DNA from: Paragordius varius
Lineage: Eukaryota; Animalia; Nematomorpha
NCBI GenBank assembly: GCA_964247055.1
Contig: OZ176057.1
Coordinates: 4,340,001-4,404,000 of the forward strand
Direction of reading: 5' to 3'
Length of the DNA stretch: 64,000 nt
In this document: piece by piece, positions 1 to 64,000 of the stretch
How positions within the stretch are numbered: position 1 is the first letter of the stretch
How the letters are laid out: every line of letters starts with the position of its first letter
Position numbers and translations under genes: made by a program
The notes under the pieces: model-generated
Told to the model about the DNA's origin: nothing
Seen by the model: only the letters and a program-made list of their open reading frames with translations
Databases searched by the model: none

Positions 1-569
1 AAGTTTATAAAATTATGTAATATTTTATGGAATAAGGCATTTGTTTTTTCTCGAAAATTTTTACAGCAAAATTTCAATTTAATCATTGTCTGATATAGAC
101 CGGATCTAATGGTAACCTCTTTTGCAAACCTACAATTTGCACATAATCCTATGTAAAATACATAATATATATGAATGGTGTTTTAGGTGGAATGTGTGAT
201 ACTACAAGAAAATAAATTTAAATTATGGTTAAAAAAGACAATTGTATTCATTTTAAAATTATTTTTAAGTTTGATTAAGTCAAACCCTTATTCTGGCCTT
301 TGAATTCAATTGTATGATATATGATTAATACATTTCCTATAATCCCGTTTAATCAAATATATATTAAATTTTCGCAAGTAACTTTAAAATCTAAAATTAT
401 TTCAAATGTAATCGATAAAATAGTAAATAAACCTTTGCTATATAAAATAAATTATTAGTTTTATTAGATTATTTTATTTTAAATTATCTCTAGATCAATG
501 TGCTTCAGTATATTTTGGTCTTAAAATAAAACTAATATTTAAAAGCTTAATTATCATAAAAAAGTATAA

Positions 570-800
570 ATTTTAACCAAAAATAGGTAAAAAAATGGAT
601 ATATATATATATACAAAACCCCAAGTAGTCAAATAGTTGTGTGGTACTGTTGAGTGTTAACAAGCAAGAAAAATGTGGATGACGACACGAAAAGTTACAC
701 ATATCATTTATAATTTTAGTATATAACTATAATTTTCAATCAATATTTTAATTAATTTTCGGTTATCATTAAATTACGGATATAACTACTATACATTATC
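570..800 (+). mobile_element. Degenerate copy of the hammerhead-bearing family-1 element
   Basis: AAAACCCCAAG..TCAAATAGTTGTGTGGTACTGTTGAGTGTTAACAAGCAAGAAAA..CACATATCATTTATAATTT is colinear with 11290-11400. The core is mutated (CTGTTGA, stem II disrupted). Boundaries approximate. Confidence 0.65.
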
Positions 801-1444
801 AATTCGTCATTTACCTTTATAAAGTTAACTTTGTTTTAATTAAAAATTTATTTTAAACACGAGTTAAATTACTAAAAAAAGATTTGGATTTCAGGTGAAG
901 ACACAGCTATAACAAGTAATGCCGTTTATAGTTATCCTTTAACTATTTGTTAATGATTGAAAACTAAAAAAATATTACCACTTTCGCTTATTTCGCTTTC
1001 AGACACTTCTAAATTTTTAAATTATTTTATATGATGAAAAAAATTGATAAATATTCAAAAAAATATTAATGCATATTTTACCACTGATTATTTCTTCGTC
1101 CTCTACAATATTAATTATTTACATATATTACATTGAACATAAAATTACGCGCACAAAATGTAAAAACTAAAGCTTATATATAATATTTTTTAGACTATTT
1201 ATTTAGACTTAACTTAAAGTCTTAAAATTAGGAGTGTCCAACAAGTGCCCCAAACTCTCTTTGCGAACTAAATTTAGGAAATATATAATTTGCTAAAATA
1301 TGCCCAAAAATCTTAATAAAATTGATATTCTCAAACAATATTTTAAATAAGTGTATACTTGGCGTTGAGATGGAGAAAATTGTTATATTGTGTACTTAAA
1401 GTCTTATGTTTAAATTTTATTAATAATTTATAAATGTCTATATA

Positions 1445-2421
1445 TACCATTTACAGTTCTAATTTACCCTTATACAATTCAAACTCACCCTCGAACAATA
1501 CATTCACTTATAACAATATAAATTCACTCATGAAAAATTCAAATTCACCTTAAATATCTTATGCGTTTCCGAACTAATGTAACTATTTATTTTTATTAAA
1601 AATATATAAAAATATAGGTAATTTTAATTTTTAATGTATTTTATTTAAAGGTGAATTTGAATTGTTTGAGGGTGAATTTGAATTATACCATTTACACTTC
1701 AAGAGTGTCCTTGAACAATTCAAGTTGGTCCTTGAACAATTCAAGTTGGTCCTTGAACAGTTCAAGTTGGTCCTTGAACAATTCAAGTTGGTCCTTGAAC
1801 AGTTCAAGTTGGTCCTTGAACAATTCAAGTTGGTCCTTAAACAATTAAGTTGGTCCTTTAACTTTTTTGTTTTGTTTTTAACTTTTATCAATCAAATCGA
1901 TAATAATTCGTCTATTTTATTGTTTTTAACCTATTTTTTATTATTTAACATAAATTTTAAATCGATATCAACTATTAATCTTTGAAAAACCGTATATTTT
2001 TATTGATTTCTTAAAATAAATTTAGATATTTATAAGATTTTAACACGAAATGAAATATATAAGTTTTCTGGGTTATTTATTAAAATTTTTCATTAAAAAC
2101 ATTTAAAAGTCAATAATTTTGTTCAATTGAAAAAAAATAGTTTTAAACAAAAAAAGTGGTTTTTTAATAAAAAAAATTATTTTTAAATGAATAAATATAT
2201 AATAAATAAAGAAAATTAGGTTAATAAATAATTAAATAAAAAAATAAATGCAAAAATTATGGTTAAATCAAAATTTATAAATTTTAAGGACCAACTTGAA
2301 CTGTTCAAGGACCAACTTGAATGGTTCAAGGACCAACTTGAATTGTTCAAGGACCAACTTGAATTGTTCAAGGACACTCTTGAAGTGTAAATGGTATATT
2401 TAAGGGTAATTGTAAATTGTA
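1445..2421. mobile_element. Foldback/MITE family A (TACCATTTACA termini, 21-bp AATTCAAATTCACCCTTGAAC-type subterminal repeats), interrupted by a family-B element
   Basis: Left end TA|TACCATTTACAG and right end TGTAAATTGTA|TA. The right-arm repeat array is split by the 1686-2396 insertion. Confidence 0.7.
1686..2396 (+). mobile_element. Foldback/MITE family B, copy B1 (21-bp TTGAACAATTCAAGTTGGTCC arrays in inverted arms)
   Basis: TIRs TACCATTTACACTTCAAGAGTGTCC / GGACACTCTTGAAGTGTAAATGGTA flanked by TA. About 7 repeat units in the left arm and 4 inverted units in the right arm. A TA target is consistent with the Tc1/mariner superfamily (inference). Confidence 0.9.
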
Positions 2422-2952
2422 TATAAATGCGGCCAGCGAAACTATTTGTGTTGGGACACATATCTCTAATTTAATTATATAAGAATTATTATCGGAAAAT
2501 CATAATTATGTATACAATAAAAAATTTAACCTGTCATAACTAAATATATATTTCATATAGTGTAAAAATAATTTTTTGCATTAAATTTGTAACTTAATGA
2601 TAAAATAATTAAAACTTAATATCATTAATTTCAATAGCTTTATAATATCAATGCAACCAAAAATTTTACGATTCCGTTTTAATTGGGAATCTTTATGTCC
2701 CACAAATTGACGTAATTGGCGTTATAAATAGTTTTTAGCGAAAATCACTTGAAAAAAATAACTGGAATGACAAAAATTTTAGCACTAAATTAAACAAAAA
2801 TAATTTTAAGGTATGGTATTTCAACTTTGCATTTTCATTTTTGGTTTTAAACGCTTCCAAATTCTTTTGCTAGTTATTTTAAAAAAGTTTGTTAGCTTCA
2901 ATTGTTAGCAAGAATTAATAAAATTTTGCTTTATTACTTATGGCCTAAATTA

Positions 2953-4006
2953 CACTAGACAACAAATTTTAACTTTTTTGCCATTCTGTAAATTTAAAAT
3001 TTATTTCATTAAAGTACATAATTAGTATATCTGAAAAGAAAAATGGTTTAGCCTGGAAGAATTTTTTTATATTAGAGTTTATCGATAATTTTTGGCCCCG
3101 TTTTAACATTAAACTCGAAATTTCTAAAAAGTTTTAGATATGAAGCCATGTATTTTATATCATTCGAAAGAGCGCAAAAATCTGCATATTTTAAATGGTA
3201 GTAAGTCATTTAAATCAATTGGATGTAAAAGTTATTTGGATTTAAATGATCGAAATTTTCAATCCTTAAATAAGTCAAGATTTTTCACAGACAAACTAAT
3301 TTGAAAATCATATAAATTATTTTAATATAATTATTAGGGTTATATTTGTATTTAATTTAAAAAAATGTTTGAAAAAGCTTTTGGTTTGCTTTTTAATAAA
3401 AATTATTATTATCATAAATATTTTATTAGTGGATACTAAAATGCATAATTATAAAATTTATTACATAATGGCTATAAAAGATCAAAAATACCTTAAACTT
3501 TGTTTTTATTTTTAAAATTTCGAAATTATCAGCCTTGTAAAGAAAATAAATTAATATTGATGAGATAGTAATTTTTTAAAAAACAAAATACTTAAAAATG
3601 GCTGTTTTGAGTGACATAAAACCAATAAAAAAATGTTTTAATTAAAAAAATCTTGTGTTATCTTTTTTGGACATTCATCATCATCTAAACAAAGTTTGAG
3701 CTATTTTCATCCATTAGTTTTAAAAATATATTAATTAAAAAAAAGCTCTTGCTTCGCGCGTTTGTCGCTCTCTGTGTTCAATATTAACTGTCGATGTAAA
3801 ATATTAGTATGCATTTTATAGAGTTTTTATTACTCTTACGATTGATATATTACAAATGGGCATTACTTGTATATTTTCAAAGAAAAATATTTTTTAGTAA
3901 ATTCTTCCATCGAGTTATAATTTCTTTTTCAGATTTACTGTTAAAATGATACTAAATATCAGAAAATTCAAAAAACTCGAGTGGCAGAAAAATTTGTTGT
4001 CCAGTG
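2953..4006. mobile_element. Tc1/mariner-type MITE
   Basis: TA|CACTAGACAACAAATTTT at the left end and AAAATTTGTTGTCCAGTG at the right end (17/18 inverted match). The right TA is altered. Confidence 0.7.
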
Positions 4007-4206
4007 TTATCAATCAACACAAAACAACCAATATATTAGGACGTTTCCTTTGTATTTTTAAGCCGCCCTCTCTAATATGCATTTTTTTATTTAGATGAAT
4101 AGCAGAAAAGTTGAATAATAACCATTTTAAACGCATTCATTCAATTTTAACATAGCTGTGATGTATGATTCGATAATATAATTTGAACCAATTTTTGTGC
4201 TACATA

Positions 4207-4959
4207 TACCATTTACACTTCAAGAGTGTCCTTGAACAATTCAAGTTGGTCCTTGAACATTTCAAGTTGGTCCTTGAACAGTTCAAGTTGGTCCTTGAAC
4301 AATTCAAGTTGGTCCTTGAACAGTTCAAGTTGGTCCTTGAACAATTCAAGTTGGTCCTTGAACAATTCAAGTTGGTCCTTAAAATTTATAAATTTTGATT
4401 TAACCATAATTTTTGCATTTATTTTTTTGTTTTATTATTTATTAACCTAATTTTCTTTATTTATTATATATTTATTCATTTAAAAATAATTTTTTTTTGA
4501 AAAACCACTTTTTTGTTTTAAATTATATTTTTTCAATTGAACAAAATTATTGACTTTTAAATGTTTTTAATGAAAAATTTTAATTTATAACCCAGAAAAT
4601 TTATATAATTTTTCATTTTATGTTAAAATCTTATAATATCCAAATTTATTTTAAGAAATTAATAAAGATATACGGTTTTTCAAAGATTAAAAGTTGATAA
4701 TTATTTAAAATTTATGTTAAATAATAGAAAATAGGTTAAAAACAATAAATTAGACGAATTATTTTCGATTTGATTGATAAAGGTTAAAAACAAAACAAAA
4801 AAGTCAAAGGACCAACTTGAATTGTTCAAGGACCAACTTGAATTGTTCAAGGACCAACTTGAATTGTTCAAGGACCAACTTGAACTGTTCAAGGAGCAAC
4901 TTGAATTGTTCAAGGACCAACTTGAATTGTTCAAGGACACTCTTGAAGTGTAAATGGTA
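4207..4959 (-). mobile_element. Foldback/MITE family B, copy B2 (inverted relative to B1)
   Basis: Same TIRs and TA flanks as B1, with 7 and 6 repeat units in its arms. The central region is the reverse complement of the B1 centre. Confidence 0.9.
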
Positions 4960-5252
4960 TAATAGCCATTTATTATGTTGTTCAATTAAATTTTATAAAA
5001 CCAGATAATAGTTTTAAAATACTAAATGAAAATCTACATGATTCCACCTTCTCTAATATAAATTTTAGCAATCATGATATAAATGTAATCCAAAATTAAA
5101 AAAATTACAATTCGTTCCATCATGATTCAAATGAATTCCAACATCTTTATATAAATATAATACACATCAAATGTTATTGAAAATAATAACTGTTAATTAT
5201 TTTGTAATATATTTCGGACTTACTTTCCACATCTTGACTCAACATTTGAAAA

Positions 5253-5256
<4 letters not shown>

Positions 5257-5298
<42 letters not shown>
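5257..5298. repeat. (AT)n microsatellite
   Basis: Uninterrupted AT run, one of more than 10 such tracts in the window. Confidence 0.95.
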
Positions 5299-5300
<2 letters not shown>

Positions 5301-7482
5301 TATTGTAAATGCTAAGATTTTTCAGATACCATAATATGAAAAAGAAAAACTATTTGTAATTACTTATTTTTCACCGTTTTACCCTAATCGCCAAGAATAT
5401 TAATAACTTTTTTGCATAGTGATACCAATAATTTTTATTTAAAACTATCAATGTATGCTCTTATTATATTAAAATAAGTACTGTGCATAGCTTCCTCTAA
5501 AGATATATATATATATATATGGTAATGTAAGTTATACCTTTTTTTAGTATATAACGGTTAAATCAAAATATTTTTTATGAAATATTAAGTTGTTTAGTAG
5601 CATATAATTAAACAGTCATTATGATTTAATTCCTATTATATACTAATAATGGATAACTGTTTAGTGTTATATCTTTTGAAATTATAAATGACATGTAAAA
5701 TATGCAATTAAATATATCAATGGCAAACTCTAGATTATTTTTTTAAAGGCACGAAAACATTGAAAATATATAGCAACATTTTAAAAAATTTGTTTATAAA
5801 TAATTTTAAAAGTCCCATTGTAACCCCTCCAAAAAAAGAGCTTGTTTTAGAAACCTGGGTTTTTTGGTTTCTTAATTTCCTTTAGAAGTATTTAATGTTT
5901 ATGTTTTAAATATAATAAATTGTATATATATAGGGTTCCCTCTTAAAAATGGTTTTTTTGCTGACTCCGGACATCTTTTATAGTCTCCACAACCGTTCGT
6001 ATTTTTTATTTATGACACGTTATTATATTTATTTTGATATATTATATCAATTGAACACATTCCTATACATGAGCACACCATTACACTGATTGCCATAATT
6101 TAATTAGCGAACGTTTGAATTACTATCATTCATTAGGCTCGAACTTTCCTGATTAGGCTATCCAGTTTAAAACTTAATTCAGTTTTCAAAAAGACTTGTT
6201 AGTTATAGATTGAATATTATTACCTCGAATTTAAGCTCTATGATATACAAAAACTTCATTTAAAAATTTGCCAAATCAAACATCCTCGCTTTCATAACTG
6301 CCTCTATACAAAACTCTAATTCATTAATCTAAGTTAATACAGATATGTTAAGTATAAGTCCAAAATTAACCACTGTTCATTATTCCAGAATTAAACTTTT
6401 CCAGCTACTTGGTACCTTTTGTAGGCGACACAGTAAAAATTGAAATTATACGGACAAAACGTAAAAATATAAAAACAAATATTTTAATATAAAAGACAAG
6501 CATACATATTATCATTTTTTCTATATAAGCTATTTAATTAAGATTTTAAAATATATAATTGAATCTTTTAATAATATATTCTTCTGAATGACGGTTATAT
6601 ATGTAAAAAAATGGATTTCAAAATGGTTGTCTTTTAGGAAAACGATTGTCTTTCGTATGATATCAGATTTTACTGCATGTATATAAACACCGAATCGACA
6701 TAGTTATAATTCTATAGCAAATTAGTATTATATTTATATTATTTAGAACACACTAAACTGTCTTTATTTGATTTTATCGTTACTATGGTTTATTGTAACC
6801 TCCAATAATCATTTCTTATAAACACTTTTAAAAAGTTTCCTTACTAACTCTTGATAATGCCTTTAAAGGTGTAAACATATAATAAATAGCACCAAATCTG
6901 TTCCCATTCCCAACATACGTTTTATACAATGCATAACTTTCTCAAATATTATATCCCAGTTAAAGACAACCGTATTGCTTATACCAGTCCCAAAAAAATA
7001 ACATCTATATTTAAGTTTTAATTATTATTTCTGTAATATCATTTATGATTCAAATGATGTGTTAAAATGTATTTACTTTGTATATTCTAAAACACAAGTT
7101 TTTGTATTAGAACAAAGTTGCGGATAATTGTTTGCAACTGTGCATCCAATTAATAACCCTTCAATTACAATAAGTAATAAATCAGCGGTATCATTAGATA
7201 TAAAATGATAAAATATTATTCTGCATTGATCCCAAATATTTTCGAAATTTACCAATTTTGCACCTTGGGTTTATCAAACATTTGATGGGGTCAGGCATAC
7301 AAAAGGCGATTATATTAGTTTTAGTAGAAGCTACTATAAAATCGATTCATAGCTCATTAAACTACATGGTTTTATAGTTTAAACCAGTCCGCAAAAAATA
7401 TTTATCTTGTTTCAGGGAACATAAAACACCGATTATAATAACTGTATGACACATTTGTGCATACTTATATCTTTTATAAATA

Positions 7483-7808
7483 TATCAAATTACGGCGCAA
7501 ATTTACCCCTGAAACTTCAAATTTACCTGCGAACAATTAAAATTCACCCTTGAACAATTCACTTATTCTGAAATAAAGTACCATGTTTTTATTAAAAATT
7601 ACTCTATTTTATTTATTTTAAAAAATATAATTTCGATTTAAATTAACATTATACTGAAAGTATAAATTATGGCATGAGGAAATAATTTATTTTAATTATA
7701 TCACCTATATTAGCATGAAAACACAATTTATTAGGGTTAATAATTGTGTAAAGGTGAATTCATACTGTTTGAGGTAAATATGAGGGTGAATTTGAGGTGT
7801 AAAAGTGT
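7483..7808. mobile_element. Degenerate family-A MITE
   Basis: AAATTCACCCTTGAACAATTC-type repeats on the left and GGGTGAATTTGAGGTGTAAAA on the right. The centre resembles other family-A copies. Confidence 0.6.
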
Positions 7809-8049
7809 GTTTCAGGGCCGCGATTTGAATAAATTATGGTTTTAGGTATTATAAATATAAATGTATAAATAATGTATTTTTATGGGTTAAATAATAATAT
7901 TATATAATATACCTATATTAATTTCTCCATCTAATATAATTATAGTGAATTATGATTAAAAGTACTTAGTAAGCTTTGTTCCAAGTTTGCTAAATTCACA
8001 TCTATATCTATATGGATACATGTTAAATATATATATATATATATATATT

Positions 8050-9016
8050 CTGTGTACAAAAAAAATTCAACAAAAAATTTTTTTTTCATGAGATAGCTTA
8101 TCAGGGTATTCATTTGCCGCAAAAATTTTATTTGTTGACAACATAATTTTTAATTGAGAGAAAATCGAAATCGGGCAAAAAGTAATTATAATATAGGATA
8201 ATTCAAAAAATAATGTTAAAATGAAATATTATCGTTTATTATCATTTAAGATATTTTCAATATATAAATAGCCTAAAACCATATAGTTAGAGGTTCTAAA
8301 AAATATAGGTCAAAAGATGGCGTTTTTCTTTTATCACACTTAATTAAAAGACAAAAAAATTTAATAAAACTATATTAAAATATTTTTTTTAATTATTTAC
8401 TACATAAACTCACTATTAAAATCTTAACATTCATATTTTATTCAGGAAAAAAAACTTCTATATCAAAATAAAATCAAAAATATTGTTTTTTATTTATGCA
8501 TTTTTTTGTCATCTGGATTATGAGTGTATAAAAATTTTATACTGTTTTATTTTGGATTCTTGCATGAGTGGGAATTATTAAGTATATAATATATGCAAAA
8601 TAGGATTGAAATTAGTGAATATCAACCAACAATCCGTACAAATCCCAATACAAATATTAATTTGTCATAAAAACTTGTTACAGGAAATTGTAAGGATTGT
8701 TGGTTGATATTCTTCTACTTTTAAATCCTATTTTGCAATTATATATTTAATAATGCCAATCATGTAAGAATCCAAAATAAAAACAGTACAAATTTTTTAT
8801 ATACTCATAAACCAGAGGACCAAAAAATGCAAAAACAAAAAACAATATTTTGGTTTTTTTTTATTTAGAAGTTTATTTTACTGAATAAAATATGAATGTT
8901 AAGAATTTAATAATAAGTTTAGGTAGTAAATAATTAAAAATTTTGTCTTTTAAGTGTGATAAAAGAGAAACGCCATCTTTTGACCTGAAAAACCCTAACT
9001 ATTTGATTTTAGGCTA

Positions 9017-9020
<4 letters not shown>
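8050..9020. mobile_element. Long-palindrome foldback element family C, copy C1 (outer right arm missing)
   Basis: Colinear with 25611-26867 (CATGAGATAGCTTAT..TTCATTTGCCGCAAAAATTTT..GAAAATCGAAATCGGGCAAAAAG). Internal arms are inverted about approximately 8630-8700. It starts in a (TA)n tract and ends at another. Confidence 0.8.

Positions 9021-9060
<40 letters not shown>
9021..9060. repeat. (AT)20 microsatellite
   Basis: Direct read of the sequence. Confidence 0.95.
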
Positions 9061-9065
<5 letters not shown>

Positions 9066-9959
9066 ATGAAATCTATAGCAATTTTTGTTTTTGATCATAA
9101 TATCAATATTGAATTAAAAAAAATAATAGAAAACATATTAAATATTCGAGAATAACAGTATTAATAGCATCAAAACATAATTCCAAAATAAATAATAATA
9201 ATAATAGGCTTGTGTTTAAGTCATATATATAAAAAAGGTAAGGACAAAAATTAGATTTATAACATAGAGGTCTAATTGTAATGTTTAAGAGTGTATATAA
9301 TATTTTGCCCTAAGCGCTTTTATTTTTAGCACATTAGCTTATAAACTGTTTGTATAATAAATGTTTTGGTATACGATATTGGATAAAACATTTGTTTTAC
9401 CGATTAAGTAATACTTTAATGATTTTAAAGTTAACATATTTTAAATTTTGCTACAAAATGAACTATATATATAAGTTTAAAAATGGGTAATCATACGTGT
9501 ATAATTTTTATAAAAAAGCACCTATCTAAAAATATTAAGTAAATTTTACATTTTTTTATAAAAGGTTTTCAAAATACTTTTCTTTATATTTCCCCATTCT
9601 GAAGGCTTTGAATTAAAAAAAATTGTATATTTATTATTTATATATTTAATGGAAATAATATGATGAAGTAGAGCTGAAACGATATTTAGATAATTCTTTT
9701 AATTTTATTCCTGAGAAGTACAAAATAACTTTAATTTATATTATTATGGCTCGCAAATATTTTTAATAATATTAATATGTTTCTTTATTTAGCTTTATTA
9801 ATTTTATGCTTAATCTGCAATTGAGTTAGAAAAAATATAATATTTTTTAAATTACAAAATTTGCCAACCCAAATTTTAAGTCCTATATATATTTTTGGTA
9901 ATGCCCAAAATATTACACTCTGCAAATAAATCACCCGTTTAGAATGGGCTGCTGAGTGC

Positions 9960-10390
9960 GTTGATTACGCGAAACCAAACAGGTTATAATTGAAAGAGAA
10001 ATGAAAAGATTGAATTTGAATATACTGGTTTTAAGGGAGACTAAGCAAAAAGGTAGGACGAAAGCACAAAATGAAAAAAATATTATTCTACTGTTTTGTC
10101 TCAAAAAGGTTCATGGCTTTTTGAAGAAGCTGCTGGAAGAAGATGATAGGATACACCTGGATAATAAAATTAAGATTGGAAAGCCAACTATACAAATAAA
10201 TCCTAAAACAATAATCTAAAAAGAACGTTAAGATATTTTGGTCATGTCAAACTATCAATTCCTTTAGAAAGAAGTTAAAAGGGCGAAAAGGCCGACCACC
10301 GATGAGATGGTTAATCAAAGATACTAAGATGACATTGAACGATTCGAAAATAGCTCTTAAGAAGAAGTAAGAATCAATAGTAACTATATC
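9960..10390 (+). pseudogene. RTE-clade non-LTR retrotransposon relic with a large internal deletion
   Basis: APE N-terminal motif EREMKRLNLNILVLRETKQKG, followed within about 250 bp by RTE C-terminal motifs LRYFGHV and KGRPPMRW. Stops and frameshifts throughout. Confidence 0.7.
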
Positions 10391-10560
10391 CAAAAAGTTG
10401 TTTACGACTTTGGAATAACCAACCATTTAATGTGCAAGAATGCTTTGTAACTGCAAAATGAATCTCTTCGTCTACTTAATATGGTTTATTCGTGGAGATA
10501 ATTATCCTTATTTAAATTAACACCATAAAGAAATGACATTTTTCCATTAAAAATCAAATA

Positions 10561-10599
<39 letters not shown>

Positions 10600-10964
10600 C
10601 ATACTTTATTATGATAAATGTCATCTATTAAACACGTCCGTTTGTTCATAGAGATACTCAGTATTTTGCAATAAATTTTTACATCAAAATTTCCTTCTTA
10701 AAAAATTATTTTAAAATTAACGAAGTTTATATGAAATTATAAATGTCATAACTAATCAAGATAACTCTTCTAATCCTTTTAGATATCGGGTTATTAATTA
10801 TTTGATTAGCATTGGGCCTAACAAAAATATTGTAATGGTAATTAACGGATTGGTTATGTTTTGTAATGACAGTTGTTAAAATCCGTAATATAACGATAAA
10901 GGATAATTAAATAGAATTAAATGAAATTATATATAGAAATTATAAACGATATGTGAAACCCTTC

Positions 10965-11030
10965 GTCAATAGTAATCGCAGATTAGTTTCGTGCTTGTTA
11001 GCACTCATCAGTACGACACAATTATTTGAA
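10965..11030 (-). ncRNA. Type I hammerhead ribozyme motif HHR1
   Basis: Minus strand: TCGTA CTGATGA GTGCT-AACA-AGCAC GAAA CTAA TC|TGCGA. Catalytic core, stem I and stem II are intact; stem III has a C-A mismatch relative to the consensus ACTAGT. Confidence 0.85.
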
Positions 11031-11299
11031 TTGGGGTTTTCACATATCGATTCCGTATATATATCCAACTTTGCAATTTTGGTATAAATGCAGTTGGTTA
11101 TACGAATTTAAATTAAATTTAATGTAATTTATGAAAATTAAACTGAAAATTTGAAAATAAACTGAAAATTAACTCTAGGGGTGAGCCTAGATTTAGAGTA
11201 TAGCTACTTAGGGATTTCATAGAAATCAATTTAATAACTAATTTATACCAAAATTGCAAAGTTGGATATATATACGAAATCGATATGTGAAAACCCCAA

Positions 11300-11362
11300 G
11301 TCAAATAGTTGTGTCGTACTGATGAGTGCTAACAAGCAAACTAGTCTGCGATTACAATTAAC
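11300..11362 (+). ncRNA. Type I hammerhead ribozyme motif HHR2 (core deletion)
   Basis: TCGTA CTGATGA GTGCT-AACA-AGCA [CGA deleted] AA CTAGTC|TGCGA. Palindromic stem III (ACTAGT) and the GUC site are intact. Confidence 0.75.
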
Positions 11363-11749
11363 GAAGGGTTTCACATATCGTTTATAATTTCTATTTATAA
11401 TTTCATTTAATTCTATTTAATTATCCTTTATCGTTATATTCCGGATTTTAACAACTGTTATTACAAAACATAACCAATCCGTTAATTACCATTACAATAT
11501 CATCTTTATCTTATGTTTCTTATCATAATAGAGTGCTTCTTAGTTATTAAATTGATTTCTATGAAATTCCTAAGTTGCTATACTCTAAATCTAGGCTCAC
11601 CCCTAGAGTTAATTTTCAGTTTATTTTCAAATTTTCAGTTTAATTTTTATAAATTACATTAAATTTAATTTAAATTCGTATAACCAACTGCATTTATACC
11701 AAAATTGCAAAGTTGGATATATATACGAAATCGATATGAGAAACCCCAA

Positions 11750-11814
11750 GTCAAATAGTTGTGTCGTCTGATGAGTGCTAACAAGCACGAAATTAGTCTG
11801 CGATTACTATTGAC
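11750..11814 (+). ncRNA. Type I hammerhead ribozyme motif HHR3
   Basis: TCGT CTGATGA GTGCT-AACA-AGCAC GAAA TTAGTC|TGCGA, with predicted cleavage after C11798. Distal stem I GTCAAATAGT/ACTATTGAC lies beyond a UGUG/UU internal loop. One A is missing from proximal stem I. Confidence 0.85.
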
Positions 11815-12289
11815 GAAGGGTTTCACATATCGTTTATAATTTCTATTTATAATTTCATTTAATTCTATTTAATTATCCTTTATCGTTATATTACGGATTT
11901 TAACACATGTTATTACTAACAAAAATATGTTTATAGCCTTTCTATACAATGCAAATTTGTCTCTTCAAAAATGTAAAAAGTATAAAAATACCTATCTTAA
12001 CCCGTATTTATTAATTACATCGTACATACAGCAGTCAAATAATTGATGAAAAAATTATATATATTTTACCATAAAATTTTTGAATTTAACAAAAAATGTA
12101 ACATTTACTGATTTTGCTGTTTGTTTCATCTTTAAAATTATCTGCTAAAAACTTATTTATAATTATTTCTTTATTTAACACGAGAAGAAGGTTTGATAAT
12201 CTAACTTTACAAAGCAACTTTAAAAAAATAGTTTGTTTATAATAGTCGAAAAAATTAAAATGTAAAATGGTTAAGTCTATGTAAAATAA

Positions 12290-12387
12290 CTAACTATCTA
12301 AAGCATCTATCATTTCTTCTATCGCGGTTTCTGGATCAAAGCCATCATCTATTGGAAACGTATCGTACACTTTAAAGTTTTCTATAT
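12290..12387 (-). other. Candidate terminal coding exon (unverified)
   Basis: TTTAG acceptor, then (D)IENFKVYDTFPIDDGFDPETAIEEMIDALDS*. Locally higher GC and acidic composition; AATAAA about 115 nt downstream. No family recognised. Confidence 0.25.
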
Positions 12388-12968
12388 CTAAATTATTATT
12401 ATGATGTGGTATATAATATAAATTTACACATTTAAATCAAAAATCTATTTAATATATATATATATATATATACCAGGAATCCGACGTTTAACTAAAAACA
12501 TTGATATATTAAAATACATTAGGAGAAAAAAATATTATTGATAATTCCCACCATTAAAAATTAATATAACTTGATAATTTATATACATTATAAGATCCTT
12601 CTAACTAAGAATATGGTGTATAATGACGTTTTGGGAAATGATTGTATGAATTTTTACGACTGTAGACATTGTTAGGCCTTTAGATTGATATTATGTTAGT
12701 AAATAATTTAGCTTTCTTTAAAATCCAATTTTTAAATACATGTACAAAAAAATTGATAATCTTGTGTATAAGAAACATATATCCGTTTTTAACTGTCATT
12801 TAATTATAACTGTAGACCTTTCCATATTTTACGATGCAGAATATAATGGATATGTTAATAAAAATGGTTAGGAATGTAAAAAGCAGTACTCTAAAGGGGC
12901 GGCAGCGACCGGGGCGGGGAAAAAAATTGGAGTAAAAATAAAACTAGATACGTACTGAATGATTTCAG

Positions 12969-13114
12969 GTGCGAATTATCAAGAGTTAATACCGATAGGG
13001 GAAAATAGTTCAGAAAATGCAGATATTGGGATCTCATTGATTGGGATTTATATAATTATTATATATTTTACATTTTTATCTTGGATTCGAAAAAAGGTTG
13101 AAATCAAAGCATAA
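12969..13114 (+). other. Candidate terminal coding exon with a TM-like segment (unverified)
   Basis: TTTCAG acceptor, then (G)ANYQELIPIGENSSENADIGISLIGIYIIIIYFTFLSWIRKKVEIKA*. The hydrophobic run could simply reflect AT richness. Confidence 0.2.
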
Positions 13115-13299
13115 GGTTATTTTACAATTAATCACTGTTCATTTTTTAATTTACCTCATGATAAAACATTTTACAAAAGAATTGAAAGTATTAATTAACT
13201 AATAATATTCACACTTGATTTTTACAATATATAAGTTTAAACTCTTTTATCTAAAGCTTCGTCTTTATTTCACATAATTAAAAATATTATGAAGGAAGG

Positions 13300-15070
13300 T
13301 CATAAATTTAAATGGTTTAATGAGATTTAGGGATATATTTTTTTTATGCAGCATTTTTTTAAAAGGAAATTGCTTGATCACAAATTAAAACTACTTTCAT
13401 CATGTATGATTTTGTAGCCTTTTTTAATCTTTTTACTCGTAAGAAATGAGGGCATATCGCCATAGAAGTCTGTCTAGCATAATTACGATTAATTTGCAGT
13501 TCTTTTTGTCCATTTATTGCGTTTTTAAACGTATAATCTTCGTATTTAATTATATATGATTTTTTTGCTGCAATCAATAGAGTTCAATGCCAATACCATC
13601 GTATTCTATTTGTCATATTCCCAATAAACTTGTGATCTAACCTCCCTTTCATTAATATATTTCTTATTATTGCACATATCATTATAATCTTATCCATTCC
13701 TGTAACTATAAATGGTCTTTTTTGGGTTTTTTGACGCCCCGCATCTGTGAGTTTTACATCATTCTGGGATTTTGTCATTTTTCTAATATCAATTATTTAA
13801 CAACCGTATCATCACGAATAAATTTATCCTTAATTCTCTTCTTTCTTTTAAATCATTTTTATTACAATAAAAAAGTTTTTTTTTTATTTTTGACGCCCCG
13901 CATCTATGAGCCATACATCATTGGTGATAATTATTTTTCACTTTAATATGTACAACATTGAAATATTCTTTCAAATTACCCCAAGTTTTCTATCATTATT
14001 TAAAAATTAAACCTAGGTTTAACATGAAATATTGTTTATTTATCCTGCAGTACCTAGCATTAACCAGTAGGGTTGTGCTGACCAAGTCATGACCCATTAA
14101 TTCCCTTCACGACCAGATTCATTCATATAAAAACAACAATGATTTAAGGTGACACACTTTTTGGAAAAATACTTTAGTCCTTTTAAAGTGCATATTTTCA
14201 ATTGTAGAGAATCTTGCAAATAGTTTTGCTGATTCCTAAAAAACGCTTTTATATGTTGAGCCAATAACGTGCATCTTATTTTACTTTATTCAAATCAATC
14301 TTCTAACGGCATATAAAGGTTTGATATTTTTTTTTCAAAAACCAAATTTTTCCACTATAGTTATATTTATGTAATCCATTTTCATATATACGTAAAACGA
14401 TTTTATCAGCCTCATTTTAAATTTTAATGGATCTGATCATATTACAAAAGTGCATAACACTTTGTTCTTACAACAATCAATAATTATTTCGTCCAGCATT
14501 TATTGTCATTCCTATCCAAATAGATTGTATTTGTGTAATATCATAAGATTCATCGGTGACCAATAAAAGTGTTTGGCTTAGTCCTTTGAAAAAATAATTA
14601 CATCTTTTTGTGTTTCTACTTTTTTGCAGAATAGTTGTTCATTAAATCCTTGATTGCAGTGTTACCAATGCATCCTGGGTCTTTTGATGTGTATTTTTTT
14701 ACAATTAGTTTACTACATTATTCCATGCCTTAAATTATGGATCAATTTATCTGCATTTTTAATAACTCTTCTTGTGAGTTGTTTATTCATTTATCATCAT
14801 TTCTATTTGGATATCCCACAAACTGTTTTTAATATTGGCAACAAATACTCACCATTTAAAGCGCCATATATACCTTTTCTAATAATTTATTTCAAAACAT
14901 AATGTGGTTAATTCATTTTCTCTTTCTGTAACAAAATTTTATCTTACTTTTTAAGCAAATATAGTTTAAAACGTTTCTTGTGATTAATATTGTAAAATTG
15001 TTATTATTAAAATTAATTGCTTCCTCATTTTTGTCTCTATAACAATCCCAGTTCCATATTCAAAATATTT
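13300..15070 (-). pseudogene. Possible highly decayed transposase-like coding relic, family unresolved
   Basis: Higher-complexity sequence with broken frames. Fragments GH..WSAQP..AG and twice NDV(W/K)L(I/T)DAGRQK, from a direct repeat at about 13730 and 13890. Confidence 0.25.
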
Positions 15071-15479
15071 ATATTCCAACCAAAATAACTAGTAATATCA
15101 CAAACATCTAAATTTGTTTGCTAAATGGATCTTATATTATTTTTAGGATTTTAGCAACCCTAAATGACCTTAAATACTTTACATTGTATAATATTTTGAA
15201 TCTATAAATAATTATAATAACCACTTCGGACCAATTTCCTAGCCAAAAAATTTACCAATTACACCTCAAATTCGTCCTTGACAAATCCCTTAAACAATTT
15301 AAATTTACCCCCGATCAATTCAAATTCCTAAAATATGTTTTTTGTAAGATTTAAAATAAGCTCTATTTTTTTAATTTTAAAAATATGATTTTGTTAAAAA
15401 TCAATATAATACTGAAATTAACGATAAAGATAAATTTTATATGAATAATGAGTAATCCGAAAACACACGTATTTTAAGG

Positions 15480-17485
15480 CAGCGCTTCTTAAACTTTTGT
15501 AACTCCCGCACCCATTATGATAGCGAGTTTTTTAAAGACCCCAACAATTCGAAAAACTCTTAGAAATTTTTACGATAATATTTATCAAGATTATTTCGGT
15601 TTTAGGAAATTGACAAATATAAATCTACATTTTTTTAAATTTCTGCAACATCTTCTGATTCATAGTAAATTTATACAAGATATTATAATGATCGGTGGTC
15701 TTTTGGAAAGTATGATACCATACAAATCCCCCAGAAATGTGTTCTGAACTCGTATGGCTTCTTAATTTTAAAAATTTCCTCCAAAACACGCCATTTTTGT
15801 ATGACCGCTAGACACCAACCCATAGACCAATATTATATATTGGTGCAGTTTTTGGCGGGTAGCTAACACAGGGGCAGTTATAAAAAAGCGCTGGGTGAAA
15901 TTTTGTCTTTATATGGGGAATATCTGGAATTATCATGGATTTCATATGTTCCTAATATAGATATTCTGAAATTTGGCTCCCAAGGCATGCTAATTCGTTA
16001 TGGTGTCGCCGCGAGCCTTCTAACCGGGATGAAACAAACAACGCCTGATTAATTTTTGCCATAATTCGGGTAGTACCTGGAATCTGATTGATTCCATATG
16101 CACAGTGGTGCCCCAAAACCAAAATGTCATTCTATAGTGGATTTTTCAGGGCAAGGGCTTAATTAAGGGGTAATTGAATTTAACCTCTCTACTCAAATTT
16201 TTGCTTTTTTAGGGTTTTATTTCAAGCCCTTATAGAACTCATATGGCATGATAGGTTTTCTAAACTTTGCCTCCAGAGTCATGTTGTATAGATATGGTGG
16301 TGTAGTTGTAGGCGGGTAACCCTCTACCCAGAAGTCTTCATAAAAAATTTTGCTTATACAGGGAAAAACCTGTCATAAAACAATCCATACGTTCTTGATA
16401 TTTTTGGAAAAATGGCTTTAAAATATAATAGTTCAAAGATAGCGCATTTTTAGGGGGTAAAAGGCCTAATTAACAGCTAATTTGAAAAAACCGCTAGACT
16501 TAAATTTTGTTTTTACGGGTAATATTTTAATATTGAATTTATATGGCCTGATAAGTTGTCTGAAAATTAACTCCTAAACAACGCAATTTCCATATGATGA
16601 CGCAGTTTTAGGCGGGTAGCTCCTTACCCAAAGGCTGATACAAAAAAGCTAATTAAAATATTTGCCTTTTACGGAGAATACCTGGGATTCATATTTGATT
16701 CCATCTCTCATTTGCCTTAAAACTAAAAAAATCATTCTATAGTGGTGTATTTTTCAGGGCGTGAAGGGCCAAATTGACGGATAATTTTAAAAAATCGTAT
16801 TACCTAAATTTTTGCCTTGTTATAAATAATATTTTCAGCACATATTAATCTTATATGGCCTAATAGGTTCTGAAATTTAGCCCAAAGGCACGCTATTTTC
16901 ATACTACGGGGCAGTCTTTAGCGGGTTTTAGCAGCCAATATAAAAAACGCTCGACTAATATATTTTTTAATATGAAATACCTCGAATTCTCCCAGTTTTT
17001 AGGGTCTTATGCCTTGGGTAAAAAATAGATTCAAAAAATTGTTTTTGTAGACTTAGGTTTTCAAAAAAGGGGAATTTAGGGGGGAGCGGGAGAGAGGGAA
17101 AATCAAAAAAGCAAGCCGACTATGTTCGAAATTAAGAATAAATATAAAAGAATTTTATTTGAAATCGAATGGTCCAACATGTTTTCAGAAAGTTTTAAAC
17201 ACACGATTTTTGTTGACTTCTGTTTTCAAAAACCCGTTTTTTACACGGGATGGGGAACTGGAGGCCTAATTCAAAAAAGGACTAATCTATTGTCGGGGCA
17301 TTCGTTAATGATATTTTTTCGACATTTGGATTTGAATAAGTCTAAAGGTTTTTTGGAAACAGATCACACCACATTTTTTATTTTTAAAATTATATAGATT
17401 TTTCAAGTTAAAAAACATTTTTATATTTTAATTTTATCACTCGCGACCCCAATAGGGGTCACGACCCATAGTCTTTGAAGCCCTG
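15480..17485. mobile_element. hAT (Charlie-like) MITE hosting a Helitron
   Basis: Ends CAGCGCTTCTTAAACT / AGTCTTTGAAGCCCTG with subterminal GGGGTCACGACCC. 8-bp flanks TTTTAAGG / TTTTAAAG. Confidence 0.7.
15745..17398 (-). mobile_element. Non-autonomous Helitron with internal GC-richer tandem repeats (3' end not located)
   Basis: The minus strand begins A|TCTATATAATTTT at 17398, and 16900-17398 is a diverged reverse complement of 53887-54420. A GCGGGTAGC-type motif recurs every 200-300 bp. Left boundary approximate. Confidence 0.7.
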
Positions 17486-19436
17486 TTTTAAAGTGATCGA
17501 ATTGTTCGGGGTGAATTTAAAATAATAAAGGGTACATTAGAATTTTATATGGTTTATATTTTGTTTTAAGGTACTTGTAATTTCCACATTAACAAGGCTT
17601 AACGCCTTTAAGTTTATATGTTTTTTTTAACATTTATTTTACTTAAATACAATTATCCTATGGTAGAACATATATATTAGCGAAACACAAGATCACATTT
17701 CCCTACAATTCTCATAATTAGCTAATATGTTAAAATCTCAGCTAGCCAAACAACATTCTATTTTATAAAACATTATTACGAATAGGGTGAAAGGTTTCTT
17801 TATATAAACTTGATGTTAATCTGAAAATAATAGCATCAAAATATAAAAATAATGTTTTTTAATATTAATGTTAAATGTAGATTTTATTAATGATTAACTT
17901 TTTTTAGCATTATAGTAGAAAAAAGCCTGCTATTTTGCAAAAATATAGTAATAAAATGGCGTTAAATGGGTTTATTCGTAGCTTTTTTAAATTTTAATTA
18001 AAAATTGTTCTAAGTAGTTTTAAAATATATAGTTTGAATATGGTTTCGGATCGCTATTATCAATTTAAATCAAAAATATGTAAATGAATTAACGTAATAA
18101 ACGAAGGGAATGGAAAAATATTATCGTACCGAGTATTAATAGGATATTGAATAATTTGAATAAAAACTTTTAAATATTTTTTAAACTTCATATTACCAAA
18201 CCATCCAACCCGATAGTAATATAAAAATAATTTAAAACTATAAACCACATTTTTATACCAGTCAAAGTCAAAAAAGGGCGTAGGCTATTATATAAAACGA
18301 TGGGAACACAAATTTTAAGCATAAAATATTTTTTTATTACTAACTATTTTAATATATACATATAATATATATATATATATTCATTTTACTATTACAACTA
18401 TTTATTTATCCAGGCCTTTGTTAATAGATCAAAAGTTATTTGGAGTATTTCGAAATTTGTGTTGCACACTGTGTAGTACAAGAATGGCCACATGCGTCCC
18501 GCCAAAACTTTTGAGAAATAATATTTTGCAAAATTTTTATCATAAAATTTTAGAAATATTACAGTATGCATTTTGATGTTTGCTTATTTCACACTATAGC
18601 AGGGCAATTATCAACACAGGAGTGTATGGAAAAAAGACAGGAAATTTGTTTATTCAACATTTTGTTGTTTTTTTCACCATAGACTACTGTTTTGCAAATT
18701 TTATTATATAGTTATAAAAATGCATAATATTTTCTTATACAAATTTTATAAATAAGTCTATCTATTTGCAAACTAAAATAATTCGTTTATTGTGTTTTTA
18801 TTATTTAATCTTATGTTTATGATGGCCAATAATATATATATCTATATATCTAATGCATTCAAGGCCTAGAACCGATTTTTGTTGGGCACCCCTTAAAATA
18901 TCATACATTATTGGAAATATATCGTGTAAAATATAGAATATCCTTGGTATGACGGAATATTAAATAGGTTTTATTAATCATATTTAAGGAATATTCAATT
19001 TATTCATATTTAAAGCAGCCCGTTAAAATAATAACATTTATATATGATATAAAGTTACCTCGACGATTAGATCTATTGTCAAATCTAAAGAATTTGGTTG
19101 CTGTGCCATTTCTTATGAACAAAGTGTAAAAAAATCGACCTTTAACAGAAAAAAAGTTAATTAACACTACTATATAGATATATTTGCTTAAAAAAACGGA
19201 TAATATAAATTATAATATACCATTTATATCATGGCGTGTCAAAACAGCTTTTGTTATAATTCCTGGGAGAGATTCGTTTGTATTTAAACTAGAAATCAAT
19301 CGTTTTCGCCCATAATCTATTAATAATTGTACAGAAATGAATAGTCTAGTTACCTTGTTACATTAATATTATATCAACTTTAATAGAGTTAGTCATTGTT
19401 TAAAGTATTATAATTTTTTTAGTCAGTCATTAAATA

Positions 19437-19747
19437 TACCATTTACACCTCAAATTCACCCTCGAACAATTCTAATTTGCCTTCAGGCGATTCGAATTCA
19501 CCCTGGAACAATTTAAATTTACCCTAAAAATTATTTTCGGGCTAATATAATCATTAATATATATCTTTATACCACAATTTATAATTTCATCTATATATTA
19601 TTTTAAACGAAGGTAATTTTTTTTAAAATAATAAAGTATATTTTAAAATATATGATTACCTATGATTTATTTTAGGGGAAGGTGAATCGAATGGTACAAA
19701 GGGAAGATAAATAATTGTTTAAGGGTTATTTTGAAGTGTAAATGGTA
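19437..19747. mobile_element. Family-A MITE
   Basis: TA|TACCATTTACACCTCAAATTCACCC ... GAAGTGTAAATGGTA, with 21-bp repeats in the arms. Confidence 0.8.
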
Positions 19748-21969
19748 TTTATAATCAACAAACATATTATATAAGTACAATTTTAACTGTTAACTGATAT
19801 ATATTGGGAAATAACCCTAATAATTGCTGATTATCATATGTATTATAATACTGGAGTTTACTTGAAGCCGGCTCCTACATGTAAACCTACTAATAATTTG
19901 CAAGTTTCCAAAAATAATTTTGGAAATTAATTGATTTTATTTTTTATGAGAAATTTTTTGAACACTGTAGTATATAATCATGTTCAATTTATAATAACTA
20001 TAATATTTTACTTCAATCTAGTCCGGATACAAAAGTACAAAAATGGAACTAAACTGTAACGATTCAAATAATTATTTTCATCTCGGATTTAATTGGTATT
20101 GTCTGATACGATATTGGTTAATGACCTTTTTTAATGGCTTTAATTAATTTTTAGGTGGTAAAAATAATATAGCTATAAAATGAGTCCTATCTAAAAGCCA
20201 TTTTTATATATAAAGCATATTATTAAGTATAAAAAAAGAGTATATTAATTAAAAAATTCATTACACAACCGGTTTAGTACATTCTCAGTTCTTCAAATTC
20301 AAAATCATCATCGATCAAAAAGCGATTATAAAAAAATCTCGGATTTTTATTTGAACACAAAGTTAAAATTTGCATGGAACCTTAATTGCTATAGTTACAC
20401 ATTTACGCCTAAATCATTAATTTAAAATTTTTTAAAATTAATAAAAATAAAACGATGGAAATTTTTGATGTTTATTTATAGTTTCAGCTTTTAAACAGTT
20501 ATACAATCTAACTTTTTTCCCTAACCCGGCTCAATCTTATCACTGGGTTTGCATATGAATGAAACCATTCTACTCGAGTTTTTTGAAATTTTTGACGTTT
20601 AATTTTATAAATTTAAATTATAACTCTTTTATGATTATGCGCCCTTTTTATCAAAATTTAAAAAAATGTTTTTTTTGAAAATATACAACAAATGTCTATT
20701 ATTAATATATTGTTCGAAAGAGTGATAACTATATGAAATGTATCCTAATATGTTATACATCGATAGTTAATATTAGACATAAGCGTCAAACCCGCCAAGC
20801 GAGAGCGCTTTTTAATATATTAAAATTTATATATGAATAGCTCAAAAATTGTGTAGATGTCAATGAACTAAGATCACAAAAGAAAATTTTGTTACACTTA
20901 ATTTTTGCTTTAAGGTCATTCCCCAAAGCCATAAACTTTTTGTTTTTTAAAAAAATTAATTAACGTCATATCAATATTAATTATTTTCTGAAGAAGGTTT
21001 ATTCCAAAATTTTACAGACTGTAACCATACTTTAAGGTATTCGATCTTTTATAACCATTATATAATAAATTTATATAACGATGTAAGTTTTCACTAAAAA
21101 TAATTATGATAATAATAATTTTTATTTATAAAGCAAACCATTTACAAAGATTTTTTATGATTTTATACCAATGTAACCCTACTAATTATATTAAAATAAT
21201 TTATGTGTAAATTAAATTTTGAGTTATTTGAGATTTGAAGTTTGACCAATAAACCATAGATTGATTTAAATAACCAGCTACCATTCGAAAGATGGAGTTT
21301 CGGCTCTTTGGAATAACATAAAATACATGGTTCTATGTCAAAAGCTTTTAATGGAAAATATCAAGTTTAATGTTACGGTATCAAATATTATCGATAATAC
21401 CTAATATAAAAATACTTAGGGGTTAGACCAAGTCGTTTTACAGATATACTATTTATGTACTTTAAATTAAGGTGACCAAACCTCCCGCTTTTTCACACTT
21501 ACGTTTTTAAAATATACCGCTTTTTCACGATTATATAAAAAAAATTTTTTTAATACAAATAAAGTTTTTTTATCCGTTTAAATTTTTTATCATTAAATAT
21601 CTTTAAAATCTATATAAATTTTAAACTAAAATTTTTTCTTTTTTAATAAAAATATTTTTTTTCGAATTTATATCATATGATTATACACTTCCTTCCTACT
21701 ACTGTCATCATTATCAAAAAGACAAATTTTACCATAAATCGGTACCTTACACGTTTATTCCAGAAATTTAAGGTAACATAATATTTATACCAATTTTTTG
21801 GTTTTATTACTTCCCAACATTAGCCAAATTAATACCACAAATCGATAGATTATAAGACAATTGATACCACAAATCGGTACCTTACACGTTTATTCCAGAA
21901 AATTAAGGTAATATAATATTTATACTAATAGTTGTTTATAAGTATGAGCACAAAGTTGTTACAACGATG

Positions 21970-23775
21970 AATTAATGAAAGATTTTCCTTTTATCAAAAA
22001 AACGAAGAATGAATCATCTGTTAAATGTCTTATATGCGAGGGGAATTCACCCTAGCACCTAGCGGCAAGCATGATATTACAAAGCATATGGAAACACAGA
22101 AACATATAAAATGTATAGATATGGAGGCATCATTTTACAAAATAAGCGATTTATATCGAAAAACCGCTTTTGGATAGGAAGAAAAGAATTTGGCACTGGC
22201 TGAGGGCGTGTTATCTTTCACGCCGTTAATCACAATCATTCCTTTAGATCTATGGACTGTACCTCACAGGTTATTCGCACGTTATTCCATAAAAAATTCA
22301 CATGTGCTCGTACAAAGGCTGAAGCCATTGTGTGCAATGTCCTTTCGCCACATGCATTTTCTGAAATACAAAAAGATTTGCTGAAAATTAATTTCTTATC
22401 CCTAAATTATGCATCAAATCACCATGAAACAAAATTACTTTAATTAAGATATTTTGATTCAGAAACCGGAATAAAAATTAAAATTCTAGATTTAATTTAT
22501 CTACTCGGTGAAAATTCCGAAATAATATTTACTTCAATAATGCATATTCTAAAAAAATAATTTAAAAGACAAAATTATCGCATGTTGAGCTGACAACACG
22601 AACTTTCTTAGAAAAACAAGGAGGGGAACAAAAAATATTTTTCACAAATTAACAAAGAATCTTAATCAAAACATTATTGGCGTTGGGTGTGCACAACGCT
22701 ATTCAAACAGCTGCTGATTTGTTACCCCTAGATGTGGAAAATGTAGTTGTTAAAATATATTCCTATTTTTATATATACACGGTACGTGTTGAAACGCTTA
22801 AAGAATTCTGTGAAAATGCAAAAGTTCAATATCAAAAAATGCTTGGATATTAAACTCGTAGGTAAGCTTTTATGCCAGCTATCGAAAGAATTTTAAAAAT
22901 GTATGATCCTTTAAAATATTTTTTTATCACAGGACAAATGTCATACAACTTTAAAAAAATTTTTTGAAAGTGATTCTTCAAAAATATGGTTAGAATTCTT
23001 ACATAATCAAGGTTCTCTCTTTCAAAATGATATTAAATTAATAGAAGGTGACAAAATTTCGGCAATCGGAGTAGCCAATGAAGTTAGTAAACTAAAATTC
23101 CAATGTCAAGAACGGTTAAAAATGATTTTATACCATTAACCATCCGCAATATAATGATTTAGAAAAACAAGGCTTAATAATGGCCAAGATATCCTGTACC
23201 ATATAAAAATATTTTATACAAACTATAAAGATTATTTGGAGACTGGACATCGCAATTTAATGAAATTGATCATTTTCATTGGATAACATTAAAATCAGAT
23301 TTAATTGGTGCGATGTTTAAAAATCATTTGATTATATCTGCTCCCAAAAATTTTCAAAAAATAATCTTTCAGAAAATGATCTTTTTTCTGAAATATCATT
23401 AGTTTAAAGATATATTAATAATGAAAAACTTATGTGGACAAAAGAAAAATATACAGCAGAAAAGAAATGGTTGGAAATATTTTATCATTTTGAAGCCAAT
23501 ATTTCATACAATAATATTTTAAAAATTGTGGAATTCGCACTATCTTTACCTGGAACTAACGCTGCTACTGAGCGCGTTTTTTTCCACAGTAAATCAGGTG
23601 TCAGCATCGGAAAAATCAAATTTAAATGAAATCAAATTTAAATGTTGAAACTTTTAAGGCCAGTTTATCTGTCAAATAAATTTGACGAATTCTTGTGAAG
23701 ACTTCTACAAATTTATAATAAATGATGACAATCTGCTAAAACGCATTAACTCAAACAAAAAATATACCGAAGAAT
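21970..23775 (+). pseudogene. hAT transposase pseudogene
   Basis: Fragments: zinc-finger-like N-terminus, MDCTSQVIRTLFHKKFTCARTKAEAIVCNVLSPHA, DASNHH, and the dimerisation region FALSLPGTNAATERVF. Many frameshifts and stops. Confidence 0.9.
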
Positions 23776-24189
23776 AAAATATTTTCTTTAAAGTTTTTAT
23801 GTTACAAAATAAACAAAATTACTTAAAATATTGTATAAGTCTCATAATTTGTCAAATTATATTTGAACACATAAAATTGCTTTTATTCAACATTTAAATT
23901 TGATTCCGTGTCCTTACTTAATTTACTGTGGAAAAACGCGTCCAATAGCAGTGGTTCAGGTAAAGATAATAATTCTACAATTAAAATATTATTGTATGGA
24001 ACATAATTTGTTTTAAAATGATTATTTTAACCATTTCTATCCTACGTATTTTTTTCTGTTGTCCATAATATAAGTTTTCCTTCAATATATTTATTTAATA
24101 ATGAGACTTCATAAAAAAGTGTCATTGTCCACCGTCTTGTCTTCCATATAATCGTTCCTGTTTGTATAAAACTATTTATAATTTGGCTA

Positions 24190-24635
24190 TTCACTGAGCC
24201 TTGTTTTTCTGGATGCTTTATTGCGATTAGGTAATGGTATAAAATTATTTTCTAACTTTTTTGACTTGGAATTTCGACATTTGTCCTGTGATAAAAAATA
24301 GGATTCTAGTTGATCACATTTTTACAAATATTTCAATCGCTGGCAAAAGAGCTAACCACAGTTCTACAATATCCAAGCATTTTAACATCTATATTTTCCA
24401 CATCCAGGGGTAACAAATCAGTAGCTGTTAGAATAGCATTGTTTATCTGCCAATAAGGTTTTGATTAAGATTATTCGCTAAATTGTTAAAAATATTTTTT
24501 GTGCCGCTTCTTTTATCACCCAGCGCACTTTGTGATGATTTCGTCTTTATTATTTTTTTATTAAATATTACAATCACTTCACCCTTTGTTCGTGCACATG
24601 TAAATTTATTGAATAAGGTAGAAACAACCTGTAAG
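24190..24635 (-). pseudogene. Inverted, multiply deleted fragment of the same hAT transposase
   Basis: Minus strand gives QVVSTLFNKFTCARTKGEVIV and NLANNLNQNLIG. Lies directly before the right end of the element. Confidence 0.8.
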
Positions 24636-25578
24636 GTAAAAATTTTTTTATATTTATTATGTATTTGTGTTAAAAATAAATAAATATTACAATAAATTTT
24701 TTGTATAAAAATTTCTGGTTGTACCTCCCAATGATCCCCCCTTCTCAGCACGCTCTTTCCTTCAAAAAATCTGGTCACCTTAACTTTAATGAAATAAATT
24801 TTAAAACTATGATTATAGACGTAAAAAAAAGTCAAAATTTGTTGTCTAATGTTATATATATTATTATAGATCGTAATACATATATAAAAAAACTATTAAT
24901 TACCTATGAATGACGTCACAAATAGTAGGCCTATCATTGTATGATTCCCGGTATTTATTGAAAATTTTAGATAGGATCGAAATAGAATTCCTATATTATT
25001 GGTAAAGTTTACACTTTAATCTCAAATCATAAAAAATACACCATGCTACAAGATTATAGTTTCCAATTTTATTATTTTTACAGTAAAAATATACAATATA
25101 CGGCTAAACGTAAAAATTAAAAAACAAATTGTATTGATATGAAAACTTTTTCAAATGTCAAAAGGAATGTAATTAATTTACTACTTTATACATACGACCT
25201 GACTAAGGTGGTAAATATATGATTAATTCGACGTTTTGCTGTTTTTAATCTTATTTTTCATTAAAAATATATTTTATATTATTATAAATAATTAAATATA
25301 GCCTTAAAGATTTAAATTATAAAACAATTTTTAAAAATAGGTATCCTACGAATGCGCCATCACAAATGCATGAATAAATTATATTCAATATCCTTTTTAC
25401 TTTTTAACATTATTCTAAAGTAATAGGGATTTCGCTACTTATTAGTATAAAGCAAGAACTAATTACTTTTGCATTTTGTAATCGAATTAGTTTCGATCCC
25501 AATTATAATGGGTGTAACACAAATATAACATGTGGTACATCTTATATTTGGAAAAGTAAATTCGTAAGGTGGTCTTTC

Positions 25579-25610
<32 letters not shown>

Positions 25611-26867
25611 CTGTGCGCAAAAAAGAGGATTATTTTGATTTAACGAAAAAGTTTTTTTTCATGAGATAGCTTATGACCAGCTTATTCATTTGCCGCAAAA
25701 ATTTTTATTTGATGACAACCTAGTTTTTGAGATATTGAGGGAAAATCGAAATCGGGCAAAAAGTGAAAATTAAGGATAACAAAATAATGATAAAATTTGA
25801 AATATTATGGTTTTTTATCATTTTAGGAGATATTTTCAATATATAAATAGCCTAAAATCATATAGTTTGGGTTTCTATAAAATTTCAGGTCAAAGGCGTT
25901 TTTCTTTTGTCACACTTAAAAGACAAAATAAATTTAATCAAACTATATTAAAATAAATTTTTTTAATTATTTACTACCTAAACTCACTATAAAAATCTTA
26001 ACATTCATATTATATTCAATAAAACAAATTTCTATATCAAAATAAAACCAAAAATATTGTTTTTTATTTTTGCTTTATTTTGTCATCTGGTTAATGAGTG
26101 TATAAAAAATTTATACTGTTTTATTTTGGATTCTCACATGTTTAGGAAATATTAAGAATATAATTTATGCAAAATAGGATTTAAAAGTAGTGGAATATCA
26201 ACCAAAAAAATCCTTACAATTTCCTCTAACAAGTCTGTTTTATGATAAATTAATATTTGTATTGGGATTTGTAAAATTTGGTTGATATTCCACTAATTTT
26301 CGATCATATTGTGCATAAATTATATACTTAATAATTCCTAATCATGTGAGAATCCAAAATAAAACTGTATAAATTTTTTATACACTCATAAACCAGATGA
26401 CAAAAAAAAAGCAAAAATAAAAAACAATATTTTTGGTTTTATTTTGATATAGAAGTTTATTTTACTGAATAAAATATGAATGTTAAGGTTTTAATAGTGA
26501 GTTTAGTTAGTAAATAATTAAAAAAATTTTTATAATATAGTTTCATTAAATATATTTTGTCTTTTAAGTGTGATAATAGAAAAACGCCATCTTTTGACCT
26601 GAAATTTTATAGAAACCCAAATTATATGATTTTAGGCTATTTATATATTGAAAATATCTCCTAAAATGATAATAAACCATAATATTTCATTATCATTATT
26701 TTTTGAATTATCCTTAATTTTCACTTTTTGCCCGATTTCGATTTTCTCTCAATATCTCAAAAACTAGGTTGTCATCAAATAAAAATTTTGCGGCAAATGA
26801 ATACGCTGGTCATAACTTATTTCATGAAAAAAAAATTTTTTCGTCAAAAATTATTTTGCTTACAGTG
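25611..26867. mobile_element. Long-palindrome foldback element family C, copy C2 (about 600-bp arms)
   Basis: Arms are inverted along their whole length (e.g. TTCATTTGCCGCAAAAATTTTTATTTGATGACAACCTAGTTTTTGAG and its reverse complement at about 26755-26805). Ends (TA)n|CTGTG and ACAGTG|TA are Tc1-like. Confidence 0.9.
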
Positions 26868-26888
26868 TATATATATATAATCTATATA

Positions 26889-27194
26889 TACCATTTACAA
26901 TTCAATTTCACTCTTAAACAATTCATATTCGCCCTTGAACAATTTAACAATTTAAATTCACCCTTAAACAATTCAATATTATAAAATTTTAAGATTAAAA
27001 ATTATTAATATTTATTTATTTTGTACTGAAAAATAATAAACTATGCCATAAAGATATATTTCATATAAATAATGAATTATATTAGTTCGAAAACACATAA
27101 TATTTTTTTAGGGTGAATTTGAATTGTTCGAGGGTGAATTTGAATTCGAGGGTGAATTTGAATTGTTTAAGGGTGAATTTCCCTGTAAATGGTA
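26889..27194. mobile_element. Family-A MITE (clean copy)
   Basis: TA|TACCATTTACA ... TGTAAATGGTA|TA with inverted 21-bp repeat arms. Sits in the TA-rich tract next to C2. Confidence 0.85.
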
Positions 27195-28329
27195 TATTAG
27201 TATACGCATTCGCACCTAAAATTTATCTTACATTAAAACAATATAAACAGGGAACTGCTGAAAAATCCTTAGTTTCTATGCAATGTCACGCCCACAAATA
27301 TTTTTGGGTGCTTAAAGTTGAGTTTTTTAACCAAAATAAGCATTATATGAACAATACACATAAAAAATATATTTTGGCGAAATAAATATTTTCTGATAGA
27401 AAATGCATCGGGATCTTATTGTGCTTTCAGTTTACAACCTTACGAGGCATTTAAATATGATATTTCATCTGTTGATATTGATCTAAAACGAAAAATCGGT
27501 AAATTATGTGGAATATGCTAAATAAACTTTGGTAGTAACCAACTGTTTCATTCAAAAAAAATAAAAGATATGATATGACAATTAATTTAAACAAAATTAA
27601 TTTTTTTGAGATTGATTTTTGCCGCCCTCTAATATGGGCTAATTTATAAAAAAACAGCAAAATTATGCGCTAAAATTATATATTATACTTTATGGAATCA
27701 AAAAAATATTGTTAAATAGTGCATATTTTGTTAAAGTATTCTTAGAAATTTTGATTAACCGAATGGTATTATGATGGTCAAAAAGTTGACCTATTAAAAA
27801 CACTTTACACTATTTGTTCCAGTTAACTTTGCCTTTACTAGTATGTTAATTTAATAAATAATGGATATGCCATATCCCGGCCCTTTGGGATTTTTTTAGT
27901 TAAAAAAGTGTTTCCCTTTAACGTTTGTTAATTAATTTATTGATTATTTTTAAGACTTTAATATTTATTAAAAACAAAAAATCGCTATCTTTTGAATTTA
28001 TATTTGAACATAATAAATTATTGATTCAATTATTTAAAAAACAATTAAGAGACAATTTTATCAGAGCAGAAATTAAACTTTATAATTATTTCGCCAAATA
28101 TTGTCATTTATAATTTATGGTTAAATATTTACATAAATTAAGTTTATTTGGAATTGTTAAACTAAAAATTTTTATCCAAATATATATATTTAAATCATTA
28201 TCCAAAGGGAAATATTTTTTCATCCAGACGAAAAATTTTTAAGCATTTTGTTTCAAGCATATAATGCTTTTACTTCCACCAACAAAGACTTGTTATTAAG
28301 ATTCTATAAATTGTTGAATCTATTGGCTT

Positions 28330-28800
28330 TTATTTAATACCTAAATAATATAAAACATCCTACATTCCATACGAAATAAATTATATCGAAATCCCCCATA
28401 ATCGATAATAATTTAAGAATATAAACACCTTATTTCATCCCATATTTACAAGACTATAATCAATCATTAATTACAAAAATCATCATTAACATAGTATTTA
28501 TCAAATCTTATACAAAAAATTATATCATTTAAATCTTTTTTAAATATCCCAATTTTCCAGTATACTGCATTAACATTCATATTTAACATTACACCTGCTT
28601 TAACATTTCAAAAATTTACTACAGCTGTGTACCTAAAAATAATTTTGTTTGCCAACATTTTAGCATCGAGAAATTGATTATGCTATCTGGCAATATTAAG
28701 TTGGCAATCTTTTTTACTCATTCTGCAATTGAAATATACATTTTACTGTCCGCACTAGAATTATAATGATTTTATGCTAGCCCGGTTAATAACATACATT
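28330..28800 (-). pseudogene. Possible APE endonuclease relic of a non-LTR retrotransposon
   Basis: Minus-strand LSIMGDFDI resembles the APE I.GDFNI motif; otherwise heavily decayed. Confidence 0.35.
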
Positions 28801-28869
28801 GTGTCTTTATCTGAACAAGAAGAAATAGAATTTAATAAACAGCTTCAAGACTTAATCTAAAAGGATATA

Positions 28870-29500
28870 TTATAAGGTGGTGATTAGTAAGGTTGGAAAT
28901 CAAGAGTACGACTACATGATGGAAAAACACGGATTAGGCAAAAAAAGGGTGGTGTTGATAGAATTTCGTATCAAATGTTTGTTGTGAATATATAGTATAA
29001 GCAAAAACGGCTATACACGTGACCAAATAGATCATTTTGTAGAACAACAAGCATGGAAAGCAATAGACCTTGTGTGCCTGCAGTCTGGAATTTATTTTAA
29101 CCATATTTCTCCTTTTCTGGTAGCTACTGCTACAGAAAAAGGATTGCAGCTTTTGAAATGAGTTTGGAGTAGAATGTTTAATGTGAGACAAGGTTAAGAA
29201 TGAAACAATAAGATAATTAATGCGAGTCACTTAATGAGAGCTATTTAAAAAAAGTTTAAGTATTTGGGCATATTATAAGTACGCCTTTGAGAAGGATTTC
29301 ATTTTTGGTTGAAGGGAAAATGAAAAAAGGATGACCGATGTTAAGATGGCCTACATTGTAAAAGGAAAACTATAACATGTCCTAGTAAGAAAGAACATAG
29401 TATGGGAAAGCGGACAAGTCGAAAGAACTGGTCAATTTAATTCCCAGGGGTTGAATTTAACCTATGGAATTACCTATCTACAGCCTAAATTGAGATTTAC
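28870..29500 (+). pseudogene. RTE-type LINE endonuclease relic
   Basis: KVGNQEYDYMMEKHGLGKK and DQIDHFVEQQAWKAID match RTE APE motifs (KVG..GKHGLG; QIDH..W). Confidence 0.6.
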
Positions 29501-30259
29501 AGACGATATGTAAAAAGATAATTAAGATGTCATTACTTTTTACTTATTTTTTGTTCTAATAGTTATTTTAAAACATATACACATACTTTACAATAAAAGT
29601 TAAAAATTATATTTAAAAAGGTTAGAGCGTTTTGGAAAAAATATATAATCTTATGTCCGGATAATTTCTATTTCGAGTGAAAATTAAAGTAAGACATTTC
29701 GGAACAGTAGATATAATGCAATTAAAACGTAAAAAAGTTAAAAACATTTAAAACGATTTAGCTTAAATCAATAATAATTTAAATCATTAGGATTACTAAC
29801 CCTAGCTTTACGATATATGACAATGAGTCACGAATCAAGGTATGAAAAGGCTGTAAAAAGGATTTTTTTTTCCGAAGTTTTATTTTTTGGATATTAACTA
29901 AAATTTAAACAAGCCATTAAAACATTATCTCTCTAAATAATCAAACCACGATTTTAAGAGTAATGTTTTATATTTATCATGGAAGTGATAACCTATATAA
30001 TATATTCCACGAATAAAATACAATTAATTAATTATATTTAAAGAAAAAATCAACCATATCCCATATTTTTATAACATTTCGGTTGTTAATAAGTTTGAAT
30101 GTCAATATGCTTGTTAGGTGGAAGTAATTTGGTCTATAATCTGCATATAATGTGTTGCTTTTAACAAACACTTTCATGTCTAGTTTTTTGCAGTAGAAAA
30201 AAAAGTTAATAATTGCTAATTTCTTGTAAAAAGTATATGTAAACATGCAACATAATTAT

Positions 30260-30506
30260 TAGGCGGTGCCCAACACAAATGGCTTCGCGGGCCACATTTT
30301 GTAAAATATATGGGCATCAACAAATAATTTATAAGATATATCGTATCTTCTTATTTACAAAATTTCAATAGTTTATTTCCAAAAGCAGAAAGATTTATTC
30401 AATATTTGTCTAGGAAAATTTAATTTACTAGGATTGTAAAATTTTGTATTTAAATTTCTTAAGTGCCGCTCAAATATTTTGACTGGCCGCGTGGAAACCA
30501 CCCCTA
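30260..30506. mobile_element. Small hAT (Charlie-like) MITE, degenerate
   Basis: TAGGCGGTGCCCAAC..GCGGGCCACA at the left and TGGCCGCG..CACCCCTA at the right. No TSD recovered. Confidence 0.45.
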
Positions 30507-30795
30507 TTCTTTAACTCGATTTAAAATTTAGCCCATACTGAATTTATTATTTTGTGATGTTTATGATTTTAAAATGTGAATATACCTTTAATTTGCAAAA
30601 TAAATAGGTTTGATAGTTTAAATTTTTTAAAAAAAAATAGTATTTTATTTTTGGCTTTGGAACTAAAACTAGAGTTTTTTTTTGATTACCAATATTAGTA
30701 ATATTGATTATGTAATTAAACACGTTATATTTTTAAAACATTTAATCACAATTACTACTAATTTATAACAAGAATTTCGGAAATTAAAAAGTATT

Positions 30796-30797
<2 letters not shown>

Positions 30798-30840
<43 letters not shown>
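30798..30840. repeat. (TA)n microsatellite
   Basis: Direct read of the sequence. Confidence 0.95.
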
Positions 30841-30843
<3 letters not shown>

Positions 30844-31303
30844 ATCTGTTAGTTTTATGTTTCTTGCTGGCCTGTTGGTTATACAATAGCGTATGATATA
30901 AAAAATTTGGTTAATAAATAGATATACATATCTAATCTATATAGGAAAAAAATGTTTAATTTTAAATTGTTTGTTGCTTTTACCCATCCGTTACTGTATT
31001 CCCAATAGGCTCATAATGTAAATTGACCAACAATATGGATACAGTAAATAAATTAAATGAATGAAAAATAAAAAAAATTTAATAGTAAATATTTACCTGT
31101 TTTTATGATCGGGGCTATGAAAATAAAATATAATATATATAATGAAAATCGCTTATGTAAAAACATATATAAATCGGAGATAAATAATAGATAATTTACG
31201 TAAATTATAATTTTTTAAACTGGTTTACTTTGAATATATATTTATTACTTCAGTTTAGATAAACTATGTTAAATATATATATGCCAAATTCTTTATTTAC
31301 ATA

Positions 31304-32160
31304 CTAGCGTGATCTAGGGGGAGGTGCAATTTTTGCCCATATACCCGATCTACAATCCTATTCAATTTATTATGATCTCATAATATTAGCTAGCCTCAAA
31401 AAATATTATTGAGCGAGAATAGTTTAAAGGCACCAAGCACACCAATTTTAACAATTTTAACAAAATTATTTATTCACCAATGATCTTAGTAAAAACCATA
31501 AGCAATTATTGAGAGAAACGTGCAGAAAAAGCTTTATTTTTGACATCGGGTATGGTTCTCTAAGTTTTTGTAAAATTAGGTCCAAAACCAGGCCATTATT
31601 GTATGGTGTCTCAGTTTTAAACCGGGAGACCCCTACACATAGACCTATATGGAAGCGCTGAGTAAAATTCTTTGCCTTTATAGGCAAATTTGGAATTATC
31701 TATGATAGTGTCATGGGTTAATCGAAAAAATACTTCAACACTAAGTAATCGTTAATGATGGCCTATTTTTAAGGCTAAAGCCCCAAATTAATGGATAATA
31801 AAATCCTGACCTTCTTTGCCTAAATACGGGTAATATTTCAAGCTTTTGATGAGCTTATATCACTTTATAAAATTATTTTAAATTTGCTCCAAAACAACGC
31901 AATTGCTATATAGTGCGCAGTTTTTGGTGAGTAGCGGGTTACTCAGGGACAGATATAAAAAAGTGTTGGGCAAAATTTTTGCCTTTATATGGGAATTGGA
32001 ATTATCATGGATTTCTAATCAAAGGTTTTCTGTAATTTAGCTCCAAAGGCATGCTGCATTGGTATGGTGACGCAGTTGTTGGCGGGTAGCCCCCGAGGCC
32101 AATAAAAAAACGTTCGATAAAATTTTTTGGCTTTATACGGAATACCTAGGACCATCATTC
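31304..32160 (-). mobile_element. Helitron fragment (3' end plus internal repeats)
   Basis: The minus strand ends AGATCACGCTAG|T, matching the AGATTCACGCTAG|T end at 55558. It carries the same GCAGTT..GGCGGGTAGC repeat family as 15745-17398. Confidence 0.6.
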
Positions 32161-32179
32161 ATTCCATATGTTCTTAATA

Positions 32180-32530
32180 TACCATTTGCACTTCAAAAGT
32201 GTCTTTAAACGCTTCAAGTTGGTCCTTGATCATTTCAAATTGGTCCTTGAACACTTCAAATTGGTTCTTTGACTCTTTTGTTTTGTTTTTAACTTTTATC
32301 AATCAAAGCGTATATCATTCGATTTTATTATTTTTAACCTATTTTCTGTTATTTATCATTAATTTTAAATCAATATCAACTTTTAATGATTCAGAAAACG
32401 TATATTATTAATTTCCTAAAATTATCGGATATTTATAAGATTTTAACACGAGATAAAATATATAAGTCTGGGTTATTAAATACAATTTTCCATTAAAAAC
32501 ATGTTTTTTCTTAAAAGTTAATATTATTTT
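32180..32530 (+). mobile_element. Truncated, diverged family-B element
   Basis: TA|TACCATTTGCACTTCAAAAGTGTC, three decayed 21-bp units and the B1-like centre. No right arm. Confidence 0.8.
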
Positions 32531-34654
32531 TTTATATTAAACATTTAGAAATATTTGCAATCAAATTTAATCAAGAATTTTTTCAAATGAATTTTGCCAC
32601 ATGTTTATGAACTTCTTAATTTTTAAATTAGCTTTTTACTGGTTATTCCAAATAAAATTTTACCTAGTTTGTTTTTGGATTTCCTTTATCATTGTATAAT
32701 ATTCAAGTATAAAATGTTTTTTTACTGGTTTACATATATTGAATAATTGCATATTTTGCAAAATGCTTGATTGTTTTTTTTGAAATAACTGAATATGCTT
32801 AAATGCTAATGTTATAACGATGCATGCAGAAAACCATTGGACACCATTTTTCAGTTAAAGGCAACAATCTCCACATGCAACATATTTATTTAAGCAAACC
32901 CGTCGAAAGCATATTTTTATCCAAACACAACATTTTTTCAGTTGTCTCTGCTTAAAAGTTGTGTTTATTTGAATAATGTTGCTTTCGCTTGAAAATGTTG
33001 TTGCGTTTTCAAGTTGCTTTATCAATTAATTTTTAGCCTTAGTTTTGTCCATAAACTAATTTATTTTATATAGGCACAAAGGGTGTTATTTGATTATTTT
33101 AAGTGGAAACCAGAAAAAATTTAAATGAATAAATAACGATGTGTTTTTGTAATATTTGAAATATATTATAGATGAAAATAAAGTTGATAAAATTATATCT
33201 TTATATATATATATATATATATTTAATATATTTGAATACAGAATTAAGTTTTGGACAAAATTAAAATGTTTGAAACATATATTATTTAATATTTGAAAAC
33301 GCTAAAAATTTAATTAATTATTAACTTTATATTAAATAAATATTTATAAAAAAAAATTATGAATTGATTGTTGAGTTTAAAGATTATGAAATAATGTTAT
33401 TTATTGCTTCGAAAGTTGCGTTGCTAAAAAATGTAGCGTTAATTTCGTTTGATTGATGAAAAGTTGTTTTTGCTTAAAAAATGTTGCTTTTGATTAAAAA
33501 TGTTGCATTTTTAGGAATAATTTTGTCTTTGATTAAAAAAGTTTTAAAGTCATAATAATATAAATAATGGAGTTTAAAGTTACTTTTTTTAAATTAATGG
33601 TGAGAGATTGCAATAATGTTAAACCATAGGGAAAATGTAAAATAATATAAAATATTTTAAAAAGACCGCTGTAATTATAATAAGTTTATTAATAACGCCC
33701 CATTGTTTTAAATAAGGTTCGAAGTAGAGATGAGTAACACAATTAATTATACATATATCAATTGTAATTAAATAATTTTTAAGGAAAATTACAGTTAATA
33801 GGTATTATTTTTGAAAAAATTGCATTTAAGAAATATACGCGCCGTATTATATGTAAATTAAATCATGCATCGTCACTAACATGCGAATGGTTGACTTTGA
33901 AGATGGAAAAATTTTGTATGTGAAATGGAATTAAATTTGGATATAAAATATTAGTTTTATTACAAGTTTAAATTGTGATCAAAAAGGGAAAGTAAAGTGA
34001 TTTGCATAATAATAATTGACAAATTAGGGAAGATAATAAACCCTGTCTTAAAACAATGCAAAGTTTTGTTAAAAACTAAAGAGGCGGAACATAAATTAAT
34101 TATCTAGAGTTTTGCAGTTAGAAATTTGGCTTAAACATAAATGGTCACAACATAGAAATTTTATTTGTTTACAGTAGCATATAATATAGCAAAGTTTATG
34201 AAATTTATGTAATAAAACTCTTAGTAAATTTTTCAATTTCATCATTTGTTAGCCACGATGCTTTATTTTTTATTTAAAAGATTAAATGTAGTTTAATTTT
34301 AAAATAACAATTTTTACATAGTAGTTTATGGTTCAGAAACATTTAATATTTTATTTATAGAAATATTTTTAGATTAGGCCAAAAAATTAATTAATATGCT
34401 TGCTTACAGTCTTTTAAGCCCATGATACAAATATTATTTTAACAACTGCAGAATCGTAAAAAAAGTCTTCAATCATTTCTAATCAAGGCATAAAATATAA
34501 TGATTAAATAAATAAGAGACTTTAGAATATGTTACATTCTACCAGCTAATTTTTTGGGTTTAATCTATTATATTATATTATATGTTTTAATTGTATTTTG
34601 GAGTTATCCGAATTTTAGAGTTCAACTCTTGAACACAACACATTAATTTCAGTT

Positions 34655-35065
34655 ATTAGATACAAATTGGTATGATTGGCAAAAAAGGTTCATTCAGTAA
34701 AAACTTGATTTTATCATGTTTTGGATGAAGAAGTAAAAATTTAGTCAACATGACATATGTGCATTAAATAAATGTGGAAATAATCCAAAATAAACCACCT
34801 TTTCAGTTTCTATCAAAGTTAGATGCGACTTAAATATAAAATAGGTGTGATTTCAGCTTTATGTTTGAATGAACGCGATATTTTGGAAATATTTTGTAAA
34901 ATAAAAATGGCGTCGTAGTAGTTTGATAATGTTTTTTTCCAAAACTAATTTTATTAGATTGGAATAGTTATTTAATTTTTATTTAAGACACTTTCTTTTG
35001 GTAGTTTTTAAAATCATCAACTTAAATTTAGTCTAGGGTATTTTCATACCCCAAGAATCGAAGTG
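34655..35065 (-). mobile_element. piggyBac-type MITE, diverged
   Basis: Reverse complement of the 40833 family; ends GAATCGAAGTG|TTAA. Left boundary approximate. Confidence 0.65.
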
Positions 35066-36194
35066 TTAAAGGCTAATAAACTGGAAAAAGGATTAATCTG
35101 GAACATATAGTGGTATAATTTTTTTCAAATGTTAAAACAGTAATTTCCTCAGTACTTGAACCCAAATCATCCGTTAAAATAAAAAATGTAGTTATATATG
35201 ATTTTGTTGAAACGTTATCTGCCTGTATAATTAATATTTTTATAATAAATTAATCTTTATAATTTTATATTTTAAATTACTTATTATAGCCATTATAAAA
35301 ACAGGAAGGTTCAATAATAACTCCTTTGTTTAGTAATATAAAAACTTGATTTTTCAAAATATTTAATAAATAAATATATTTGTTAATCCTTATATATCAG
35401 GCTCCCGTTCAACATTCATATTTGTAATTTACTAAAAATTAAATATAAAATACAAAAGTAATAAAACATAGCCTATAAGGTAATATTTATGTTATATTTC
35501 ACTAGCATATATCAATATTTGTCCGCATAGAATACAGAATAAAATTTTTGCGCTTTCTATCGCTTTGTAAGAGTGTTCACGCATGACTTCCCTGGTCGCA
35601 TGGATTAAAAAATTTGACGGCCACAATTGCAAAATATATAGTACTTAACAAGTATTATGCCATATTTTTAGCATACGACTGTATTCTAATCAGAAAATTG
35701 GAAGGAGATGATCAAATATGTTTAATAAAATTAATTAATTTTACTCAGCCTTCGTAAAATGTTTTAGCAAAAAAATATATTTTGGAGGGACGCATGCCGC
35801 TCGGGGCTAAGTTGAAGACCCCTGTTTTCAGTTCTCTAATGTAAATGTTGTCATATAATATATAACAGGTAATAAATTATGATTTGCATATTATAAAGCA
35901 TAAACTTACGAATATAGATGTTTCTTAGGGTTGTAACAAGTTGACTATCATTAAATGACGTTACTTTTGTTAGATAACTAGTATTGGCTTTTTGTTCCAA
36001 ACTCACTCTAAATTTCGCAAAGTTATGTTCCTATGTAATAATTAAATTTTTAATTACTAATAAGTAGACAGTGTAATTATACAAATGTTTAGACCAAACT
36101 AGATCAATTTTGGTAATGAATGTATCTATTGTGTCCGCTTTAAAAAAATAAACTGATAAGAATATTGCGTAATGAACATTTCATTTATACACTA

Positions 36195-36486
36195 GTTGGT
36201 CCTTGAACGTTAGTCCTCCAACAGTTCTATTTGCCCTTAAAATTTTTAATTTTATTTAATCATAATTTTTCCATTTTTTATTTTATTATTTTTAACCTAA
36301 TTTTTTATATATTATGCAAAAATAAAATTTTGGTATTATAACTAATTAAAACAACAAAATTATTATCTTATAAGTGAGAAAAAATAAATATTATTTAATT
36401 GAGTTTTAAAATCTTATAAATATTATAATAATTTTTAAAAAATAAAGATATACGGTTTCCAAATGGTTAAAAGATGATAAAAGTTG

Positions 36487-36517
<31 letters not shown>

Positions 36518-36530
36518 CTAGGTTAAAAAT
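36195..36530 (-). mobile_element. Family-B internal fragment
   Basis: GTTGGTCCTTGAAC followed by sequence colinear with 4380-4740. Confidence 0.6.
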
Positions 36531-36858
36531 GATAAAATATAAATGACATACGACACTCTCGAAAAGCAAATGCTATAATGTTGTATAATCTATTTTAATT
36601 TTTAATTCTTTATGTACGTTCAATTTTAAACAAAATTTGATGCAATTATAAGGATTAGTTAATGCGTCCCACTAAGATTTTTAAAAACATACAAAACCTT
36701 TTTGGATAGTCACCACTTGTACAATAGAATACAAAAAAATTAGTAAATATAAATTATACCATAAAACACATAATGGATGCATTTAATGTTTTAGGTCTGG
36801 GTGTTTAACATAAATGGCGCGAGCTGCATTGTAATTTAAAATATCAGCGGGCGGCATT

Positions 36859-36895
<37 letters not shown>

Positions 36896-37384
36896 CATTC
36901 ATATAAAATTTTTATTTTTTAAAATTGGTCTGTAATATTATGCAAACACAATGTAACAAACAATTTTGTATAGTTGTTGCCAGTTGAATAGATAAATATA
37001 AAAAAATCGGTTCAGAAACGTTGATTATACAGAAATTTTATGAGGATATCACAAAATTATGGATCAGATTATTTTAGCGGGCACATAAAGTTTCGGAGGG
37101 CGGAATTTTTCCGACCCCTATTTTAGATTTAAAACTATAAATAACCTTTGTTAAATTGAATGTTGAACTCCGATTGCCAACTTGTAATTGCACATAGCCA
37201 AAACTTGAATTTGTTAAGTTATAAACTATTATTTTTTTGATCCAGCCTCTCCCATACATTATAATTTTTTCTTGGATAGTTTCTAATAATGTATTTCAAA
37301 AAAATATAAAGGTAAAACTATATGTAAGTCAATTATAAAAACACTAAATAATGGCTATAGTATATAAGTATACATAGGTATACA

Positions 37385-39790
37385 TAGGGTGACCAGACGG
37401 CCCGCTTTTGGCTGGACAGTCCCGCTTTTTCACAATTTGTCTCGCGTCCCGCTACGTTTTTAAAATGTCCCGCTTTTTCACGATTATATAAAAAATTTAC
37501 ATTTAAATTTTTTATATAAATTTTATTTTTTTTATCCGTTTAAATTTTTTATCATTAGTTATCTTTAAAATCTATATCAATTTTAAATTAAAATTTATTA
37601 TTATTAATTAAAAATATTTTTTGTTTCGAATTTATATCATATGATTATACACTTTGCCTACTGGCAACATTATCAAAAAGATAAATCAATACAAATCGGT
37701 AGCTCATACGTTTAATCCAGAAAATTAAGGTAATAAAATATTTTTATATACTAATATTTTAGTTATATTACCTGCCAACATTATCAAAAAGACAAATACC
37801 ACAAATCGGTAACTTATGCGTTTACTCCAGAAAATTAAGGTAATATATTTATTTATACCTTTATTAATTTAAAAATATAAGTACAAAATTGTAAATTACG
37901 ATTAATGAAAGAATTTCCTTTTATCAAAAAAACGAAGAATGAATCATTTGTTAAATGTTATTTATGCGAGAGGGAATACACCCTAGCACATGGCGCTTGA
38001 TGTTACAAAGCATATGGAAACACAGAAGCATAAAAAATGTTAGATATGGCGTCATCTTACAAAATGAGCGATTTTTATCGAAAGCCCGCTTTTGGAGAGG
38101 AATAAAAGAATTTGGCACTAGCCGAAGGCGTTTTATCTTTTCACGCCGTTAATTACAATCTTTCTTTAGATCTATGGATTGTACCTCACAGGTTATTCGT
38201 ACCTGATCCAATAAAAAATTTACAGGTGCCGTACAAAGGCTGAAGCCATTGTATGCAATGTCCTTTCCCCACATGCATTTTCTGAAATACAAAAAGATTT
38301 GCTGAAAATTAATTTCATATCGTTAAACTGTGATGCATCAAATCAAAAAAATTATTTCCCACTTAAATTTTGATCCAGAAACCGGATTGAAAATTAATTT
38401 TAGATTTTATTTCTCTACCCGGTAAAAATTCCGACATAATATTTACTTCAATAATGCATAATCAAGAAAAAAAATAAAACAAAAGACAAAATCATCCGCA
38501 TATTGCGCTGACAACACCAATACGAACTTCGATGAAAAAGCAAGGGGTGTAACAAAAAATATTTTTCATAAATTAGCAGATAATCGTAATCAAAACATTA
38601 TTGGGGTGTGCAGCGCATATAATACACAACGCTATTAAAACAACAGCTGATTTGTTACCCCTAAATGTGGAAAATGTAGTTGTTAAAATAAATTCCTATT
38701 TTTATATATACACGGTACGCGTTGAAACGCATAAGGAAATCTGTGAAAATGCACAAGTTCAATATCAAAAAATGCTTAGATATTGTGAAACTTGTTGGTT
38801 AGCTCTTCTGCCAGCTATCGAAAGAGTTTTAAAAATGTATGATCCTTTAAAATCCTATTTTATATCACAGGGCAAATGTCCTACAACTTTGAAAAAATTT
38901 TTTGAAAGTGATTCTTCAAAAATATGGTTAGAGTTCCCGCATAATCAAGTTTCTCTCTTTCAAAATGTTATTAAATTGATAGAAGGTGATGAAATTTAGG
39001 CAATCGAAGTAGCCAAGTTAGGAACCTAAAATTCCAATGTCAATAAAGGTTAAAAAATAGTTTTATGCCATTAATCGTCCGCGATATTATAAATAATTTA
39101 GAAAAACCAGGCTTAATAAATCGCCAAGATATCCTGTACCATATATAAATGTTTTATACAAACTGTATAGATTATTTGGACAATTCATTATTTTCACTGG
39201 ATAATATTACCAGAATTTCAATGGTGCGATGTTCAAATCATTTGATTACACATCTTCCAAAAATTCCCAAAAAGTAATCTTTTAGAAAATGATCTTTTAT
39301 CTCAAGTATCATTAGGTAAAAATTGTATTAATAATAAAAAATTTAAATTATAGACAACAGAAAAAATACAGTAGAAAATAAATGGTTGGAAATTTATCAT
39401 TTTCAAACAAACTGTTCCATACTAATATTTTTAAAATTGTGGAATTTGCACTATCTTTATCTGGAACCAACCCTGTGACAGTATATCAGGTGTGGACATC
39501 GAAAAAATCAAATTTAAATGTTGAAACTTTAAAGGCCATTTTATCTGTCAAATTTAATTTGACAAATTCTTGTGAAGACTTCTACAATATTTCAAAAAAT
39601 GGTGACAATCTGTTAAAACGCATTCACTCAAATAAAAAATATGCCAAAGAATTAAATATTTTCTTATATTTATAATGAATTTGTGTTAAAAATAAATAAA
39701 TACAATAATTTTTTGTATAAAAATTTTTTGTTGTAGCCCCCCTTTCCCAGATTTGTCCCGCTTTTTCCTTCAAAAAATCTGGTCACCCTA
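37385..39790 (+). mobile_element. hAT element (Blackjack-type), near full length, private to copy A
   Basis: Perfect TIRs TAGGGTGACCAGA / TCTGGTCACCCTA and a perfect 8-bp TSD GGTATACA (37377-37384, 39791-39798). Empty site present in copies B and C. Confidence 0.95.
37905..39665 (+). pseudogene. hAT transposase pseudogene
   Basis: CADNTNTNF and GCAAHIIHNAIKTTADLLPLNVENVVVKINSYFYIYTVRVET..CWLALLPAIERVLKMYDPLKSYF (CxxH and RW motifs), plus FALSLSGTN. Frameshifted. Confidence 0.92.
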
Positions 39791-40832
39791 GGTATACAGT
39801 ATATTCTATATCATCTAAAAAATGTTAAACGCAATTTTACAAGTTTAATTATAAAGTAATTAAGGGTTTAATAGGTCTAATTCAACAAATAGCTGTTTGA
39901 TTAATCACATACGCTCATAATTTAATAGTAAACCAGAAAGATACACAAGTTTATATAAAAAACTGCTTATATTTATCATTTAGTATTCGGGTCGAGTTTC
40001 GTGTCTGGAAATAAAATATCGATCGCTCTGTATTTTTTATGCATTTGTATAAATATATTATGATTTGGTGGATTTATAACAAAGTAGATTGAAATTGTGC
40101 ATAAGTAAATTTGTAGGCGCTTTGATATAAAATTTTTTTGATAATGGCCCATCACAAATCAAATGGCGAACATTAACAAAAACTATGAGAGAAATATATG
40201 TATGAAGAATGGGATTAATAAGCTTGATAAGTCCACATGCACAAACATAAATAACTTTGATGAGCTTTAATATCAAAAATTATGGCTTATGCAAAAGTAG
40301 CTTTATTTTATATATTGGTTTTTGTAAATCTATTCCATATACAACAAATCTAAATGACTCTTGCAACAAAATTCTCAATGTGTCATAAGACCAGGTTGTA
40401 ACTTATTGGAAGCCAACGTACACAGGTCATCGGCAACAAATACCCTAAATTTTGGATTTGTAAAAACTTGGCAAGTTTTTTATCAACTCATATCAATAAA
40501 AGCAGTAATGTTGCTTGTTTTAGACCTATTCGACTATATTTATCCTATACAGGAGTACGCTGATAGAGCTGGGCTGTAATCAGTTCTACCTTAAGAATGG
40601 CATATTATATTATTTCCGGCATGGCACTTATATATTATCTTAGAAATGGGCAAAATGAGTGTACGATGTTTAATATTTTTATTCTAAAAAATGACTTTTT
40701 TTAATCATATACGCTTGGATATCATATCGTTATTACTATAATTTTATCAAAAACTTTATTTTTAATTTTATAGCTAAATTTAAAAAGCAATTATAATAGC
40801 ATATTTTTATGAAAAAAATGATATGGTTTTAA

Positions 40833-41405
40833 CACTTCGATTCAAATTGGGATATCATACCCCAGACTTAATTTAAGTTAGGATTTTTAAAAAACTACTG
40901 AAGGAAATGGTCCCGATTTAAATTTATGCTTCTATCCTAATAAATATTAAATAAATATGCCAAAATTTCCAAATAAAATTTTGTTTTAAAAAAAAGTTCC
41001 ATGTCAAACTACATCAATGCATTTTTATTTTCCAAAATTTTTACAAAATATCGTTTTCATTTAATTTTAAGGGTAAAATTAAAGCTAATTTTTTATTTAA
41101 ATCACATCTAACATTGATAGCAATAGAAAAAGCGGTTTATTTTCGATTATTTTTCAATTTAATTATTGCACATATGTTACGTTGACTAAATTTTTACCTT
41201 TCGGTTTTAGCTTAAAATAAGCAATATTAAGTATTTTAAAATAAAAGTTTTTATATATTTCGGTTTATGTTTTATAAGTGCCAAATTTTGCCATGGTTTT
41301 GATTCCTTCCATAATTTTTTAATAATCAAATTTTAAACAGGGCTGGGGTATTTAACTACCCCAATTTGAATCGAAGGACTAAAATGAATTTGTTGTATCT
41401 AAGTG
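40833..41405 (+). mobile_element. piggyBac-type MITE
   Basis: TTAA|CACTTCGATTC ... TATCTAAGTG|TTAA. The internal repeat CTTCGATTCAAATTGGG is near-terminal on the left and about 30 bp inside on the right. Confidence 0.85.
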
Positions 41406-41699
41406 TTAAAGGTGATTATATATTATTTAAATAAAAAATTTTTAATAAAACTAAATAAAATATATAAATTTAATTATAGGATTTACAGTTCAAAAACCTT
41501 AAATTTGAATTCACCCTAAAACAATAAATTTATCCTAAACAATTCTAATTCACCCTATTATAATTATTTATTTTCGAACCAATATAATTTATTATATATA
41601 TAAAATATATTTATTGCATAGTTTATTATTTTTTCAGTATTATTTTAATTTAAAACAAATTTTATTTTTTTACAAAATAAAATATAAGTAATTTTTATT

Positions 41700-42119
41700 A
41701 AATCAGAAAATGTTATGGCGGTAGGCGCCATCTCCTTATAAGTTATAAATCAAGAGGAGTATAGATAGTTAGTCCACCGAGTTGCAAGTTGGATTTATTA
41801 TTATATCCTAATTAACAGAGACTATGAGAAACCACGTTTTGACTCTAAGCTCTATAATATTCATTTCCCCGACTCTATTCGGTTTCAAATTCTCTAAAAC
41901 TCATATATATAATTCCTGAACTGGTAGTGTTTACCCGTGTTCATTATGTCTGACTGATGAGTCCACAACAAGGACCAAACGCGTCTCACACTGTGACACG
42001 TGGTAAAAACTGTCAACAAAATTTGGCTTCACGTAGTCTCTGTTGTTAACTAGGATATACTAATATATCCAACCTGCAACTCGGTAGACTAACTATCTAT
42101 ACTCTTCTTGATTTATAAG
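41700..42119 (+). mobile_element. Non-coding Penelope-like/retrozyme-type element, family 2
   Basis: Approximately 85-bp inverted arms (41743-41825 / 42034-42118) enclose a hammerhead motif. No similarity to family 1 outside the ribozyme core. Left boundary approximate. Confidence 0.75.
41936..42000 (+). ncRNA. Type I hammerhead motif HHR4 with a G12->C change
   Basis: TGA CTGATGA GTCC-ACAACAA-GGAC CAAA CGCGTC|TCA, with palindromic stem III ACGCGT and distal stem I CGTGTTCA/TGACACG. GAAA reads CAAA at 41976. Confidence 0.8.
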
Positions 42120-42399
42120 AAATTTTTTTATTTTAAAAATCACTAATTTATTTTTAGGATTATGAATTGTTCAAGGGTGAATTTAAAGTGTTTGAGGGTG
42201 GATTTAAATTGTTTAAGGGTTAACTATAAATGACATATATTGTAAGACTAAAGTGTATCTAAGCCCATCTATTAAATGTTTTAATAATAAAGTTATTTTT
42301 ATGATGCAACAAATACAAAACAGCTTATTGATATTAAGAAGTTTATACGACTCAGAATGCTGAATATGAATATAAAATTAGTGTGTATCTTTTAGTCTA

Positions 42400-43495
42400 T
42401 TCTTTTATCGGAACTTCCCAAAGAAAGTATTGGGACTCTGAATAATACGGTGTACAAAATTAGTCCTGAAGAATAACTTGATGAAACAAATATATAATCT
42501 GGAAAAATGTATCAAGATTATCATGGTGATTTTGGTTTTGGCCTTCACCATTATCAAACGGAAAATTTAATAAATATATTCTATATAAATAAAAGGCACA
42601 AACAAAGTCTTCCAAAAATTAAATGAATATTTGAAACACAACATTATTGGAGTTGGGTGCGCCCCTCACATTATCCACAATTCCATACAAACCGCGGCGG
42701 ATTTGCCTTCTATCGATTTTAAACATTTATCAAAAAATTTATTCATATTTTCTATTTGTACTATTCGCATTAAAGCAATAAAGGCTTTTGTTTAGAATCC
42801 GAAACTGAATACAAAAAATATAAGGTTATTGTAAAACTCGATAGTTGGCATTATTACCCGTTGACTCAAAATCTTTAAAAGACAAATGCGCAGAGAACGA
42901 CCTTATAAAAGTTATGTTCCCATTATGTTTCGTAAAGATTTAAGTAAGCTCGAGGATAATAGATTGATTAATTGAAATACATTTTTATGAAGTAAAAGCA
43001 TTTAATACGAATCATTATGATTATTTAACAGCATGGTCAATTCGAAGATAATTAAGTTCTCCTCGATTGATTGTTCGAAGAGATATTGAAAATGATTTTT
43101 CTAATTTGTTTTATTGATGAAATTGAACTTTTTGATGAAAGAATTTATAGGAAATTATGCGTGGAAGAGAAAAAGATACATGAATGGATCAAAAGTGTTT
43201 AATACTGATTTAAGGTGGTTAAAAATTTTTACCAATTTTTTACATAAATTGTCCGGTGTGAAAATTTAATAAGTTTAATTTAATTAGCTATTTGTCTACC
43301 TAGACCAAGCGGCTACCGAAAGAGTTTTTTCGTTGATAAAAAAATATGGACTACGGAAAAAATACAACTCACAATAGATACCTTGAAAGCAATATTGTAA
43401 TAGTCAAACATAATATAGAAGAAATTGTGAATCTTTTTTCGATAACATTTCACAAACACTAAATTATTGGGAGAAATACATAAATCCAAAAAATA
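42400..43495 (+). pseudogene. Older, divergent hAT transposase relic within the array unit
   Basis: NIIGVGCAPHIIHNSIQTAADL and the C-terminal (T)ERVFSLIKK.WTTEK.QLTIDTLKAIL resemble the Blackjack-type transposase. Confidence 0.75.
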
Positions 43496-46400
43496 TATAA
43501 ATTGTTAACTTTTGGACATTATTATTACTATTAAAAATAATTAAGTATTAATAATATATGTCACATATACCATTGATTGGATAGACCCATAACTATTTAA
43601 TTATGTTTGAATTTTACACTGTAGCAAAGTCGGTATTTAAATAACTTTCTATCGAGGCCCCTACCTTTTTTTCATCAACGCATACTTTTATCTGCTGTCA
43701 AATAGCCATAACTTATCAAAAATCTTTGAAACAGAACTTTCAAACGTGTGTGAATAATTTTATCTAGCAACATCATATAAACGAAGTATATTGTTTCCCT
43801 CTATTTTTGTTATCATATATTTGTTAATAATATTGTTTTTAGCAATTTTGTTAGCATTTTTTTAAAACAAACATACCATTATAATATTGTTGTATATCCA
43901 TATATATATAACATATGATATAATTATATGTACATACATTTATATTAAGTTTTTGTTGGATATTTTAATTGTTTCTAATGAGATAAATAGTAACGAACAA
44001 GATAATTTAATATAAAACACCAAAAATCTGGTGTAACAAATAGGCAAAGTATGTTTTAATTTTGTACTGCGTCAGGGTATAAAATATCTTGTCGCATTAT
44101 TCTAAAACGGGCTAGGTTTAAACGCAAAAACCGTATTTTGCAACTTAAATAGTTTTGCAAAAAAATTTAAAATGCATAGTTTTAAAAATTCAATTTTTAG
44201 CAAAATTTTGTCGGAGCATGCCTACTTTTTTAGGAATGATGGAAATAAAAACACTTTTAGATACTTTAAAAACATTTTTCAACATAACTGATAATGGTGA
44301 ACATGCCTTAAAATTTTATTTAGGTTCATTTATTTTCAAATTTTGGTAAATTTTTATATAAAAACACAATCTATATTTGACATAAATTTGAAGCCAAACG
44401 AATATAATTGGAGGCGATAGAAATGTTGCGCATATTTAATATGTTTTTATAATATTTAAAATCGTTTTTATACGTTTTTATGCCTAAAAAGGATTAAGTA
44501 TGCTTCGGCATTTAACTGTTTGCTAAAATTTTTTGTTTTTTATGTCAAAACTCAACATATGAATATAATGCCCAATCCCGGCCTTTTACCTTTGTTTTAA
44601 AAGCTGGCCCGTTTTAAGAAAGCAAAAAAATGGGACTTTAGGAGTGGACTCTATATAGTTAAATCAAACATGGTGCTGCTAAACCACTCAAAATGTAACA
44701 GTATTAGCTTTAGCAACCAAGCTAATGCATAATGATAAAATATTTATATCATTTATAAATGCGCCTATCGTCATCTTTGCAAAAACTGTTTTTTTTAATC
44801 TGGTAGATCTGGTGGCTATTAAAAAATTTTTTTAATGTTTAACATTTGGCATTTAAACGACTTTTTTATTTAGTGGTGAAGGGGGGTGGGGAAATATGTT
44901 TGGAGGTGAGTTTAAACTATGCACTTTACAAAAAAAAACTTATCAAAGTTCTATATAAAGTGATGAAAAGAAGCTAAAATACTAATGTTTTTTTTAAACA
45001 ATTAACTTTTGATGGTCTTATAAAACAATACATATATAACTATTATACCTGAGACAACTGCAAGGATTAATATTAGTATAATCTTCATTTTTGATTGTAT
45101 CGAGGTAAAAATACAAAAATAATATTAAAATATATTAGGGAGGATTAACGCGTATCCTAAGTAATAAGTATACGATTAAATGGTTGGTGTACGTGTATAG
45201 TATATAATTTATGTTTATATAAACTTATCTAAACGCCAAAATTCTCCGAATTACAGTACTCTCTATCAAATTTTCTATCCCTATAACTAATAAGAGCTAT
45301 TAAATATAAACATATCCTTGTTAAATAACATACAAAATTTATTAAGATATATTATTAAACCTTGATATGCAAAGCTCAACAAAATTTTTATTCAGTTTTA
45401 TTACAATATCTAAATATAAAAACGTTCGAATTTTATGCTTATATATTCTAGTTTAAATTATATTACTAATATATTACATTTATAAATTTTGAAATATTTA
45501 TCAATTTTAAGTTGTAACTTTATTAAAATTCTTGGTCCTATTTATATTTTAATGTAAATGGTTGTAAATATTAAAAAGGAACAAATGAGTTAGCTTACAC
45601 TTTATTAAGTATTCTTTTCTGCTCTTACGGTTTGGCAAAATTTTATGCACCACGGTTAAAACTTTAGATATTGGAGATTAATTATATGCAGTAAAAATTG
45701 AAAATTTACGGGCAAAACAAAAAAAATAAAATTTTTTATACAATATAATCATGCTTTTTACATTATTTAATTTAACTCATTATTTAAAATTGCCACGTAT
45801 GGATAGAGATGTGTCATTGGTAACAATCAACCATATAGTTTTTAATAATATAACATAAAATAATAAATTAAAAAAGTATGGTTATTTTTTATAAATTAAG
45901 TATAACGTTTTGTCCCTATAATTTGAATTTTTTATGTAATCATCAGTTTGTCAATATTATTTAACAGAATGTTGATAAAATAAAATATTTTAGCTTTATA
46001 TATAATATCTATGGGCTGTTGTAGTAGCGATTTTAGAGAATACAAAGATGATAGGTTGTAAAAAAGATAAGATTTTCTCAAAGTTTAACCTTTCTAAGGC
46101 TATTAATCCTACGTGTTTCGATCTAAGGATTTCTTTGGTGTACACCTTAAAAAAATGATTTTTATCTTAATACAATAATCTATATTCTATTATTATTTGT
46201 AAATAGTTTTAGCCTTTTCACAGCCAAAATTTGGTCGGTGCTGTATTTAACGGCTACATATATTTTTTCATATTGATTTTATATATCCTGTGCGGAAAAT
46301 TTTGCACTTTCTATACTAATCATGATCAATGTTCGTAAAATTTTATAGTGTCATGTACGCAGATGTAAATTTTAAGTAATATATATCAGTGGTACGTATC

Positions 46401-47454
46401 CAAAAAATTTACTTTTTAAATTATTTTTTGTTTTAAGAGTTGTCACACTACAATACAGACAATATTGCATAGCTGTTTACTTGAAATCTAACTCAGATAC
46501 GTCAAATAAAATAGTCTGGCTAACCCGCATTTTCAATTTAACGGCCATCTCATTAAACAAATACTAGTGGACTTAATAAATATTATCCTATCTTAATCAT
46601 GGCTGTAATTAGTCATATTACATATATTATTAATTTGTATTCCATTGCCAAATTAAAATGTTAACATTTGCCTACGTGTTTTTATTAATTAAATTATCTA
46701 AAAATTTAAATTTAGTTTCTTGTTTTTGTTTATAAAAAAATTGATGAATGATATTTTACATAGAGAACTCATAGTAAACGAATAATTTAAGGGTAATATT
46801 TTCCAGACTTAAAAATTAACGGCTTGAAAATAGAACTTTAACAAGCAAAATAGAGATAAAACAAAGTAAACATATTTTTGTTACAATTAAACCACAACAT
46901 CGGTAAGCAAAAATATTCTGATAAATAACTTAGTTTGCTATTGCCTTAGTGCTACAACACTTTTAGACAGCTACTTTATATAAAATAATCACAAAATTAA
47001 AGTATTATTTTATTTTATTAAAAATAGTTTTTATTAAATATTTAAGTAACCTCGTTATATTTAAAAAATGGCCAACAATATATATATGATAATGAACATT
47101 TTTTCAACTCAAAAATATTAATTCATTTCGAGTTTTTATTAATTATAGGAAGCTCTTTTTTGAATCTAATCAGGAGGATGAATTTTTAAATAACATGAGT
47201 TAATTGGTTTAATTCAAGAAATATGTGATTTTATAATCTGGTAAAGTTTTTTTATACCGTTTCTACCATGTCGAAATTCCATTAATTACATCTATTATTG
47301 TTAAAGATTAAATCTCTAAACTAAATTTTCTTTTATATAAAAGTAATATGTAACAAGATAATTATTCCATATTTCGGCCACTGCTTTATTTATTCTGGTT
47401 TGGCTATTCCCGCTTATGTAAATTTCCACAAAACACCTTTAAAATTATTATACA

Positions 47455-47650
47455 TTCATAAACCAGATGACAAAAAAATTAAAAAATAAGAAATAATATA
47501 ACATTGTGATATATGAGTTATTTAATATAAATGTTAAGATACTGATAGTGAGTTTAGCTAATAAGATTAAAAAACTTTATTATAGTTACAGAAAAATGTT
47601 TTTTATTTTAGTGATTGTAATATAAACCTAAATTACATGATATAAAACTA
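47455..47650. mobile_element. Fragment of family-C foldback arm (also at about 57165-57360)
   Basis: CATAAACCAGATGACAAAAAAA..ATGTTAAG..ATAGTGAGTTTAG is colinear with 26385-26640. Confidence 0.6.
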
Positions 47651-48883
47651 TTTATGAATTGTAAATTTTGTGTTTTTGGCATTATATAAGTCATCATTGA
47701 TTATTTTATAGCATAGTTTATAATTTATTCAGCATCTAACGAAATTCATGTTTCCTTGGAGAGTTTCTATTAATGTATTTCAAAAAATATAAAGTTACTA
47801 TATGTAAGTCAATTATAAAAACACTAAATAATGGCTATAGTATTAGGTATACATAAGTATATAGTATATACTTCATTATCTAAAAAATGTTTAAGGCAAT
47901 TTCACAAGTTTAATTATATAGTAATTAAGGGTTTAATAATTCTAATTCAACAAATCGGAGCTGTTTGTTAATTACATACGCTCATAATTTAATAGTAAAC
48001 CAGAAAGACACACAAGTTGATATAAAAAACTGCTTATATTTATAATATATTTCGTGTCTGGTAAAAAAATATCGATATATTTTTTATGCATTTGTATAAA
48101 TATATATTATGATTTGGTGTTATAACTAAAGTAGATTGAAATTGTGCATATGTAAATTTGTAGGCGCTTTGATAAAAAATATTTTGATAATGGCCCATCA
48201 CAAATCAAATGGCGAACATTAACAAAAACTATGAGAGAAATATATGTATGAAAAATGGGATTAATAAGCTTGATAAGTTTATCCCACATGAACAAACATA
48301 AATAACTTTGATGAGCTTTAATATCAAAAATTATGGCTTATGCAAAAGTAGCTTTATTTTATATATTGGTTTTTGTAAATCTATTCCATATACAACAAAT
48401 CTAAATGACTCTTGCAACAAAATTCTCAATGTGTCATAAGACCAGGTTGTAACTTATTGGAAGCCAACGTACACAGGTCATCGGCAACAAATACCCTAAA
48501 TTTTGGATTTATTGTAAAAACTTGGCAAGTTTTTAATCAACTCATATCAATAAAAGCAGTAATGTTGCTTGTTTTAGACCTATTCGACTATATTTATCCT
48601 GTACAGGAGTACGCTGATAGAGCTGGGCTTTAATCAGTTCTACCTTAAGAATGGCATATTATATTATTTCCGGCATGGCACTTATATATTATCTTAGAAA
48701 CGGGCGAAATGAGTGTACGATGTTTAATATTTTTCTAAAAAATGACTTTTTTTAATCATATACGCTTGGATATCATATCGTTATTACTATAATTTTATCA
48801 AAAACTTTATTTTTAATTTTATAGCTAAATTTAAAAAGCAATTATAATAGCATATTTTTATGAAAAAAATGATATGGTTTTAA

Positions 48884-49455
48884 CACTTAGATTCAAATTG
48901 GGATATCATACTCCAGACTTAATTTAAGTTAGGATTTTTAAAAAACTACTGAAGGAAATGGTCCCGATTTAAATTTATACTTCTATCCTAATAAATATTA
49001 AATAAATATGCCAAAATTTCCAAATAAAATTTTGTTTTTAAAAAAAGTTCCATGTCAAACTACATCAATGCATTTTTATTTTTCAAAATTTTTACAAAAT
49101 ATCGTTTTCATTTAATTTTAAGGGTAAAATTAAAGCTAATTTTTTATTTAAATCACATCTAACATTGATAGCAATAGAAAAAGCGGTTTATTTTCGATTA
49201 TTTTTCAATTTAATTATTGCACATATGTTACGTTGACTAAATTTTTACCTTTCGGTATTAGCTTAAAATAAGCAATATTAAGTATTTTAAAAAAAAGTTT
49301 TTATATATTTCGGTTTATGTTTTATAAGTGCCAAATTTTGCCATGGTTTTGATTCCTTCCATAATTTTTTAATAATCATATTCCAAACAGGCCTAGGGTA
49401 TTTACCTACCCCAATTTGAATCGAAGGACTAAAATGAATTTGTTGTATCTAAGTG
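48884..49455 (+). mobile_element. piggyBac-type MITE (copy B paralog)
   Basis: TTAA-flanked; duplicate of 40833-41405. Confidence 0.85.
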
Positions 49456-49750
49456 TTAAAGGTGATTATATATTATTTAAATAAAAATTTTTTAATAAAA
49501 CTAAATAAAATATTTAAATTTAATTATAGGATTTACAGTTCAAAAACCTTAAATTTGAATTCACCCTAAAACAATAAATTTATCCTTAAACAATTCTAAT
49601 TTACCCTATTATAATTATTTATTTTCGAACCAATATAATTTATTATATATATAAAATATATTTATTGCATAGTTTATTATTTTTTCAGTATTATTTTAAT
49701 TTAAAACAAATTTTATTTTTTTACAAAATAAAATATAAGTAATTTTTATT

Positions 49751-50171
49751 ATATCAGAAAATGTTATGGCGGTAGGCGCCATCTCCTTATAAGTTATAAA
49801 TCAAGAGGAGTATAGATAGTTAGTCCACCGAGTTGCAAGTTGGATTTATTATTATATCCTAATTAACAGAGACTATGAGAAACCACGTTTAGACTCTAAG
49901 CTCTATAATATTCATTGCCCCGACTCTATTCGGTTTCAAATTTTCTAAAACTCATATATATAATTCCTGAACTGGTAAGTGTTTACCCGTGTTCATTATG
50001 TCTGACTGATGAGTCCACAACAAGGACCAAACGCGTCTCACACTGTGACACGTGGTGAAAACTGTCAACAAAATTTGGCTTCACGTAGTCTCTGTTGTTA
50101 ACTAGGATATACTAATATATCCAACCTGCAACTCGGTAGACTAACTATCTATACTCTTCTTGATTTATAAG
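49751..50171 (+). mobile_element. Family-2 hammerhead element (copy B paralog)
   Basis: Duplicate of 41700-42119, within the family-A MITE paralog 49527-50287. Confidence 0.75.
49988..50052 (+). ncRNA. Type I hammerhead motif HHR5 with a G12->C change
   Basis: Identical to HHR4. Confidence 0.8.
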
Positions 50172-50451
50172 AAATTTTTTTATTTTAAAAATCACTAATT
50201 TATTTTTAGGATTATGAATTGTTCAAGGGTGAATTTAAAGTGTTTGAGGGTGGATTTAAATTGTTTAAGGGTTAACTATAAATGACATATATTGTAAGAC
50301 TAAAGTGTATCTAAGCCCATCTATTAAATGTTTTAATAATAAAGTTATTTTTATGATGCAACAAATACAAAACAGCTTATTGATATTAAGAAGTTTATAC
50401 GACTCAGAATGCTGAATATGAATATAAAATTAGTGTGTATCTTTTAGTCTA

Positions 50452-51545
50452 TTCTTTTATCGGAACTTCCCAAAGAAAGTATTGGGACTCTGAATAATAC
50501 GGTGTACAAAATTAGTCCTGAAGAATAACTTGATGAAACAAATATATAATCTGGAAAAATGTATCAAGATTATCATGGTGATTTTGGTTTTGGCCTTCAC
50601 CATTATCAAACGGAAAATTTAATAAATATATTCTATATAAATAAAAGGCACAAACAAAGTCTTCCAAAAATTAAATGAATATTTGAAACACAACATTATT
50701 GGAGTTGGGTGCGCCCCTCACATTATCCACAATTCCATACAAACCGCGGCGGATTTGCCTTCTATCGATTTTAAACATTTATCAAAAAATTTATTCATAT
50801 TTTCTATTTGTACTATTCGCATTAAAGCAATAAAGGCTTTTGTTTAGAATCCGAAACTGAATACAAAAAATATAAGGTTATTGTAAAACTCGATAGTTGG
50901 CATTATTACCCGTTGACTCAAAATCTTTAAAAGACAAATGCGCAGAGAACGACCTTATAAAAGTTATGTTCCCATTATGTTTCGTAAAGATTTAAGTAAG
51001 CTCGAGGATAATAGATTGATTAATTAAAATACATTTTTATGAAGTAAAAGCATTTAATACGAATCATTATGATTATTTAACAGCATGGTCAATTCGACGA
51101 TAATTAAGTTCTCCTCGATTGATTGTTCGAAGAGATATTGAAAATGATTTTCTAATTTGTTTTATTGATGAAATTGAACTTTTTGATGAAAGAATTTATA
51201 GGAAATTATGCGTGGAAGAGAAAAAGATACATGAATGGATCAAAAGTGTTTAATACTGATTTAAGGTGGTTAAAAATTTTTACCAATTTTTTACATAAAT
51301 TGTCCGGTGTGAAAATTTAATAAGTTTAATTTAATTAGCTATTTGTCTACCTAGACCAAGCGGCTACCGAAAGAGTTTTTTCGTTGATAAAAAAATATGG
51401 ACTACGGAAAAAATACAACTCACAATAGATACCTTGAAAGCAATATTGTAATAGTCAAACATAATATAGAAGAAATTGTGAATCTTTTTTCGATAACATT
51501 TCACAAACACTAAATTATTGGGAGAAATACATAAATCCAAAAAAT
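50452..51545 (+). pseudogene. hAT transposase relic (copy B paralog)
   Basis: Duplicate of 42400-43495. Confidence 0.75.
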
Positions 51546-53886
51546 ATATAAATTGTTAACTTTTGGACATTATTATTACTATTAAAAATAATTAAGTATT
51601 AATAATATATGTCACATATACCATTGATTGGATAGACCCATAACTATTTAATTATGTTTGAATTTTACACTGTAGCAAAGTCGGTATTTAAATAACTTTC
51701 TATCGAGGCCCCTACCTTTTTTTCATCAACGCATACTTTTATCTGCTGTCAAATAGCCATAACTTATCAAAAATCTTTGAAACAGAACTTTCAAACGTGT
51801 GTGAATAATTTTATCTAGCAACATCATATAATTCCCTCTATTTTTGTTATCATATATTTGTTAATAATATTGTTTTTAGCAATTTTGTTAGCATTTTTTT
51901 AAAACAAACATACCATTATAATATTGTTGTATATCCATATATATATAACATATGATATAATTATATGTACATACATTTATATTAAGTTTTTGTTGGATAT
52001 TTTAATTGTTTCTAATGAGATAAATAGTAACGAACAAGATAATTTAATATAAAACACCAAAAATCTGGTGTAACAAATAGGCAAAGTATGTTTTAATTTT
52101 GTACTGCGTCAGGGTATAAAATATCTTGTCGCATTATTCTAAAACGGGCTAGGTTTAAACGCAAAAACCGTATTTTGCAACTTAAATAGTTTTGCAAAAA
52201 AATTTAAAATGCATAGTTTTAGAAATTCAATTTTTAGCAAAATTTTGTCGGAGCATGCCTACTTTTTTAGGAATGATGGAAATAAAAACACTTTTAGATA
52301 CTTTAAAAACATTTTTCCACATAACTGATAATGGTGAACATGCCTTAAAATTTTATTTAGGTTCATTTATTTTCAAATTTTGGTAAATTTTTATATAAAA
52401 ACACAATCTATATTTGACATAAATTTGAAGCCAAACGAATATAATTGGAGGCGATAGAAATGTTGCGCATATTTAATATGTTTTTATAATATTTAAAAGC
52501 GTTTTTATACGTTTTTATGCCTAAAAAGGATTAAGTATGCTTCGGCATTTAACTGTTTGCTAAAATTTTTTGTTTTTTATGTCAAAACTCAACATATGAA
52601 TATAATGCCCAATCCCGGCCTTTTACCTTTGTTTTAAAAGCTGGCCCGTTTTAAGAAAGCAAAAAAATGGGACTTTAGGAGTGGACTCTATATAGTTAAA
52701 TCAAACATGGTGCTGCTAAACCACTCAAAATGTAACAGTATTAGCTTTAGCAACCAAGCTAATGCATAATGATAAAATATTTATATCATTTATAAATGCG
52801 CCTATCGTCATCTTTGCAAAAACTGTTTTTTTTAATCTGGTAGATCTGGTGGCTATTAAAAAAAATTTTTAATGTATAACATTTGGCATTTAAACGACTT
52901 TTTTTATTTAGTGGTGAAGGGGGGTGGGGAAATATGTTTGGAGATGAGTTTAAACTATGCACTTTACAAAAAAAACTTATCAAAGTTCTATATAAAGTGA
53001 TGAAAAGAAGCTAAAATACTAATGTTTTTTTAAACAATTAACTTTTGATGGTCTTATAAAACAATACATATATAACTATTATACCTGAGACAACTGCAAG
53101 GATTAATATTAGTATAATCTTCATTTTTGATTGTATCGAGGTAAAAATACAAAAATAATATTAAAATATATTAGGGAGGATTAACGCGTATCCTAAGTAA
53201 TAAGTATACGATTAAATGGTTGGTGTACGTGTATAGTATATAATTTATGTTTATATAAACTTATCTAAACGCCAAAATTCTCCGAATTACAGTACTCTCT
53301 ATCAAATTTTCTATCCCTATAACTAATAAGAGCTATTAAATATAAACATATCCTTATTAAATAACATACAAAATTTATTAAGATATATTATTAAACCTTG
53401 ATATGCAAAGCTCAACAAAATTTTTATTCAGTTTTATTACAATATCTAAATATAAAAACGTTCGAATTTTATCTGCTTATATATTCTAGTTTAAATTATA
53501 TTACTAATATATTACATTTATAAATTTTGAAATATTTATCAATTTTAAGTTGTAACTTTATTGAAATTCTTGGTCCTATTTATATTTTAATGTAAATGGT
53601 TGTAAATATTAAAAAGGAACAAATGAGTTAGCTTACACTTTATTAAGTATTCTTTTCTGCTCTTACGGTTTGGCAAAATTTTATGCACCACGGTTAAAAC
53701 TTTAGATATTGGAGATTAATTATATGCAGTAAAAATTGAAAATTTACGGGCAAAACAAAAAAAATAAAATTTTTTATACAATATAATCATGCTTTTTACA
53801 TTATTTAATTTAACTCATTATTTAAAATTGCCACGTATGGATAGAGATGTGTCATTGGTAACAATCAACCATATAGTTTTTAATAA

Positions 53887-55558
53887 TCTATATATTTATA
53901 AAAATGGAAAATGCTGGCTTTGTGATCTGGTACAGGAAAACCGGTAGACCCAATCAAATCCAAATATCGAAAAAATATAATCATTAATAAATGTCCCGAC
54001 AATAGCTTCGCCCTTTTTTTGAAATAGGCCCCCAGTTCGGGCCCACCCCGTATGAAAAACGGGTTTTTTTTGAAAACAGAAGTCCACGAAATCGTGTTTT
54101 TGAGACAATTTTCCGGAGAACGTGTTGGACCATTCAATTTCAAATATAATTTTTGTCTACTTATTTTCGATTGCGCCGAACATAGTCGAGCCACTTTTTT
54201 GATTTAGGCCCTCTTTTTACCCGCTCCCCCCGTAAAATGCCATTTTTTTCAAAAAACAAAGTCCACAAAAATAATTTTTTAAATCGATTTTTCGCCCTAG
54301 GTATGAGACCGTAAAAATTCTATATGGATTCCACGTATTCCCTGTTAAAAGGCAAAAATTTTAGTCTACCGTTTATTTGATGATAGCTGCTGGGTAAGGA
54401 GCTACCCGCTAAAAACTGATTTTTCATATAACTTTGTGATCTGTTTCCGGAAAACCGGTGAACCCAATCAAATCCAAACATCGAAAAAATTTAATCATTA
54501 ATGAATGCCCCGACAATAGCTTCGCCCTTTTTTGGAATTAGGTCCCCAGTTCGGGCCCACCCCGTGTGAAAAATGGGTTAAGTCAATTTTTTGGAGAACG
54601 TGTTGGACCATTCAATTTCAAATATGAATTTTGTTTACTTATTTTTGATCGCGCTGAACATAGTCGAGTCACTTTTTTGATTTAGGCCCTCTTTTTACCC
54701 GCTACCCCCGTAAAATGCCATTTTTTTCAAAAAAAAACAAAGTCCACAAAAATATTTTTTTGATTGTATTTTTTTGTCCACGGTATGAGACTGTAAAAAT
54801 TCGAGAAAGATTTTTCGTATTGCCTGTTAAAAGGCAAAAATTTTAGTCAAGCGTTTCTTTGATGATAGATGCTGAGTAAGGAGTATCTATCATATGCATA
54901 GCATGTTAAAAGATATATGGATATTAATACATTATTTATCCTCATCTATATATTTATAAAAATGGAAAATGCTGGCTTTGTGATCTGGTACAGGAAAACC
55001 GGTAGACCCAATCAAATCCAAATATCGAAAAAATATAATCATTAATAAATGTCCCGACAATAGCTTCGCCCTTTTTTTGAAATAGGCCCCCAGTTCGGGC
55101 CCACCCCGTATGAAAAACGGGTTTTTTTTGAAAACAGCCACGAAATCGTGTTTTTGAGACAATTTTCCGGAGAACGTGTTGGATCATTCAATTTCAAATA
55201 TAATTTTTGTCTACTTATTTTCGATTGCGCCGAACATAGTCGAGCCACTTTTTTGATTTAGGCCCTCTTTTTACCCGCTCCCCCCGTAAAATGCCATTTT
55301 TTCAAAAAACAAAGTCCACAAAAATAATTTTCTAAATCGATTTTTCGCCCTAGGTATGAGACCGTAAAAATTCAATAAAGATTCCACGTATTCCCTGTTA
55401 AAAGGCAAAAATTTTAGTCCACCGTTTATTTGATGATAGCTGCTGGGTAAGGAGCTACCCGCTAAAAACTGATTTTCATTCAAATCCAAACTTCGAACCC
55501 CCCCCCAGAAGTCCGAAGGACTTCCTCGGGCTGCGTAGCAGCACGAGATTCACGCTAG
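53887..55558 (+). mobile_element. Composite non-autonomous Helitron, private to copy B
   Basis: A|TC start, CTAG|T end and no TSD against the empty site TAATAA|TATAAC at about 45848. GC-rich hairpins at 55508-55524 and 55525-55547 end 11 nt from the terminus. Second 5' end at 54945. Confidence 0.93.
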
Positions 55559-58186
55559 TATAACATAAAATAATAAATTAAAAAAGTATGGTTATTTTTT
55601 ATAAATTAAGTATAACGTTTTGTCCCTATAATTTGAATTTTTTATGTAATCATCAGTTTGTCAATATTATTTAACAGAATGTTGATAAAATAAAATATTT
55701 TAGCTTTATATATAATATCTATGGGCTGTTGTAGTAGCGATTTTAGAGAATACAAAGATGATAGGTTGTAAAAAAGATAAGATTTTCTCAAAGTTTAAGC
55801 TTTCTAAGGCTATTAATCCTACGTGTTTCGATCTAAGGATTTCTTTGGTGTACACCTTAAAAAAATGATTTTTATCTTAATACAATAATCTATATTCTAT
55901 TATTATTTGTAAATAGTTTTAGCCTTTTCACAGCCAAAATTTGGTCGGTGCTGTATTTAACGGCTACATATATTTTTTCATATTGATTTTATATATCCTG
56001 TGCGGAAAATTTTGCACTTTCTATACTAATCATGATCAATGTTCGTAAAATTTTATAGTGTCATGTACGCAGATGTAAATTTTAAGTAATATATATCAGT
56101 GGTACGTATCCAAAAAATTTACTTTTTAAATTATTTTTTGTTTTAAGAGTTGTTACACTACAATACAGACAATATTGCATAGCTGTTTACTTGAAATCTA
56201 ACTCAGATACGTCAAATAAAATAGTCTGGCTAACCCGCATTTTCAATTTAACGGCCATCTCATTAAACAAATACTACTAGGGACTTAATAAATATTATCC
56301 TATCTTAATCATGGCTGTAATTAGTCATATTACATATATTATTAATTTGTATTCCATTGCCAAATTAAAATGTTAACATTTGCCTACGTGTTTTTATTAA
56401 TTAAATTATCTAAAAATTTAAATTTAGTTTCTTGTTTTTGTTTATAAAAAAATTGATGAATGATATTTTACATAGAGAACTCATAGTAAACGAAATCTAA
56501 TTTAAGGGTAATATTTTCCAGACTTAAAAATTAACGGCTTGAAAATAGAACTTTAACAAGCAAAATAGAGATAAAACAAAGTAAACATATTTTTGTTACA
56601 ATTAAACCACAACATCGGTAAGCAAAAATATTCTGATAAATAACTTAGTTTGCTATTGCCTTAGTGCTACAACACTTTTAGACAGCTACTTTATATAAAA
56701 TAATCACAAAATTAAAGTATTATTTTATTTTATTAAAAATAGTTTTTATTAAATATTTAAGTAACCTCGTTATATTTAAAAAATGGCCAACAATATATAT
56801 ATGATAATGAACATTTTTTCAACTCAAAAATATTAATTCATTTCGAGTTTTTATTAATTATAGGAAGCTCTTTTTTGAATCTAATCAGGAGGATGAATTT
56901 TTAAATAACATGAGTTAATTGGTTTAATTCAAGAAATATGTGATTTTATAATCTGGTAAAGTTTTTTTATACCGTTTCTACCATGTCGAAATTCCATTAA
57001 TTACATCTATTTTTGTTAAAGATTAAATCTCTAAACCAAATTTTCTTTTATATAAAAGTAATATGTAATAAGATAATTATTCCATATTTCGGCCACTGCT
57101 TTATTTATTCTGGTTTGGCTATTCCCGCTTATGCAAAGTTCCACAAAACAACTTTAAAATTATATTCATAAACCAGATGACAAAAAAATTAAAAAATAAA
57201 TAATATATTGTGATATATTTATTTAATATAAATGTTAAGATATTGATAGTGAGTTTAGATAATAAGATTCAAAAAATAATTGATTATAGTTATAGAAATG
57301 ATTTTTTTTAGATTTGATTGTAATATAAACCTAAATTACATGATATAAAACTATTTATAAATTGTAAATTTTGTGTTTTTGGCATTATATAAGTCATCAT
57401 TGATTATTTTATAGCATAGTTTATAATTTATTCAACATCTAACGAAATTCATGTTTCCTTGGAGAGTTTCTATTAATGTATTTCAAAAAATATAGAGGTA
57501 AAACTATATGTAAGTCAATTATAAAAACACTAAATAATGGCTTATTAGGTATACATAGGTATACAGTATATATCCTTCATTATCTAAAAAATGTTTAAGG
57601 CAAATTTACAAGTTTAATTATATAGTAATTAAGGGTTTAATAATTCTAATTCAACAAATCGGAGCTGTTTGTTAATTACATACGCTCATAATTTAATAGT
57701 AAACCGGAATGACACACAAGTTGATATAAAAAACTGCTTATATTTATCATTTAGTATTCGGGTCGAGTTTCGTGTCTGGAAAAAAAATATCGATCGCTCT
57801 GTATTTTTTATGCATTTGTATAAAAATTTTATGATTTGGTGGAGTTATAACCAAAGTAGATTGAAATTGTGCATATGTAAATTTGTAGGCACTTTGATAT
57901 AAAAATTATTTGATAATGGCCCACAGTGGCGTACCGATGGGGGGGGCAAAGCGGTGCATCATGCCCCGGGCGCCGTTATTTAGGAGCGCCTAAATGATCA
58001 TTTTAAATTAAAATTAAATTATTCAAAAATAATAATAACTTTCAGGTAAGATTTTGCAACAATTTACGTAATAATCCCTAAAACAATATAAAAATTATAT
58101 AAATGAGATCAAAAGCAAACATTGTGCAAAAATAAACTTTCATATATGAATTCCCTTCAACATGTGCCAACCATTTTTTCGCTTAA

Positions 58187-59300
58187 CACTTGGATAAAAC
58201 ACATTCATTTCAGTCCTTCGATATAAATTGGGGTGGTTGGATACCCCTGGCCTGTTTAGATTAATTACTTTAAAAACTATCAATGGATGAAACCATAGCA
58301 AAAGTTTGCATTTTATAACCAATGTACCGAAATGTTTAAAAAAATTTATTCAAAAATACTTGATATAACATATTTTAAATTAAAACTCAAAGCTAAAAAT
58401 TTAGTCAATATATGTGTGTTTTAGCAAAATTAAAAAATAATACAAAATAAACCATTTCTGTTTCTATCAGTGATAGATGGGATTTAACACTTCGATTCAA
58501 ATTGGTGGTATATAAATACTCCAGACTAAATTTAAAATAATATTTTCAAAAAACTACTGAAGCAAACAATCCCAATTTAAATTTATGTTTCTATCCTTAT
58601 AAAAATTATATAAAAAAACCAAAACATCTAAATTAAATTTCGTTTTGAAAAAAAGTTCCATGTCAAACTACTTGGACGCCATTTATAATTTAAAAAAATT
58701 ATGCAAAATATTGTGGTTTGATTCTAACGTTAAAATTAAAGCTAATTTCTTATTTAAATTACATCTAACATTGATAGAAATAGAAAGAGTGGTTCATATT
58801 GTATTATTATTCAATTTAGCCAATGCGCATATGTTACATTGATTGAATTTTTAACATTGGGTTTTACAATAAAAAAAGAAATATCAAGTATTTTTGAAAA
58901 GAATTTTTTATAAATTTCGGTTTATCAATGTTATATAGGTGCATTGCCATGGTTTCGATTCCTTCTATATATTATAATTTATTTAATTTAAAACAGGCCT
59001 GAAATACCCCAATTTTAATTGAAGGACTGAAATGAATGTCTTGTATCCAAGTGTTAAATAAAAAATTAGCTTAAATATTCGCTTTAAATTAAATAAACAT
59101 GATATTTTGTAAAAATGGTGTCGAACTAGTTTGATATGTAACTTTTTTTAAAACTAAATTTTATTTAAATATTTCGGCTTATTTATATAATTTTTATTAT
59201 TATAGAAGGATAAATTTAATTTGGAACCGTTTAGTTCAGTTTTTTAAAAATATCAACTTAAATATCTGCCTATTTTGATATCCGAATGTGAATCGAAGTG
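58187..59300 (-). mobile_element. piggyBac-type MITE interrupted by a member of its own family
   Basis: TTAA|CACTTGGATA at 58187 and GAATCGAAGTG at 59300. The halves join across the inner element at a TTAA. Confidence 0.8.
58488..59053 (+). mobile_element. piggyBac-type MITE (inner, opposite orientation)
   Basis: TTAA|CACTTCGATTC ... TATCCAAGTG|TTAA. The family consensus has a single TTAA at this site (GATGTGATTTAAATAAAAAATTAGC). Confidence 0.85.
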
Positions 59301-59542
59301 TTTATAAACGTTTCTTTCTCACGCACATATTGTTAATTCCTTTTTGTATTTAATTATTTTTTTTCTCTTCAAAACCTATCACCTATTCTTATAATTATAA
59401 TTGCTTTTTATTTTAATCATATTCAATTTTAAAATCCAATTTTATTTATTTAAATGCCCAAGATCATTCATCTCTAACAAGGTAGGTTTTTATTATTATA
59501 GCCTTGTATTTTTATAATTACTTTCATTTTCATCAGATATCA

Positions 59543-60310
59543 ATGCTTAAACTCAGCGGTTACGCAAGTAGGAAACGAAAAATCCAGGAAGAGAATAAAA
59601 CAATCAAAATGCGAATGAATATGAAATCTCATAACGGAAATATTTAACATAACATTAAAAAAAATGTATGGCGACACAAACATAACGGTACCCCTAATAA
59701 TAATAACTTAAATAAAACCTTAGTTATTAATCCAATAAATAGAGATGAGTAAACTACAAATATACCACTAGTTATTCCAAGCGCTAATATAGTTTAATGA
59801 TGTCACCATTATAAAATTTACTAATAATAATGTTCCCGTAATATCCAATCAACTTCGAACAAAAATGACTATTCGTGATCATGGATTTTAAAATAAATGC
59901 AATCTCTTTTAAACAAAAAATCATCGTTCAATGCCCCAATCTTGGTTTTTTCCACGTGTCGGTTAAAAAGAAGGATGAAGTATAGAGGTCTGGGCTTTTA
60001 TATTCACAAATGAACAAATTTGTTTTTGTTGCTAACTTTTTGATAGACTTAATTCCATCATCTTTTATAACTATGCATGGTTTTAATAAATGGAGGAAAA
60101 AAGATAAATTAATCCATCTGAAAATAGCCTCAATCATCGGAAAGCATTTACTACTTGGAAAGAGGCAGAAAGAAGATTGATAAATAGAGGAATTGATTCT
60201 GCTATAGAAGCTCATATACAATCGGAAAAAGATCGATGGCGAAATATTTTACATCGAATATTGGCCTGCATGAAATTTCTAATCACCCAAAACATCCCCT
60301 TCGAGGACAT
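59543..60310 (+). pseudogene. 5' part of a ZMYM1/DUF4371-type hAT transposase
   Basis: MLKLSGYASRKRK.., decayed TTF-type zinc finger, GFNKWRK, then ENSLNHRKAFTTWKE..IDSAIEAHIQSEKDRWRNILHRILACMKFLITQNIP..RGH. Truncated there. Confidence 0.85.
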
Positions 60311-61151
60311 GTATGTCCTTATATATGGTTTTTAAGTTGCAACGTTTGTGTTTTTTAACTAAATTTTTATTAACTCTCAAAAAGAGAAAGGGCGGGGGGC
60401 GCCATAAAAGTTTTATGCCCCGGGCGCCGCAAACGCTCGGTACGCCCCTGATGGCCCATCAATCAAATGGCGAACATTAACAAAAACTATGAGTGAAATA
60501 TATGTATGAAAAATGGGATTAATAAGCTTGATAAGTTTATCCCACATGCACCAATATAAATAACTTTGATGAGCTTTAATATCAAGAATTATGGCTTATG
60601 CAAAAGTAGCTTTATTTTATATATTGGTAAAAAAATTTGCAAATCTATTCCATATACAACAAATCTAAATGACTCTTGCAACAAAATTCTCAATGTGTCA
60701 TAAGACCAGGTTGTACTTATTTGAAGCCAACACGTACACAGGTCATCGGCAACAAATAGCTTAAATTTTGGATTTATTGTAAAAACTTGGCAAGTTTTTC
60801 ATCAATAGCTCATATCAATAAAAGCAGTAATGTTGCTTGTTTAAGACGTATTCTACTTTATTTCTCCTATACAGGAGTCAGCTGATAGAGCTGGGCTGTA
60901 ATCATCTCTACTTTAACAATGGCATATTATATTATTTCCGGTGATACTCATATATTATCTTAGAAATGGGCGAAATGAGTGTACGATGTTTAATATTTTT
61001 CTAAAAATGACTTTTTGTAATCATATACGCTTGGATATCATATCGTTATTACTATAATTTTATCAAAAACTTTATTTTTAATTTTATAGCTAAATTTAAA
61101 AACCATTTATTATAATAGCATATTTTTATGAAAAAAATGATATGGTTTTAA

Positions 61152-61615
61152 CACTTCGATTCAAATTGGGGTATCATACCCAGACTTAATTTAAGTTAGG
61201 ATTTTTAAAAAACTACTGAAGGAATTGGTCCCGATTTAAATTTATGCTTCTATCCTAATAAATATTAGATAAATATGCCAAAATTTCTAAATAAAATTTT
61301 GTTTAAAACATGTCAAACTACATCAGCGCATTTTTATAAAATTTTTACAAAATATCGTTTTCATTTAATTTTAAGGGTAAAATTAAAGCTAATTTTTTAT
61401 TTAAATCTCATCTAACATTGATAGCAATAGAAAAAGCGGTTTATTTTCAATTATTTTTCATAATAATTGCACATATACGTTGACTATATTTTTACCTTTA
61501 AGTTTTAGCTTAAAAAGAGCAATAGTATTTTTAAATGAAAGTTTTTATATATTTCGGTTTATTAATGTTATATAAGTGCAAAATTTTGCCATGGTTTTGA
61601 TTCCTTCTATATTTT
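61152..61615 (+). mobile_element. piggyBac-type MITE (copy C paralog, right end deleted)
   Basis: TTAA|CACTTCGATTC start; cut by the copy C deletion. Confidence 0.75.
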
Positions 61616-61619
61616 TTAA

Positions 61620-62290
61620 AATATAAGGTTATTGTAAAACTCGATAGTTGGCATTATTACCCGTTGCCTCAAAATCTTTAAAAGACAAATGCGCAGAGGA
61701 CCTTATAAAAGTTATGTTCCCATTATGATTCGTAAAGATTTAACTAAGCTCGAGAATAATAGATTGATTAATTGTAATACATTTTTATGAAATAAAAGCT
61801 TTTAATACGAAACATTATGATTATTTAACAGCATGGTCAAAGCAATTCGAAGATAATTGGGTTCTCCTCGATTAATTGTTCGAAGAGATATTGAAAATGA
61901 TTTTTCTAATTGTTTTAATGATGAAATTGAACTTTTTGATGAAAGAATTTATAGGAAATTATGCGTGGAAGAGAAAAAGATACATGAATGGATCAAAAGT
62001 ATTTAATACTGATTTAAGGTGGTTAAAAATTTTTACCTATTTTTTACATAAATTGTCCGGTGTGAAAATTTAATAAGTTTAATTTAATTAGCTATTGTCT
62101 ACCTAGACCAAGCGGCTACCGAAAGAGTTTTTTCGTAGATATAAAAAATATGGACTACGGAAAAAATACAACTCACAATAGATACCTTGAAAGCAATTGT
62201 AATAGTCAAACATAATATAGAAGAAATTGTGAATCTTTTTTCGATACATTTCACAAAACACTAAATTATTGGGAGAAATCCAAAAAATAT
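61620..62290 (+). pseudogene. hAT transposase relic, 3' part (copy C paralog)
   Basis: Colinear with 42820-43495. Confidence 0.7.
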
Positions 62291-64000
62291 AAAAATTGTT
62301 AATTTTTGGACATTATTATTACTATTAAAAATAATTAAGTATTAATAATATATGTCACGTCATATACCATTGATTGGTTAGACCCATAACTATTTGATTA
62401 TGTTGAATTTTACACTGTAGCAAAGTCGGTATTTATAAAATTTTATATCCATGCCACTATCTTTTTTTTTCATCCAGGCATAGAACTACTGTCAAATAAA
62501 CATAACTTTTGAAAAAGCTATGGAACAGAAATCATAAGAACGTGTGTGAATGATTTTATCTGTACAGCAACATCATATGAACGAAATATATTTCCCTCTA
62601 TTTTTGTTATCATATATTTGTATATTGTTTTTAGCAATTTGGTTAACATTTTTTTAAAACAAACATACCATTATGATCATTGTATATCCATATATATAAC
62701 ATATGATATAATTTTATGTACATACATTTATATTAAGTTTTTGTTGGATATTTTAATTGTTTTTAATGAGATAAATAGGAACGAACAAGATAATTTAATA
62801 TAAAACAACAAAAATCTGGTGTAACAAATAGGCAAAGTATGTTTTAATTTTGTATTGCGTCAGGGTTTAATATATCTTGTCGCATTATTCTAAAACGGGC
62901 TAGGTTTTAAAACGCAAAAACCGGAATTTCGCAACTTAAATATATGTTTTGACATCAAAAAATAATTTAAAATGCATAGTTTTAGAAAATTGAATTTTTA
63001 GCAATTTTTCGGAGCATGCCTACTACTTTTTTAGGAATGTAAATTTAAAATACTAATAGATATTATAACATTTTTCAACATAACTGATAATAGTGAACAT
63101 GCTTCAAAATTTCAATTAGCATTTATTTTTAAATTTTGGTTTTATATAAAAACACAATTTATATTTGACAGGAATCTGCAGCCAAACGAATATAATTGGA
63201 GGGGATAGAAATGTTGCGCATATTTTATAAAAGTGTTTTTATAATACTTAAAAGCGTTTTTATACGTTTTCATTATGCCTAAAAAAGGATTAAATATGCT
63301 TCGGCATTAAACTGCTTGCTAAAATTTTTTGTTTTTTTATGTCAAAACTCAACATATGAATATAATGCCCAATCCCGGCCATTTGCCTTTATTTTAAAAG
63401 GGCCCGTTTTAAGAAAGCAAAAAAAATTGGGACTTTAGGAGTGGAAATTAATCTTTTATAGTTAAATCAAACTAGATGGTGCTGCTAAACCACTCAAAAT
63501 GTAACACTATTAGCTTTAGAAACCAAGCTAATGCATAATGATAAAATATTTATATCATTTATAAATGCGCCTATCGTCATCTTTGCAATAACTGTTTTTT
63601 TTAATCTGGTAGATCTGGTGGCTATTAAAATTTTTTTTTAATGTTTAACAATTGAAATATAAACGACTTTTTTTATATAGTGGTGAAGGGGGTGGTGAAA
63701 TATGTTTGGAGGTGAGCTTTAACTATGCACTTTACAAAAAAAACTTATCAAAGTTCTATATAAAGTGATGAAAAGAAGTAATGATTTTTCTAAAACAATT
63801 AACTTTTGATGATCTAATAAAACAATACATATATAACTATTATACCTGAGACAACTGCAAGGATTAATATTAGTATAATTTTCATTCTTCATTGTATCGA
63901 GGTTAAAATACAAAAATAATATTAAAATATATTAGGGAGGATTAACGCGTATCCTAAGTAATAAGTATACGATTAAATGGTTGGTGTACGTGTATAGTAT

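Follow-up and report, generated by a model that had tools for sequence, protein, structure and literature searches.

Penelope-like elements (PLEs) leave characteristic insertions, with heavy 5′ truncation, partial tandem copies as pseudo-LTRs (pLTRs), an adjacent inverted and 5′-truncated copy, a 30–40-bp tail that is often found at one end only, and hammerhead ribozymes in the pLTRs (Craig et al., PMC8557442). The purified protein of an Anolis PLE targets AT-rich DNA, and both strands are cut and extended (Frangieh et al., PMC11167929). Reverse transcription (RT) is initiated internally, at a pair of neighboring sites ~90 nt beyond the hammerhead cut, and the tail is the stretch that lies between them; the protein does not depend on ribozyme cleavage and works mainly on unprocessed multi-copy RNA (PMC11167929). 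Metazoan non-LTR retrozymes, defined by Cervera and de la Pena (2020; PMC7229834), have been argued to be non-autonomous PLE derivatives (Li, Clavereau and Pollet, 2026 preprint, 10.64898/2026.07.22.740005). With retrozymes defined and their derivation from PLEs already argued, the kind of element described below is therefore known. Another close system is that of the non-autonomous Chlamys PLEs, MRC1 of Chlamydomonas among them (PMC8557442); unlike the unit described here, Chlamys and Naiad elements are without canonical hammerheads and belong to a clade with an N-terminal endonuclease. The word "nematomorph" has 0 occurrences in PMC7229834 and the group is not named in the retrozyme papers that we compared; we found no literature linking hammerheads or Penelope elements to Nematomorpha.

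We analyzed a 64,000-nt stretch of the genome of the horsehair worm Paragordius varius (the window), in which positions 10831–11915 are very probably one old insertion of a ~450-nt non-coding family that is a non-autonomous PLE derivative, i.e., a non-LTR retrozyme. The family clearly exemplifies a kind that is known from other animals. Its likeness to the metazoan non-LTR retrozymes extends to non-coding, low-GC repeats of 150–450 bp, a type I hammerhead, tandem copies, duplications of >4 bp and a proposed PLE dependence; with amphibian retrozymes it has in common a weak stem III that needs two ribozymes. In contrast to the metazoan non-LTR retrozymes, the copies are dispersed, short (0.6–2.4 units) and mostly two-armed and do not form long arrays. 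The unit resembles hammerhead PLEs (PMC4209133, PMC8557442) and Anolis Poseidon (PMC11167929) in its hammerhead, a minimal type I ribozyme whose stem III is a tiny palindrome. The family resembles them in 5′ truncation, partial tandems, an inverted 5′ copy, AT-rich targets, a 30–40-bp tail at one end, two internal RT start sites ~90–150 nt past the ribozyme and, as we infer for the unit family, the use of both target strands as primers. Unlike hammerhead PLEs, the unit has no ORF and comprises only the junction module, namely the promoter region, the ribozyme and the RT start region.

Sequence reading and repeat tables delimit a single composite insertion with an exact 13-bp target-site duplication, CTAACAAAAATAT, on both flanks: the left copy (10818–10830) abuts the element end and the right copy (11916–11928) is flush with the element. 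We number the unit from window position 11241 (unit 1), which places the ribozyme cut site at unit 107/108. Inverted repeats, BLAST pieces and end mapping define an inverted, 5′-truncated arm on the minus strand (10831–11241; unit 300–452 plus 1–256), joined head-to-head (5′ to 5′) with 1.5 tandem units in forward orientation. Its outward-pointing 3′ end stops at the "long" RT start zone (unit 256) and overlaps the duplication by 4 nt. The forward segment (11241–11915) consists of a first plus-strand unit of 452 bp (11241–11692), identified by direct repeats, and a second, partial plus-strand unit (11692–11915; unit 1–223), for which BLAST pieces and end mapping indicate a terminus at the "short" start zone. 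The outer ends of the insertion, located by end mapping, are thus unit 256 and 223. Both the 13-bp flanking repeat and the layout of one inverted and two directly repeated motif copies had been recognized in a first-pass annotation of this DNA and are borne out here. That annotation had also placed the two tandem copies exactly 450 bp apart; the tandem stands, but the self-repeat spacing is 449–452 bp, so "exactly 450" is only approximate.

All three hallmarks of PLE insertions (5′ truncation, a partial tandem and an inverted 5′-truncated copy) are present in the window copy. The inverted arm is 95–98% complementary to the forward copy, and the arms of the insertion differ from the family majority by 0–3.5%; the first forward unit deviates from the majority at 8 positions and by a 2-nt deletion in the ribozyme. 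The window copy is an ordinary family member, somewhat decayed. It contains an internal copy of the 3′ module on the plus strand (11449–11500), defined by the ends of 12 duplication-flanked insertions, which holds both RT start zones (unit 209–223 and 250–258) with AUUACAA in each. Further downstream lies a G+C-rich palindrome, TCTAGG...CCTAGA (11590–11607, plus strand), with unit position 364 (window 11604) just after. A decayed relative of the unit is also present in the window at 615–838.

Each of the three units or partial units carries a hammerhead motif. Hammerhead A (10944–11052, minus strand; core 10976–11016) lies within a long stem I hairpin and was identified from the sequence, a sub-threshold Rfam match, the predicted fold and the family alignment. 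Its core is intact, with all catalytic positions present, and its stem III reads ACUAAU versus ACUAGU in the consensus. Hammerhead B (11278–11383, plus strand; core 11314–11351), identified from the sequence and family alignments, has the consensus stem III ACUAGU and has lost 2 nt, so that AGCAC-GAAA becomes AGCA-AA. This deletion at the stem II/G12 junction removes the closing C of stem II and/or G12, and hammerhead B is therefore presumed inactive. Hammerhead C (11729–11835, plus strand; core 11764–11803), for which sequence, an Rfam match and the fold concur, has an intact catalytic box, a stem I lacking one A, and AUUAGU as stem III. In each motif, stem I is extended by a predicted hairpin of ~106–109 nt (z = −5.1, −6.0 and −6.8 versus dinucleotide shuffles), in which the long helix prolonging stem I has 18-nt arms; the fold of A has −32.6 kcal/mol (z = −5.1) and that of C −43.1 kcal/mol (z = −6.8). 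All three motifs are mutated and none is an exact match to the 41-nt consensus ribozyme. The three copies of CTGATGA-GTGCT/AACA/AGCAC-GAAA reported at first pass hold up for the cores of A and C but not for B with its deleted nucleotides. The hammerhead pattern in the window is not a chance occurrence, and CTGATGA-N(8–26)-CGAAA is found twice in the window versus 0.03 expected.

A consensus ribozyme was derived from 39 aligned regions at 24 loci. It has a stem I of UCGUA/UGCGA, the catalytic box CUGAUGA, and a stem II of GUGCU-AACA-AGCAC, followed by GAAA, the stem III sequence ACUAGU, and a cut after GUC. The consensus and copies A and C have the type I core nucleotides (C3 U4 G5 A6 N7 G8 A9 and G12 A13 A14), which copy B does not. 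They read CUGAUGA ... GAAA-C...U-C, with the A15.1-U16.1 pair and, before the cut, an H17 that is not G. Three helices surround the core, helix I being open-ended; stem II has 5 bp and an AACA loop, and stem I has 5–6 bp that two further helices continue in the predicted folds. The family ribozyme hairpin folds with z = −7.3. Stem III is a 6-nt palindrome, ACUAGU, whose putative helix can form only between two ribozyme copies. Any self-cleaving activity of the family's ribozyme is putative. The hammerhead is of type I and a conserved part of the cis module; it is not what set the ends of most insertions.

The Rfam hammerhead models, which the first-pass annotation had proposed to search, give no match at their gathering score in the window: the best sub-threshold match is to Hammerhead_HH9 (21.6 bits for hammerhead A, E = 0.02, versus a threshold of 52; 21.5 bits for hammerhead C). 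To our knowledge, these models are not built on minimal PLE-type hammerheads. Other Rfam matches at permissive E-values are to microRNA models and were dismissed as chance matches to the palindrome.

The family is real. Searching the 110.5-Mb genome with the unit yielded 123 scored BLAST pieces from 435 candidates, at 80–100% identity, and a core 25-mer allowed ≤2 mismatches has 231 matches versus 0 for a reversed control. The exact 41-nt consensus ribozyme is found 79 times in the genome and not in the window. The further genomic copies that the first reading would lead one to expect thus exist. The copies have a median distance of 2.3% from the majority sequence, and the ribozyme core is the stretch with the lowest non-consensus rate (1.2%, versus ~4% in the 3′ region). 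The unit is 444–455 bp long with a GC content of 26%. As proposed from the window alone, it has no ORF: on a circular concatemer of the unit, stop-free runs do not exceed 61–77 codons. In a relative at 71% identity (locus L052), the catalytic core and stem II are preserved, one C-G pair of stem I is replaced by U-A, and the distal and outer helices persist with a different sequence; its 3′ motifs are nearly unchanged, and the equivalent of the 3′ module at 11449–11500 shows the highest conservation. No match to the 26-nt core came out of a metagenome scan.

To describe how copies of the family are inserted, we analyzed the 24 best-scoring loci in detail. Their 3′ ends fall in a narrow region and their 5′ truncation is variable. 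Forward arms comprise 0.6–2.4 tandem units, and the tandem junctions are seamless. Many loci also have an inverted 5′ arm, which meets the forward arm 5′ to 5′ and leaves the two 3′ ends facing outward; likewise, perfect ribozymes that form close pairs in the genome always occur as minus then plus, i.e., with 3′ ends outward. Exact duplications of 10–18 bp flank the insertions at 12 loci. Overlaps of 0–6 nt between the duplication and the continuing unit are common, a figure that the delimiting of the duplications inflates somewhat. Once the duplication is corrected for, the two outer ends are split between unit 209–223 and unit 250–258 in 9 of 11 two-armed insertions. The two internal RT start zones are thus ~35 nt apart, one per end, and contain AUUACAA in both cases. 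They place the 3′ ends 100–150 nt beyond the hammerhead cut site and not at the cut site, and an A-rich or microsatellite tail is present at none of the 3′ junctions. A predicted stem-loop around the first start zone is not significant (z = −1.4). This signature fits the published PLE hallmarks (PMC8557442, PMC11167929) and supports insertion by a Penelope-like route.

Sequence variants and 5′ ends provide information about the template. Private variants are common to the arms or units of one insertion in 49 cases (28 tandem overlaps and 21 inverted overlaps) and differences within one insertion are mostly singletons, which argues that a single template sequence underlies each insertion. Unit 364/365, just past the G+C-rich palindrome, is the exact starting point of six independent arms; four loci start at TAGAG/AGAG with unrelated flanks, and more pieces begin at 364–365. 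Such starts suggest a linear RNA, ~345 nt long, that retains an uncut ribozyme mid-molecule, and unit 364 is a candidate RNA 5′ end or transcription start. Three other arms start 2–9 nt past the cut site. Element anatomy, family, insertion signature and autonomous PLEs are all observed directly in the genomic DNA.

Autonomous PLEs are present in the same genome. Matches to GIY-YIG led to a 787-aa open frame (locus L043, 6346–8709, minus strand), whose database relatives have RT and GIY-YIG domains at ≤35% identity and which has genome copies at 95–100% identity. Protein searches revealed further PLE lineages at 30–67% identity to this frame. All sampled PLE lineages occur as inverted plus forward copies, the same architecture as that of the unit family, and two of them have alternative 3′ ends and 10–14-bp duplications. 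Several PLE lineages carry minimal hammerheads with other helices 220–440 nt past the ORF. Beyond the unit family, four element lineages of the genome share its minimal hammerhead layout but differ in the helices.

Taking the published PLE mechanism as a guide, we propose the following model for the window insertion, in which the enzyme, the priming on both strands and the form of the template are inferred. A PLE RT/GIY-YIG endonuclease acting in trans would make two cuts 13 bp apart in an AT-rich target, one on each strand, and each cut 3′ end would be extended on the element RNA. Copying would begin at the two internal zones (unit 209–223 and 250–258), 100–150 nt downstream of the hammerhead cut site, and not at the RNA 3′ end. 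One strand would give rise to the inverted arm ending at 256 and the other to the 1.5-unit forward arm ending at 223. The arms would then be joined 5′ end to 5′ end, the staggered cuts accounting for the 13-bp duplication. The template would exceed one unit in length; a read-through transcript of a tandem master copy, left unprocessed, is its most likely form. Two proposals of the first-pass annotation gain support from these data: a non-coding, hammerhead-bearing retroelement of the Penelope/retrozyme kind agrees with the family-wide insertion signature, and a protein supplied in trans agrees with RT+GIY-YIG elements of like architecture in the genome. Its third, insertion of one multimeric cDNA, is disfavored, as two cDNAs, each primed on one strand at an internal RNA site, fit better with ends at 256 and 223 and not at 107/108.

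A retrozyme cycle in the strict sense, in which tandem transcripts would self-cleave between GUC and UGCGA, form a 450-nt circle and produce multi-unit insertions through rolling-circle RT, is an unlikely origin of these copies, and it could coexist with PLE-type integration. Consistent with such a cycle, the genome retains 79 perfect ribozymes, variation in the core is lower than in the 3′ region (1.2% vs ~4%), tandem junctions are seamless, private variants are common to the units of one insertion, and three arms begin 2–9 nt after the cut site. The cut-to-cut monomer (444–455 nt) is predicted to fold well as a circle (z = −4.6 and −5.9) with its ends held together by stem I, an arrangement that would suit ligation, and such circles are documented in other animals (PMC7229834). 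However, the 3′ ends of the insertions lie 100–150 nt past the cut site, most arms hold one sense ribozyme, with two in tandem at few loci, and the six arms starting at 364/365 argue for a linear RNA with a defined 5′ end and an uncut ribozyme inside. Rolling-circle copying also gains nothing from the longest array (2.4 units), which we set aside as evidence: two of its units have 9 common private variants that are missing from the third, so part of this array is a later DNA duplication. In the Anolis PLE, moreover, unprocessed RNA is the main substrate (PMC11167929). It is accordingly doubtful, on the analysis of these copies, that the 450-nt unit is also a self-cleaved and ligated circular RNA that a Penelope enzyme copied more than once round; if it were, the family would be a compact natural system that combines ribozyme processing and PLE-type internal initiation on one small RNA.

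Two other origins are weighed against the same loci. That the copies are 5′-truncated remnants (pLTRs) of a coding Penelope element, with no separate non-autonomous family, would accord with the heavy 5′ truncation of PLE insertions and the hammerheads in their pLTRs (PMC8557442, PMC4209133) and with the resemblance of Xenopus retrozymes to PLE pLTRs (bioRxiv 10.64898/2026.07.22.740005), but is very improbable here. Within tandems the 450-nt unit runs directly into the next copy of itself, and none of the 24 loci contains a coding segment. No ribozyme core of the unit type lies within 5 kb of any GIY-YIG match, the unit and its ribozyme are absent from all seven PLE lineages sampled, and the sole PLE fragment beside a copy is split by that copy, i.e., it is the target of a nested insertion. 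Copies joining the unit to a Penelope RT/GIY-YIG ORF, which could have reduced the initial proposal to a set of catalogued pLTRs, were looked for and none was found among the loci and lineages sampled; pLTRs of the sampled autonomous elements do not account for the copies. The least credible origin, which we consider extremely improbable, is a SINE-like element moved by a LINE, or a DNA transposon or foldback element with terminal inverted repeats. In schistosomes there are SINE-like elements that carry hammerheads, and the inverted arms superficially resemble terminal inverted repeats. Yet the 3′ junctions are without any A-rich or microsatellite tail, the variable arm lengths and 10–18-bp duplications are unlike those of a DNA transposon, and the pairing of a short and a long tail is described only for PLEs (PMC11167929).

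The non-autonomous PLE derivative favored here leaves the picture of what retrozymes and PLEs are unchanged. With it, the link recently proposed between animal retrozymes and PLEs gains a family that is young, small and easy to align, in a lineage, the horsehair worms, in which retrozymes and PLE hammerheads are not yet described. The family's genomic copies bear the marks of internal RT initiation at two sites, use of both target strands and one template sequence per insertion, which have so far been seen mainly in vitro with one lizard element. The 5′ end at unit 364 and the conserved 3′ motifs may guide experiments.

Among the seven PLE lineages sampled, similarity to the unit is confined to one. 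Local alignments of the unit to the seven PLE tails do not score above shuffles (z = −1.1 to 1.7), and there is no significant similarity to these lineages except over ~42 terminal nt with the lineage PLE2. The terminal 42 nt of the unit align with the PLE2 terminus at both start zones (GTTATT..., TTCATTAC and ATTACAA), with ~27 of 42 nt matching, and PLE2 copies also end at two sites ~35–40 nt apart. PLE2 is represented only by truncated copies, with no open frame >202 aa seen among the copies read. On these sequence grounds, PLE2 is the best candidate for a partner. The PLE next to copy L058 was rejected as a partner, since it is split by the copy and is the target of a nested insertion. Beside one of the PLEs lies a single-exon VPS51 homologue, whose best match is from the nematomorph Gordionus (33% identity, E = 2e-107) and whose next-best match has E = 1e-45.

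Penelope-like elements (PLEs) in the window's own genome include a Penelope-type open frame of 787 amino acids with RT and GIY-YIG domains on the minus strand of one locus (L043:6346-8709, corresponding to C1:4914348-4916708 in the assembly, G000). An inverted, nearly identical partial copy adjoins this frame; its sister copies are 95-100% identical and its closest database relatives share at most 35% identity. The PLE carrying it looks like a recently active element.

Hammerhead-shaped motifs are located in PLE tails at L043:9425-9470, L060:3030-3075, and L061:3000-3045. C3 and G8 form a known pair of the hammerhead; in all three motifs, whose box reads UUGAAAA or UUGACAA, both positions are altered, to U3 and A8, and the pairing between them is retained. 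Stem I, stem II, and GAAA are all present in the L060 and L061 motifs.

At least seven contig ends of G000 have one and the same fragment of PLE2, a lineage seen only as truncated copies and with a terminus resembling that of the unit, at a distance of 7-9 kb (C7:7718, C1:8647, C5:7825, C2:8750, C28:8400, C3:14411360, and C4:14188223). With the 54-bp tandem array that adjoins it (L046:1-2073), the fragment looks like a shared subtelomeric block.

Two unit insertions, L013:1328-2058 and L020:1501-2320, occupy an identical site in separate copies of another short repeat; they have a common 13-nt target duplication, ATATT[A/T]TGGATAT, and mirrored arm arrangements. This suggests that the site is a favoured target, or that a rearrangement took place between inverted arms. 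The array at L004:1501-2328 contains a pair of internal tandem units with the same 3-nt deletion within the first RT start zone (ACAAATAACC); the pair also has further private changes in common that are absent from the terminal unit. Some of the array was formed after insertion.

The window also holds a degraded unit copy at 615-838 (70% identity, spanning unit positions 50-273), in which the catalytic box is destroyed (CTGTTGA) and the 3' motif CGTCATTTACC is still discernible. A second hammerhead-like motif, CUGAUGA-GUCC-ACAACAA-GGAC, unrelated to the unit's ribozyme, lies at 41945-41995 within a near-palindromic element of ~400 bp. Its GGAC is followed by CAAA where GAAA is expected, so that G12 is replaced by C.
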